Assembly: GCA_038496445.1 (NCBI GenBank)
Contig: JALMLS010000140.1
Span: 31,546-95,545, forward strand
Direction: 5' to 3'
DNA from: Trichosphaerium sp. ATCC 40318
Lineage: Eukaryota; Protista; Tubulinea
Length of the DNA stretch: 64,000 bases
Positions within the stretch are counted from its first letter, which is position 1. Each line of letters starts with the position of its first letter. Both the position numbers and the translations under genes were made by a program. The notes beneath the pieces were generated by a model. The model worked only from the letters and a program-made list of their open reading frames with translations. It did not search any database and was not told the origin of the DNA. This document shows, in pieces, positions 1 to 64,000 of this stretch.

Positions 1-2426
1 TACACGAATTTCTTTCAAACGCTATCAATACCTTGTGTAAATGCGATTCTATCACTTTTACCACCTAAAGACCTTATATGCTTTTCTTCGCTTTCAATAA
101 AATGCAAACAACACGTTGATGTCAATTTCGGGTGGCAAGAGTACTTAAAAAACCAAGTAGAAGATCTAAAGCGACTTTCACATCAAAATAAGGTTCCTCT
201 CCCTTTTGTACCAAAACATGTCCATAACAAGCGCGACCTTGCTGTATATATGCACGCTAAGCAGTACTTACAATATCAAAGTGAAGCAACCAATAGTTTG
301 AACGAAACACTTGCTGCTATCGACTTATTTTCGAACTGTTCGAATACATCTGACCGGTGGATACTCTTGGGACTAAACCAACTTGCAACTGAAGCAAAGA
401 TATCTAACATAGTCCCTGGATTCCTTGAGTTTGCACGTGATATTACTATAGCATTGTTATCTATGTACTTTCTCTATAGACACTTCTGTACAGTGCACTG
501 ACTTACTTAGGATGCTGCTCAATGCATTGGAACATCAACAATCAACAGATAAACAGAACTTAGTTGTTCAAGGATCATCTGTGGAGCATGGATACACTCG
601 ACTTTGTCAACAATATCCATCACAGTATCCGTTAGTAGATTTATCAGGATGGGAACCTTCCAATGGTAGTTTGGAAAGTGCAATAACAAGATTGAGTATC
701 CTCAAAGCCAAGGACATTAATCTTGATGAATACAATTCACTTGCGAAATCTTACATTGTATGTGAAATGCAGTATTTCACCTTTGTTTACAAAGTTTAGG
801 ATTACGGAGTCAATCTTCCCAAAGGATTTCACTTGTTAGCACTTCTATCAGATGTTGATGATTTGGGTTACAGCATCTCATTGAGTGCATTGAAACGTGT
901 CAACACTCTCATGTGTAATGTGATTCTGAATATATTCAAACTGGCTGTTTCTGTTGCTGAGAGTAGTGGATCGAAGCAAGTGAGCAAAGGTAATCTTGAA
1001 TTTGTTTGGGTTGTGATGCAAGGACACAAACGAGGCAATCCTCGAAATACCATTGTTAAATTCCAACCAACGGTTGATCAACAAATGGAAAGACTCGTGT
1101 ACTTGTACCTTTTGTTTCCCTTACTCTGACACTTTTTTAGATCCAATGAGATTGATGTTGAAGAGAAGTACTTGGAGGGTGTTGACATATCTTTGTGTGA
1201 CATTATAATCATCATATTCTCTCATGTGACACCTATAGCCAAAGTGCAAGCTGCAAAATATGCACTAGGCAGTAATTGCAAGTAAGTGAATTTATCAAAA
1301 TCCATTAAACTTACGCTTTAATATCAGGTACTTGAAGAACCAATTCACAAGATTCAGCAATGAACAAAACATCTATCAACTTGTTTTATTGGAAGGTGAA
1401 ACACTTGAGTCTCTTCTCATGGTCCTTGAGTACCTCTCAACATCTTCTCTTGACAAAATCAAAGCTCTTACATGTGTTGAGACAATAAGTAGTGTACTTA
1501 TTCGCTTGGGTCATGTACAGAACTAGTAACGAAATCGTTTACTTATCTATTTATAGTTTGTAAAAGAGGACGCTCAGGAACAAGTTGTTCTTGGTTGTAA
1601 AGTGGATTCTTTAAACTCTATTTCAATTTGCCAATATCTACTACCATCTGTTGTAGAGCGTACACCAATTATTGATTTTATTATAAAGAAGCTACACTAT
1701 TTAAAGAATTTAATATCAGTGGCTGATGGTCCAGTATCTCTTCCTCGTAATGTATTTAATATAGTTGAGGCACAACCAAAAAGAATTGATCTGAAACCAT
1801 GTGACTTATGGCTCATTGCACGTATGTATTTTCGCACTTGTAGGGCTTTGGTTACAACTAACCTGTATTTGCTTTTATAGATGCTTCATCTCTACCTGAT
1901 TTAGGACGTAAATATGCATCACAACTGCCAAGATACTTTGCACAGTACTTGTTGACATGTTACAAACCTGAAGATTTGTACTGGCATGAAAGATGGGGTC
2001 CATTTGTATCCATCGAGACTTTACGTTCTGAATCTAGGTTACATGCTGAAGCATGCAAAGCTGGCTTTGAGGCGTCAACTAGACAATACCATATTGAAGA
2101 AAAATGTGGTGAAGTGTACCTTGAAGGCTTCATATTGTACGCCTTTGTCTAGGCTAAACTAGTACTTTTTTTAACACATGCGCAGAAGATACAAGCTTGA
2201 AGGCAATGACTCTTTTTTGACATACAGTGAAGACTTAGCCTCAAGGAATGTGTTATTCAACATTTTATACAGCTTTGATGGTTGTAACTACGTGAGTTTG
2301 GAATCAGGAAAAAAGACATCACAACGTTATTATACAACATTGTACATAAAACCGTAAGTCCGAGCATTTTTCGCAATACTCAAACAATGTAGTGTTGCAA
2401 TCAACGTCATAAAGCAAGAAATATGA
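1..2426 (+). CDS. F-box / tandem histone-fold / BTB protein, copy 1 (5'-truncated by window edge; about 7 introns)
   Basis: Spliced GT-AG exons give F-box (FFQTLSIPCVNAILSLLPPKDLICFSSLSIKCK), H4-like segment (GLNQLATEAKISNIVPGFLEFARDITIALLS), second fold (ISLSALKRVNTLMCNVILNIFKLAVSVAESSGSKQVSKGNLEFVW) and BTB (LCDIIIIFS...AAKYALGSNCKYLKNQF...ETLESLLMVLEYLST). Intron positions match three paralogs. The 3' end assumes a final intron (GTAAGT at 2354); otherwise the stop is at 2357. Confidence 0.85.
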
Positions 2427-2963
2427 TTGTAGTTCGGCTGGTTGCCCCAAACTTGGAGTTACTGCCAAACTTGCAACGATTACTACCTATTTTAAATACA
2501 AACTCTATAGTAATGACAGTATAAATAAGTATTTTACTGGCGTTTGATAAGTGAGAGGTAGTTGTTTAAGTGCGGTAGTATCGTAAAACAACATCAGCAG
2601 GTAGCAGTTCTATACAATGCCAGACTACGGTTCAAAAAGTTTTTGTGTTGAGTGAATGCTTCAATTGATTTATGTAATTTGTTGTACAAGAGATAACTCC
2701 AATTTAATAAATGGGTACGTGATCCAAGGGGATCGAAGCAGAGTGATACGTATTCTCTCCTCCAATCTGGTATTGTAGATCAACAAAAACACGTGAATCT
2801 AACAGTTTATAATAACCTACCCAAATTTTGTTCTCTAGTTAAATATGTTCACGTGCTTCTATCGTGCGGAAGATAAGTCATTACAGCGCATTAGGGATGG
2901 CGGCGATGTACCAAGCTAGATTCCAAAAGTCTTCGTGATTCAAAATTTCTACTGTTGAGCACA

Positions 2964-4496
2964 ATGGAGTCTGAGCCTATCGAAGAGATACAACCAAAAG
3001 GAGAGATGAAAGTGGTAGTGGTGACAGGCGCTACTGGCTTTATAGGAGGTCATATTGTTAAAAAACTTTTGGAAAAAGGCTATTCCGTTCGTGGAACAGT
3101 TAGAAACCCTGACAATAAGGAAAAAACTCAATTTCTATTGGATATAGCTTCAAAAGCCAAAGGAGATTTTAAGCTTTACAGTACACGCGGTTTAAAGTAA
3201 TACAACACGTTTTAATGCATATTTAGAGGCAAACTTGTTAGACGAAGGTTCATTTGAAGAAGCAGTTACAGGTGCCGATGCCGTTATTCATACAGCTTCC
3301 CCTGTTATAAATACTGCGCCTAACCCAGAAGAAACAATTGTAAACCCTGCGTACGACTCTGAAGATGTCCTTTTTTTCGTTTTTTTTTCTAATATGTACT
3401 AATTTGTATTTAGAATCAAGGGTACGTTAGCTGTTTTGAAAGCTTGTAAGAAAAGCGGAACGGTCAAAAAGGTAAAATAATGTACCTGTTTTGGTGTCAG
3501 CACGTGAAAAAACGAACCGTTATTTTACTGGTTTCTTTTGTATTTGTCGTGTATGTGATTGTCGCAGCATTAACCCTCTTGCGTAGGTTGTCATGACATC
3601 GTCCGTTGCAGCTATAGCAAACACTACCAAGGCACCTCATGGCACGCCTGCAACATTTACAGAAGAGGACTGGAACACAACATCAGAGATTTCGAGTGAA
3701 GTTCGTTTTTTTGGCAATACAATTTTTTGAACTAATTTTTGTTTCACTTAGCCATACCCAGTCAGCAAATCACGTGCGGAAAAAGCAGCTTGGGATTTCG
3801 TTAAAGACGAAGAGGGTCTGTCTCTTGTAACTATATGCCCTGCGCTTGTTATGGGACCCGTGCTCTCAAAAAACCCTGTTTGCGAAAGTATTGGTATTTT
3901 ACTTTCGTACGTATTTGCTAAAACTTGGAATTTTTTGTCTCTGTCTTATCTAAAGTCTGTTGGTTTTAAATTTTTCCAAGGTTGGTAAAGGGCTCCTTTC
4001 CAAGAGCTCCAGATCTACATTTTTGTCTGGTTGATGTAAGAGATGTTGCCGATGCACATATAGCTGCTATGGAGAGTGAGAAAGCTAATGGTATCGCTGC
4101 TTAAACGAATTACTTTATTAATCACGTGTACAGGTCAAAGATACATATGCACTCGAAAGCAGCTGTTCTCACTATTGGACGCATCTCTGCTAGTTCATAA
4201 AAACTTTGCAACGCTTCCAGTACCATTAAAACCTATGCCTAACTTTGTTATGTATCTTGTCGCCCTTGTAGACTCAAGGGTAACATGGAGCTGGCTAAGA
4301 AAAAGGCTAGGAGCGAAATACATATTCGATAATGCCAAAATCATTGAGTATGCTTTATTTTTATATTTCTCTATTGTACTTGACCAACATGGTTTATTTT
4401 AGGGAGCTTGGTATAAAATTCCGCGATGCTGAGAGTTCGCTGGTTGATACTGTTAATGCACTTGCTGAGCAAGGGCATATTGATAAAATTCAATAA
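2964..4496 (+). CDS. NAD-dependent epimerase/dehydratase (dihydroflavonol-reductase / aldehyde reductase II-like SDR)
   Basis: [14 protein letters not shown] Rossmann motif, [21 protein letters not shown] (YxxxK), [10 protein letters not shown]; canonical short introns restore frame. Confidence 0.92.
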
Positions 4497-4918
4497 AAAT
4501 CACGAAAGTTTTAAGAATGGTGTTAAACCGCGTTAGTTGAGACATAACTGACTTCAGTTCACATATGACAGTTGTGAAGTGAAGCTTTTGAGGAAAAATC
4601 ACGTGTTTTAAGATTAAAAGGGTCTTTTAGGTATTATGTTAACCTAACTTTTAAGGCCACTTAGTGAGTCGAGTTGTAATGAGTTGCTAGAAGGTTTCAA
4701 CTGTACACGATAAAAAAATCTCATTAGCAGATCACTAATCGTGCCTTTTGTGCCAACGCTTCAGCCATGATGTGACAACCTGGATCACTTCTGTGAACCT
4801 AATAGTGACGTCATATCAGATACAAACAAGACAGCAAAACAAAGACCCTACTTTTCACTTAAAAGCTAAAGTCCCAAGTTACCCTGACATTAAGCCCATA
4901 CCATACTACAAGGAAACC

Positions 4919-6835
4919 ATGCTTTGCGCAGCATCAGGAGCTAAAGGGGTCGTAAGCTTTACTACAAACATTGACAGAGGCCATTTACCTCCTGCGAGTA
5001 GCATAGCATACGAAGGGCTATATTATAACCATTATTTCAATGTTGGCGCTCAAGAAAAGGAAAAACCGTTTTCTCCTCGTTTTTTCAGCGCTATCACCAA
5101 GGATCCTATCAATGGTGCGTGTACAAACATATTTATGGTACTTTGTAACATTGCTCAACAGGTGAAACCGAAAAGTTTGTTTGTGTTGGACTGACTGGAA
5201 ACTTGGATGGTCCTGGTCTCTACGAGAACAAAGGACGTTGGCCTCTTGATGTTGTGGTCGTTATGGACATTAGTGGCTCCATGGGAAATATCTTCGGACC
5301 AAATTCAAAACGCAAGACAATAGTACGTCATACTTTAAGCCCAAGGCAGAACGACTGTACCGTGAACTAATCCCTTTTTTTTCTTGTTTTCTAATGTTCC
5401 GCTAATGTCCCTTCCGTTTAGATGCAAGTAGCAAATGAAAGTGTTGTTTCAATGTTGGATAACCTACGTGATGATGACTCTTTTGGGATGGTGTTGTTCG
5501 ATACAAATGCATCTACTTTACAAGAACTAAAAAGATGGAGCGATATTGACAAACAAAATCTATCCAAAAAGATATTGGATGTTAAAGAGCGAGGAGGCAC
5601 AACACTATCCAAAGGTAAGACTACATTCCTAGAACAACGTTTGTTCTTGGCTTTGAGCTTAAATAGTTAATAGGGTTCGAGGCGGGCTACAAGATGCTTC
5701 AAGGATCAAAACAAGAGAAACGTAGAGAAAGAAGATTGTTTTTCTTCACAGATATGTTGATATCGAAGGTACGTTAATTTTTGTTCTGATCTTAGCGTTT
5801 CTAGCTTCCTATTTTGTTTTTACAGATCTTTAGTATGAGTTTGATGCGGGGTTAAAATCTCAATTCCAAAAAGCAGCAGCAGAAGGGATTTACTCATCTT
5901 TTGTTGGCATGGGAATAGATTTCGATACTGATGCTGTTGAATGTATCTCATCAGTAAAAGGGTGTAACTACTTCTCCGTCAACACTCCAAAGGAGTTTTC
6001 AAAGTTAATGAAAGATGAGTTCGATTACATCACTACAATTGATGTCTTTGATGCGCAAATTAAATTGAGCAGCAATGTTGTTACTCCTGAATATGTTTAC
6101 GGTTCTCCAGGTAATTGTTGTTTATCTCATTACTTTCTTGTATGCTTAATCACGTGATAGGCAATGAAGTTCCAAAAGATGGTGTACTCTGTAAAATCAC
6201 AAGTTCAAGCCCTAGTTTGCTTGATCACGGTAGAACCAAAGGAGGTGTTATTGTTGTCAAGGTTTCATCAAAGTCGAAAGAAGCCAACATCTTTTCAGTT
6301 GAGTATGTTTCAGTTTTACTTGCTTCACGGATTTTATGTTATATTTTTTACCTCTGACTATTCCAAAGTACCTCGTACACAAGCAGGGAAGGTGAGAAAT
6401 ATCAGTTTTCAAATCAGGTTGAATTTCCTAAACCTACAGTAAGTTGTTTTCGTTTTACCAAATCATATTCATGTTTGGCTTATTGTTGCTTTGCTAGGAT
6501 ACTGATTATTTTGAAAATGCATGTATACGCAAGGCAGTATTGTTAACACGTTATGTTCGTTTTCTAAAGAGCTACTTAAATGCTGAAGGTCCGTTTGTTG
6601 TTGTTAACTTACGTAAACTTAACTGAATCTTTTAGATAAAAAAGGGTGGAACCAAAAATTTGATGTTTTTAAAAAGTATCTTGAAACTGAGGTACGACAA
6701 ACTGTAGTTTCAAAAAACAAACAAATACTCAAACTTTTAAAATTATAGATTGATGTACTGGAAGAAGATGAAGAGGCTCTCACAAAGGAGTTAGAAAACT
6801 TTGATAAAATTCATAAGCTTGCAATGAAACAATAA
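4919..6835 (+). CDS. von Willebrand factor A domain protein
   Basis: LDVVVVMDISGSMG (MIDAS DxSxS), GGTTLSKG, LFFFTD, SFVGMGIDFD, N-terminal YEGLYYNHYF. Start codon uncertain because the frame is open upstream to 4748. Confidence 0.85.
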
Positions 6836-8037
6836 GATTAAATTACTAATTGTTTTGTAAACCTTCACACATGACTCACAACTTCAAACTGCTTTTTTCT
6901 TCACAGTAGAAAACTGAAGTTTCTGGTGCGCCACTACAAAGCGCCTATCCTTAAAGCTTTCACTTCCAAAGTTGTTTAGAGCCGGGTTATGTTAAGCTCC
7001 GCTTTTAAAACAAAATTATTTGCACTCTTGAAAACGTTTTTATTGTTTGAAGCTTATTGGCTTTTTGTTTTAATCGGCGCTTTTGTACACCCACACTCCC
7101 TTTGCGCGTAATTAACGGCGTCCAGAGTATTGTTGCTCGATTTTAGAGAGCAAACCGCTTTTTCAGCCATTACCTGCTGTACAATGTATATAACTTCTGG
7201 TACCATCTAAGTGGAGCTTGTTATACGTATAGAGAGACTGAAGCATCATGAGCAAGTGCTCAAGGAGCATATGCTGATACTTTCCTGAAAAGGCAACAGT
7301 TCTTACTTTTTTAGTAAATAATTTTTTTCACGCTTACAACATAATTTTACGCTTTCACACTCCGTATCCACAAACGTACGTTTTAAAGCCGATAAGCATT
7401 ATGGAATGCTTACGTAATCTTCCTTTAGCTTACACCTCAATAATGTCAAAAAGAGATGAAAAGCTGAAGCTCAACAGTATCACCTCTAAGTGCAATCCAT
7501 TATGTATTTGCCATAACGGATTTTATATAATCTTTTTAGCGAGTTTCCTGCCTTATTTAAGCTACAAACGCTGAAAAAATCTGGCATATGGACTAAGCAC
7601 AGAAAACTCGCTACGTTGTTAGTTCGCTTTCTCAGATGAAGCTACTAAATTGGGATATCCCACTTTGTACTGCGTAACTAATAGAACACTTGCTATATTA
7701 CAATAGTGTGTACCTTGTGACCTAGGAGCAACGCAAATAAAGCGAATTGAATTGGTGTACAGGAATTGTTCGAAAGATGTGAAATGTGGCACAACTAATG
7801 CGACTAAATGGCTCTGTTCGCTTTTGGTTGGCCTGTTGGATCGCTCGGCATAATAACCCGACATTCGCTGACAAAAAGGATTGGACTAAGATTAAATAGG
7901 AGTACCCTATGCGCGTAGTAGTATAAAGCATCTAACATAATATCGCGGTATGTCCGGGTTAAGGAGAATTGTGATGTGATATCCCAAAAAGGTGTTGTTA
8001 CGGAGGTACGATTATTTCATAATTATCAACAATCAAC

Positions 8038-8445
8038 ATGCAAGCAACAACTCTAGTATTATTATCCGTAATTGTAATCATTTGCATCACGCAGGTAACA
8101 TGCAGACGTGAGAGATCTGAAGAAAGCGAATCAGTAAGTACTTTTAGTTTTTTTTGCTCTAGCTTTCAACACTAGTGTACCTTCACAGCAAACATAGGCT
8201 GCAAGGTTATTTGTTTCTCCGTACTTCGCTATTTTATACTACTGTTTGGTCGTCTTATAACTTCTAATGAATCATTATAGCTTTGGTCTTGTTGTGTTGA
8301 AGTAAAAGAGACATGTCACAGTGCCGGTTTTAAACACTGCGAAAGGTATTCAAATCAAGAGTATTGTATCAGTCATGTATTGGAACATTGCTACTATGAC
8401 GTATATAAGCCATGCCTTAAAGGAAATTATCCTACTTGTCAATAA
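8038..8445 (+). CDS. Small secreted cysteine-rich protein, 101 aa, 3 exons (8038-8133, 8176-8220, 8281-8445)
   Basis: Signal-peptide-like MQATTLVLLSVIVIICITQVTC; two phase-0 GT-AG introns give a stop-free frame with 11 Cys in the mature part. Absent from the ORF track. Confidence 0.75.
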
Positions 8446-8972
8446 ACATGCAACAACTTTACTACTTTTTAAGGCATTTTTAAGCTAATCACTAAACAAT
8501 AGTTCACTGGCAGCGAATTTGCCATCGTGAGTTTTTTTTTAACTGCATAAGCTAAGTTATGACATGTGCTAGTGTTAGCAAAAGTGGCGAAGTGGTAGTC
8601 CACTATAAAAACGACAATAACAACTGTCTTGTTTTTTCTCCAACGTATCACGTGATTTAGTTTTTTAAGCCCAACGCTGTTAGAACCCTCTACAAGCCCT
8701 GCTACTAACAATGATTCGTTTTTTGACTTTTCAATAAAAAAGTAGTTCGCTGCTTAATAACGCATAGTCTGTCATTTAAGTTTGCTAAACTTTGCAACTT
8801 TATTACTGTTTGTGAGTTTTGGTTTCCTTGTTTAGTCAGATTGACAGATCTGCTACAAGCTCTGTTAGTTCTTACAGAACTGACAATTTTGAAATGTGAA
8901 CCACGTTTTTGGAGGATTGCTGGGCGGGAAATTAGCCCACTAAGTAATTGTTTAAAACAAAATAGCATTACC

Positions 8973-11491
8973 ATGAACAAGCGCCGCAATAACAGTACGC
9001 TTGCGTCGCACCTAAAAGTACCAAAATAAACGCCATTAAATAGATGTATTCACGAACTTCTCCCAAATGTTGTCAGTACCTTGTTTAAATGCTGTTCTGT
9101 TATATTTACCGCCTAAAGACCTCATTTGCTACTCTTCACTATCAACAAAGTGTAAACAACACGTCGACATCAGTTTTGATTGGAACGAGTACTTACACAA
9201 TCAAATTGAGAATTTAAAGCGTCTATCACGTGACAAGAAGATACATCTACCTATTCTCCCAAAACGAGCGTATACTAAGCATGATCTCGTTCTATTCACG
9301 ATAACCAAGCGCTATTTATTGCGCCAAAGCGAAGCGAGTGCATTGCTGAACAAAGCGATAGCGTACCAGGATTCTTTCTCAAACTGTTTGAATACTCCTG
9401 ATATCTGGATGCACGTGGGGCTACGACAACTTTCAGCTAAAGCCAAGATTACACTTGCACTTCTTGGATTCTATAAATACGCACGTGACATAACTGTTAT
9501 GGTATTATCTACGTACATTATAAACTATTCTTGAACTGAGTTAGCTAACATCTTTGTTTATTAGGATACTGCTCAATGCATTGGAACAACAATCAACAGA
9601 TAAACAGAACTTAGTTGTTCAAGAGTCATCTGTGATTGATGCGTATAAACAGCTTTCTCAAGAGCATCCATCATGTTATCCACCTTCGCCCTCAGGTGAT
9701 GTCTTGAAACCCTCCAATAATAAGTTACCTGCCATAACAAGATTGAGTCTCCTCAAAGCCAAGGATATCAACGCTAAAGAATATAATTCATTTGGGAAAT
9801 CTCATGTCCGTAAAATACGTACTCAACATTATTTACAAGGTTTTAGGACGACAAAGAACCAGTTAATCTGACCAAAGGATTTCACTTGTTAGCACTTCTA
9901 TCAGATGTTGATGATTTGGGTTACAGCATCTCATTGAGCGCATTGAAACGTGTCAACACTCTCATGTGTAATGTGATTCTGAATATATTCAAACTGGCTC
10001 TCTCCGTTGCTGAGAGTAGTGGATCGAAGCAAGTGAGCAAAGGCAATCTTAAATTTGTTTGGGTTGTGATGCAAGGACACAAACGAGGCAATCCTTGAAA
10101 TACCATTGTTAAATTCCAACCAACGGTTGATCAACAAATGGAACAAATAATGTACTGTTACACTTTTATGGCTAGAAATGTACAAACAGTTTTGTGTAGT
10201 TGGGTGATGTTGATGTTGAACAGAAGTACTTGGAGGGTGTTGACAAATATTTGTGTCCTGTTACGATCATCATATTCTCTGACGTGACGCCAATAGCCAA
10301 AGTTAGGCTACCAAAGTACTTGGTAGGAGCTAAATGCGAGTATGTCCCCTCTTTTACATCTATACTGAACTTTAATATTGAGCAATAGATACTTGAAGAA
10401 CCAATTCACAAGATTCAGTAATGAACAGGACATCTATCAACTTGTTTTATTGGAAGGTGAAACACTTGAGTCTCTTCTCTTAGTACTTGAGTACCTCTCA
10501 ACATCTTCTCTTGACAAAATCAAAGCTCTTACATGTGTTGAGACAATAAGTAGTGTACTTATTCGCTTGGGTCATGTACAGAACTAGTAACGAAATCGTT
10601 TACTTATCTATTTATAGTTTGTAAAAGAGGATGCTCAGGAACAAGTCATTCTTGGTTGTAAAGTGAATTCTTTAAACTCTATTTCAATTTGCCAATATCT
10701 ACTACCATCTGTTGTAGCACGTACATCAATCATTGATTTCATTATAAAGGAGATAGACAACCAGTTCATATCAGTGACTGACGGCCCAATATCACTTCCT
10801 CGTAATGTATTTCATATTGTAGAGGCAAAATCAGAAGAATTCTATCTGAAACCATGTGACTTGTGGCTCATTGCTCGTATGTATTTTAATGCTATCAAGA
10901 TTTCCAATTAACTTCGCTAACTTGCATTTATAGATGCTTCGTGTCTACCTGATTTAGCACGTAAATATGCATCACAACTGCCAAAATACTTTGCACAGCA
11001 CTTGTTGACATGTTACAAACCTGAAGACTTGTACTGGCATGAAAGATGGGGTCCAATTGTATCTATCGAGACTTTACGTTCTGAATCAAGTCTGTATTCA
11101 GAATCATACTATAACGAACGGCATATAACAGGAGAAGTGGAAGTAGTTGGTGACAGTGGTGAAATTTATCTTGAAGGCTTCATACTGTACGGCAATCTTC
11201 ATAATAGTTTGTTTATTTTTGTGCAGAGAATATGTATTGTATTCTGGACGTTTGAGATTGTCAGAAGAGTTGAGAAAAAGAAACGTGGTCTTTGATGCCT
11301 TATACAGCTTTAATCAATTTAGTAACTTTTATGTGACTATAAGCTCAGGCAACGTAAGTCGCTACGATGGAGATAACACTATTTATATTCGGCCGTAAGT
11401 TTTAAAGTAGTTCTTGAGCATCACACAATGCCATAACAAAGTAACGTTACCTAACTTCTCTAGTATTACTGAAGGTGATGATACCAATTAA
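8973..11491 (+). pseudogene. F-box / histone-fold / BTB protein, copy 2 (probably disrupted)
   Basis: Collinear with copies 1, 3 and 4 but has TGA at 10096-10098 where paralogs have CGA (Arg). The next acceptor (tag|ttgggt, about 10199) is one base short relative to copy 3 (cag|gtcaggt), predicting a frameshift. Confidence 0.75.
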
Positions 11492-11600
11492 GCGCTCATT
11501 ACAATAAATATAGCACGTGCACATGCTCAGAAAACAAAAAAATGTAACAACTGTAACACCTAAAAAGACACTTTGAAATCTATTTTGTTATCATGTTTTA

Positions 11601-14123
11601 TTAGCATATCATGTTATTGGTTATTTTGTATTTCATTGCAATAGTGAGAACATTCTTTGTCACAACAAAAATTGTAGTAGGCTCTCCGTTAGACATCTTT
11701 TGCATATTTCCTGTTGTATTTGTGTTTTGTAGTCTATCACAAGCATACCAAATAGAATGTAAACCATAAAAAGGTAAATTGCAAGTTAAACTTGCTTTGC
11801 TTTGGTCATTTGTATATTTGTACTTACTAAATAAAGTAAGTAGAGAAAATAGTTATGTTGAAAAAAACACGTGCAATATTAAGCCACCATAGTATACTTC
11901 TCCAGAATCATTATTGGTTAGGAATTCAGCTTTATAAATGAATTGCCTCTCAGTGAGTTCTTGCGTTGTATAGATTTTTGTTTCAGAACGTATAGTATCA
12001 ATGGATACAATTGGACCCCATCTTTCATGCCAGTACAAGTCTTCAGGTTTGGAACATCCCATCAAGTACTGTGTAAAGTATTGTGGAAGCTTTGATGCGC
12101 ATTTACGTGCTAAATCAGGAAGAGATGAAGCATCTATAAATACAAGTTAGCATGATGAAGCAGGTTAATGAAATACTTACGAGCAATGAGCCACAAGTCA
12201 CAAGGATTCAGTCCAATTGTTTTCTCCGTAGGTTCAGAGTTAAAAAAACCTTTGTAGTACTGTTTAGTCATCAATTCTTCCAACATTTTAAAAAACTCAG
12301 GATTCACAAGTGCTGGTCCTTCGTTTGCTGATACTAGTTCAGAAACATTGTATAGGGTACATAGTAATATTTCATGAGTAGATTTTTGGTTTGGTAACAT
12401 ATATTGAATCATTGAAATTGTCTTCGGGGTGTATTCTATGCAGCTATGAAAAACGTGGTTCTGACCAGTCATATCAGCAAACTGTTTGAACATTAGATAA
12501 AACATCTTTGGCAATAGTTCGCACATGTCCAAAACGAATCATCATACCGGTTTTTGTTTCAGCAGATGTATCATTGAATAATCTACTATTACAAGATGCT
12601 ACGTAGTACTCAAGAACTAAGAGAAGAGACTCAAGTGTTTCGCCTTCCAATAAAACAAGTTGATAGATGTCCTGTTCATTACTGAATCTTGTGAATTGGT
12701 TCTTCAGGTACCTGTTCCATTAATAAGCTCAGTAACATGATAATTTAATGTACGTACTTGCAATTACTTCCCAACGAGTATTTAGCTCCTCTAACTTTGG
12801 CTATGGGTGTCTCATCAGAGAATATGATGATTGTAACATCACACAGAGATATGTCAACACCCTCCAAGTACTTCTCTTCAACATCAATATCACCTGACCT
12901 GCACAAAACTGTTTGTACATTACTAGCCGTAAAAGCATAACGTACATTATTCGTTCCATTTGTTGATCAAGTGTTGGTTGGAATTTAACAATGGTATTTC
13001 GAGGATTGCCTCGTTTGTGTCCTTGCATCACAACCCAAACAAATTCAAGATTGCCTTTGCTCACTTGCTTCGATCCACTACTCTCAGCAACAGAAACAGC
13101 CAGTGTGAATATATTCAGAATCACATTACACATGAGAGTGTTGACACATTCCAATGCACTCAATGAGATGCTGTAACTCAAATTTCCAACTGCTGATAGA
13201 AGTGCTAACAAGTGAAACTTCTGAACTACCTGTAAGTGTTCTGTTTTAAGTACTTTAAACTAATATACACACCTTTGCAGATTCTATTTGGTCGAGAGAA
13301 TTATATTCTTTAGCATTGATGTCCTTGTCTTTGAGGAGACTCAATCTTGTTATGGCAGGTAACTTATTGGTGGGTTTCGAGATATCACCTGAGGGCGAAG
13401 GTGGATAACATGATGGATGCTCTTGAGCAAGCTGCTTATACGCATCAATCACAGATGACTCTTGAACAACTAAGTTCTGTTTATCTGTTGATTGTTGATG
13501 TTCCAATGCATTGAGCAGTATCCTATAATAAAGTCAGCTATACAAATTTTACGGGAATCAATAAATAGTAATAACGTACACAGAAAGTACTGTAACAGTA
13601 ATATCACGTGCGTATTCAAAGAACCCTGGAAGAGTATGTTCAATACCAACGTCTCGCGCGATGTTATAGAGGCCCATATTTATCCAACGTTCCGCTGTTG
13701 TTGTGCAATTCAAGAACAAGTTATGTTTCGCCAGTGCTTCGTTTAAGTGTGCTGTCGCTTTTGATTTGTACTTTATGTATCGCTTCACGTGTACGAAGAG
13801 AGCGAGATCACCTTTGTTATAGACTCCTTTAGGCAATAGGGGAGGAATTATGTTGATTTTGCTTGAATTAGCGAGAATAGCGTCTCTTTGCTTCTCAAAG
13901 TACTTCTGCCACGTAAAATTGGCGTCAACGCGTTGTTTGCACTCTGTTGACAACGACGAAAAGCAAATAAGGTCCTCAGGTGGTAGGTGTGATAGAATCG
14001 CATTCAGACATTGCGGGGACAGCGTTTGGAAGAAATTTGTGGAAATATCGACCCAATTAGCGTCTAATACGATGTTATCCAAATAATACGACTGTTTATT
14101 GTACTTGGGCGCCTCTTGTTCAT
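11601..14123 (-). CDS. F-box / histone-fold / BTB protein, copy 3 (last intron GC-AG)
   Basis: MNKRRPNANWVDISTNFFQTLSPQCL...; H4-like GLYNIARDVGIEHTLPGFFEYARDITVTVLS; same intron positions as paralogs; the junctions I checked restore an open frame to TAA at 11601. Confidence 0.85.
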
Positions 14124-14466
14124 CGTATATTTGGTATTATTTAATGCCAAAGAAACTGACTTAATTGCAGCCTTATCCGCTTTGGGAGCTTCGTATTGTC
14201 CCCAAAAAAACAATATTGGTATGATATCGAAACGACACCAACAATTGAACACGTGTGCAAAGAAAATTGACACTCTTTTGGGAATGATATTTTTTAGGCA
14301 CTTTTATTAATTTTAACAAAGCTGTGTCCAAACATTTGTTTATGCATTGAACACTGGACAAAGATTAATACTAGCAATTGTACTTTACCTGACTACATCT
14401 AACAAGGAATCAAGTTTTTGCAATAGTCAACAAGTTTAATCCAACTTTTCAAAAAGTCAGTCTGGC

Positions 14467-17090
14467 TTAAAACCAGGAACTGCTCTCTTTTTCATAACCC
14501 TTCTTGTTGGGAATACTACAGTTGCTTATTAGTATGTTAAATTGTACATCCATATGTTGAAAGTGTTTAAAAACGAAAATGAAAAATCGGTAGCATAAGT
14601 TTAAAAAAAAAACATCAAAAAGTGTACTACTCTACTTACTGTTTGATATAAAGTATACTCTTATCACAACCCCTTGAAAGGCTAATTGCTTCACACGAGT
14701 ATATTGTCTCATATTCTTTATCATCTAAGCTGTACTTCAAGTTAAACAGCACATTTCTTTTTAGTAGTTCATCAACAAATGATACAGAACAACGACAATA
14801 ATCAACCTTGTAGCTTCTAAAATAGGTGAGGTTAGCGGTATAGAAACCGATGGGCCGCACAGTATAAATCCTTCAAAGTACACTTCACCTGAATGAGTAC
14901 CCGGCTCATACTCTCCCAAAGCGCACTGTTTTGTAGGTGTGTTGATTTTTTGTGAGCAAGCTTCTCCATACAAACTTGATTCAGAACGTAAAGTATCAAT
15001 GGATACAATTGGACCCCATCTTTCATGCCAGTACAAGTCTTCAGGTTTGTAACATGTCAACAAGTACTGTGCAAAGTATTTTGGAAGCTGTGATGCATAT
15101 TTACGTGCTGAATCAGGAAGAGATGAAGCTTCTATAAATAAAGTTAATTGGAATCTTTAGTACAAACAGTGCAAAATACATACGAGCAACAAGCCATAAG
15201 TCACATGGTTCTAGTCCTATTGTTTCCTGGTTTTCTTCAAGAATATTGAATATCTTACGAGGAAGTGACATTGGACCATTAGTCAATGATATCAATTTCT
15301 TTAATGAGCCAATCCATTTCAAAATTTTACTGCTGATTGGTTCTCGTTCCACAACTGACGGCAATAGATAATGACATAAAGATATTGAACTACGAATATT
15401 CCAGATACAACTGCAAAATATTTTTTCTTGACCATCCTCGCAAACAAACTGCGAACTTATTAATGTTAAATGCTGCTAAATGGTTTGTACCTGACCCAAG
15501 CGAATAAGTACACCACTTATTGCTTTAAAAGAATTTAGCTTTTTGATTTTGTCAAGAGAAGAGGTTGAGAGGTACTCAAGAACTATGAGAAGAGACTCAA
15601 GTGTTTCACCTTCCAATAAAACAAGTTGATAGATGTTTTTGTCATTCTTGAACTTGGTGAATTGAGTCTTCAAGTACCTGGTTGTAAGATTAAGTTTGCT
15701 ATTGTATAGTGAGGTACGTACTCGCAATTAGTTCCTAATGCATATTTTGATCCTCTCACTTTCAGTACAGGCTCTGTTTTGTGGAATATGACAAAGGTAA
15801 TATCACATAAAGATGAATCTCCGTTTGTCAAGTATTTCTGTTCAACATCAATGTCTCCTGCTCTAATAAGCGTATCAATATAAAGACATGGATTAATTTA
15901 GACTTGTACATGAGTCTTTCCATTTGTTGATCAAGTGTTGGTTGGAATTTAACAATGGTATTTCGAGGATTGCCTCGTTTGTGTCCTTGCATCACAACCC
16001 AAACAAATTCAAGATTACCTTTGCTCACTTGCTTCGATCCACTACTCTCAGCAACAGAAAGAGCCAGTGTGAATATATTCAGAATCACATTACACATGAG
16101 AGTGTTGACACGTTTCAACGCATTCAATGAGATACTGTAACCCAAATCATCAACCTCTGATAGAAGCGCTATCGGATGAAATACTTTGGGACTTTTAATC
16201 TGTGTACGCTGGTAAAGAAATTAACAATGGTTACAGTACCTAGCAACGTACGTTTAGTGATTTTGAGATAGATTTGTACTCGTTGGCATCAATGTTCACG
16301 TCTCCCAGTAGACTCACTCGGGTTACTGAAGTTTCCAAAATACTTGACTTTTTTTTGGGTGGATCTGAGGGCGAAGGTGGGTAACGTGTTGGATACTCTT
16401 TAGCAAGTTGATCGTATATGTCAATCACAGATGGCTCTTGGATAACCGTGTTTGATTTATTTGTCGATTGTTGACGTTTCAACGCATTCAGCAGTATACT
16501 TGATACAACAGTTAATCTTAAAAAAAATCTAAAAAAACTTACACAGATAGCACTGTCACGGTCATGTCACGTGCGTATTCAAAGAATCCTGCAAGTGTAA
16601 ATGTAATCTTAGCTTGAGTCGCAAGTTGCTGAAGCCCCAAGTGCATCCAGAAATCGGGTGTAGTTGAGCAATTCGAAAACAAATCTTGACATGATAATGT
16701 TTTGTTCAAACTTTTTGTCGCTTCGCTCTGATGTATTAAATAACGCTTCGTATGTTCGAATAGAGCGAGATCGCGCTTGTTGTAGACTTGTTTTGGTACA
16801 AAAGGAAGAGAAACTTTCTTTTCCCTTGATAGGCGTTTTAACTCATCTCCCCGGCATCTTATATACTCGTGCCACTTGAAATTAGCGTCAACGCGTTGTT
16901 TATATTTCGTTGAGACCGAAGAGAAGCATATGAGGTCTTTAGGCGGTAAATGTGATAGAATTGCGTTTAAACAGTGTGTTGGTAGCGTCTGGAAGAAGCA
17001 TGTGCAAATACTTACCCAATTCGCGTCTATCAGCAGACTATGTTAGCACAACCTATGGTATTAAAGCGTACTTGGGTTCCTCTTATACAT
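14467..17090 (-). CDS. F-box / histone-fold / BTB protein, copy 4
   Basis: MYKRNPNANWVSICTCFFQTLPTHCLNAILSHLPPKDL...; same domain order and introns. The 3' end assumes a final intron; otherwise the stop is at 14636. Confidence 0.85.
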
Positions 17091-17201
17091 ACTCGAGAAC
17101 CTGAGGTGTTTTGTAGACTCTAAGAGAAATAAGGATGTCAACTGCCGTCCTCTTATTTATTCCCACGCGTGAAAGGAGTACTAGATCGTGGTAACGTAGA
17201 A

Positions 17202-18001
17202 ATGGATGACGGTGTTGTTTCTAGGTTACTAGAAGATGGATTAGATCATTGCGATCGTATAGCAAAAGAAGCAGGTATAATTACGCTCTTACGCATTAAT
17301 ACGCACTAGGAAACGGATATAACGCTAAATTTGTTTCTACGAATACTAAAACTTGTAGGCAAAACTCATGATGTCACAGTATCAAAAAAAGCGATACTTC
17401 TCGCGTTCAACGTGTGGAAGGTGCGTTAAATTGATTTATAAATTATAAACTGCTACAACTAATCCAAATCAACAGAGACACGTCGGTAAGTACTAACTTA
17501 TACGTGGTATAACGTCCCAATACATGTTTAGATGTTTTCACTGACGACTTACAACAATTCACAACACATGCTAATAAAAAAACAGTAAGACCTCAAGAGT
17601 ACGTCATATTTTTTGGATATTCTCCGAAAAGTAGTATTTCCGCAGACAAAGTAAAAAAAACCTTGTTTGGATTTGTAGTTTTTATGGTTTTAGTTATCAC
17701 GTGATATTTTTGCTTAAAATTTGTAGTGTTCTTTTATGCACACGAAGAAACCGTGATGAGGTACCAGATGTGTTTAGTAAAGGCTGCAAGCTTACCTTTC
17801 TGTTTTTGTAATAGCATGAGATGCTGCTAGAGTTAAAGACAAATCTCGAAGAGTCCAAAGCATCCTCAAGGAAACGCAAAGCTGTACGTTTTTACTACAA
17901 TCAGCGCGACATGCAGTAGTTGTAATCATTGCTTTAACACGCACTAGGGCGGAGATACTGCTACAAGAAAAAAGGCAAAGGTCAAGGGTGTACAATCATA
18001 A
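17202..18001 (+). CDS. CENPS: CENP-S / MHF1 histone-fold protein (7 exons including a 10-nt micro-exon)
   Basis: Spliced product contains VSKKAILLAFNVWKRHVDVFTDDLQQFTTHANKKTVRPQDVLLCTRRN, matching CENP-S FSKQTIAAISELTFRQCENFAKDLEMFARHAKRTTINTEDVKLLARRS; basic C-terminal tail. Absent from the ORF track. Confidence 0.85.
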
Positions 18002-18572
18002 AGCATGTATTAATTTGTTAACAAACAGATTTCTAAAACCTTGTGTTGTGACGAGGCTCTGTTCGGACCATTAATAAACCCTCTTGTAATTTTACTTTGT
18101 GCCGCATTACTGCAACTTCTTATGATTGTGTCTATTACAATTTTCCATCAAGACATGGAGGATATTTATCTGTACACGTCAGATTGAGCGCAAGACTGGG
18201 ATCTCCTAGAAGATTTGATAGGACTTCTTGTACGTCCAACGCTTGTTCTACTTCTTTCATGTACGCTCATAATGCTTACGTGAATAGTTGTATGTCGCTA
18301 TCACGGGATGGTGTTAATCAGTACGCCTTTTCTAGAATTCTTGCAGTACTGTAAACTTCAATCAACTTTCACAGCTTTTTTGTAGTATCCTTAAGGTCGC
18401 TTCCTGAAAACTACGGACTACATACTTGATCTTCATTTCGTTATGGTTAAGGTGTACTTTTTTTGATCACGTGAAAAAATCCTGTAGCAGGTAAACTGAG
18501 TCTCTACTACAGCGAATAAATAGTAGTTTACTTTAACAATTTAGGTATAAAATTACAAGTGATTGTAGCGTC

Positions 18573-18935
18573 CTAGGCGCTAGCGTTGTTACAGGTTGTT
18601 ATGAAAGCGAGATTCATTTTGGATAGTTTTAAAGTTACTTTACCGTCACGATCTTTGTAGCAACGGCCCTTTGTAGATGTAATATCACCGAGAGGCTTCA
18701 TGTGTATTGAGAGTTTTGAGCGTTTCTGTTTGATGCACTTTGGTTTTGTAATACCACTCCCTTGCTTGTTCATTTGTATAAACGTCGATGCCTTTACTGC
18801 CTCAATCTTTGGTTGTATGTCTAGCGTGAAGTTTGAGAACAATGCAAACCTTGCAGTTGAGGCTGTTGATTCGAATGTATTGCATCTCCAACGACGTAAA
18901 TGTATGTGATAAATCTCCCTTGCTCTTCTACCCAT
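18573..18935 (-). CDS. Hypothetical basic protein (ORF only)
   Basis: 120-codon ATG-initiated ORF in AT-rich DNA; no recognisable motif; may be part of a spliced gene extending towards 18030. Confidence 0.25.
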   Translation of the reverse strand: MGRRAREIYHIHLRRWRCNTFESTASTARFALFSNFTLDIQPKIEAVKASTFIQMNKQGSGITKPKCIKQKRSKLSIHMKPLGDITSTKGRCYKDRDGKVTLKLSKMNLAFITTCNNASA

Positions 18936-19891
18936 ATTATTCCTTGAGAAATAAAATTTCAGACCACACAGTTTTGCACCATTTGTATCGAAACAGTTCA
19001 CAAGTGTTGTTGTTATTATAAAAACACTCTAACAAACACAAATACTGCTAACTAAAGAAACGAAAAGATGCTTCCCACGTGTACCAAGAGGTAATCTCAA
19101 TGAAAAAAAAAACTTGCAGTTTTCTTGTAGATACAAAAAATATTTTACGTGAAAAATGAAAAAAATAGGATAATCTGTCGCTTCTCTAACCGTTTGATGG
19201 AAATAGATATTTTTCGAAACTGCACAAACAAAAACTACAATTTGTGAGTAATTGCTATGACGTTGAGATATAGCGTCATGATAAAAACGTTTCAAGAAAA
19301 TCCGTTGACAACAAGTGTCAATGTGTCCTAATCCTTATTCTTTGGAATGACCACGTGTCTGTGCTATTGATTTCATGATTGGAAAGTAAAAAAGTTGTGT
19401 TTTAGTTACGAGTTTTGAGTTTTTGTAGTAGCTCCCTTTTGTGATTTTTTTTTTTTCTGAGAGTTACGAGTTATGAGTTTTTCTCAGTTCCTAATATACA
19501 TTGATACCACAGGCTACGTAAATATCACTACTGTAGTCTCTAGTTCGCTGTATAAAGCACAAAAAATAAAATGCGCTTTAAGCGTTTTCGTGACACCCGG
19601 AAACGTTCACAACTACCAAAATACGGCGACTTGGGCATCATGAAGATTCCTTGTTGGCCAAAACTGTACGAATGAATCTAACAACCATCCTGCAAGCAAA
19701 TGCACATGTAGTAGTTGATTGTAATGTGGTTTATATCCTTTGACAGGTGCTTACTAATCAATAAAATTCAGCTGAACTTGACGAGTTGACGCTCAAAAAA
19801 AGCGTCAAAAACACAAAAAAAGTCCACTATCTCATAAAAATCAAACAAAGAGGTCGCTTTTCATTCTGCTGGTTACAGTAATACGTTATTT

Positions 19892-21732
19892 ATGACTACT
19901 GTGTGGTTATATTTCGTATTACTGATCGCATTGTTATGTACCAGCGTAAAAAGCTGTAAACGTAAGAGAATAATAGCAATCGTTGGTCACGGCGAAAGAT
20001 ACGTAAAAAATGGAGGGCTTCCATACAATGAAGTATTGGCTGATTTGAGTACGTATTTACTCGCAGGGAGAGGTTTTACGTGTTTTATTGTACCTAACAA
20101 TGTAAAATAGCAAGCAAAAACCCAGAAATCGACAGCACTGATTATATAGACAAAGCAGGCGATTTATTACCAAGAGGGTTTCAAAGTTTAACAAGAGTCG
20201 GAGAACGGCTACGATTTACTTATGATACACTTGTAACAAACCTAAACAGAACGCATTTGGTCACGTCAAAGTACGAAATAATTACGCTGTCTTCACAGAG
20301 CGCAATGTTCCTTTTTTGTAACACGTACAAACAAAACTTCTCTTTTAGCACGAAAATTGGTGAGCAATCTCTTCAAGGAATAGTATTAGGATTATACGCA
20401 AGTCGTACGTTTATATTTTTGGATTGTTTTTTTAAATTGTTCGCTTATTAAAGTAATTTAGCACCAGTTACTGTATTTAACCATGAGTATGTTGTACTTG
20501 GAACAGGCGAAGAAATACCTGTACGCCTAGGAGGCTCTTTTGTTCTTTCTTCTTTGACAATTTTGGGAAACTAACTTAACATTGTTAGTACGATATCCTT
20601 CCAAAAGTATCAGCTCCATGGGAAAACTGTCCAAGGTTCGTTCAACATTGAAAAAAATTTGTTTGCTTTTATTTAATTAATTCTTCCTGACATGTCTCAG
20701 TATCTCTGCTTTCTATGAGAATATTGGCAATACTTACAACACATTGAATGATTCCAATAGGTCTTTATTTGAGGTAAGGACTATAATTTGGTGACACGTG
20801 TTACGTGTTTTAATTTCAAATTATAGGAAGAGTATCCAGTATTATTCCAAGAGTTCGTAGATAAATTAGAAGCTACCTATCCTGGATTGACAACAATTGG
20901 TGGTATACTTACAGTATACGAACTGCTAGATATTGATCACATATTTGGACGTCCTTTACTTGGTGATCTCTTCACATTTGAAGAGTACGAAAAGTATCAA
21001 CCACTAAAGTACAAAAAAAACCCAAACAAACAAAGTACAACCTCATCTTACAAATTGAATAGCGAAGCGGCCAGAAAGATTATTTCTACCTTACCAAACA
21101 ATGCTACACTAGAGGTAAGGATATAATTGGTTTTTTGGCGAAAGCTGTATTCTTTTCGTTTTTTCTTACAAGCTGCCCTAAAGGCTATGGCTGCTCCTGC
21201 TATTGAGCATCTTATGACGGAGATTGCCGATAATGCAACAAATACGTTGTTGACAATATACACAGTAGATGATTTAACTTTATCTACAATATACGCTAGG
21301 CTTATCGAAAATGGTACAGAGTACGTCAATGTCAATCCCACTACGCAGATCTTATGTCTCCTTACATTTGTTCCTTATAGCGTTCCACCACCTAAGACTG
21401 GTGAGGTTTTCCTTGTTGAGGTATATGGTGAATGCTCATACTCTGATGAGAGAGTATTCTCTGTCTCAATTGATGGTACAAGCCACTATGTTGCTGCATG
21501 TGGGCGTGATAGTCTGCGTTGTAACGCAACTGCGGTAATTTCTAAACGGTCTTCCTGCTCTGTGGATCACATGTACAGTGAAACGTGCAATACAACACAG
21601 AGTGGTCTACACGCTTTAGAGGCTTGGGATTGTTCTAACCCGGTGCTTACAGCAGAAAATGGAAATAGAAAATTAATGTTCAATTTACTGGTAATGTTGA
21701 TGGGGCTAGTGGTACTCTTCACTAGCATGTAA
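19892..21732 (+). CDS. Histidine acid phosphatase-like surface protein (signal peptide, hydrophobic GPI-like C-terminus; degenerate active site)
   Basis: IIAIVGHGER (RHGxR-like), GDLLPRGFQSLTRVGERLR, NCP, IYTVDDLTL (YSAHD-like), C-terminal LMFNLLVMLMGLVVLF. Confidence 0.75.
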
Positions 21733-22152
21733 AGCGCATAGAGCAGTAGAACCCCAGTTTTTTTTGTAGATTGGCGGGTTTTAGTAAAAAACACTCAAAA
21801 ATAAATATACTCCCTTGTCAATGGTGATACATCGCTTAGAAGCTTTCTTAAATACAAGTAGTGTCAACTCACTACTTCCTGATCTCATTCAGACAACGAG
21901 TAGAAGAAATTAAAAAGAAAAAATGAGACTTTTTTCAAGAAATCATTACATGAGTTATACAAGCTAGCAACCCCATAGATACTATTGCGAGACACCAAAA
22001 GTATCAAAATGACGTAGCTTTCAACGCAAAAGCGCCTTCAAAAGGGCAATGTAAATAATTTTATAAATTAATCAAACAATTAATACTACAAGTATATAAA
22101 CGTACGTATCAACATCACACGAGAAGAACGTTAACGTGAAAAAATAAGTTGA

Positions 22153-25100
22153 ATGCAAGAACACGCTTTGAACGTAGATCCTATCTACAAGTCGTTACTA
22201 GACAGCCAAGAGGAGAATGAGGCATTTCAAAAAGAGATTAGTGAAGGGATAGCCAGAGCTGAAATAGAATTAAAACGATTATCTCTAAGCCTAAAATACG
22301 CTAAAGCAGAAGAAACAAGGATAATTACAAGCATCGCTGAAAGAAAAACGACAATCGCGTACAAAAAACCGCTACTTTTCCTTGTTTCATACTCATACCC
22401 CTTATAGAGCAAACCTAGAGCACCTCTCACAAAATCATAACATACCACTTGACCAACCGTTCTCCCTGTGGGTCTTGTTGTCAGATGAACTCTACCTACA
22501 AATATTTTCTACGCTGGGTGCCACCGCTTTGTGCACTGTGTCACAGGTACGGCGTGATCACCAAAAAACAGAAGAATCGACTTTGTACCAAAAGTTTGTC
22601 AGTTTTCTTCTTGAATGCGGCTCAAAGCTGTTTAAAACCATTCTTCTGAGTACAGAGTATGCGTCAGAGCTAATTATATTCGTTTAGGTTTGTTCTGGAA
22701 TGAATAAAATCGCAAAAGATAACTCTTTATGGCACAAACTACTACGGAAGGAATTCGTACCTGTACGCTCATTTTCTCCTTACAATGTCATCGTATTTTA
22801 CTTCTAAACTACTCAATCTCTAACACATTACTACTACAGGCTGATCAACTCATTAAAGCGCCTAAAACAATAGCTTTACCTCCTTTATACAATCTATATA
22901 AGGATTATTATCGTGACAAGCTATGGGCACATAAATTAATTGTATCTGATGCTAGTTATTTTTCACATACTTCAAAAGTGACACCACATATCGTTTCTCT
23001 TCTTGAAGCGCATGCCAGTACCACTTTAAAAAATGTAAGTGGGGAGTGCTTATTGTTTTTTTATTTTATTCTTTTGTTATGAGGATAACTGTTAATCTCT
23101 TTGCGTGTAGGGTGATACAGAGACGTATGACAAGCTTTTTGTTCAAACTTATGAATTTTCTCAACAAATGAACAATGGTACGTTCTAGTTTGATTAGTGA
23201 TAGCGTAAATATAGTAAATTTATTCGAGTATCTCAGTGGATATTTATTTTGTAGATATCATATTTGCAAGCTTTGTTTTGTGGCTTCTCTTCGTACTCAC
23301 CTTTGTGTTAGCTATACAAGATCGATTTCGTACAATAAACTCGTTCGAGGAGTGGGGAGATAGATTATGTGAAAAAGCAACGAAAGGTACATGAAGTAAC
23401 ATGACACGTGATAAAACAAAGCGTTTTTTTTCGACATCTTGTTAAGCTGGATTATTTAGCGCCTAAAGAAGCCATACAAATATGGAATTTGGCAATTGAT
23501 AAGTATGATACGGCTCTATCTAACCATGAGCAACAGATGGGGAATACAGATGAAAGACCCAACTTCTCGCGTTACCTGAGAACTGTGCGAAAGCTTGGTA
23601 GGTTTTTTTGAGCATCTTGATTGAGGCATGAAACTTACTTTTTTGTCTTTAAGGTGCACAGCTTAATATCGAAGATTTTCGGTTCAATGAGGATGATTTT
23701 AATGTAGTAGACGGAAAACTAAGCATGTTGAACCCATATGAAGTGTTGACACAGCCTAAACGGAGAAAATTAATAAAGGAGCTTGGTCACGTTATTTACA
23801 AATTCGCACTCACAAGGTAAGTGTGGATACTTTTTAGTTCTTTTTTTTTTTCATTGAATTGTTTTTTCGTTTTAATGGTAATGTGTGTTAATGGCGTTTT
23901 GTTTAGTGAACGAGAGACACGCTTAAATATACAAGTAAAAGTACCTCCTCACTTTTATGATTACACAAGGAAAGAAACTATGAAACAATCGATTGAATTT
24001 AATTCACTTACAAATTCTGAAGAATTTGTACCAACAACTACTACAGGTACCTACATTTTCTCTTTTAGATGTTATTTATTTTTTTAAAAGCTCTTACCTT
24101 GTTGTTAGCATTGACGTTACCTTCATCACCTGATTCCTTTAACTTCTCGCTTGGAAATTCTCAAGGAAGTCTTGATGCTTTTAATTTTGGAAACATTAAT
24201 GCATCTCCAGAACGTGATTATAGCAATCATAGATGTGTTCAAAGAAGGCGTAGAAAACGTCGTACTAGCCATCAAAACTATATGGTACAACATACCAATA
24301 GCGTCGGAAGCGCAGTACCTTGGGTTGGTATGTAAAGCTTATTTTGTTCTTTTCTGGGTTGAATCTCGTCTCTTCCGAGAATAACTTTTTTTAGTGAATA
24401 CTAACACTTCATCTCCACCAACACCATCTCCATCTCCTCTTGAAGGTATGTCATTTTAATGGACTCCACTCTTTAACATCTTTTAGTTGATAACGGTTTG
24501 GATTGGAGCAAGCTTGGTTCTGTTATACGTCACACTGAAGTATTATTGAAGCTTGGTTTTGCACATTATAAACGAGGACAGTTACTCATGGTAAGCGTAT
24601 TCATTTCTACTAAAGGTGACTCAATACTGATGTGTATATTTGTAGGCTAGCAAACCAAAGAGCCCTAAGAAGTCACTTGAATCCTTCAAGACAGCAAATC
24701 GTCTCATGCATACAGTAAGACAACATTTTTTCGGTTTTTTTTTTTGATTGTTTGACTTACATTTATTGCTGTAGTTGTTGGCTACCATGTCAGTCTTACC
24801 TGGTCACTTAATGCCACACAATGATTATTATTGTCCTTGTTGTGGTGTTCAAGTGACTGAGAGCTTTGCTCAAATGGTTATGCGTATACAAGGATGTGTT
24901 TATGTACAAATTGCAGAGATTTTGTTAGAAAGCCAACCTGGATACTTTGATAAGAGTCATCCACTTGCAGGAGATTCATTAGATGATTTAAAGAATAAGA
25001 TATTACAAAAAGAGAGAGAACGTGAGCGTATGAAACGTAGTCGTGGTAGACGAAAGAATGTACGTTATCACAAAGACACAAAAATTTTTTAATGAAAACT

Positions 25101-25890
25101 TGAATGATCACCTGAACCTCCTGACTCTTTGGCCAAAAGATGATACAATTCTTTTAAATATTGATCAGTGTATTACCTTAATCGGTTTGATCGTCTGTCT
25201 ATTGCATAGACATCTTGTATTAAGAAGGTTTAACTTTTTTTAGAAGAACCAAAGAACAGAACAAAAGGCTTCTATTGTTGAAGATATTAAAGCACTAAAG
25301 AAGCGTTACTTGACAGAGAAATGTTTTGAGAAGGGAGCTATATTATTCAAGCAACTACTTGATCTTCTAGCACAACAAAATCAACATTACATTCTATTTG
25401 TAATATCAAGACTTTACAGCATTTGGGTGCGTAGTTTCTTAAAAAATTCCTCTTCTTATAAAATTCCGCATGCACGTGTAGTTCACGCTGAATATTTTTC
25501 AAAACCTGTCTCTACGCGCGTAGACGGATTTTACTTAATTTTTTTCGCTCGTGTCAAAAAGTCACGTAAAAGTCACGTGACTTTTTTTTGTGTTTTTTTT
25601 TGTGCTTATTTTTTTATGTTTAGCGTAAAGAACAGCAGTGTCTTTGGTATTTATCACAGTACCTTGCACTTCCTACTACAGTTTCAGCTCATCTTGATTT
25701 TGAGAGCTTCGATTATGTTCGTAGTAATCGTCATTTTAAACATCTTGTTAAACAAGCATCACACTACCCTCTTGATACAGCAGATAGATTTGAGTACCGT
25801 TATGGCACTCCAGTTGCTTCAGCTGCTGTATTAAAGCAAAGAAAACGTATTAAAGCCTGTAGACGGCCAACAAGAGGGGTAAATCAATAA
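22153..25890 (+). CDS. F-box and TPR-repeat protein
   Basis: F-box LWVLLSDELYLQIFSTLGATALCTVSQVCSGMNKIAKDNSLW; TPR-like helices; C-terminal ISRLYSIWRKEQQCLWYL...DFESFDYVRSNRHFKHLV; multiple GT-AG introns restore frame. Confidence 0.75.
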
Positions 25891-26274
25891 CACTGAGAGT
25901 GACAGTAAAAGAAAAGGAAAAGAAAATAATCAAAAAAAAAAAAGAGTAAAACAAAAACACAATGTAAATACGTTTCAAAATAAACAAAAAAGAACATTCT
26001 CAGAACACTAGCATAAATATGTATCATTTCTTGAGGTTACTACTTAAGTATGAACGAGGAATTGGCCTGTTAAGGACCCTTAAACCAGGCATTGAGGGCA
26101 TTTTTTTATTTAAAGTATTTCGTTTATAAGCAAGTAAGGTGTTGTTGATTAGCTACAAAACCATGAATAGAACTATCATCCTCAAGTAACCTGTAAGTAC
26201 AGTACGTACTATAAAAGCCCAATACTTATTGACCGTGACAGATAGACACCTACAAACGCTGTTAATACAAAGAT

Positions 26275-27861
26275 CTATTTCGAAAGTTTCTTAGTATTTT
26301 TTCGTTTTAAGTACCTTTTCTTATAGTTGTCTATGAAACTCATCATTTTAAAATCAATAGGTTGTTTGTCACCATCTATAAGCGTGATAACAGATGTTTC
26401 TTTGTTGACTCTATAAACAGTCTTACTTGTAATCAAAAGTTCTTTATCAAAAAGCCAAAAACCTTTCTCTTTTGCACCATCAGGAAATGAAACAATACCT
26501 TCTTCAAATACCGTTCCATGACTCCACTCACCAATCCATTTCACACCAGATAATTCATTCTCATTTTCAGCATTACAAAAATACAACTCTCCTTTACCAT
26601 GTCTAAGATCATGCCTATACTCGCCAACATATTTTGTTCCATTTTTCCATATTGTTTCACCAACACCACTTCTTCTATTAATTATAAAATCACCAATGTA
26701 TTTTCTACCATCAGGCCATATAAAAGTACCCTTTCCTTGAATGTTTTCTAACTTAAAGTTTCCTCTGTAAAACTTACCGTCAGGCCATGACATTTCACCA
26801 AAACCAGATATCCAATCATTCTCAAACTCACCAATGTATTTCTTACCATCAACCCAACACTTCTCTCCATTACCATGTCTTTTACCATTCTTAAAGTCAC
26901 CTTTATAAATAGTACCACTTGCTGTAACATATGTTCCTTTGCCATGTTGTATACCGGCCACGAAGTCACCTATATACTCAGTACCATCAAGCCAACACTT
27001 CTCTCCATTACCATGTATTTTACCATTCTTAAAGTCTCCTTTATAAATAGTGCCACTTTTTGAAACATACGTTCCTTTACCTTCTTTGTTACCGTTTTTA
27101 AACTGGCCAATATACCTGGATCCACTAACCCAACACTGCTCTCCATTACCGTGGCTTTTACCATTCTTAAAGTCTCCTTTATAAATAGTACCGCTGGGAG
27201 TAACATATGTTCCTTTACCTTCTCGTATACCGGCCACAAAGTCACCTACATACTCAGTACCATCGTGCCATAACTGCCTACCATTTCCTTCTAAGCGTCC
27301 ACTAATAAAATTACCATAGTACTTTGTTCCATCTTTTAAATAACATTTACCTTTCCCAGTCATCCTGCCTTTATAAAAATCACCGATATAAACCTTACCA
27401 TTAACCCATTCTTGTTTTCCTGTACCATGCTTCTTACCTCTAACAAAGTCACCGACATATACACTTCCATTAGCACCAAATAAAGTCCCTCTGCCTGTAA
27501 TTTTATTGTTTTTAAACTCTCCAACATACTTTGATCCGTCAGGCCAAGTTTGCTCTCCTTTGCCATTTTTTTTATCATTTTCATAGTCTCCACTATAAAC
27601 TATACCTTGAGGCCAATAAAAATGGCTTCCTTTGCCATGACGTTTGTTATCTTTAAACTCTCCAATATACTTTGTGCCATTTGGAAACGTTACTTCTCCT
27701 TTTCCTGTAATGTTATCTTTATAGAACTCACCAATATACTCTTTCCCATCTGGCCAAGAATATTCTCCATTACCATGGCGCTTACCTCTTCTCAATTCTC
27801 CGGTATACTTAGAACCATCACGGTACGTTTTTGTTCCTGTTTTTATTTTCTTTTGCTTCAT
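26275..27861 (-). CDS. MORN-repeat protein, intronless (528 aa from first ATG)
   Basis: About 19 tandem 23-aa repeats YxGxFxxGxxxGxGxxxxxxG in one uninterrupted ORF. Confidence 0.95.
   Translation of the reverse strand: MKQKKIKTGTKTYRDGSKYTGELRRGKRHGNGEYSWPDGKEYIGEFYKDNITGKGEVTFPNGTKYIGEFKDNKRHGKGSHFYWPQGIVYSGDYENDKKNGKGEQTWPDGSKYVGEFKNNKITGRGTLFGANGSVYVGDFVRGKKHGTGKQEWVNGKVYIGDFYKGRMTGKGKCYLKDGTKYYGNFISGRLEGNGRQLWHDGTEYVGDFVAGIREGKGTYVTPSGTIYKGDFKNGKSHGNGEQCWVSGSRYIGQFKNGNKEGKGTYVSKSGTIYKGDFKNGKIHGNGEKCWLDGTEYIGDFVAGIQHGKGTYVTASGTIYKGDFKNGKRHGNGEKCWVDGKKYIGEFENDWISGFGEMSWPDGKFYRGNFKLENIQGKGTFIWPDGRKYIGDFIINRRSGVGETIWKNGTKYVGEYRHDLRHGKGELYFCNAENENELSGVKWIGEWSHGTVFEEGIVSFPDGAKEKGFWLFDKELLITSKTVYRVNKETSVITLIDGDKQPIDFKMMSFIDNYKKRYLKRKNTKKLSK
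26850..27265 (-). repeat. Near-identical ~138-nt internal tandem units in the MORN gene
   Basis: caacac(t/tg)ctctccattacc...ttaccattcttaaagtc..ctttataaatagt recurs at about 26855, 26993 and 27131. Confidence 0.85.
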
Positions 27862-28157
27862 TCTTTGCACGTGACAAATAAAAAAATACGTGTTTGGCAA
27901 CGATTGTTATCCGGGTTGTTTGCGAACGTTTTAGCGAGTCGATAACGTATTTTGTTTAACAACGAACTCAAAATATGCTAGACTAGCGTTATAATTATTG
28001 AAGGGTAAAATTGGCTTCTTATACAGCCACTACGGTTTATACCCACTATTTGTTTAAGTCACCCTTGGTTTTTCATGAAACACCCAATACTGCTCACAAT
28101 ACTGCGAACTCAAGCAATGAACAGTCAACGTCACAGGTCTTGGCTTTATAAACTCAC

Positions 28158-28235
28158 TGTCGTATAAGGTTCCATTGCACTGCGACAGTGAGTGTGTTAA
28201 TACACTTTTGGCGCAGTGGTGTATATTTTGCGACA
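28158..28235 (+). repeat. 78-bp self-complementary dispersed element, copy A
   Basis: About 82% identical by hand alignment to the reverse complement of 48198-48274; termini TGTCGTA...TGCGACA. Confidence 0.85.
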
Positions 28236-28291
28236 TGAAGTGTCAATCAGAAAAACTACACCAGTACCAACAAGTATTTTATTTTACAATG

Positions 28292-29247
28292 TCAAGCAAT
28301 AAACGATGACAGGTTAGAGTCTTCCTGAAGTGATTTCTTAAGAATGTACAAGTAATGAAAACCTACACAATCCATTATTTAACTACAAGAAGCAAACAAT
28401 AATCAAGAAACCTTTATTTGAATCATTGTCATTGATGGGAATTTTATCAACTGTCACGTGCCTGGAAAATTATTTAGAATTAAATTTTATGCTTTAAAAC
28501 TACTTACCAATAACATCCCGATGCTTTTAAAAAATCGATTCTGTCAGAAGGAGATCCGTATGATACTACTAAAGCACATGACCCAAGAGAAAGAATTCTG
28601 AACATTTCTTTCAAGAAAAGAGTTGTATTTTGGAAACATTTTGGTCCACACTGGTTTAGCGTCTTAGCAGTACTCAAATAAAATCAACACGTACAAGAAG
28701 CGCATCCAAGGTTCCCTTATCAAGTATACCACCAAAAATACCGTCACCAAAGTAGCTCATATCCGTGCAATCCAAAGTCAGCCCTTTTTTTTTGTTTAGC
28801 TTTTTGAAACAACTAGAATCTGTTTTTCTCATTTGTTTCTGCTTTTTGAAAGTAATTCGCACGTGCAATCAAGTTGTTCTATATTCGCATATTTATCACG
28901 CATGCTTTTAATAACGACATCACTAATATCAACATTTATGACGTGCTTCCAGCCGTCTTTGACCATCAAACCAGGAAACTCTACAAAAGTACCGTTTTTT
29001 TAGCGTTTGAAGTGTGTAATACTCTACCAGAGTTGCCACAACCGGTGTGTAATATATCAACGTTCTGTGGGAGGTGTAGAGCAATGTACTTCTTTAGCCT
29101 GTCGTAATTTTGATACCAATCGAATTGTTTTGGCTCTCTACAGCATTATTAGCGCAGTTATACGCGAAATAACGCATTTTACTTTCGGTATCGTTTGTCC
29201 CAGTATTCGCTTGCAGCATAATTCCCCACACGAAGTTTCTCAGTCAT
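28292..29247 (-). CDS. EEF1AKMT4 / METTL13-N-like class I SAM-dependent methyltransferase
   Basis: YAASEYWDKRY, FDWYQNY, ILHTGCGNS, NVDISDVVI, ILDKGTLDALLCG, VSYGSP; one intron is GC-AG (28784-28866). Confidence 0.9.
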
Positions 29248-29421
29248 ACCTATGGGGTGGGAGGGTTTTTAGGGTTATTGAAGTTAAATGTCAACCAAAT
29301 TCCACAGATTCGTTTGTTTGAACTGTCACACGCCTCAATGCATTCTTAACCGTATAGAAATGTCTAATAAATCTCCTTTGATTGGATTAATAGGCGAACC
29401 ACCAGAACAACCTAAACCGTT

Positions 29422-29846
29422 ATGGGAGCAGCCAGTACGTTACTCAAACAACGCAACTAGACGTATATTAATAACATCTGAAGGCGGAATCGTTTATAGC
29501 GCACTTAGAAAGCAAAATGAATACTGTTTGTGAACGGTACGACATCGTAGAATGTGTGGTTTTGATGATATGCGCCAGATTACATTTTTTTCTGATTTTT
29601 ACTTTCGTCCTTTCAGACACGATGTCATTGACGATTCTCATCAATTCTATGAGTCTGAAGAATATATAGAAACACAACCACTTCTATCAGTACGTACTCA
29701 GGGTTCTGTCAACCTCACAAACTCTAAAAAAGGGCTCTACAATGACAGCAAATATGGATGACACATTCGCGCTCGAAGAGGATACCACCAAGAGTGAGGA
29801 TGACTCTACAACGTCTTTTTGTTGCTGCTTCAAAGTACACAACTAA
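29422..29846 (+). CDS. Small acidic, probably N-myristoylated/palmitoylated protein (~75 aa, 4 exons)
   Basis: Splicing three GTAC..AG introns gives MGAAKSKMNTVCERHDVIDDSHQFYESEEYIETQPLLSGSTMTANMDDTFALEEDTTKSEDDSTTSFCCCFKVHN. Confidence 0.55.
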
Positions 29847-30494
29847 AGCTATACGTACAGCATCACGAGAGTACACTAACTCATCTCAATTCATTGACAT
29901 GTTTTATTTTGGTCAAATAACAAGTTAACATGTGTTAAGACATAAAATCTTGGATTATATTAACATCACGTGATGTTCAAATAACTTAGTAGCTTCTGTT
30001 TAAATTATTCATATAAGGTAGACGCTATTTTCTTGCATAGGTCACATGCGAAAATGCAACTTCACGTGTTTTGATTCGACAAACAACATAACTTAATTGC
30101 TTTTATCAGAACAATCTGGACAAGCAAATACTGCAGCATAGCCTTTCTGTTCTAAAGAAGTCGTAACCTTGTTCTTTTGTTATCATTGTAGGGTTGTTAG
30201 AATTCACCACTTTTTGTAAAGCAAAAGCAACTTTTGACAGTGATACTCAGGAGTAACGTCATTCCTTTGCTAGCAGAAAAGGTAGTTTCGCATGAAATAT
30301 GCTCTCTTTTTAACAATTTCTCGATACTATTTGTACCAACCGGCGCACCCCTACACCATAGTTGTGATATGCATGCCTATGACTTGAATAAATAATCGCA
30401 AGCTCACCATGAATAGCTACTAACTATTTTACATGGGAAATAAAATAGCTTTTTAATCTTTTTTTTTATTGTTTGGTTTATACAATTTTTTATT

Positions 30495-32853
30495 TTATAT
30501 CACAAAAGTATCATCATCATCAATGCCTCTCCAAGCAAGTTCATACTCACGGTTCCAAGTCCATGCGTTAGTACTAGCTAATGGATAATCTTGAGGAAAC
30601 TTTTTAATAGTGAAATATAGCTCCTTATTTTCAAGGTGCCTCATGTACCTAAAAATACAGTCAGATGGAAGACTACATCCGAAAATGTCACGTGGTCATT
30701 TTCAATAAAAAGCACTAGTAGTATTGATCTTGAGGTTTTCTTTGTACTGTTCATTTGGGCTTAAAGGATACAATAAAAATGCAAGAAAAAAAGAAGAAAG
30801 AAGAAAGCGTGCTTACCCTCTCATTCGTTGGATGTATCCGCTCATAGTCGACTGAAGTGTACCAACAAATACTCTACCTTGTGTACAAACAATCATCTCT
30901 ACAAGAGGGACCCACCAGTTAGGTAAATCAGTTACAAGAGATGCATAATCAGAAAATGTATGGATATTATATCTTTTTCCCATAACAGACTCAAACTCAT
31001 CTTTAAAAACTTGTGGATCTTCATCTGTTGCTACATATATATCCTCTCCTTCTTGTAATAAACCAAGGGTATTTTCATATATAGTTTCAGGTTTGATATT
31101 CCTATTCTCCTTGAATTCCAAGCACGTCAAAGAAAACAAAAAGGAAGAAGATGTTGGGAAGTTACAAGTTCCAAAAAAAAAAAGTTTGGTCGGATACGTA
31201 AATCTCCACGGCGGTAATGGAATGCGCTGTATGACTTTGGTAGTTTAACTATAATACGTGCAGCAGCTTCCCACATTTCATCCATGAAATGAACATGATC
31301 TCTAACCATACGACGAGTTTCTTTGAACATATGCTTATGTGATTCTCGGAAATAAAAATGAAGATAAAAGTGATTAAAGAACGTTTGCTCCCCAAACTCA
31401 AGGACTAAGAAGAGTATAAGATAAAATAAAATATACAACAAGACATAATTCAGATATCTATCGTACGTTTAGCAGTCTTAAAGTTAGGCTCAGAGTTAGA
31501 ATCTCGAAGAGTTACACCCCAGTTTGGAGGATCAGCATACTTTCTGTTGTGACGCCAAGCTTGTAGTTTTTCCATTTCTGGAGTACCTTCTTTTGGTAGT
31601 TCTGGGTACACAAATGTGGATGACTAACATGGGAAAAAGGGTGTCAGCATTTTGTTAATGAAGTAGGATTGAGTAAAACAAAAGTTAACTTTTTCTAAAT
31701 TTAAAATTGTTTGTTGCTTTTCTTACTCCAGAGCTAAAGTCTTTCCATATACATGTAGCCTTTGATTTGATTATTTCTTTATAGTCTGGGTGGTTAATAA
31801 ACTCATAGTACTGAATGGTAGGATGACCTGACTTCATATCGTACAAGTTATACGACTAAAAAGAATTAATGTTTAAAATCAAATCTCCAAAAAATGTCGA
31901 AGTGACACGTTGTTTTTCGTACATCAGACGTCCTGAATATTTCTTTGTAAGGATACGTTACAGATGGTTCAGGAAGAACCAACGTTCGGTTAGTTAACAT
32001 AGCCATCACATATGCAATCTCAAGCGACATACGCCTGTAATTAAAGAATTAGTAAAATACAATACAAAAGAGGAGAAAAAAAAACCAACAGGTAAATGTC
32101 ACGCGACATGTCATGTTTTAAAAGGCGTACTTGTTATTGTGACCAGCTCTCCATGGTACAAATGTCATGTATCGATCAGGTATACTGCGCTTAGGCGCAT
32201 GGTGGGTGTGTCTGTCAGGGTATTCCCAATATTGCATTCTATAACACTCAAATTAAGAAGAGAGCGTTTGGAATGCAGTTGAGAGCGTTTTGCGTACTTT
32301 TCGAGAATAATTTGTTCAGTGTGTACTTCTTCAGCAGATAGAGTTGATTTATCGTGTATATTTGCGCGTATGATGTCCTCGATGTTATCTAGATTAATTT
32401 AGTTTTAAATCGACGTTGCACTTTTTTTCATTCTTGATCCGTGTAACATACGCGCTTTAGAGTCTCCCGTTAAATTTCTTTCCATTGGAAGTATAAGTTT
32501 TTTTCTTAGTTCTTTTTTCAGCTCTTTATGTGCTACATGTACTTTAGTATTGTAATGGATGCGTATGGGCGTACAATCTTTCAAATGATTAGATAAGTAG
32601 GTAAGTTTGTTTTCCAGTGATTCTATTTTGTTCATAAGCGCGCTATTACCACGCTCTTGTAGTGTTAGTTGCTTTTCAAGCGTTATGGTCGAATTTGATT
32701 GTATCTTGATTGTAAAGGCATAATAATATTCTTTCTGAAGTTTAGAGGTAACAGAGAGTTGTAGGATACAATTTGGTTAAAATTAAAAACAACGGCCATT
32801 AACACCAAGGCCCCAATAACCATCAGCATATTCTGGCGTGTAAGGTACGCCAT
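30495..32853 (-). CDS. GDP-fucose protein O-fucosyltransferase family, type II membrane protein
   Basis: N-terminal TM; AGHNNKRMSLEIAYVMAMLTNRTLVLP; FHYRRGDL; IYVATDE; VEMIVCTQGRVFVGTLQSTMSGYIQRMRG. Confidence 0.9.
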
Positions 32854-32979
32854 GGTGACGACACTGTTTAAATTCAAAAGGTGTCAACTGCAACGTTGCA
32901 CACTTAGCGAGCTTAAGTCAACCAAAAATCTAAAATGAGACATAAAAATTGTTTGTGTTGACTTTATTGACTTTCAACT

Positions 32980-34371
32980 TTAATACTCAATGGCTTTGTC
33001 AACATGCTCGTATTGCCTTAACTGCTGAAGATGCATAAGAGATTTATCTAGCCTGTAAAAGCAAGTATCTGTGACAAACTGAAGAGCTTCTTGATAGTTC
33101 ATTTGTTTTATCCTCATTGCCCATGCAACAATGAATGATGCACTTGTTGAACGTCCATGTACTTGTACTAGAATTCGCTTTCCAAGTCTTCCAACTTCCT
33201 AAAACCAATATTAATACTAGTTGCACACGTGGGAATGCACGTGCTTCGATAAATTGGATAGCAGTATCCCATGCTTGTCTCATGTTTGCTTCTTCGTTAT
33301 CTTCTACTGGAAGTTTTAAACATTCTATAGAATCAGTATCCTTCACTGTAAGTGACATTCCCTGTGGCAATTGTTAGTACAGATGAAGAAAGCATTCTTA
33401 AAGTACATCGTGAACAACGACATGTGTGATTCCCAATGATTTAAGAGTATCATGTCCAAGGCATAATTGTTGATTGTGTCGTCTCTTATTACGCAAAATT
33501 AGGATTACAGTTTAACATTAACAAAAAAAAAATACGAATTTCAAAGTACATTAGGATCCGTTGTGCATCGCGATCCCAAGAACAGATGTGGAGCAAAGCA
33601 CACCGGTAGAGATATAGGATCAGGAATACCACAAAGTATACCAAACTGTTGTTGGAATGCGCTGTACCCACCCTTGTAGAGAAGTTAACAAACGTTTCAA
33701 GTCATGTCTGTCAAGCGTCATAGAAAGTAGCAACCTACCTCTATTATCCACACTTTGTTCAAGCTTCGCAGTCGGTCTAGAAAGTACTTCTCAGAGCCAT
33801 TTGCTGTAGATATCTCAAGAGTCCCACGTCCGATATCACTTAGCCAATGTACGAGCTGTTTAGCGTCGCTAAGAGCCTTTTCTTAAAAAGCGTTAATACC
33901 GAAACGGCAATTCAATTTCGATAAACACTAGTGCTCTGGTAGCTATTATTACGTACGAGACGCGTCTCCGTAGAGTACCAGCGGCGAAAACCGCTCTGGG
34001 AAGGAACCAATATTTACAACAGCTTTAAAAAAGCTGTGGAGGTCGTTTAATTGTATGTTGCGTTCTACAGAGCTGTCAGCCGACGAAATAAGCCTTACTT
34101 TTTGTAAGATTGTATAAACAATTTTTACATACCTTTGGGAACTGGTAAGCTTATTGCACTCGCGATGTGTCCACTTTCATATGATTTTGCGTCTCGTAGG
34201 TCGATTACAAAGTAGTCTTCGTATAAAGGCAAGTTAAATACACTACAAGGTTTTATAACTTCTACAGGGAGTATATCCGGGCGTTTAGTAACCTTTTCGT
34301 AAGTTTTAGTCGTATTTATGTTATTTATGTTATAAAACGGTGCATACGCTATCTATTTGCATGTCTTCCAT
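32980..34371 (-). CDS. Rhodanese + catalytically inactive dual-specificity phosphatase (MK-STYX/STYXL1-like architecture)
   Basis: VIDLRDAKSYESGHIASAISLP, GGYSAFQQQF, HLFLGS, LGITHVV, ILVQVHGRSTSASFIVAW (no catalytic Cys); GC-AG intron 33199-33244. Confidence 0.8.
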
Positions 34372-34950
34372 TTGTGTAGTGTTTTAGTGGTTGTTATTAA
34401 AAATGGTCACAAGTTCTGATTAAGTGAACAACAGGATACAGAAGCAAAATTTTACGTTGATTACACTCTGCTTTCTTGCAATAGGAATCTTTTATTAACT
34501 GGTATAGCAGTTAAATGTAAATTCACAAGCCAAGAAAAGTGTGAGAAAACGCAAAACATGTTCGGGAGTTTAACTGAAATATAAAAAACGGCGCAAAGAT
34601 GCTTATGGTGGCGTAACATATTGACATTTGAAGCGAATGCAACCAATCCTGAGTCCGAGTGTGTAGTGAAGTGGTCTTAACAACCTTTTGGAGTAGCTGT
34701 AAGCTAGAGGTTAAGCACCACTGCCTTTTTTCGGTATGACTGGTAATTATTGTTTGTCTTCTCATATTGTTCATCATCTCCACATGGCGTATAATCACGT
34801 GGTTTTGAAACGGTTGGATTCGCTGGACAGGCGTGAGGATCACATTTAAATATGTGATATTTGCAAGATCAGCCAGAATTGTCAAATCCATCAGATCGGA
34901 CAGAAACTGGGTTTTTGCTAAAAGTCAACAACAATTCTTCGGCAAAACTC

Positions 34951-37900
34951 ATGGAACAACATTGTTGGTCCCAGGATGAAGTTTCCGAGTGGTTAAAGCT
35001 TATTAACCTTGGTGATGTCGCAAACACGTTTCGGTTGGCTTTTTTTCTTTGAAATGCTTGACTAAGCTTCTAGGGCCCATAAAATCGATGGCGTTAGCCT
35101 CATGACGCTTACAGATGCAGCGTTAAGAGAACGCTTTGACTTTAAACCAAGTTATGATCACGCTCTTTTACATTACTTAATTCGACGGTAGAAATACGTG
35201 CAGAGATTCTTTCTGCCACAGCAGCCTTAAAACTTGAACTGTACTCTAACCAGAGTCTAGTACTGAGACGCCTGGTATCTATTCCTCCATACGCCTATGC
35301 CACTAACTACTACTTAGAAGGGAGACGACGAGGCGCGCAAGTGTGGTTCAGTTAAGATTTTTTGCTTGAAGCTTTTGAATAACGCCTTGTGTAGTTCTCT
35401 TTTTTCCCAATGGAGATTGTTGTTAAAATACTCATGCACGTTGGAGAGAACGATAAAGGTAGTTGTGCATCAGTATGTCACAGATGGCTTGACGCCCATA
35501 AATACCATTTGTGGTATCACGTGCAACTTCGTCCCAAAATCCGGTTGGTGTATGACAAAAGGCTCATTTGGACATCTTATTACTGGTACAAACAAGATCA
35601 CATTAGCACACCTCCATATCATGCGCGTATACTATCATATGATGGTGGTATGTTCTTCTCTTGTATTTTTTTTTCCTCGAAATAATTAACAGCTATTAAG
35701 GAATTAGCCGTCACAAAGTCATGGTAGAGTATGCAACTCTTTTGCTTTGTTGAACTTACAAAAAGTAGTGCGCTATTTAATATTGCCGCAGAGTGCCCAA
35801 ATCTACGGGCAGTGGTATGTTACACTTAAAGTACAATACAAGTAATATTTTGTTATTGTATGTAGAGAATAAGAGGTAGTTATTTTGGAATTGGCGATAG
35901 TTGGTGTTGGAAAGATGTTTTCTCTTGTTGTCCAATTGTATCTTTTGATATCAAATCGCTGTCTAAACCTTATCTCCTATGTGACCAATTAGTGGATATA
36001 CACGAGTCGTATGTTACAAACACCTTAAATAGCACATTCTCATAAGCAAAAAAGGGGCATTTGAACTATTTGAAGCATTTAAAGATTGATGTATCAGAGA
36101 TGAATGGAAAGTTTTTTGATTTGATAGCGCCCAGGTAAGTTGATTGTCATTGCGCATCTTCATTTATGTCATGGAAGAAAAGTAGACAGCCAACGTTGAA
36201 TAAGTATTCACTCTGTCCTTAGGCTTCGTACTTTTATTTTTAAAGTGAAAGAATACTCTCAAAGCTGCTTTAAGATGTCCTTACATCTAACAAATCTGGA
36301 GTCACTAGGATTAGAAGGTAACATCAGAGCTAGAATTAATTGTCCTGTTGATATGAAGTATTCAAAGCTAAGGTAGCAACTACAACTTGTTTCATAATTC
36401 TCATAAATTTCAGGTCTCTAAAAGTGACACAATTCGTGTTCTTAAAGCCTCTACAAATCAGTACACCTTGTTTAACTACTCTCATATTATCTAATTGTCA
36501 TGGAGACTTACAACACGTGCATAAATTATATTTGAAGTTCAGTGGTTTTGTTAACTTAGTTTTTCGAAGGTTTTTAAAGCTATTGAATTCATGAACCATC
36601 TGACTGACCTCAAGATAACAAGTTACCGTGCAACAATAAATATTGTTACACCAACAGTTAAGCGCATCAACGTAATGGGAACAGATGTAAGTACAGCCTA
36701 CCCAACTTAAATATAAGATCTTACTGAACAGGTATCTTTGATTGCGCCGAACGTGGTCAAAGCAAAACTTCGTGGAAGAAAAAGCCTCAGTATTGATAGC
36801 CAAAACCTACAAACTCTTGAAGTATTGTCAAACATTGACAAACTTCATTGTCCTTCCTTACAATTTATGACAATCAAGTATGTTCCTCTAACGTACGATG
36901 CAAAAACCTTTCTTTCTTTCATAAGCTGATTAAGTACCAGTGGATCTTATCCTGGATTGATTGGGTTGAATGTGAGCGAATTACCTAAAATACAAAAAAC
37001 GACACTTCCTGATTTGGAGTACTTACACGTGATCAATCTTGAAGATGATATTTCAGAACTGCTCTCAAAATTACCTCGATTGCGATATCTTAAAATGGCG
37101 CATTTTAAAAACAAGGAGTTTGTGTGCACTAGTTCTACATTGAAAAGCCTTTACCTGGAGTCTATTGTAACAAAAATCTTAAAGTCAATAAGCATTGATT
37201 GTCCCAACCTTGTACGATTGTATTCATTAGCCATATAGCATGTCTTCTCAGACACTCTTGATTCATTTGTTAATGTTTACTTTTTAGGAAGAATTGCATC
37301 TTCACAAGATTGTACGATTAAAGATATCAGATAACACTATTAATATAAAAACACTGGAATTGGATACAGTGAAAAAAGGTGCTATTGATGATATTTGTGG
37401 GCTTTTGTCACGTTTACATCAACTTGAACATCTGACAATACATGACTTATACAATGTCCCAAAAATGACGATAACAAGCACATCCATTCAGACAATAAGT
37501 ACGCTATACAGTATGAGCTTGTAGCAACAAGACTGTCCCTGCTCAAAGAATTACACAAATACTAAAGCGATATCTAGGTATTTCAAACTGTGGAACACAT
37601 GTTAGCTCTAAGCACCTCCAAGAGTTCAGTTTAGAAACACCTTCACTAGATCACTTGCTTTTAAGGAACATGAAAAATTTGACTACAATCACTTGGGGTA
37701 AACAACCAATGACTAAGCTTACTACACTCATCTTGAGCCGCTGTCCAAGTTTACATGACAAGAATTTTACAGCACTTGATGAGAAGAATTGGCCGTTTCC
37801 ATCTATTCAATACCTACGTCTTGATGGTTCATATGTATCAATTGAAGCTCTCAAACTGATCAAACACCATTGTTCACTTTTGAAAAAGGTAACTAACACG

Positions 37901-38443
37901 TGAAATACACGTTTGATAATTCATTTGGAAACTAGGTTGATCTTCGATATTCTACAGTTGGAAGAAGAAAGGATCAACTGCAGGTGTTTACAAGAACACT
38001 TCTTTCAAGGCCCAAGTATAGCTTTGAGAAGGTGCTTATACAAATAGAAGCCCGACAGAGACTACAACATGAGAAGTTCCTTGAGCAAGCTTTGACGAAA
38101 CTTAAAATCAAACTGCCACGTCTACCTTATTTTTCTGAGTAGTAATACATGTAACCACAAGAAGTATTAAAAGTTCCACCAACACCAATCCCACAACACA
38201 AGAGCCAACAGCATCAATCCCAACAACTACTACAATGACCGAGCCAACTGATAACTCTACCAACACATCTACTTCTCACGGAGGTGTTGTGATGTCGCAG
38301 GTTTGTGCTTTGATAATTGTAGCTACAATATTATTGTACAACATAAAAACTAACAAATAAACATGTAGTATTCTAAAATATTTGTTCAAAAGTTTTCTTA
38401 CATCTCACAATCGTCGCTGGTATTGTTGTCGCTTATCGTCTGA
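34951..38443 (+). CDS. SAM + F-box + leucine-rich-repeat protein
   Basis: SAM WSQDEVSEWLKLINL...HKIDGVSLMTLTD; F-box FPMEIVVKILMHV...CASVCHRW; LRRs (LPRLRYLKM, CPNL, LTTLILSRCPSL). 3' end uncertain (38142 or 38443). Confidence 0.8.
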
Positions 38444-38672
38444 AAAGGAATCTAATCAAGTGCCACCTATAAGGTCCAAACAGTTAACATATCCAGTACT
38501 TCTTATCGTTGTAACCTTTTGGAGAAGAACTGATCTAACAACAATTAAGCACGTGGTTTAACTCCTAACCCAAAAGTAAGGGAAAAATTACTGAAAACGA
38601 ACGAGGATATTTAAGGCAGTAGTGCTGAAGATTTATAAGCTTGTATTTGTACGAATACAACAATTAGAACAA

Positions 38673-39903
38673 TCAACGATGAAGCAATGAGATTCTGTTT
38701 TGCTTGAAAGCAATTGATCTTTTCCTATAAAATGAAAATATCAGGAAGAAGCAGTTGTTTCTCGAAGTAACGAGAATATACGTACTTGCTGGCACATTTA
38801 GGTATGAACCCAGGATAGTATGCTCCTTGACCAGGGAGAGGAACTGCAGCAAAGTCAGCTCGGGCGCCTAATATGGTCAAACAACCTCACAGCTTTTTTA
38901 AGATGTTGTTTAACTTGGCCTTACCTCCCATCAAAGCCACTGATGATGACATGCCATTGAAAACGTACAAGAAATCTTCATCAATGCGATTGATTACATA
39001 AGCTGCAGGTTCAATCTCATCACCAATATTCGTAAGTGTTGCAAGGTCTACAGTACAAGGACCTGCGCCCAGACTCGATGTCGGGAATGAAGCTATTCTC
39101 CCTGACTCTCCTCCTGACCCATATACAATATATGATGTACCAGGAGCAATCTCAACTACAATACAATTGTTAGTAGCACGGTAAGTCAAGAAAAACAACT
39201 GTACCATCAGCCAGATTAACGCTTGTTCCACATGACGTTGTACTTGAAATCATACATGTTGAAGTTGAAGAATCAAGGGTGTTGATAATAAAAGTGCTTG
39301 TATCGTGAGTAATAAAAGTTGTTTCATCGATGAAACCACCAGCTACGGTGCTGCCCAAAACGTCATCTATTGTGGTAGAACATACGAGTGTATCATCTTG
39401 CGTTTTAACTTGAAGTTCGCCTGTGAAAACATCCAACAGTAGAATAAAAGATCCATCAACAGCAGGAACTGCATTTAAAAATAAGAACCACTTGAAAGCA
39501 ATGACCTGTCTTGGTTGTTTTTGATCTTCTTTTTGAAAAAAAAATAATTTGAGTGCTTTGAGGAGACAGGCCATAAAGGAAAACTTCGTACACAAATAAG
39601 GGACTGAAGGGTTAGGGTAAGAAAACGTGACCCCAAAAATTTCATCTACAATATATAAAAATTAATACCATCACGTGACAGGTTTATTGAACGTGACTCG
39701 ATTGTGCTTTTGGTGAACTGTTGCTTGGGTATCGAAACCAAAAGATAAGAAGTACCATTGCCAAACATTGTATCTGTTACCCTTACAATTACGCTCGTTG
39801 ATTGAACATCTGGATATATGTGGCCTATTGGCCTTATCTGAGAGGCACAAAGGGTAGCTAGAAGCGCCAACACAAGTAATCTCGCGAAAAGAAGCTCAGG
39901 CAT
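38673..39903 (-). CDS. Hypothetical secreted beta-rich protein
   Basis: Signal-peptide-like MPELLFARLLVLALLATLCAS; exons joined by GT-AG introns; no family recognised. Confidence 0.65.
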
Positions 39904-40166
39904 GAAGAACACGTGGGTTTGCACTATTTGTGACTTATCGCAAAAACGCTAAGCACTCAAATATTCGTCCACAGGAATCACATTAAATGCTTCGAGAGAT
40001 ATCGTGTCTACATCGATAAACCTCAAAAGGTAGCCCTTTGATGCATAAAATAAAGTAGAGTAAAAATATTATTAGGCCAACAAACTCTTTTACAGCATTA
40101 CCATCTAGTAGGATTTTGGTAAGGTAGTTTTAGTAAGAGGTTTTGCTTGCTCGTCGTTATGTAATG

Positions 40167-40997
40167 TTAATTTTTAATAATTGGTTCCAATATGCTGAGC
40201 ATTGCAGCCTTATCTCCTTCTGATTCTGTAAATGCTTTATATATTTGGTCATCTGTGAATTCCTCAGGCTTGTATATACCAAGGTGTTCTCTCATACGTT
40301 CTACAATAAACTGACTATCTGATATATTTTTATCTCCAAATAATTCTTGACCAACATTGTACAACTGCATAAAGAAACCTACAAAAGTGAAATTACTACG
40401 TGATGAGGTTCAGCCTTATGTCAATCCAAAGCGCTATTCTTTAAAACATACCGTAGTTAGGAAACATGTCAGCTTTCCGTTCAATAAAATTATATGAGGT
40501 CGAAAGAGGCCATTTCTTTTTAATCATCAAGTACGCGATAATGAATGTAGGCGCACGTGACAAACCAAAATCGCTACCGAATCGAATAGTCAACATTTTT
40601 GTCTATTGATCACGTGATTTATACGATTTATACGCGTACCTTTGTATTAATAAGGGTTTTGGCGCTTTATCTATCTATTTATAAAGTTATGTGGTGTATT
40701 CAAAGTAATACTGCCTTGTACCCACTCTACTGCTTCTTCAAGATGACAGACAACGTCAACATCTTCGTTATCTAATATATTTATAGTAAACTGCTGTAAA
40801 TCGTCCCTTTTTCTCCCATCCAGATCAAACTGCACCATTGTAACAGAAAACAAGCTTATTTGTTAACGTTAATGCTAATTCATAAATTTTATGGTATACC
40901 TCTTTATTTCGTAGATATCAATGGCATCCTCTATCCCACTACGCGAAGAAAGGAATATACTTCGTGGTATGATGGTTTTCACGTGCTGAGAGCGCAT
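40167..40997 (-). CDS. Dual-specificity phosphatase-like protein with catalytic Cys->Ser
   Basis: IIPRSIFLSS, INILDNEDVDV, LLIQSDFGLSRAPTFIIAYLM, PNYGFFMQL; start may lie in an upstream exon. Confidence 0.75.
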
Positions 40998-41243
40998 GAG
41001 TATCCTGCTGTTGAACAAAAAATAAATATAAGTCAACGAAAAACATGTTCATTTGCTGAAAACAGCTTCTCGCTCTATCCTGTACTATGTTGTCTTCTTT
41101 TCGAAAACAGGATTATTTGATCTTATAATATTTTATCTATTTGCAACAATAAAGAGTCAGTTAAAACTCAGAACCATCAACTTGGGAACAAATACAATAA
41201 GAAAAATATGAGATCTAAAACACTTTTTTTATTGTATTGTACA

Positions 41244-42057
41244 TCACTTATGATCAGTAGTATCATACTTGTGAATCCTTGGTAGTGTATGGTAAGTACC
41301 ACGAGATATATTACAAACCTCATCAAGAACATATTTGTAACTTATTTTAACACTGATAGTACATTCTTTTTCCTGAAATGAAGATGAAGTTAGTGTCAAT
41401 AAGCTAATGATATCAATTTTAGCGTACAATTTCACACGTGTAAGGATCAATTGAGAATATAAGCTCGGTTATCGTTGAGTTATAATATCCAAAGAATAAT
41501 AGTTACCATTACTACCGTACGAGCAACCAATGATTAGACTATCTGATATTGCAGCAATATCTATACAACCATGTAAACAACTTGGTTGTCAAAATATACT
41601 TCCTGAAGATAGATTACTGTCTGTTATTGATTGACTAGTAACACAAGACATTGGTACTGTTAAAGGCGCTAAATTATTTGCCCCCATGATACTACTGTAT
41701 AGTGTATCTCCAACTACCTCCACTGTTACGGCTACAACCTGGCTCAGGCGTGTACCTTTACTTCACGTGCTTGGATCTACGTGTAGCAGGACATAAGTTG
41801 TTTTTACAAATAGTGTATTTGTTGATGGTTAATCGATGCTAGTTTATTTAAAACAGGTTTCAATTTACTACAAAAAAAGTCTCAACATTTTTGCTCACTA
41901 TCCATGTCCAAATGAAGGCCATGACGTCTAGTGTATATTTCAGGGATAGTATCCGATAGTGCGCGTCTAACTATACTAAGTCTAGATGTAAACAAAGTAG
42001 TGGTATGACAAGGTGGTGCAATAAACTGTTGTTTTTGTTGCTGGATTTTTTTATTGG
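41244..42057 (-). pseudogene. Degenerate coding-like sequence with in-frame stops
   Basis: Protein-like stretches (VVAVTVEVVGDTLYS...SGSIF*QPSCLHGCIDIAAISD) with splice-like signals but no intact model. Confidence 0.35.
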
Positions 42058-42270
42058 CTATAAACCTGATTGCAATGTCACAAACAAGATCACCGTTCAA
42101 GTATGGAGGTTCTTCTGCATTGTTACTACATTGTGTTGCTTCAGGTACCTATGTTAAAGATGGAGCTTCAGTTCAAAACAAGGTTCAAAATAAAGAAAAC
42201 AATCACGTGATGAAAGATTAAATCCATGTTGTCTTGATTTTACCATACCGGCAGGTCTATTAGTAACACA
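42058..42270 (-). pseudogene. Inverted DNA-level copy of an exon-intron-exon fragment of the isochorismatase-like gene (62990-63216)
   Basis: The reverse complement matches 62990-63216 including the intron, with a 16-nt deletion (acaataatagtacgcc) removing the donor site. Confidence 0.92.
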
Positions 42271-43468
42271 GGTGATGAAAATCCTCCAAAACGCCGCACT
42301 GAGTAGCTATTTTTAATACACTACGCAATTTTTTACATGTCCTTGTTGAAATGTAATGTGTACATACCTATAGAAGGTATTGACAAAAAAGCTTGTGTCT
42401 ACCAACAGACCTCACAAAGACCTTTTCTTAGTAAGCTTGAAACTAAATCGAGTTACATTGTAAAGGCAGTGATTTCAATGAGTTGGAGGACCCAATACTC
42501 GCTATGGTCGTATTGTAAATTGAACCAAATATTTATAAATAAACATTGTTTGCAATTTTGAAACACTACTCAAGATAGGAGTTGCCTGGGAAACAAAATT
42601 ATTCAGATAGCAGTTCACATCTTTTGTATACTTATCACAGCTTCGTCAAAATCTGAAGACTGCACTAGTTACTTGTTTGCTCCAATACCCGACCCGATAT
42701 TTATACCCATTCTTGTTGGTGATTGATGACGTAGCCAAAGATGTATATGTAAGCTATGTCAGGAGACCAGGATACAAAAACCATGAATGTACATTGGTTC
42801 GTAACATTTTGAAAATCAGGTGAGTTTCCTTCGGAATGGAAAAAAAAACTCAAATCCTAAAAGGAACCTAATCCTCATGAAATCACTTAATTTGTTTTTA
42901 TGGTTTTTTAGACGTGAGTCGTTTTATACCACGTGGATACAAAGTAAAACATAGGTAAATCTTCCTGCTTTGTTTTTACCGTCGATGTGAAAAGTGCAGT
43001 TGTGAACTTGTATACAACTTGTGTAGCTTAAAATTGACTTCACCTGTTTGTCGTGGCAGTATCAAGTGTATATTTTATGTCAGTTCGCTTACTGGCTGTT
43101 TGTACAGAAAATCTTTAAAAGGTGTTCTGTTCCGGCAAATATTTGCGAACAAAATAAGTTTGGGTTTTTGGAGCTTTAATGTTCGGAAGCTTGAAAACGC
43201 TGTTTTACGTTGTTAAAAGGTATTTTTCGAAGCGAGATCGAGCGGGAATCTTAGAGGCGAAGGGTATTCACTGATCTCTCACAGTTACTAAAAGTAATCT
43301 CTTTATACGATGGTATAAACAACTTTTAGGCTCAAAACCGAGAGTCCGAAAAATCACGTGAACACTTTAAGTCAGAGAAAGTGAACGCAAAAAAAAATGA
43401 GTTTTCTCACAAACTCACATATTCATTACCCATTCAAAGCGATATAAAAAGATAGAAACAACAAGCAA

Positions 43469-46400
43469 ATGGCAACAACTGGAGTATTTGTAGTCGTTGT
43501 ACTTTGTATTTTGTCTGTATTTGCAGGACCGATAGAAAGAGACCCAGTACTTTTTCCTACTTCGCTGTAACCTCATCTCTGACTTGTATTTAGACAAGAC
43601 CTCGCATTGTAGAGTGTACTAGATTAGAGTGTTTTGAGGTATCAAACATAGGAACGAAGAGAAACATACAACAGATCCAAACAGTACGTCCATAGAACTC
43701 AAGATGAACCTTAGGACTATCTCTAACTTTTCTTTGTCAGGTATTGACATCTAGCGTTACCTGGCTCGTTGACTACCAAGACATTGGTACTGGATTCAAC
43801 GACCCTATTGACGGCGCTACAAGAAGATCTTTTCTTGAAACTGTACTAATTGACATTGGCAGCGCACTAGCATTGCCCAGCGGAGTATCTTCAGGTGAAC
43901 TTTTTTTGAACTTTCTTTACCAAATTTTTCTTACCTTCGTTTACAGCTGATATCTACATTAACGTCCGGCCTTCACTCAACAATGGTGGAGGGATGCTGG
44001 CAAGTGCAGGAGCGTTTTTCAATCTTGTGACTGGATACCAAACGCCTTTCCCTGTGACTGTTTTTACAACTGGTGTTGATCCCACCTTCGGAACAAACCC
44101 ACATATCAACCTTCAAGTAAACTTTGGAGCTAGTACGTCACCAAAAAAAAAAGTAATACTATCCTTGCTAACAAGTGTGTGTAGACTATTATTACGGAAC
44201 TGGTACTCCAGGAGCAGGACAAACAGATTTCTATTCTGTGATACTGCATGAAATGACTCACGGTATGGGTTTTTTGAGTACCATCGCAGCAGACGGAAGC
44301 AGTAGAACGTCATTGACGGTACGCTAGTTTAACCTAAGGATCGTTCCTAGTTCTTATCATCACACTAGAACTGTCGTACCCTCTTCGATAGGCACATCAC
44401 AGTTGCTTCATCCGGTGCTTCAGTGCTTGATGCAACAGGCGCTTACGCTGTGGCTCAAGGTGCACCAACGTAAGTTACTTTTGTACCAAACAACCCTAAA
44501 TTCTTAACCTTCCCAATAGAGGTGGCCTTGGTCAACTTTTATTTGACTCCGTTGATACAACTGATTGTCCAGGAATCGGAGAGACTCTACCAGTACTGTA
44601 CACGCCGTCTGGGTACCTACCAGGCTCAAGCATGGGTCATCTAGACCAAGTCATCCACACAGATGCTGTAATGAGACCATTTATTTCAGCTACCCAAACA
44701 AGGAGATCCTGGACTGTAGAAGAAGTTTCAATTCTATACAGTACGTATCATTCTGCTAGCTACTTTCAAATAACCGCTTTCAAGCTCTGGGTTGGAGATT
44801 TAGTAATGCGCAAACATGTGGACAGCTCTTTGGAAGTTTTGTACCTACCACACCAGCACCTACTGCCCCTCCTACAACTCTACCTCCAACGCCTTCATAT
44901 GACCCAATACAGCAATGCCTCGAAGCGTTCAATTTGTTTCCAACAGGTACGAAAGTGTTTTTAATGTACTAGCAATGTTCTTACCGTATTTGTAGGTGTT
45001 GATGCCAACTATGATAACATTCCTCCAACAATTGTTCCTTCGTTTCCATTCCCTCCAACATCAGTGGATCCACACTGGCAAGTTTGTGGAAGTAATGATA
45101 CCAACTATTCCGATTGCTGGAATGATCCTGTGGTTACTTCACCAAGCCCATGTTGTAGAGCCTTCACCGCTCAAGGTGCTCCAAATTGGGCTTTTCCAAA
45201 CACATTGTTTCAAACACCTCCACCAGTACACCTAATTCATGTTTGTGTCTTGTTATTAATAATCTTCTTTCAACAGGGTTACTGGATCAGATCACATGGA
45301 GAACCACATGCAAGGTCAATTGAATTCGCAACAGAGTTCAATGTTCCTGAAGGCACGTGCCTTTTTTTTTTTGTATGTCCACCTTATTGGTCTTTCAGAT
45401 TGCGTAAATCCAGTGCTAAGAGGACGCTGCTGGAGAGATGATACGTTCACTGGCGGGAGAATTAACGGAGACGCATTTGACATGACCTGCGTACCATTCG
45501 CCGAAAGAAATTATACAGATATTCCTGAATTCGAGCTCAATACCGCAAACGGACTAGTTGTTGGTCAGAACGAATTACGTGTTTTAATGTACAATGTCAA
45601 CGGAATCCACGGTCTATGGATTGTATGGTCCAATTGTTCATGTGTTCCAATACCACCTACACTGGCTCCTGTAGAACCTACAACTCCAACAGAACCTCCT
45701 TGCTTCACTCCAGCAGTTGGAACTGGAACTGCAGCCGAATGCACAAGCCGAGATGCTACAGTGTCTGCCACAGAAATAGCACGACAAAACTGCAACAAGT
45801 AAGTTGTTCCTGAAATCCGAGGGTCAAAATACTAACTGTGTTATAGTACTTGTACTGATCAAGGCTTTGCGGTATCATCACTTGGCCAATGCGCAATTGT
45901 GGATACCTTTTCTTTGAATCTAGAATGCTGCCCTAATAATGAGGTTACAGAAATAACTGTCAAGTGCAGCTGTTGCTGTGATTGTAGTACGTGTATTCTT
46001 TTTTTTTTAAATTGTAGCATTCTGATACCAGTTAGCGCCTCCTCCAACCACCGAGGCTCCAACTGTGCCACCAACGCCTCCTCCAACAACGATGCCGCCA
46101 ACTGTACAGCCTACACCAGCACCAACACCGCCACCAACACTGCCACCAACACTGCCACCAACATTGTCACCAACAAAACCACCAACCCCAGAACCTACAG
46201 TTGCTCCAACAGCAGTAAGTCCAATGCTTGTTAGTTGACCCTTTGTCTGACTCTGTTTTTAAGCCACGTGGATGTTGCTACTACGAACCTGAAACCGACA
46301 GTTGTGTAGACAACACTTGTAGTAGAGTAGGTGACCTATCAGGATTGCCTCTTGAGTGCTTGAGATTCGAGCATGAAGATCCGCTTTCTGGTATGTTCTA

Positions 46401-46610
46401 ATTTGCATTGTGTAGTAGTTGAATTTTCATCTAGGCGAAAGAATAGTTGATTGCTCTTGTTCCAACAGAGAATACAGAGGACTTTGTGAGGGTCAACTAT
46501 CAATTTTTGGCGCAACATGTTTTGATAATGGATGCCGTGATGAATTAGTTTCTGTTAGACATATTGGTTGTACAGCACATGGAAACACATGTTCTTGCGA
46601 TGTTTGTTAA
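43469..46610 (+). CDS. Secreted zinc-metallopeptidase-domain protein with Pro/Thr linkers and Cys-rich modules
   Basis: Signal peptide MATTGVFVVVLCILSVFA; GFNDPIDGATRR; LASAG; DFYSVILHEMTHGMGF (HExxH); GSSMGHLD; GC-AG intron 45353-45398. Confidence 0.82.
46036..46212 (+). repeat. Coding low-complexity repeat (CCACCAAC-rich, PPT/PT mucin-like linker)
   Basis: ccaccaacactg tandem 12-mers encoding PPTLPPTLPPTL. Confidence 0.8.
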
Positions 46611-47177
46611 GATAAGAAAATAAAGAATGTTTTGATTTGTACACAAGTCTAGCACACAACTTTGCCAAAAAAAGACGTTCATGCCCAATAAATTGAACCT
46701 TACTTGTAAGTAACTAAGTGTTGTTACACACATTGAGATTATCAGTAAACTCGTGTTACACCAACCACATATCTAATCGATTACAAACGTATAACAAAGC
46801 ATCCCAAGTTAGATTGGTGGGTGGTTTTCGGGTAGCTTTTAAGTTGTTGATTACGAGGTTTCACCCGACTGTTCACTACGAGAAAGGTTGCTCACGTGAC
46901 TTATGGTGTTGAAAATGCGCTGAAAATTGAATTCTGTAGAAGCACGACATCGAAAGTTTGAAATAAAGCAAACATACCAATAACTACACTCACACCTCTT
47001 GAACATAGTATTTAAACATACCCCAAGCACTGTTCCAAATGAATATACTGGGAGCTCATCACTACAACTTTAGATAACTGTGATGGCAAGTATTTTGTTT
47101 CTGGATACAGGTAAGGCACACGCACGTGCGCCAGCAATTTTTTGTCCAAAACTACCAAAACAAGTTTGTTGATTTAT

Positions 47178-47927
47178 TTATTCAACTGCCGGCTTACAAC
47201 CGTTTTCGTTACAACCATTAATACACTTCTTAGTGGCACACGACGATCCTCCATACGAAATAAACCCAACTGTAACTGTACCAGTTGTTTTCAAGTCAAC
47301 ACCACAACTGTTGTATGTCAACGCTATAGGTACTTCATAAATAGCGCCTGTTGCTGTAAGAATACCTGCTTCTGCCATTGTTCTGTTTTTCGCTGGGAAA
47401 GTAGGACATCCCGACCCCAAAACTGTTGTGACTGTTTGTAAATGGGTTTGCTTTTCTCTGTATTGACCTTGTAATGTTATGTTTGTATCAGCAACAAAGA
47501 TAGAAGTGTCCATCAAGATTTCTTCAACATCAGCCTTCCAAGTCATTGTAATTTTTTGTACGTATGTGAAGTTCCTTGATACCTCACAAGAGATACCAAC
47601 AGCGCAACAGAGAGTGTTTGAAAGCTCGAATGGAGCTAATTTTTTCGGTTTTGATGTCGTTTGAATATCCGTTACGTAGATCGTCTTATCAAGGCACGTG
47701 CATGATCTAGGAGCGTCGCAGTGGTTTTTATCGTGTTCAAAAGTTGGTTTACACTCCCACAATGAAGAATTAGAACCAGGACAACACCAAGCGTTAAAAT
47801 CGTCGTGACAGCATGTCCCTCGGCAATCCATGTGCGAAAATATACTACCGCATCTGTTTGTACCACCACAGTCATCAGAAAAGACAATAGTGATAAATAA
47901 AGCGAAAATAAAGAGGAGCGTTCTCAT
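47178..47927 (-). CDS. Secreted intronless protein: Cys-rich N-domain + putative aerolysin/ETX-MTX2-like beta-pore-forming domain (249 aa)
   Basis: MRTLLFIFALFITIVFS signal; Thr-rich alternating strands (VSRNFTYVQKITMTW; QTHLQTVTTV), ATGAIYEVPIALTY and TTGTVTVG. The CDS is confident; the fold assignment is by pattern only. Confidence 0.6.
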   Translation of the reverse strand: MRTLLFIFALFITIVFSDDCGGTNRCGSIFSHMDCRGTCCHDDFNAWCCPGSNSSLWECKPTFEHDKNHCDAPRSCTCLDKTIYVTDIQTTSKPKKLAPFELSNTLCCAVGISCEVSRNFTYVQKITMTWKADVEEILMDTSIFVADTNITLQGQYREKQTHLQTVTTVLGSGCPTFPAKNRTMAEAGILTATGAIYEVPIALTYNSCGVDLKTTGTVTVGFISYGGSSCATKKCINGCNENGCKPAVE

Positions 47928-48197
47928 ATTAGTGGGTTTGGTTTTTTTGGAATTGTAATACGAATTCTGACGTGGTTTTTGTGTTGGCCGAAACCTGTTC
48001 GTATAACACGTGTAATGGATTAATACATTGGAACTTTTTTGGTTAAATGTGGCGCAATCTTTTGTGAGCCTGTGCGGTTTTTTTGATTGATTGTTTGGAC
48101 CAACAATTAGAAAAAGCACGTGATTGATATTGTGTTTTTTTTAATCGTATCGTGTTTCGCCCAACTTCTCTTCAGCAATAGATTCACAATAGGTTGC

Positions 48198-48274
48198 TGT
48201 CGCATCTTATAAACCACTACGCCAAAAGCGTATTAGCACACTCCCTGCAGAGTGAGGTGGAACCTTATACGACA
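48198..48274 (-). repeat. 77-bp self-complementary dispersed element, copy B
   Basis: Reverse complement aligns with 28158-28235. Confidence 0.85.
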
Positions 48275-48528
48275 TTACATAAAATAACATCATGCATTTG
48301 TACCTCTCCTTACTAACTACGCACCATCCAACCTTCGTACTGAAGAACCAATACTAAGTCCAATTACATCTGTAGTTGTGATGACGAGATTGCCCCCAAC
48401 GCAAAGCGTTGCGCCATTTTGTAGTATGCCAAGCCTTTAAGTCTGAAAAATAAGGAAATTTCTGCCGGATTGAAAACACTAAAAACTAAAACGGAAGAGG
48501 CGCGAAACGAATTGTTTACCTTTGAATA

Positions 48529-49607
48529 ATGATAAGCCGTATTGGACTAGCACTATTGGACATCCAGGAAGAGTTTATAATTCACTCTGAGGCGATAAAG
48601 AGGTTTGGAAGGTAAGTGCGGTTATTCTTTTGTTTGATATGCTTAAAACACTAGCGTGATATTCACTATCCTATTTAACGGCCTTTTGGTGTTTATGGTG
48701 TTTGAGGAAAACACTGCTGCCACTGTACGCGTTACAATCGTAATAGCATCGTACTAACGTTATATTAGCGCCTTTTAAGTGTCATTCTTTTAGCGATTTC
48801 TATACTGATCGCGTACATATTCTTTTCTAGCACAAAGGAGTACCAATTCTTTCCAGAAAAGCGCAAGGTAACCTCTACGTTTTCAATCAAACTCCTTTTT
48901 AACGGCATCTCGTTAAAACGCATTTTTTCAACTCAATACGCTACGAACAAGTTCTACAGAACTAAATCTACTATCTTTATCAATTTTGAGGTGTTTCTAA
49001 TCAACTTGTCAATTGACACTTTTTTGGATTATGACTGTTTTTTCAAGGACTTTTATCTTGGTCCGGAGGTCAACGACGATGATGAACGAAAATGGTTTAT
49101 ATCAAGAGCACATTCAAAATACCTATGGAACCCAAGTCCATTTATAAAAACAATGTTCGCGTGCGTAATACAACAACAGTTGACTGAGCTTTTAACTCTT
49201 TTTTCTTACTTTATTTTTTAAGTGCTTTCTCGCCTATACAAGTTGTACAGTTGCTCTTGGCATCAGAGACCGACAACCCAAATAATAAAACAGTTTGTTT
49301 TGCATTGGCTGCTTTCACATTTATCACAGTACGTTCAGTCCAAATGACTTGCAAGTGAAAGATTCTTCAATCTCAAAAAAAAAATTTCTACTTGTACTTG
49401 TTCAATCCCTCTCACGTGATATTATAGCTCCGTGCTCTCATGAAATGGCATGAATGGCGTGAAACAGTTAACAGTTCGATATTCTTACACGCTTATCGCG
49501 AGAACGAAATGTATAATCAAGCACAACATGAACTAGCTTTCAAAGAAGCGACCAATCAATCTTTCGGTTCTCCAGATCACGCCACTACACCAAGGAGAAG
49601 ACGCTAA
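48529..49607 (+). CDS. Small multi-pass membrane protein, possibly Nur1/Mug154-like nuclear rim protein
   Basis: Spliced exons with TM segments, TKEYQFF, YLWNPSPFIKTIAFSPIQV (resembles the WDP..F..FSP motif of Nur1/Mug154); some exon boundaries unresolved. Confidence 0.45.
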
Positions 49608-49813
49608 TTATCATATAACCTTATAAAAAACCATGAATGTAAATATAGCAATCGTTGCACAAACACAATCTCAGGTTACAGTGTGATGGCCTAGGCCATA
49701 AACTTTGTACCTTGACTTTGATATTTTATGGGAAAAAAACAGCTAAAATACTTTGCCATGAAATCGTGATTTGCGGAGTAACATCCTCTGTTTTTTGACT
49801 ATTCAACATCAAA

Positions 49814-51637
<1,824 letters not shown>

Positions 51638-51870
51638 TTATATTATTAGTGTGTGAAACAAAATTACAAAATAATGTTTTTGGAAAAGACAGATTTACTA
51701 CCATCTCTCAATAAATTTTGAAATGATAATTCTTTTTGATTGGTGAGTGATCACTCACTGATGGTTTTTTCCTTTGTTGAATTTATTTACAGTCATTTAA
51801 TTTACATACAAGAGAAAAACGAAAAAGATTTTTCGAAAATTGTTCAAGATTAGAACATCATTTTGTGTCG

Positions 51871-53696
51871 TCAATACACTTTCTTAATTCTATTCTTTTG
51901 TGTCCTCTTTGTTGTTTTTCTTCTCTTTTTTCTTTGTGAAGTAGGAACAAACTAAAACAAAACAAATACCATCAGACAACAAGCAACGTAAAAGAAAACA
52001 AATGAAGAAAAAGAAATTTCTTTCCTTCAAAAAAAAAAAAGTTACCTCAAAATCATCTTCCGAGTTATACTCTTCATTAGGTGTATCCATAAAACTATAT
52101 GCCATATAATCTTGCTGTACTAAAGCATCTTCCTGTCTTTGAAGAGCAAGAGCAAGTTTTCTGTCAGCCTCTTCACAAGGAATCGACGTGCTTGGCTGAC
52201 AATTACTTTTCTTTGTATTATCACTTGAATTTTTTACGACGAGTTGAATTTTCTTCTTAGGTGTTACTTCAGGTGTATTTGAACGTTTACGTTTCTTTGG
52301 GGATGTAACAACATTTACCAAAAAATTAGATTTAGCGACACTAATAAAATCCTCCTAAACCTACAATGAGCAACATCCAAATGCACGTGATGTGGAAAAT
52401 GAAAGTCATAAAAAAAAAAAGAAAAACGAAAACGTGTACAGTTCTGCATTCAAATCCTACTTTTTTTTCTCCTGAAAAATACAGTTTTTATAAGCAAAAT
52501 AGCCGCGTTTCTGTGGAAAATAGTAGAGAATTTGAACTGTATTCGGTGAAATTCTTTTTGACCTAAAAAAGGTGCGTACAGAGCTATCATCTGATCCAGG
52601 CATACCACTATCTGAGAGAGCCAGTTGTACGTTATTTGTTTCATCAACAGACATAGGATCATTATTAACAATATCGCTACCCTCCATAAAATCACCAGAA
52701 CCAGCATCTACAAAACGCGTAAGAAAAAAATGAGAAAAATAGCAATTCGAAATGAATGCTTAGAGTTGCATGATAGATCAACACTATAAAATATAAATAA
52801 GATGATAACTCACCATCAGAGTCTATTGAAGGTACAGACTCAACACTAGGTGTATCAGCGTCTTTTGGATTGAAATTTGGAATTCGGAGAATAATTTTTG
52901 GCGTTTTTGTTGATTCTTCCTTTCTTATTTTCTGAAGCTCCTCCAATCTTTTTTGGTACTCTACCAGACGCTTACGTAACATTTTAAGCCTACCTTTACA
53001 TAACAAGTTAATACACAAAACGAGAAAATAATAGAAAAAGTCAAAAAAACCAAAGTCAAAGAATGGTACCTTGGTTGATAACAGTGCTATTAACTTTATT
53101 CAAATGCTGCCCACGTCTATCAGGTACAACTACAGCATCTGCTACATCATCTGGTAGCCCATAGTCGGCTTTATTTTGCCGTATTTTCTCTTTTCTTTCA
53201 GCGACCGTCAATTTATTTCCAGTGTTGATTATACAACCAGATTTCCTTACGACATTTGTTCTTTTACTATTTGCTTCACGTATAGGGTTCGGATCAAGGC
53301 GTATACCTTCAAACTCTAAAATAGGCGATAAACACATGTAATTCACCAATAACCGGCTAATAGTGGTATAAATATGATGTTAGTGTACCTGCGAGACTTT
53401 GCTGACCCAAAAGCCGTTGTGATTGCATGTTTAGCTGGCAGGGCGTTTTACCTGGTAAACAGCCTGATTTCACAATAGTCTGCCATGAGCCAATACCAAA
53501 ACGCATAAGCGCCTGTATAAAAAGGTTAAACGAGCAAGTTTCGCAGAATATTTGAAATAACAATATTGTTAACGCCGTTCATAACTCTGAGGGCATTATA
53601 ACGTACCAGTCGAAGAATTTGTAACTCTTCGTTTGTCCATCCGGGAGCAGCTGTTAGGTTATATAAGCTGGCACTATTTATTCCCTTTAGGGCCAT
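51871..53696 (-). CDS. AMTP1: p1 (AMTP1) homeobox-like subunit of the MTA1c/AMT1 DNA N6-adenine methyltransferase complex
   Basis: PGWTNEELQILRLALMRFGIGSWQTIVKSGCLPGKTPCQLNMQSQRLLGQQSLAEF...VVRKSGCIINTG closely matches ciliate p1 as I recall it (PGWREEEVKILKSALQLFGIGKWKKIMESGCLPGKSIGQIYMQTQRLLGQQSLGDF...RKNNCIINTG). Confidence 0.88.
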
Positions 53697-53810
53697 CTAG
53701 CCGTTGGTTTACCGCGGAAAAATAAGGCGTTTGAAATTCGTTTAAGCCAGAAACAACTTATACTCGCAGTAGGCCTAGTTAGTCCGTTATTGTTTTACAA
53801 AAAGTACACC

Positions 53811-55626
53811 ATGTCATACGTCAAAAAACTAGTGTATGTAGGCGCACCTATCCAGACAGGTCAAGAATTACATGGTCCAGAACGTGCTCCTGATGCCCTA
53901 CGCGAGGCTGGACTCCTAGATAGGATAAAAAACAATATTGGGTGCGAAGTACAGGATTTAGGTAACTCCCCGCTTATTACAGGCGAAAAGGTACCATAAA
54001 GCACGACCACACGTTGCTTATAGATACTAGGACCCAAAAGAAAAACAAAAGGCAATGCATGCAAGAGAAGTGTCGTTATCTTGTGGTAAACTCGCTGAAA
54101 TAGTAACCAAAGCGGCAGAAAAACAAGAAGACTTCGTACTGACGGTTGGTGGAGATCACTCAATAGCAATGGGAAGTATTACAGGGTACGCGCGTATTAT
54201 CCGCTCATGTCACAATTATTCCGCAATAATCAAAAAAAACTTTCATTATTTTACTTGAACGACGCTCAAAGTATAGCAAACGTAATTACACGTATACAAT
54301 AACGCCAAATGCGGTTTAATTACCACTTACTATTCCCTCATAGAATACTAGCTTCACGACCTGACACATGCGTTATTTGGGTAGACGCTCATGGAGATAT
54401 CAACACCCCAATGACTTCTGGTGAGAAAAGGAGAAAAATGTCAACAACTTATTTTCTAAACTTTTATTAGACTCTGGACACATACACGGCATGCCTGTCG
54501 CTGCGTTACTTGGTACCACGCCCATATACGTCCATAGCGTTTAAACTAACGATTTTTAAGGCGAATTCACTAAAGAAGACATGGACGCAGAGGGACTCGC
54601 TTGGTTAGAACCTAGACTAGATCCAAAGCGTATTGTACGCTTTTTAGCCAAAATAAGTAACAAAAAAATTGCCAATTTTCCGTTGGTAATTTCTGTCACA
54701 ATCAACAGTTTTATGTATTGTGAACGTATGGATATACTCTGATACACTTTGAATAGGCGTATATTGGTCTGAGAGATATTGATCAAGGTGAAAAGGAAAT
54801 AATCAAACGACTTGGAATAGCAACATACACAATGCACGAAGTTGATAAATATGGCATGGATAGTGTTGTTCGTATGGCATTAGATAAAATTAATCCTGAT
54901 AGAGGTATAATCAAATCAATTTAAAGTCACAAAATCACAAGGTTTTTCGTTAATTGGTTTTTTTTCTTGTCATTGTGAATTTTTTTTCTCGACATTGATG
55001 AGACTTATTCGCGAAATAGTTCGTCCCATTCATGTCAGTTTTGATGTTGACGGATTAGACCCAGAGCAAGCTCCATCGACAGGTAAACTAGACACATATT
55101 ACATCACACTAACGCCATCAAAAAGGCACAAAGGTTTTAGGTGGTCTGACTTTCAGAGAAGCCAGGTATATGCTCGAAGAAATAGTTAAGACCCGTCTAT
55201 TCAGGTACGCAATTAAACTCATGTGATGCAGTACTTTCAGTACAACTCCTCAAACCCATCTCGATCGTAAAAACCAAAAAAAGAATATACGAAAAGTGAT
55301 TTTTTTTCTATTTCCAAAAAATGATGTTATAACATCAGAAAACAGCTAAAAAACGCCGGAAACATCGGGAACACACTTTCCAAGTATATAACCGGTTGTT
55401 ATCGCACGTACTTTTTTGATTAATACTGATGTTGTGGTCTTTTTTGGAGAAAGTTGGTAAACTTTTACATACTAACTTTCCAAATAGATCAATGGATCTT
55501 GTTGAGATCAACCCTATAGAATCACCTGCATACTTTAATTATGGAGATGAACGTGTAAATCTAACAGTTGCAGTTGGTATGGAGCTTGTACTATGCGCTC
55601 TAGGCCATACACTGTTCGGTCTTTAA
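53811..55626 (+). CDS. ARG1: Arginase
   Basis: GPERAPDALREAGL, GGDHSIAMGS, WVDAHGDINTP, SGHIHGMPV, YIGLRDID, HVSFDVDGLDP, MDLVEINP. Confidence 0.97.
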
Positions 55627-56216
55627 GAAAATCGACATCTTTGATGATGTTTTTTTTGTTTGTTTTCTTTTTGGTTGTCAAGCGGATTAACGCGCTAGCG
55701 CTTCGAGTAGCGTGATGCTATATACCGCAATGTGAAATAAAGACTTAAAATAGCCAATTAAAGCCGTTTTTTCTGGCTTCTGTGCTTCAAATCAATTTTG
55801 TTTCAATTTCGTTATTAACAACGCACATCACACTCCGGTAATCAACACTCACGTATATATACCTCTAAAAGGGTAACGACACAAAAAAAAAAAACATCAC
55901 TCATTGCGTCATCTGTATTTCAATTCATTACACAATTATTTGTCGGCTTACTGCATCACCTGGCACATCACACATATGTGCTCTATTGTTACTGTATTCA
56001 GAGGGCTAACAACTTTCACCATGAAGTCTTCAAAACCTATGGTAATTTTCTTCCGCAGATGTAAAAAAAAAAAAAAAATTTATCAAATTGTTCTTGGTTT
56101 GGAGTGTTGGGTTGCCTCTGGTGGCGTAACATACACAACAAATGAACCTGGCTGCAAACTCCTAGTAGATACGAATAATAATTGTATTATAGCCAAGAAC
56201 GCCCATACGACCTCAG

Positions 56217-57940
56217 ATGGGTAATAAGTCATCTCCGCACAAGAAATTAAAGCAAGTACCGAAGGATGCAAGCTTTAGCGAAGAATTTCAAACCCCTAAA
56301 GTATCGATTGCGCTTGTCAAAACTTCACCGGATGCAGGTAAACTATAATGAACCTCCTTTTGGTGGTATTTGTTTTTTTTGCTAACCAAACCAAGGTTTT
56401 CCTCTCCCACTCGAGGTGGTAGTGCGCATACTAGTAATGTTACCGGTTAACGACGTTGTACTCAGCGTTGCACGCGTGAATAAGTTTTGCTACACATGCA
56501 GTCTCTCTGGGGTGCGTCACACGACAGGGCATTTGTTTGCAACAAAAGCGCAATTATTCAAGCCGATTTTTTCACAATCTGACCCAATAATTTGGTTTCG
56601 GCTCTGATCTTTTCCCAAACGCATTTAACACATTCTCCGACTCATCGTCTGCGTTTTTAGGCTTTATGGAAACCAGCATACTTTACCTTGCTTAATGGTG
56701 GAGTACATGTGACTGCTATACCAAACATGCCTGGTACGTAACCAGCTCGTTTTTACGGTAAAAAATTGCTTCGCACGTTTTTTTTATTCAGGAGTTGTAT
56801 TTTAGCTCCAACTTTATGCCTGACAGTGCTAACTAGGTAACTATGACGGAAAATGGCGTTTTAATGTACAACATGTAATCGCGTATGATTGCACCTTAGC
56901 AGATGAAAAAGGCGATGATATTTGGCGAGCGATATATAAGAGCCGTCGTGCTGAGATTTTTGAAAAGGTAGCGACACAACGAAAGCCGGGATTGCGCAAT
57001 TTCCGACTTTTTTTTTTTTTTTCTGAGCACAACTACGCGCGTTATCAAAGTGTTATAAATGTTCTACGTACTGTAAATACTAACTCAACGTAGTCCGTGG
57101 CACTATTAAAGTATGCGGCAACAACAGACAAGGTAAAGGCCATTGTTAAAGTTAAAAAGTGCCCACATCCTTTCACACAGTACGTTTATCGATATTAATT
57201 AAAGAATATACATCTGCTTAATTAATTAATTCCCCCGACGTTGTTCACGTCAACATTTTCCCAATCTTTTTTTGTCTCAACACAACACCCGAGTTTTTTG
57301 TGTGTTTTTTTTTTTTGAAATGATCGAGTTGAGAAGTACTTTTCTGAAAACACAAATTTTGTTTGTGGGGTAATTAGTCTGTTTTCAAGAAAACGTGAGA
57401 ATTCGTTTTTTTTCTCACTTTTTTTTTTCTTCGATAGGATTTTTTTCGACCAAAAGGATGTACAAAGTAAGGACGTTGTTGAAGGGGGGGAAATAATAGA
57501 GGTGGTACATCCTCATGGTATAATATGGTGTCACAGGTGTGGTATGTGGATGGAAATGCGTACTGCAAAGTATATCGAGTATACTCCAGTAGATCTAAGT
57601 CATACACAATCAAAACGTTATACAGGGTCTAAATCAAAACTTACAGCCGAGCAAATTCGGGGTACGTTTGCAAGTAGTTATAACCTAAACAAAAAAGAGG
57701 CCAACTGCCATTTTTGACGGTCTTAAAATTTCAATGGGTTTCTTTTTTACCCTACAAAGTCACCTTCTACGTGCAGATTTCTTACCCTGAGATTGGGCTA
57801 AAAAGCAATTGAAACCAATACAGAATACTGATATTGTTTTAGCGAAGAAACTAAAGCACAAGCAAGAGCATGAAGCTAAAAAACCAGAGATTGTGAGTGC
57901 TAAATGGAAAATGTACAGACGGCCGCCCCCTAAGAGATAA
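56217..57940 (+). CDS. Putative N-myristoylated F-box protein
   Basis: MGNKSS start; F-box LPLEVVVRILVMLPVNDVVLSVARVNK...LW; last exon ambiguous (stop at 57790 or 57940). Confidence 0.7.
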
Positions 57941-58438
57941 CAAATCTCTGCGTAATACCGCAAAGAAAGGGGCGGTACGTAGCAGATGAGAAAAAAAAGA
58001 AAAAGATTTACCTCAAAACTACAACCAGAAGAGAAAAAACATGTGAGAACAATAGCAGACCTTGGCAAAACAGATAGACCAATCCTGCCTTCAAAACATG
58101 CTTTTTTTTTTTTTTGTAAATATCACTTTCATGCTACAACAGAAAAGAAGGGTATTGTGTGTATTGTGATGTAGGAAACGAGAATTTAAATGTGTAAAGT
58201 GTAAGGAGTATAAATGTAAAAAAAAAAAATCCACCAAAAAAAAAACAGAAAAAAAAAACTCGAAAATAAAACACTGTATTGTGCTTTTTACAAAAATCTC
58301 GTTTGTTTAAGATTGTAAACTACTTCGAAGGTTATAGTGTACAATAAACTGGGAAGCAGGTTTGAAGGTATTTGGGATGCGGAGTTCCTGTTTGTGAAGC
58401 AAAATATTAGACCAATTTTTGTGCTTTTAAGGTTTGTG

Positions 58439-59648
58439 TCACGTGATTGCGGAGTTTATTTTTTTGTAAATCTCCATTGCGTTATTTGCTTGTTCTATTG
58501 TCCGGATTCTATGTATTGTAACCTATATCACAAAGTGCTTAGAAGTAAACCTTTAACAAAAAATGCGTACAGCATTATTAATCTTGTTTCTTTTTTCTTC
58601 TTCATCTCCATTGTAAAGAGTCTTCTTAGGACTTTGGTGAAAGTCCTTGTTATCGGAGCAAAATCTCTTTCCTTCCACAAACACTATAGCTGCCATGCAC
58701 ATGTCCTTTAACGTTTTTTGTGAATCCATACTGCGTGGGATATCGCGTAAAGAAAGAAAGAAAATCGAAATACGGATTAAACGACGTACTTCTCCGCTAA
58801 AAATACGAGGTTTAAGTTTGCATACTCTTTTCAAGGTTTTTTTATACTTGTTTCCATTTCTCATTATATATTCCATTAATCCACCTGATATTACGTACCC
58901 CGAACCACCTTATATAGGGTATTAGTAATATCTACAAAATAGAAAAGACGTTGATATAGCACCTTCACAGTAAGGTATTTTTTTAACTTTTAGTCTTCCA
59001 ATAAAGTGTCTTTCTCTCCAATTGTATCCATCAAGTGTTTTAAGCAAGTTATGTATAACTACCAGTGTGTCATCGTCAATCTTTATATACCATTTTTTAT
59101 TTGGATATAGTCTATGAGCATCAAGAAGTGCGAGTGGTACTCTCCTAAGTAGTCTAGATTTTTTTATTAATCTGTTGCAAAAAAAAAACCACCTAGCCAA
59201 GTAAGTACCTCTTGCCCATCTCTTTTACGCGTAGTACGCGTGCCTCTGGCATATTCTTTAATTTTTTATCTGAGTAAAAAACAATAGATTTCTTAGGCAC
59301 GTGTTTGTACCATGTGTCTTTCATTATCGATAGTCTTTCACTTGTCACTTTACCTGAATAAAAGGTACGCTTAGAATAAATGTATCTTCTACCAGTTCCA
59401 CGTGCGTACTTGTAAAAACGATAAAAAGAATATCATCAATGTCATAAGGCTCATGACGCTTTGTTTCACTACTTCACAGTGAGTGGAGCTTGATTTTATC
59501 CTCGCTAGTTAACAAGCAAGCTAAATAAGTCGTACCTTTGAATAAATAAAGCTAGAAGTATAGACGCAATCAAATACAGTGACACCACTACAATACCTCC
59601 AAGTATACGTGATTTTAACGGTTTCAGCCGTTTACGTCTTCGTATCAT
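58439..59648 (-). CDS. GT31 (Fringe / beta-1,3-glycosyltransferase) type II membrane protein
   Basis: N-terminal TM; KWYIKIDDDTLV; YCEGGSGYVIS; GEDMCM; AVTIH. Confidence 0.88.
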
Positions 59649-59852
59649 CAACACAAAAGGTACATTGACTTAGATTTAACGACCAGGCCTCACATACAGT
59701 TAATTCATTTTCACCTTTGATTTCTCAAACCAGCTTTGACTTTTGTTGAAAAAAAGCTGTTTCTAAATTTTTTTTGTCTTCTTAAATAGGCTGATTGTAT
59801 TCGTATTTTCTGTAAGAGCTCTGTATAGCGTATAGTGTAATAACAGAGCGTA

Positions 59853-61298
59853 ATGGGTAAGTTATTGCGAAAGTCTTGATCTATAAATATTAATTGCTGT
59901 TAGAAACGCTTCCAGCAGAAGTAATGCTGTACTTACTAGAGGTTGCGGATATTGAAACGCTTGTTCATACTATTTCAGTATGTATGATTTGTTTTGCGCT
60001 TTAGAATACGCCCTAACGTTGCTTACAGGTGTCATCACTATTTAACGGTATTTTAACGCATGAGGGTTACAATTTGACAGCAAGGATAAAGTGTTACAGG
60101 TTTATCGCTACAATTACTTCTATACGCTTACTGCAGCGTAGAGAATACGGTTTTAAAGAAAATACGTCAAAATTATCTTGGAAAGGCCTCTACTCGAGTT
60201 TAAGTGCGTTAAAACGTATCTCTACATCTTACTAATGTTTTTAAGGTGATGATAGATTCATACTCACTGATTATGCAAAGTCTCACGTTGAGTTTTTTGA
60301 GGATAAAGATTATAAAGATGCTATTTGTGGAAGACTAATTAAAGAAGATGATGAAGGGGAGCCAGCGTTTTGTGGTAATTTGCTTTACCAAGGTGGTACA
60401 TATTTATTTGGTGTACGTTTAATTGGTAGTGATGGTATTATGATTGGAGGCACGTGTATTATGACAAAGTGGAAACAATAAGTATTGATTGTTGGAAAAA
60501 AATGAGAATTTCAGGCTGTTTTATCTTTTGATTTTAAGACTCGATGGTGAGTAGTTCTTTGACATATCTTCTTTCTTAGTTTCAAGAGAAGAAGCCGGAC
60601 TTTTCCCTCAACTTGGTTCTAACTCACACGGATGGAGTTTTACAATGGATGTATGTTAATGTTTTATTGTATTTTTGTTGATATTCGACTTTAAGGTAGA
60701 ATGGTCTTTTACGGGTGGAAATTGGAAAGCAACAAACCAAACTGTTGATAAAGATGGTAAGCACATTAAATCAAATATTCGGTTTCTTGTCCGCCACTTG
60801 TGTGACCTCAAAAGAAGAAAATATAGTACTCCTTCACTTGTATTCATATAAATATCTAGGTATTTTATTTATAGTATATGATAGTACAATGGATATTATG
60901 TTTTGTTATGATAAAACAGGAAAGAAGAAGGCATCACTTGAAGACTTATATGTAGAGCCAGACGATATTTTAAGAATTCATACTTCATTATGGCATGTTG
61001 GTGACTTTGGACAGGTATGTAATTATTGAACACTTAAAGCGAAAACATATCACATTTTTTTTGATCAAAGGATTTGTTGATATTAAAGTGAACTCATCAC
61101 AGTTTCAATACTTTGTATATTCTTAGTTAGTTTGCAAAGTATTGAACTGCCACTAAGATACAGGCGTGTAATTAAATAAATTTTTAGGGGCTATTCTGTT
61201 GGACATTAACAAGAGAGGAGAAAGAAAGTAATGATATCCGAACAGATATAAGTGGGATATTAAAGAATCGTGGTTTCGTTCAAACACCAAAACTATAA
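59853..61298 (+). CDS. F-box + SPRY-domain protein
   Basis: METLPAEVMLYLL F-box; GGTYLFGVRLIGSDGIMIGVS...LGSNSHGWSF SPRY pattern, joined by GC-AG intron 60450-60579. Confidence 0.75.
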
Positions 61299-61972
61299 AC
61301 CAAGGACTCCCTTTGTTTATTTAACTATTGACACTAGTACGGTTATGAGGTATTCAACTTCATTTTTTTAATAAGGGTACAGCGTAGACATTTCAGTTCA
61401 AAGATTATCTGCTAAAGGGCAAATCGGGGATTCTGATTTTGTCTTTACTGTAGCGCTGTTTTCTAACAAACACCTGTTCTCACTACTAAAATACAAGTGT
61501 TAAATTGGAGTTCCTACGTTCTATATACCTGTCAGTAGTTCCTGACAATGTTAAACTCGAACAGAATTACTCCTTTGAGTGGGTACTAAATACAAATCTG
61601 CAACCTTTTTTGTCTTTAGTTTTGAACAGAATACCGTTTCCATTGAAGATGGAACATTTGTTTCGTTGACTGAAAATGATTGTCTCAGCAAAGGACACAA
61701 TGCAACAAAGTCAATGGCATTACATCCCTGTTCGTTTTTCGAATTAACAAATGCATTATACTATGCTTCAAACACATTTACAGTTCACGAGTCTTCTCAG
61801 AATAACACAATAGTGGATCTAGAGCCAATAAAGAGTGAGCGTATTTACTTCCAAAAGGGCTTTGTAACAAAGTCGCCCAATCTAATTACACTAGCGTATT
61901 TTTTAATGCACACTCAGTTAAGTCACTAAAAATAACACGTGCTCAAACTGCAATGCATCTCAGCTTATTAAC

Positions 61973-63507
61973 ATGGTAGTTAAACCCATGGGCTTGATAG
62001 TTAAACTAGGGATAGTATTCGCAATGTGCTGCGCTATAACTTTTTGTATTTCGCTTGTTCTTTCAATTCCAACATCAAACATGAAGGTTAACCCTCTATA
62101 CTACGAGTACGTCGACACTAGAGGCTTCGATGTACATAACGCCGATATTGACGCTTCAAACTGCGCTCTATGTACTGAATCAACGGATGTCCATCTAAAA
62201 AAGCGTAAATTCATTGTAGACGGTCCTAAGCATCAATACAAAACAATAATTAGAGAAGCACGTGGCTTAACTTCAACTTTGAGTCCTAACACATTATAGG
62301 CCACTTTAATACCTTCTAAGACTGCAGTGGTCTCAATCGATATGTGGGACAATCACTGGTGTCCTGACGATAAAGCACGAGCTCTGGCGCTTGCTCCAAT
62401 TGTAAACATTACACTCAACGCAGCCAGAGCGAAAGGTACTTTATTGGGAAACAATCACGTGTGTTCTTATTTTTGATAGGGATACAGGTCATTCACGCAC
62501 CTGCTGATATTCTAGGTTTTTATAGAAGACATCCTGCTCGTATACGTGCATATAGACTTAGACATGGATGCCCAAAAGAAGAATTAAAAAAAAATATGGT
62601 AGAGTATGTTATGTCACGTGTCTTTATATATAGCACTTTGTTTACTAGTGGAGCAACATGCTAATTATTATTGCAGATGGAAACCACCAAAATTACCTGC
62701 ATTTGAACTCACAAAGTGTTTTAACAAAGAGGCTAACCCAACAATGGTATGGACACGTATTAATCCAGATATCCATGTTGACAACGAAGATTTTTTGAGT
62801 ATGTATTTGAGATTGTACTTACTATTAACAAAACTGCACTAGTTGATCCTGATCACGAGACAGAGTTGTTTTGCTTGCTTCATAAGCTAAGTATGTAACT
62901 TCATTCCAAATGCAATAGCGTGAAATGTGAGCCTTAATTTTGTTTTAGAAATCGATACTATCATCTATGTTGGCATTCATTCCAATTATTGTGTTACTAA
63001 TAGACCTGCTGGTATGGTAAAAGCAAGGCAACATGGATTTAATACAATAATAGTACGCCCTTTCATCACGTGATTGTTTTCTTTATAGAACCTTGTTTTG
63101 AACTGAAACTCCATCTTTAACATAGGTGCCTGAAGCGACACAATGTAGTAACAATCCAGAAGAACCTCCATACTTGAACAATGATCTTGCTTGTGATATT
63201 GCAATCAGGTTTATAGAGAGTCATATTGCTACTGAAGGTGCTCTTATTAACACCTCTTAAAAGCTTATTTTTTCAATACTTATCAAATGTACAAACTTCC
63301 ATGTTTAATAAAGAGCAGTATGTATGTAATGCTCATCTCGATTTCTGTCTTCAAGGGTGTCGTAACGGTGGAAAGGGACATTCATTACTTCCCTCCAAAA
63401 CAAGGTCAAGCGTGACTTTGTACTTTGTAGGCGCTCATTTGCCTTCACACTTCAAGAAAAACGCAATTTACTTTGCATCTTTGTTTATCGTTAATTTACA
63501 ACCATAA
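61973..63507 (+). CDS. Isochorismatase-family cysteine hydrolase with N-terminal TM/signal anchor
   Basis: TAVVSIDMWDNHWC, ARAKGIQVIHAP, IIYVGIHSNYCVTNRPAGM; GC-AG intron 62258-62299; last exon frame uncertain (stop at about 63415 or 63507). Confidence 0.85.
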
Positions 63508-64000
63508 ATAGAAAAAACATTATTTATCTTTAAGTTAACATGCATACAGATGAACGGGAATTTGTCTAGTGGTATAATTAAGGACCCATACATGATCAAT
63601 TACGCGTACAGTACATCCTGCATTGCATTCCTTTGTTCACTTAAACGAGCCGAAAGGGAAAAACAAGAATATCAAGTAAGGCAAGCTCTGATGCATGTAT
63701 TTATCTGAAAACACACAGTTTAAACTAGTGCAATCAATATTACATTGGCAACCAAACACCCCTTCTTAAGGAACGAAGAACAATAGCGTTTAAGTTGTTT
63801 TCAAAAAAATAACAAACTATTACTCTATACGCACGTGATATGCGCCAGATACTTTTATTCGCTTTATTAGGATTTTTATCCGTTATAGCTATGCCTGAAT
63901 TTTCTTGGGATACACCTCCTGTGTTTGTACACATGTGTCAACGCTCGGGAGCGTTTAATAAAAGCCAAGTCGAGTATTTAGCGCGATACCCTATTGTCAC

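What the first reader, a model, noticed from the sequence alone, without database searches (positions are those of the whole stretch)
1..17090. Expanded family of F-box / histone-fold doublet / BTB proteins: candidate new ubiquitin-ligase adaptor system with built-in histone mimic
Seen: four paralogs (1-2426 +, 8973-11491 +, 11601-14123 -, 14467-17090 -) share domain order and intron positions. After the F-box, NIARDVGIEHTLPGFFEYARDITVTVLS..LLNALEHQQSTDKQNLVVQESSVIDAYKQ aligns with only a short L2 insertion to histone H4 ([57 protein letters not shown]). After a linker, ISLSALKRVNTLMCNVILNIFKLAVSVAESSGSKQVSKGNLEFVW aligns without gaps to both H3 ([45 protein letters not shown]) and H2B ([45 protein letters not shown]). 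A BTB domain follows. Known: F-boxes bind Skp1/CUL1, BTBs bind CUL3, fused H4-H3 doublets are characteristic of Marseilleviridae and other giant viruses, and animal ABTB2/BTBD11 combine histone folds with BTB but no F-box. I do not know this three-part architecture from any described family. Inference: the basic DNA-contacting residues (H4 RR/KR, H3 KR) are largely lost, so the doublet may be a protein bait that captures histones, histone chaperones or viral histones for ubiquitination by two cullin systems. An anti-giant-virus or chromatin quality-control role is possible but untested.
Basis: partly seen in the sequence, partly recalled or inferred. Interest (0 to 1): 0.92.

Follow-up and report, generated by a model that had tools for sequence, protein, structure and literature searches.

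The report
F-box, histone-fold, BTB gene cluster
Four neighbouring copies (one of them dead) of a protist gene encode a probable ubiquitin-ligase adaptor that joins an F-box, at least one histone-like fold and a BTB domain; the combination is unusual, but the claimed histone "doublet" could not be verified.

Summary
The four paralogs are real and share nine exons and the same 41-59 nt GT-AG introns. C (14123-11601, minus strand) and D (17090-14636, minus strand) are intact. A is cut at its 5' end by the window edge. B is a pseudogene, with a TGA at 10096-10098 and a frame break at the exon 4/5 junction.

- **F-box:** solid (Pfam E 4e-9, above the curated cut-off).
- **BTB:** supported. Exon 6 looks like BTB families by protein-language-model features (0.94). 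The spliced family profile matches Pfam-verified BTBs at z about 6.
- **Second helical segment (HF2, exon 4):** probably a histone fold of the archaeal/NF-Y type, on several weak but concordant lines. It is not specifically H3- or H2B-like.
- **First segment (HF1):** no detectable histone signal. It is split by an intron, so it could not be handed to Pfam, the Atlas or AlphaFold.

HF2's near-identity between copies reflects gene conversion, not exceptional constraint. No relative turned up in 1.84 billion proteins (HF2 exon) or in viral and metagenome contigs (the exons scanned).

Best reading: a lineage-specific, birth-and-death family of SCF substrate receptors with a histone-fold plus BTB interaction/oligomerisation core. 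The scan has unchecked notes of the same architecture, and of F-box/histone-fold/ankyrin genes, elsewhere in this genome.

The parts
1..2357 (+). Paralog A, 5'-truncated by the window edge; 8 exons seen (1-464, 511-757, 800-1098, 1141-1281, 1328-1514, 1557-1821, 1881-2136, 2186-2357), open to its stop
   Evidence: Splice modelling
8973..11398 (+). Paralog B, pseudogene: in-frame TGA at 10096-10098 (CGA in the other copies). The exon 4/5 junction (intron about 10152-10199) cannot be spliced in frame
11601..14123 (-). Paralog C, intact, 718 aa, 9 exons (14123-14105, 14063-13580, 13522-13273, 13229-12946, 12898-12758, 12711-12525, 12481-12181, 12133-11869, 11826-11601). Its last exon is unrelated to that of A, B and D
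14636..17090 (-). Paralog D, intact, 697 aa, 9 exons (17090-17072, 17026-16543, 16498-16252, 16208-15910, 15862-15722, 15677-15491, 15448-15184, 15131-14861, 14816-14636)
16872..16988 (-). F-box of D. Equivalent regions: C about 13909-14034, A about 10-129, B about 9058-9177
   Evidence: Pfam PF00646 E 4.2e-9 and PF12937 E 4.1e-6; C E 2.5e-5
13417..13698 (-). HF1 candidate of C, split by intron 2 (13579-13523). Equivalents: A 346-616, B 9394-9667, D 16393-16661. Acidic (pI 4.9-6.6). Histone fold NOT verified
   Evidence: No signal (45 of 200 shuffles reach its score); coordinates; pI
13002..13220 (-). HF2 of C (exon 4), a probable histone fold: alpha1, L1 'YSIS', long alpha2, L2 'SGSKQV', alpha3. 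Equivalents: A 824-1042, B 9877-10095, D 15966-16184
   Evidence: Atlas features 0.92 with 171-177 shared features, all top families in the histone-fold clan. The only two PDB hits at E<=10 are archaeal histone A, E 0.21, in register. hhalign against 80 archaeal histones scores 19.8 vs shuffles 9.2 +/- 2.1, 0 of 200. Pfam TAF13 E 0.055 in C only. AlphaFold of the exon alone: alpha1/strand/alpha2 at pLDDT 60-73, alpha3 not reproduced
12525..12849 (-). BTB domain core of C, spread over exons 5-6 and running on into exon 7. Equivalents: A 1190-1514, B 10248-10575, D 15491-15813
   Evidence: Atlas features on exon 6: BTB families at 0.94. hhalign of the spliced family against Pfam-verified BTBs: score 28.1 vs 12.3 +/- 2.5, 0 of 150
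14636..15448 (-). C-terminal about 240 aa of D (exons 7-9) with no recognised domain. It holds a conserved block (KPEDLYWHERWGP, exon 8) flanked by fast-diverging exons 7 and 9
   Evidence: Pfam empty; divergence per exon; alignment

Best explanation
The locus is a tandem, birth-and-death family of substrate-receptor subunits for SCF (Skp1-Cullin1) ubiquitin ligases, in a probable amoebozoan genome. The taxon rests only on unchecked scan notes.

Each intact protein has four parts in order:
1. An N-terminal F-box that docks on Skp1.
2. A helical region of about 200 aa whose second half (HF2) is a degenerate histone fold.
3. A BTB domain directly after HF2.
4. A poorly conserved C-terminal region of about 240 aa that most likely picks the target.

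I infer that HF2 plus BTB act as a protein-protein interaction and oligomerisation core. A histone fold cannot stand alone. It must pair either with the upstream helical segment HF1 inside the same chain, or with the HF2 of a second chain brought close by BTB dimerisation. The result would be a dimeric SCF receptor, as in other dimeric F-box proteins.

DNA binding is unlikely. The L1 arginine and two of the three L2 'RKT' residues of archaeal histones are replaced (YSIS and SKQ).

What is shown: the gene structures, the F-box, BTB-like and histone-fold-like sequence signals, purifying selection, gene conversion, and one dead copy. What is inferred: Skp1 binding, dimerisation, the partner of HF2, and the role of the C-terminus.
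For: - Gene models with conserved splice sites and open frames in A, C and D.
- F-box above Pfam's curated cut-off in C and D.
- BTB.
- HF2 as a histone fold. Across the whole 715-column family alignment, HF2 is the single best local match to the archaeal histone profile, and it aligns in structural register.
- Purifying selection on exon 2: dN/dS 0.13-0.20.
- Fast divergence of exons 7 and 9, and a different terminal exon in C.
- One pseudogene, which is typical of birth-and-death F-box and BTB families (PMC4209131).
- A histone fold next to a BTB exists in animal ABTB2 proteins, and the non-DNA-binding double histone fold of Sos serves intramolecular contacts (PMC13088155).
Against: - No single histone-fold test is significant on its own. 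Pfam gives 14 bits against a cut-off of 27. The PDB hits have E 0.21.
- AlphaFold on the isolated exon is poor (pLDDT 60) and draws the proposed alpha3 as a beta hairpin. Foldseek then finds nothing.
- BTB is not called by Pfam on the exon pieces.
- No transcript evidence: no RNA run was listed.
- No orthologue outside this genome, so conservation cannot be judged beyond the paralogs.
- The HF2 core is homogenised by gene conversion, which removes it as evidence of constraint.
- Whether the BTB binds CUL3 was not tested.
Confidence: 0.6

Rival explanations
1. This is a true double histone fold. HF1 and HF2 pair inside one chain into a histone pseudodimer. The module is evolutionarily related to the ABTB2-type double-histone-fold + BTB proteins of animals, with an F-box added.
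For: - A histone fold needs a partner, and HF1 lies about 55 residues upstream.
- By eye, HF1 has helix and loop lengths compatible with the fold.
- The second half of HF1, at the start of exon 3, is almost invariant among the copies.
- Animal ABTB2 joins a double histone fold to a BTB.
- Unchecked scan notes report F-box/histone-fold/ankyrin genes in the same genome. Together with this family they would cover all the ABTB2 partner domains.
Against: - HF1 gives no signal against 80 archaeal histones: score 10.8 vs shuffles 9.5 +/- 2.0, with 45 of 200 shuffles reaching it.
- No signal against an H3 profile, against PDB sequences, or in language-model features on its first half.
- HF1 and HF2 are not detectably similar to each other.
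- The H4 alignment is not above chance in the stated register.
- No ankyrin repeats are present, and a full HMMER search retrieved no ABTB2.
- All of these tests have low power, because there are only four sequences and HF1 is split by an intron.
Confidence: 0.25
2. There is no histone fold at all. The region between the F-box and the BTB is an ordinary helical linker, as follows the F-box in many SCF receptors, and the histone-like pattern in HF2 is a chance resemblance of an amphipathic helix-loop-helix.
For: - Every individual histone-fold score is sub-threshold.
- AlphaFold and Foldseek on the exon give no histone match.
- According to the tool's own calibration, a third of shuffled proteins also get ten same-clan top hits in the Atlas.
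Against: - Independent methods converge on the same fold in the same register.
- The Atlas score is 0.92 with 171-177 shared features, the range the tool gives for true family members.
- In an unbiased scan of 177,635 PDB sequences, the only two hits are archaeal histones.
- The targeted profile test beats all 200 shuffles.
- The match covers L1, alpha2, L2 and the start of alpha3 without gaps.
Confidence: 0.12
3. The protein is a dual-cullin bridge or a histone decoy. The F-box recruits SCF while the BTB recruits CUL3. The histone-like module captures histones, histone chaperones or giant-virus histones for ubiquitination.
For: Only the co-occurrence of F-box and BTB in one chain and the loss of canonical DNA-contact residues in HF2 (alignment; pI values).
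Against: - Many BTB domains only oligomerise, and the CUL3-binding determinants were not tested.
- No similarity to viral histones or to any viral protein was found.
- There is no expression or infection data.
- HF2 does not resemble H3 or H2B specifically.
Confidence: 0.08

Closest known systems
ABTB2 / BTBD11 (Cca3) type proteins of animals: double histone fold + ankyrin repeats + BTB
   Same: A histone-fold module and a BTB domain lie in one non-histone polypeptide. The histone fold is presumed to be an interaction module rather than a chromatin component (PMC13088155).
   Different: This family has an N-terminal F-box, which ABTB2 lacks. It has no ankyrin repeats. Only one of the two folds is detectable here, and the histone fold abuts the BTB directly. 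No sequence relationship was retrievable. The ABTB2 type is reported from animals only.
Canonical F-box substrate receptors of SCF ligases (F-box + linker + target-binding domain; several are dimeric)
   Same: An N-terminal F-box above the Pfam threshold, followed by a helical region and a variable C-terminal part. The genes form a tandem, birth-and-death family with pseudogenes.
   Different: The downstream domains are a histone-fold-like module and a BTB, not WD40, LRR or Kelch. A survey of ubiquitin-system domain networks found that F-box and BTB share few partner domains (PMC4327156).
BTB adaptors of CUL3 ligases (BTB-BACK-Kelch, MATH-BTB)
   Same: A BTB core recognisable at profile level against Pfam-verified BTB-Kelch proteins.
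   Different: No BACK, Kelch or MATH domain was found. An F-box is present. CUL3 binding was not tested.
Archaeal histones / NF-Y-type (CBFD_NFYB_HMF) histone folds
   Same: This is the best sequence and feature match of HF2. The L1-alpha2-L2-alpha3 register and the 'A..SG.K.V' L2 pattern agree.
   Different: Identity is about 20%. The L1 arginine and most of the 'RKT' motif are lost. The module is embedded in a 700-aa multidomain protein. Pfam membership is not reached.
Histone doublets of Marseilleviridae and other Nucleocytoviricota
   Same: Only the idea of two histone folds in one chain.
   Different: No sequence relative of exons 2, 4 or 8 was found in 2.9 million viral contigs. HF2 is unlike an H3 profile built from giant-virus-associated contigs. 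The doublets themselves were not retrieved for comparison.
Histone (H) domain of Sos
   Same: A histone-fold module without DNA-binding electrostatics, used for protein contacts in a signalling protein.
   Different: The protein context is unrelated (a Ras exchange factor).

Membership tests
F-box (Pfam PF00646 / PF12937) | Sequence match above Pfam's curated gathering score | tested here: met
   D: 36.4 bits (cut-off 20.5), E 4.2e-9; PF12937 26.9 bits (cut-off 24.3). C: 24.5 bits, E 2.5e-5
F-box (SCF substrate receptor) | Binding to Skp1 | not testable with these tools
   Needs co-folding or pull-down with the organism's Skp1
BTB/POZ (Pfam PF00651) | Sequence match above Pfam's gathering score | tested here: inconclusive
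   The domain is split over three exons. Single exons give no Pfam hit.
BTB/POZ (Pfam PF00651) | Profile-level similarity to verified BTB domains | tested here: met
   hhalign against BTBs verified by Pfam (E 1e-16 to 1e-25): score 28.1, shuffles 12.3 +/- 2.5, 0 of 150. Atlas features on exon 6: BTB at 0.94, though only 155 shared features
CUL3 adaptor BTB | CUL3-binding surface (loop motif and 3-box helices after the BTB) | not tested
   No reliable alignment of the second half of the BTB and what follows could be made from four sequences
Histone fold (Pfam clan CL0012), segment HF2 | Sequence match to a histone-fold family above the curated threshold | tested here: not met
   Best hit is PF02269 TAF13 at 14 bits against a cut-off of 27, in copy C only
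Histone fold (Pfam clan CL0012), segment HF2 | alpha1-L1-alpha2-L2-alpha3 pattern aligned in register with known histone folds | tested here: inconclusive
   For: (z about 5, 0 of 200 shuffles). Against: AlphaFold of the lone exon has pLDDT 60 with alpha3 drawn as a hairpin, and Foldseek is empty
Histone fold, segment HF1 | Any profile, feature or structure match to a histone fold | tested here: inconclusive
   No signal. All tests had low power, and the segment is interrupted by intron 2, so the whole fold could not be submitted
Double histone fold, ABTB2 type | Two histone folds in one chain forming an intramolecular pseudodimer | not testable with these tools
   Requires a model of the spliced protein. 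Both AlphaFold jobs had to be run on single exons
Double histone fold, ABTB2 type | Ankyrin repeats between the histone folds and the BTB | tested here: not met
   No ankyrin match on any exon. HF2 ends about 35 residues before the BTB
Nucleocytoviricota histone doublets | Sequence relationship to viral histones | tested here: not met
   Viral-contig scans with exons 2, 4 and 8 are empty. No similarity to the H3 profile

The most novel reading that the evidence does not exclude
HF1 and HF2 form a genuine intramolecular histone pseudodimer wedged between an F-box and a BTB. That would be a new eukaryotic double-histone-fold family outside animals, and the first inside a cullin-RING ligase adaptor. 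It may share ancestry with the ABTB2-type module, and it may be used to dock on histones or their chaperones, or to bridge SCF and CUL3 ligases.
Probability: 0.2. Interest if true: 0.75.

Novelty: new variant of a known kind. Interest (0 to 1): 0.45.

Why it matters
[quoted passage not shown] A family that joins both, with a histone fold between them, would be a new way of building such an adaptor. It would also extend the short list of histone folds recruited for non-chromatin work, so far Sos, ABTB2, SPT3 and the TAFs.

If the doublet is real, it would move the ABTB2-type association of histone fold and BTB out of animals. As it stands, the architecture is only partly verified. The family is confined to one unannotated genome, and no function is indicated. 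The finding is therefore of moderate interest.

Tried and rejected
1. A full HMMER search of 1.84 billion representative proteins with the HF2-exon profile gave 0 hits. No full-length database protein could therefore stand in for the spliced gene.
2. An RNA-seq look-up for the C+D stretch listed no run.
3. AlphaFold on exon 4 alone (pLDDT 60) and on exon 2 alone (pLDDT 44) was too poor to judge.
4. Pfam on every exon of C, D and A found only the F-box and one weak TAF13 hit.
5. Atlas features on the first half of HF1 showed nothing histone-like.
6. PDB profile searches with exons 2 and 3 found nothing relevant.
7. hhalign of HF1 against HF2 showed no internal-repeat signal.
9. An H3 profile built from 24 sequences fetched from viral contigs matched neither segment.
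10. Scans of viral contigs (three) and metagenome contigs (two) with exons 2, 4 and 8 found no relatives.
11. Giving the spliced 700-aa proteins, or the spliced HF1, to Pfam, the Atlas or AlphaFold was left out. This is the main gap in the work.
12. Literature searches for F-box + BTB fusions and for histone fold + BTBD11 found no description of this architecture. The Chlamydiae F-box/BTB-box expansions are described there as F-box or BTB-box proteins, with no F-box-BTB fusion mentioned in the passages read.

Full report
**What is there.** The window is AT-rich eukaryotic DNA (GC 35-39%) with very short introns. I anchored conserved peptides in the six-frame translation and listed every GT-AG intron that joins them in frame. 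This gave one consistent nine-exon model for all four copies.

- Copy C (14123-11601, minus strand) encodes 718 aa.
- Copy D (17090-14636, minus strand) encodes 697 aa.
- Copy A (1-2357, plus strand) is open to its stop but starts inside the F-box, because the window begins there.
- Copy B (8973 to about 11398, plus strand) is dead. The CGA arginine codon of the other copies is TGA at 10096-10098, and no GT-AG intron can join exon 4 to exon 5 in frame because one base is missing at the junction.

Intron positions and phases coincide in all copies, and intron lengths are 41-59 nt. tblastn with the D protein finds nothing else in the remaining 47 kb.

**Are the genes alive?** In exon 2 (F-box plus the first part of the helical region) synonymous divergence is near saturation (dS 1.2-2.6) while dN is 0.23-0.34. 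That gives dN/dS of 0.13-0.20, which means purifying selection on A, C and D. No RNA run could be listed for the locus, so expression and splicing are unconfirmed.

**F-box.** Pfam PF00646 matches D at E 4.2e-9 (36 bits, cut-off 20.5) and C at E 2.5e-5. PF12937 also passes in D. This part of the finding is solid.

**BTB.** The domain is spread over exons 5-7, and no single exon reaches Pfam. Two other lines support it.
- The 62-aa exon 6 has language-model features whose nearest clusters are almost all BTB families (0.94; 155 shared features, somewhat below the tool's 170 mark).
- I fetched eleven BTB-Kelch genes from viral contigs with a degenerate motif and checked three of them with Pfam (BTB E 5e-16 to 3e-25). 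I then compared their BTB alignment with the spliced family alignment using hhalign. The best local match in the whole 715-column family alignment is the expected place, around 'LCDVTIIIF...KYLKNQF' (score 28.5). For that region alone the score is 28.1, against 12.3 +/- 2.5 for 150 column shuffles, and none of them reaches it.

I accept the BTB. Whether it binds CUL3 was not tested.

**HF2 (exon 4).** Four lines of evidence point the same way, and none is strong alone.
1. Atlas features give scores of 0.92-0.87. All listed families belong to the histone-fold clan (CBFD_NFYB_HMF, Histone, TAF, CENP-S), and 171-177 features are shared, which is the range the tool reports for true family members.
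2. A profile of the four copies was searched against all 177,635 distinct PDB sequences at E<=10. It returned exactly two hits, both 'archaeal histone A' (E 0.21). They align without gaps from the L1 'RVS' (here 'SIS') through alpha2 and the L2 'SGRKTV' (here 'SGSKQV') into alpha3.
3. I fetched 120 loci carrying the archaeal-histone L2 motif and built an alignment of 80 distinct histones from them. The best local hhalign match of the whole family alignment is again HF2 in that register. For HF2 alone the score is 19.8, against 9.2 +/- 2.1 for 200 column shuffles (maximum 15.8). Lines 2 and 3 measure the same signal and are not independent of each other.
4. Pfam gives a weak TAF13 match in copy C only (E 0.055).

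AlphaFold on the isolated exon is poor (pLDDT 60). It does draw alpha1, a short strand at L1 and a long alpha2, but it turns the proposed alpha3 and the following 20 residues into a beta hairpin. Foldseek on that model finds nothing. A lone histone fold without its partner, modelled from a four-row alignment, is a hard case, so I give this little weight either way. My estimate that HF2 is a histone fold is about 0.75.

HF2 is not specifically H3- or H2B-like. An H3 profile built from 24 fetched sequences does not match HF2 (score 6.7). The same H3 profile recognises the archaeal histone profile at E 2e-5, which serves as a positive control.

**HF1.** This segment is interrupted by intron 2 in all copies, in the middle of the proposed alpha2. 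It could therefore not be given to Pfam, the Atlas or AlphaFold as one piece, and spliced sequences have no reference.
- The two halves give nothing on their own.
- The spliced four-copy alignment, tested locally, shows no similarity to the archaeal histone profile: score 10.8, with 45 of 200 shuffles reaching it.
- It shows no similarity to the H3 profile or to HF2.
For copy C, whose alignment was printed, the optimal alignment pairs HF1's first helix with the end of H4's alpha2, which is not the proposed register. The D alignment was not printed.
- AlphaFold on exon 2 was uninformative (pLDDT 44).

The doublet is thus unverified. These tests have low power, so it is not refuted either. The argument that a histone fold needs a partner is real. 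That partner could equally be the HF2 of a second chain held by the BTB dimer.

**Conservation of HF2 is gene conversion.** The 225-nt HF2 core is 92-97% identical at the nucleotide level among all four copies, including the pseudogene. Exon 2 is only 62-71% identical. The few differences in the HF2 core are not concentrated at third codon positions. For exon 4, dS is 0.13-0.27 and dN/dS is 0.5-0.7. Other exons show pair-specific patches: exon 5 is closest between A and C, and exon 6 between A and D. This agrees with the scan's separate note on this stretch. The near-identity of HF2 is therefore not evidence of unusual functional constraint.

**Charge.** HF1 is acidic (pI 4.9-6.6). HF2 is mildly basic (pI 8.1-9.7), and the 80 archaeal histones have a median pI of 9.2. 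In the HF2 alignment the L1 arginine and two of the three 'RKT' residues are replaced.

**Relatives.** The HF2 profile found nothing among 1.84 billion representative proteins. Exons 2, 4 and 8 found nothing in viral contigs, and exons 2 and 8 found nothing in JGI metagenome contigs. There is no sign of a giant-virus connection. The organism's own proteome is evidently not in these collections. Scan notes call the genome a probable amoebozoan (unchecked). They also record the same architecture on another piece of the genome, and several F-box/histone-fold/ankyrin genes (unchecked).

**Literature.** A 2026 review of double histone folds lists ABTB2-type proteins (double histone fold + ankyrin + BTB) as animal-only and without a solved structure. 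It notes that the Sos double fold has lost its DNA-binding electrostatics and serves protein contacts (PMC13088155). A survey of ubiquitin-system domain networks found that F-box and BTB share few partner domains (PMC4327156). Two text searches for F-box-BTB fusions or histone-fold ligase adaptors returned no description of this architecture.

**Verdict.** The best reading is a lineage-specific, rapidly turning-over family of SCF substrate receptors whose body contains a degenerate histone fold next to a BTB. That pair probably forms an interaction and oligomerisation core, followed by a variable C-terminal region that would select targets. The doublet, the H4/H3 identities, dual-cullin recruitment, histone baiting and an antiviral role remain untested ideas. 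The decisive step is a structure model or HHpred run on the spliced proteins, which could not be done here for want of a reference for spliced sequences.

Noticed in passing
window 851-1075, 9904-10128, 12969-13193, 15933-16157: The HF2 core is 92-97% identical in DNA among all four copies, including the pseudogene, while exon 2 is 62-71% identical. This indicates patchwork gene conversion. Exons 5 and 6 show different pair-specific patches.
   Followed up: yes
window 11601-11826 (minus strand): The terminal exon of copy C is unrelated to that of A, B and D (16-25% identity). Exon 7 of C carries a 15-aa insertion. C may have acquired a new 3' end, and this gene-model end is the least certain.
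   Followed up: partly
window 2955-4500 (plus strand): Between copies A and B lies an intron-containing gene for an NAD-dependent epimerase/dehydratase-type (Rossmann) protein (Pfam Epimerase E 5e-8 on the first exon).
   Followed up: partly
window 4748-6450 (plus strand): A second intervening gene has a weak von Willebrand factor type A match (E 0.005 on one exon).
   Followed up: no
window 26275-27900 (minus strand): An intronless 541-aa ORF holds 14 MORN repeats (Pfam E 5e-82). It coincides with the strongest GC skew in the window (-0.35).
   Followed up: partly
This may be the 'H3-like' stretch that other notes report in F-box/ankyrin genes of this genome.
   Followed up: no
window 1-64000: ARAGORN found no tRNA genes. 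Introns in the family are uniformly 41-59 nt, with GTA-rich donors (GTACGT, GTAAGT, GTATGT).
   Followed up: partly
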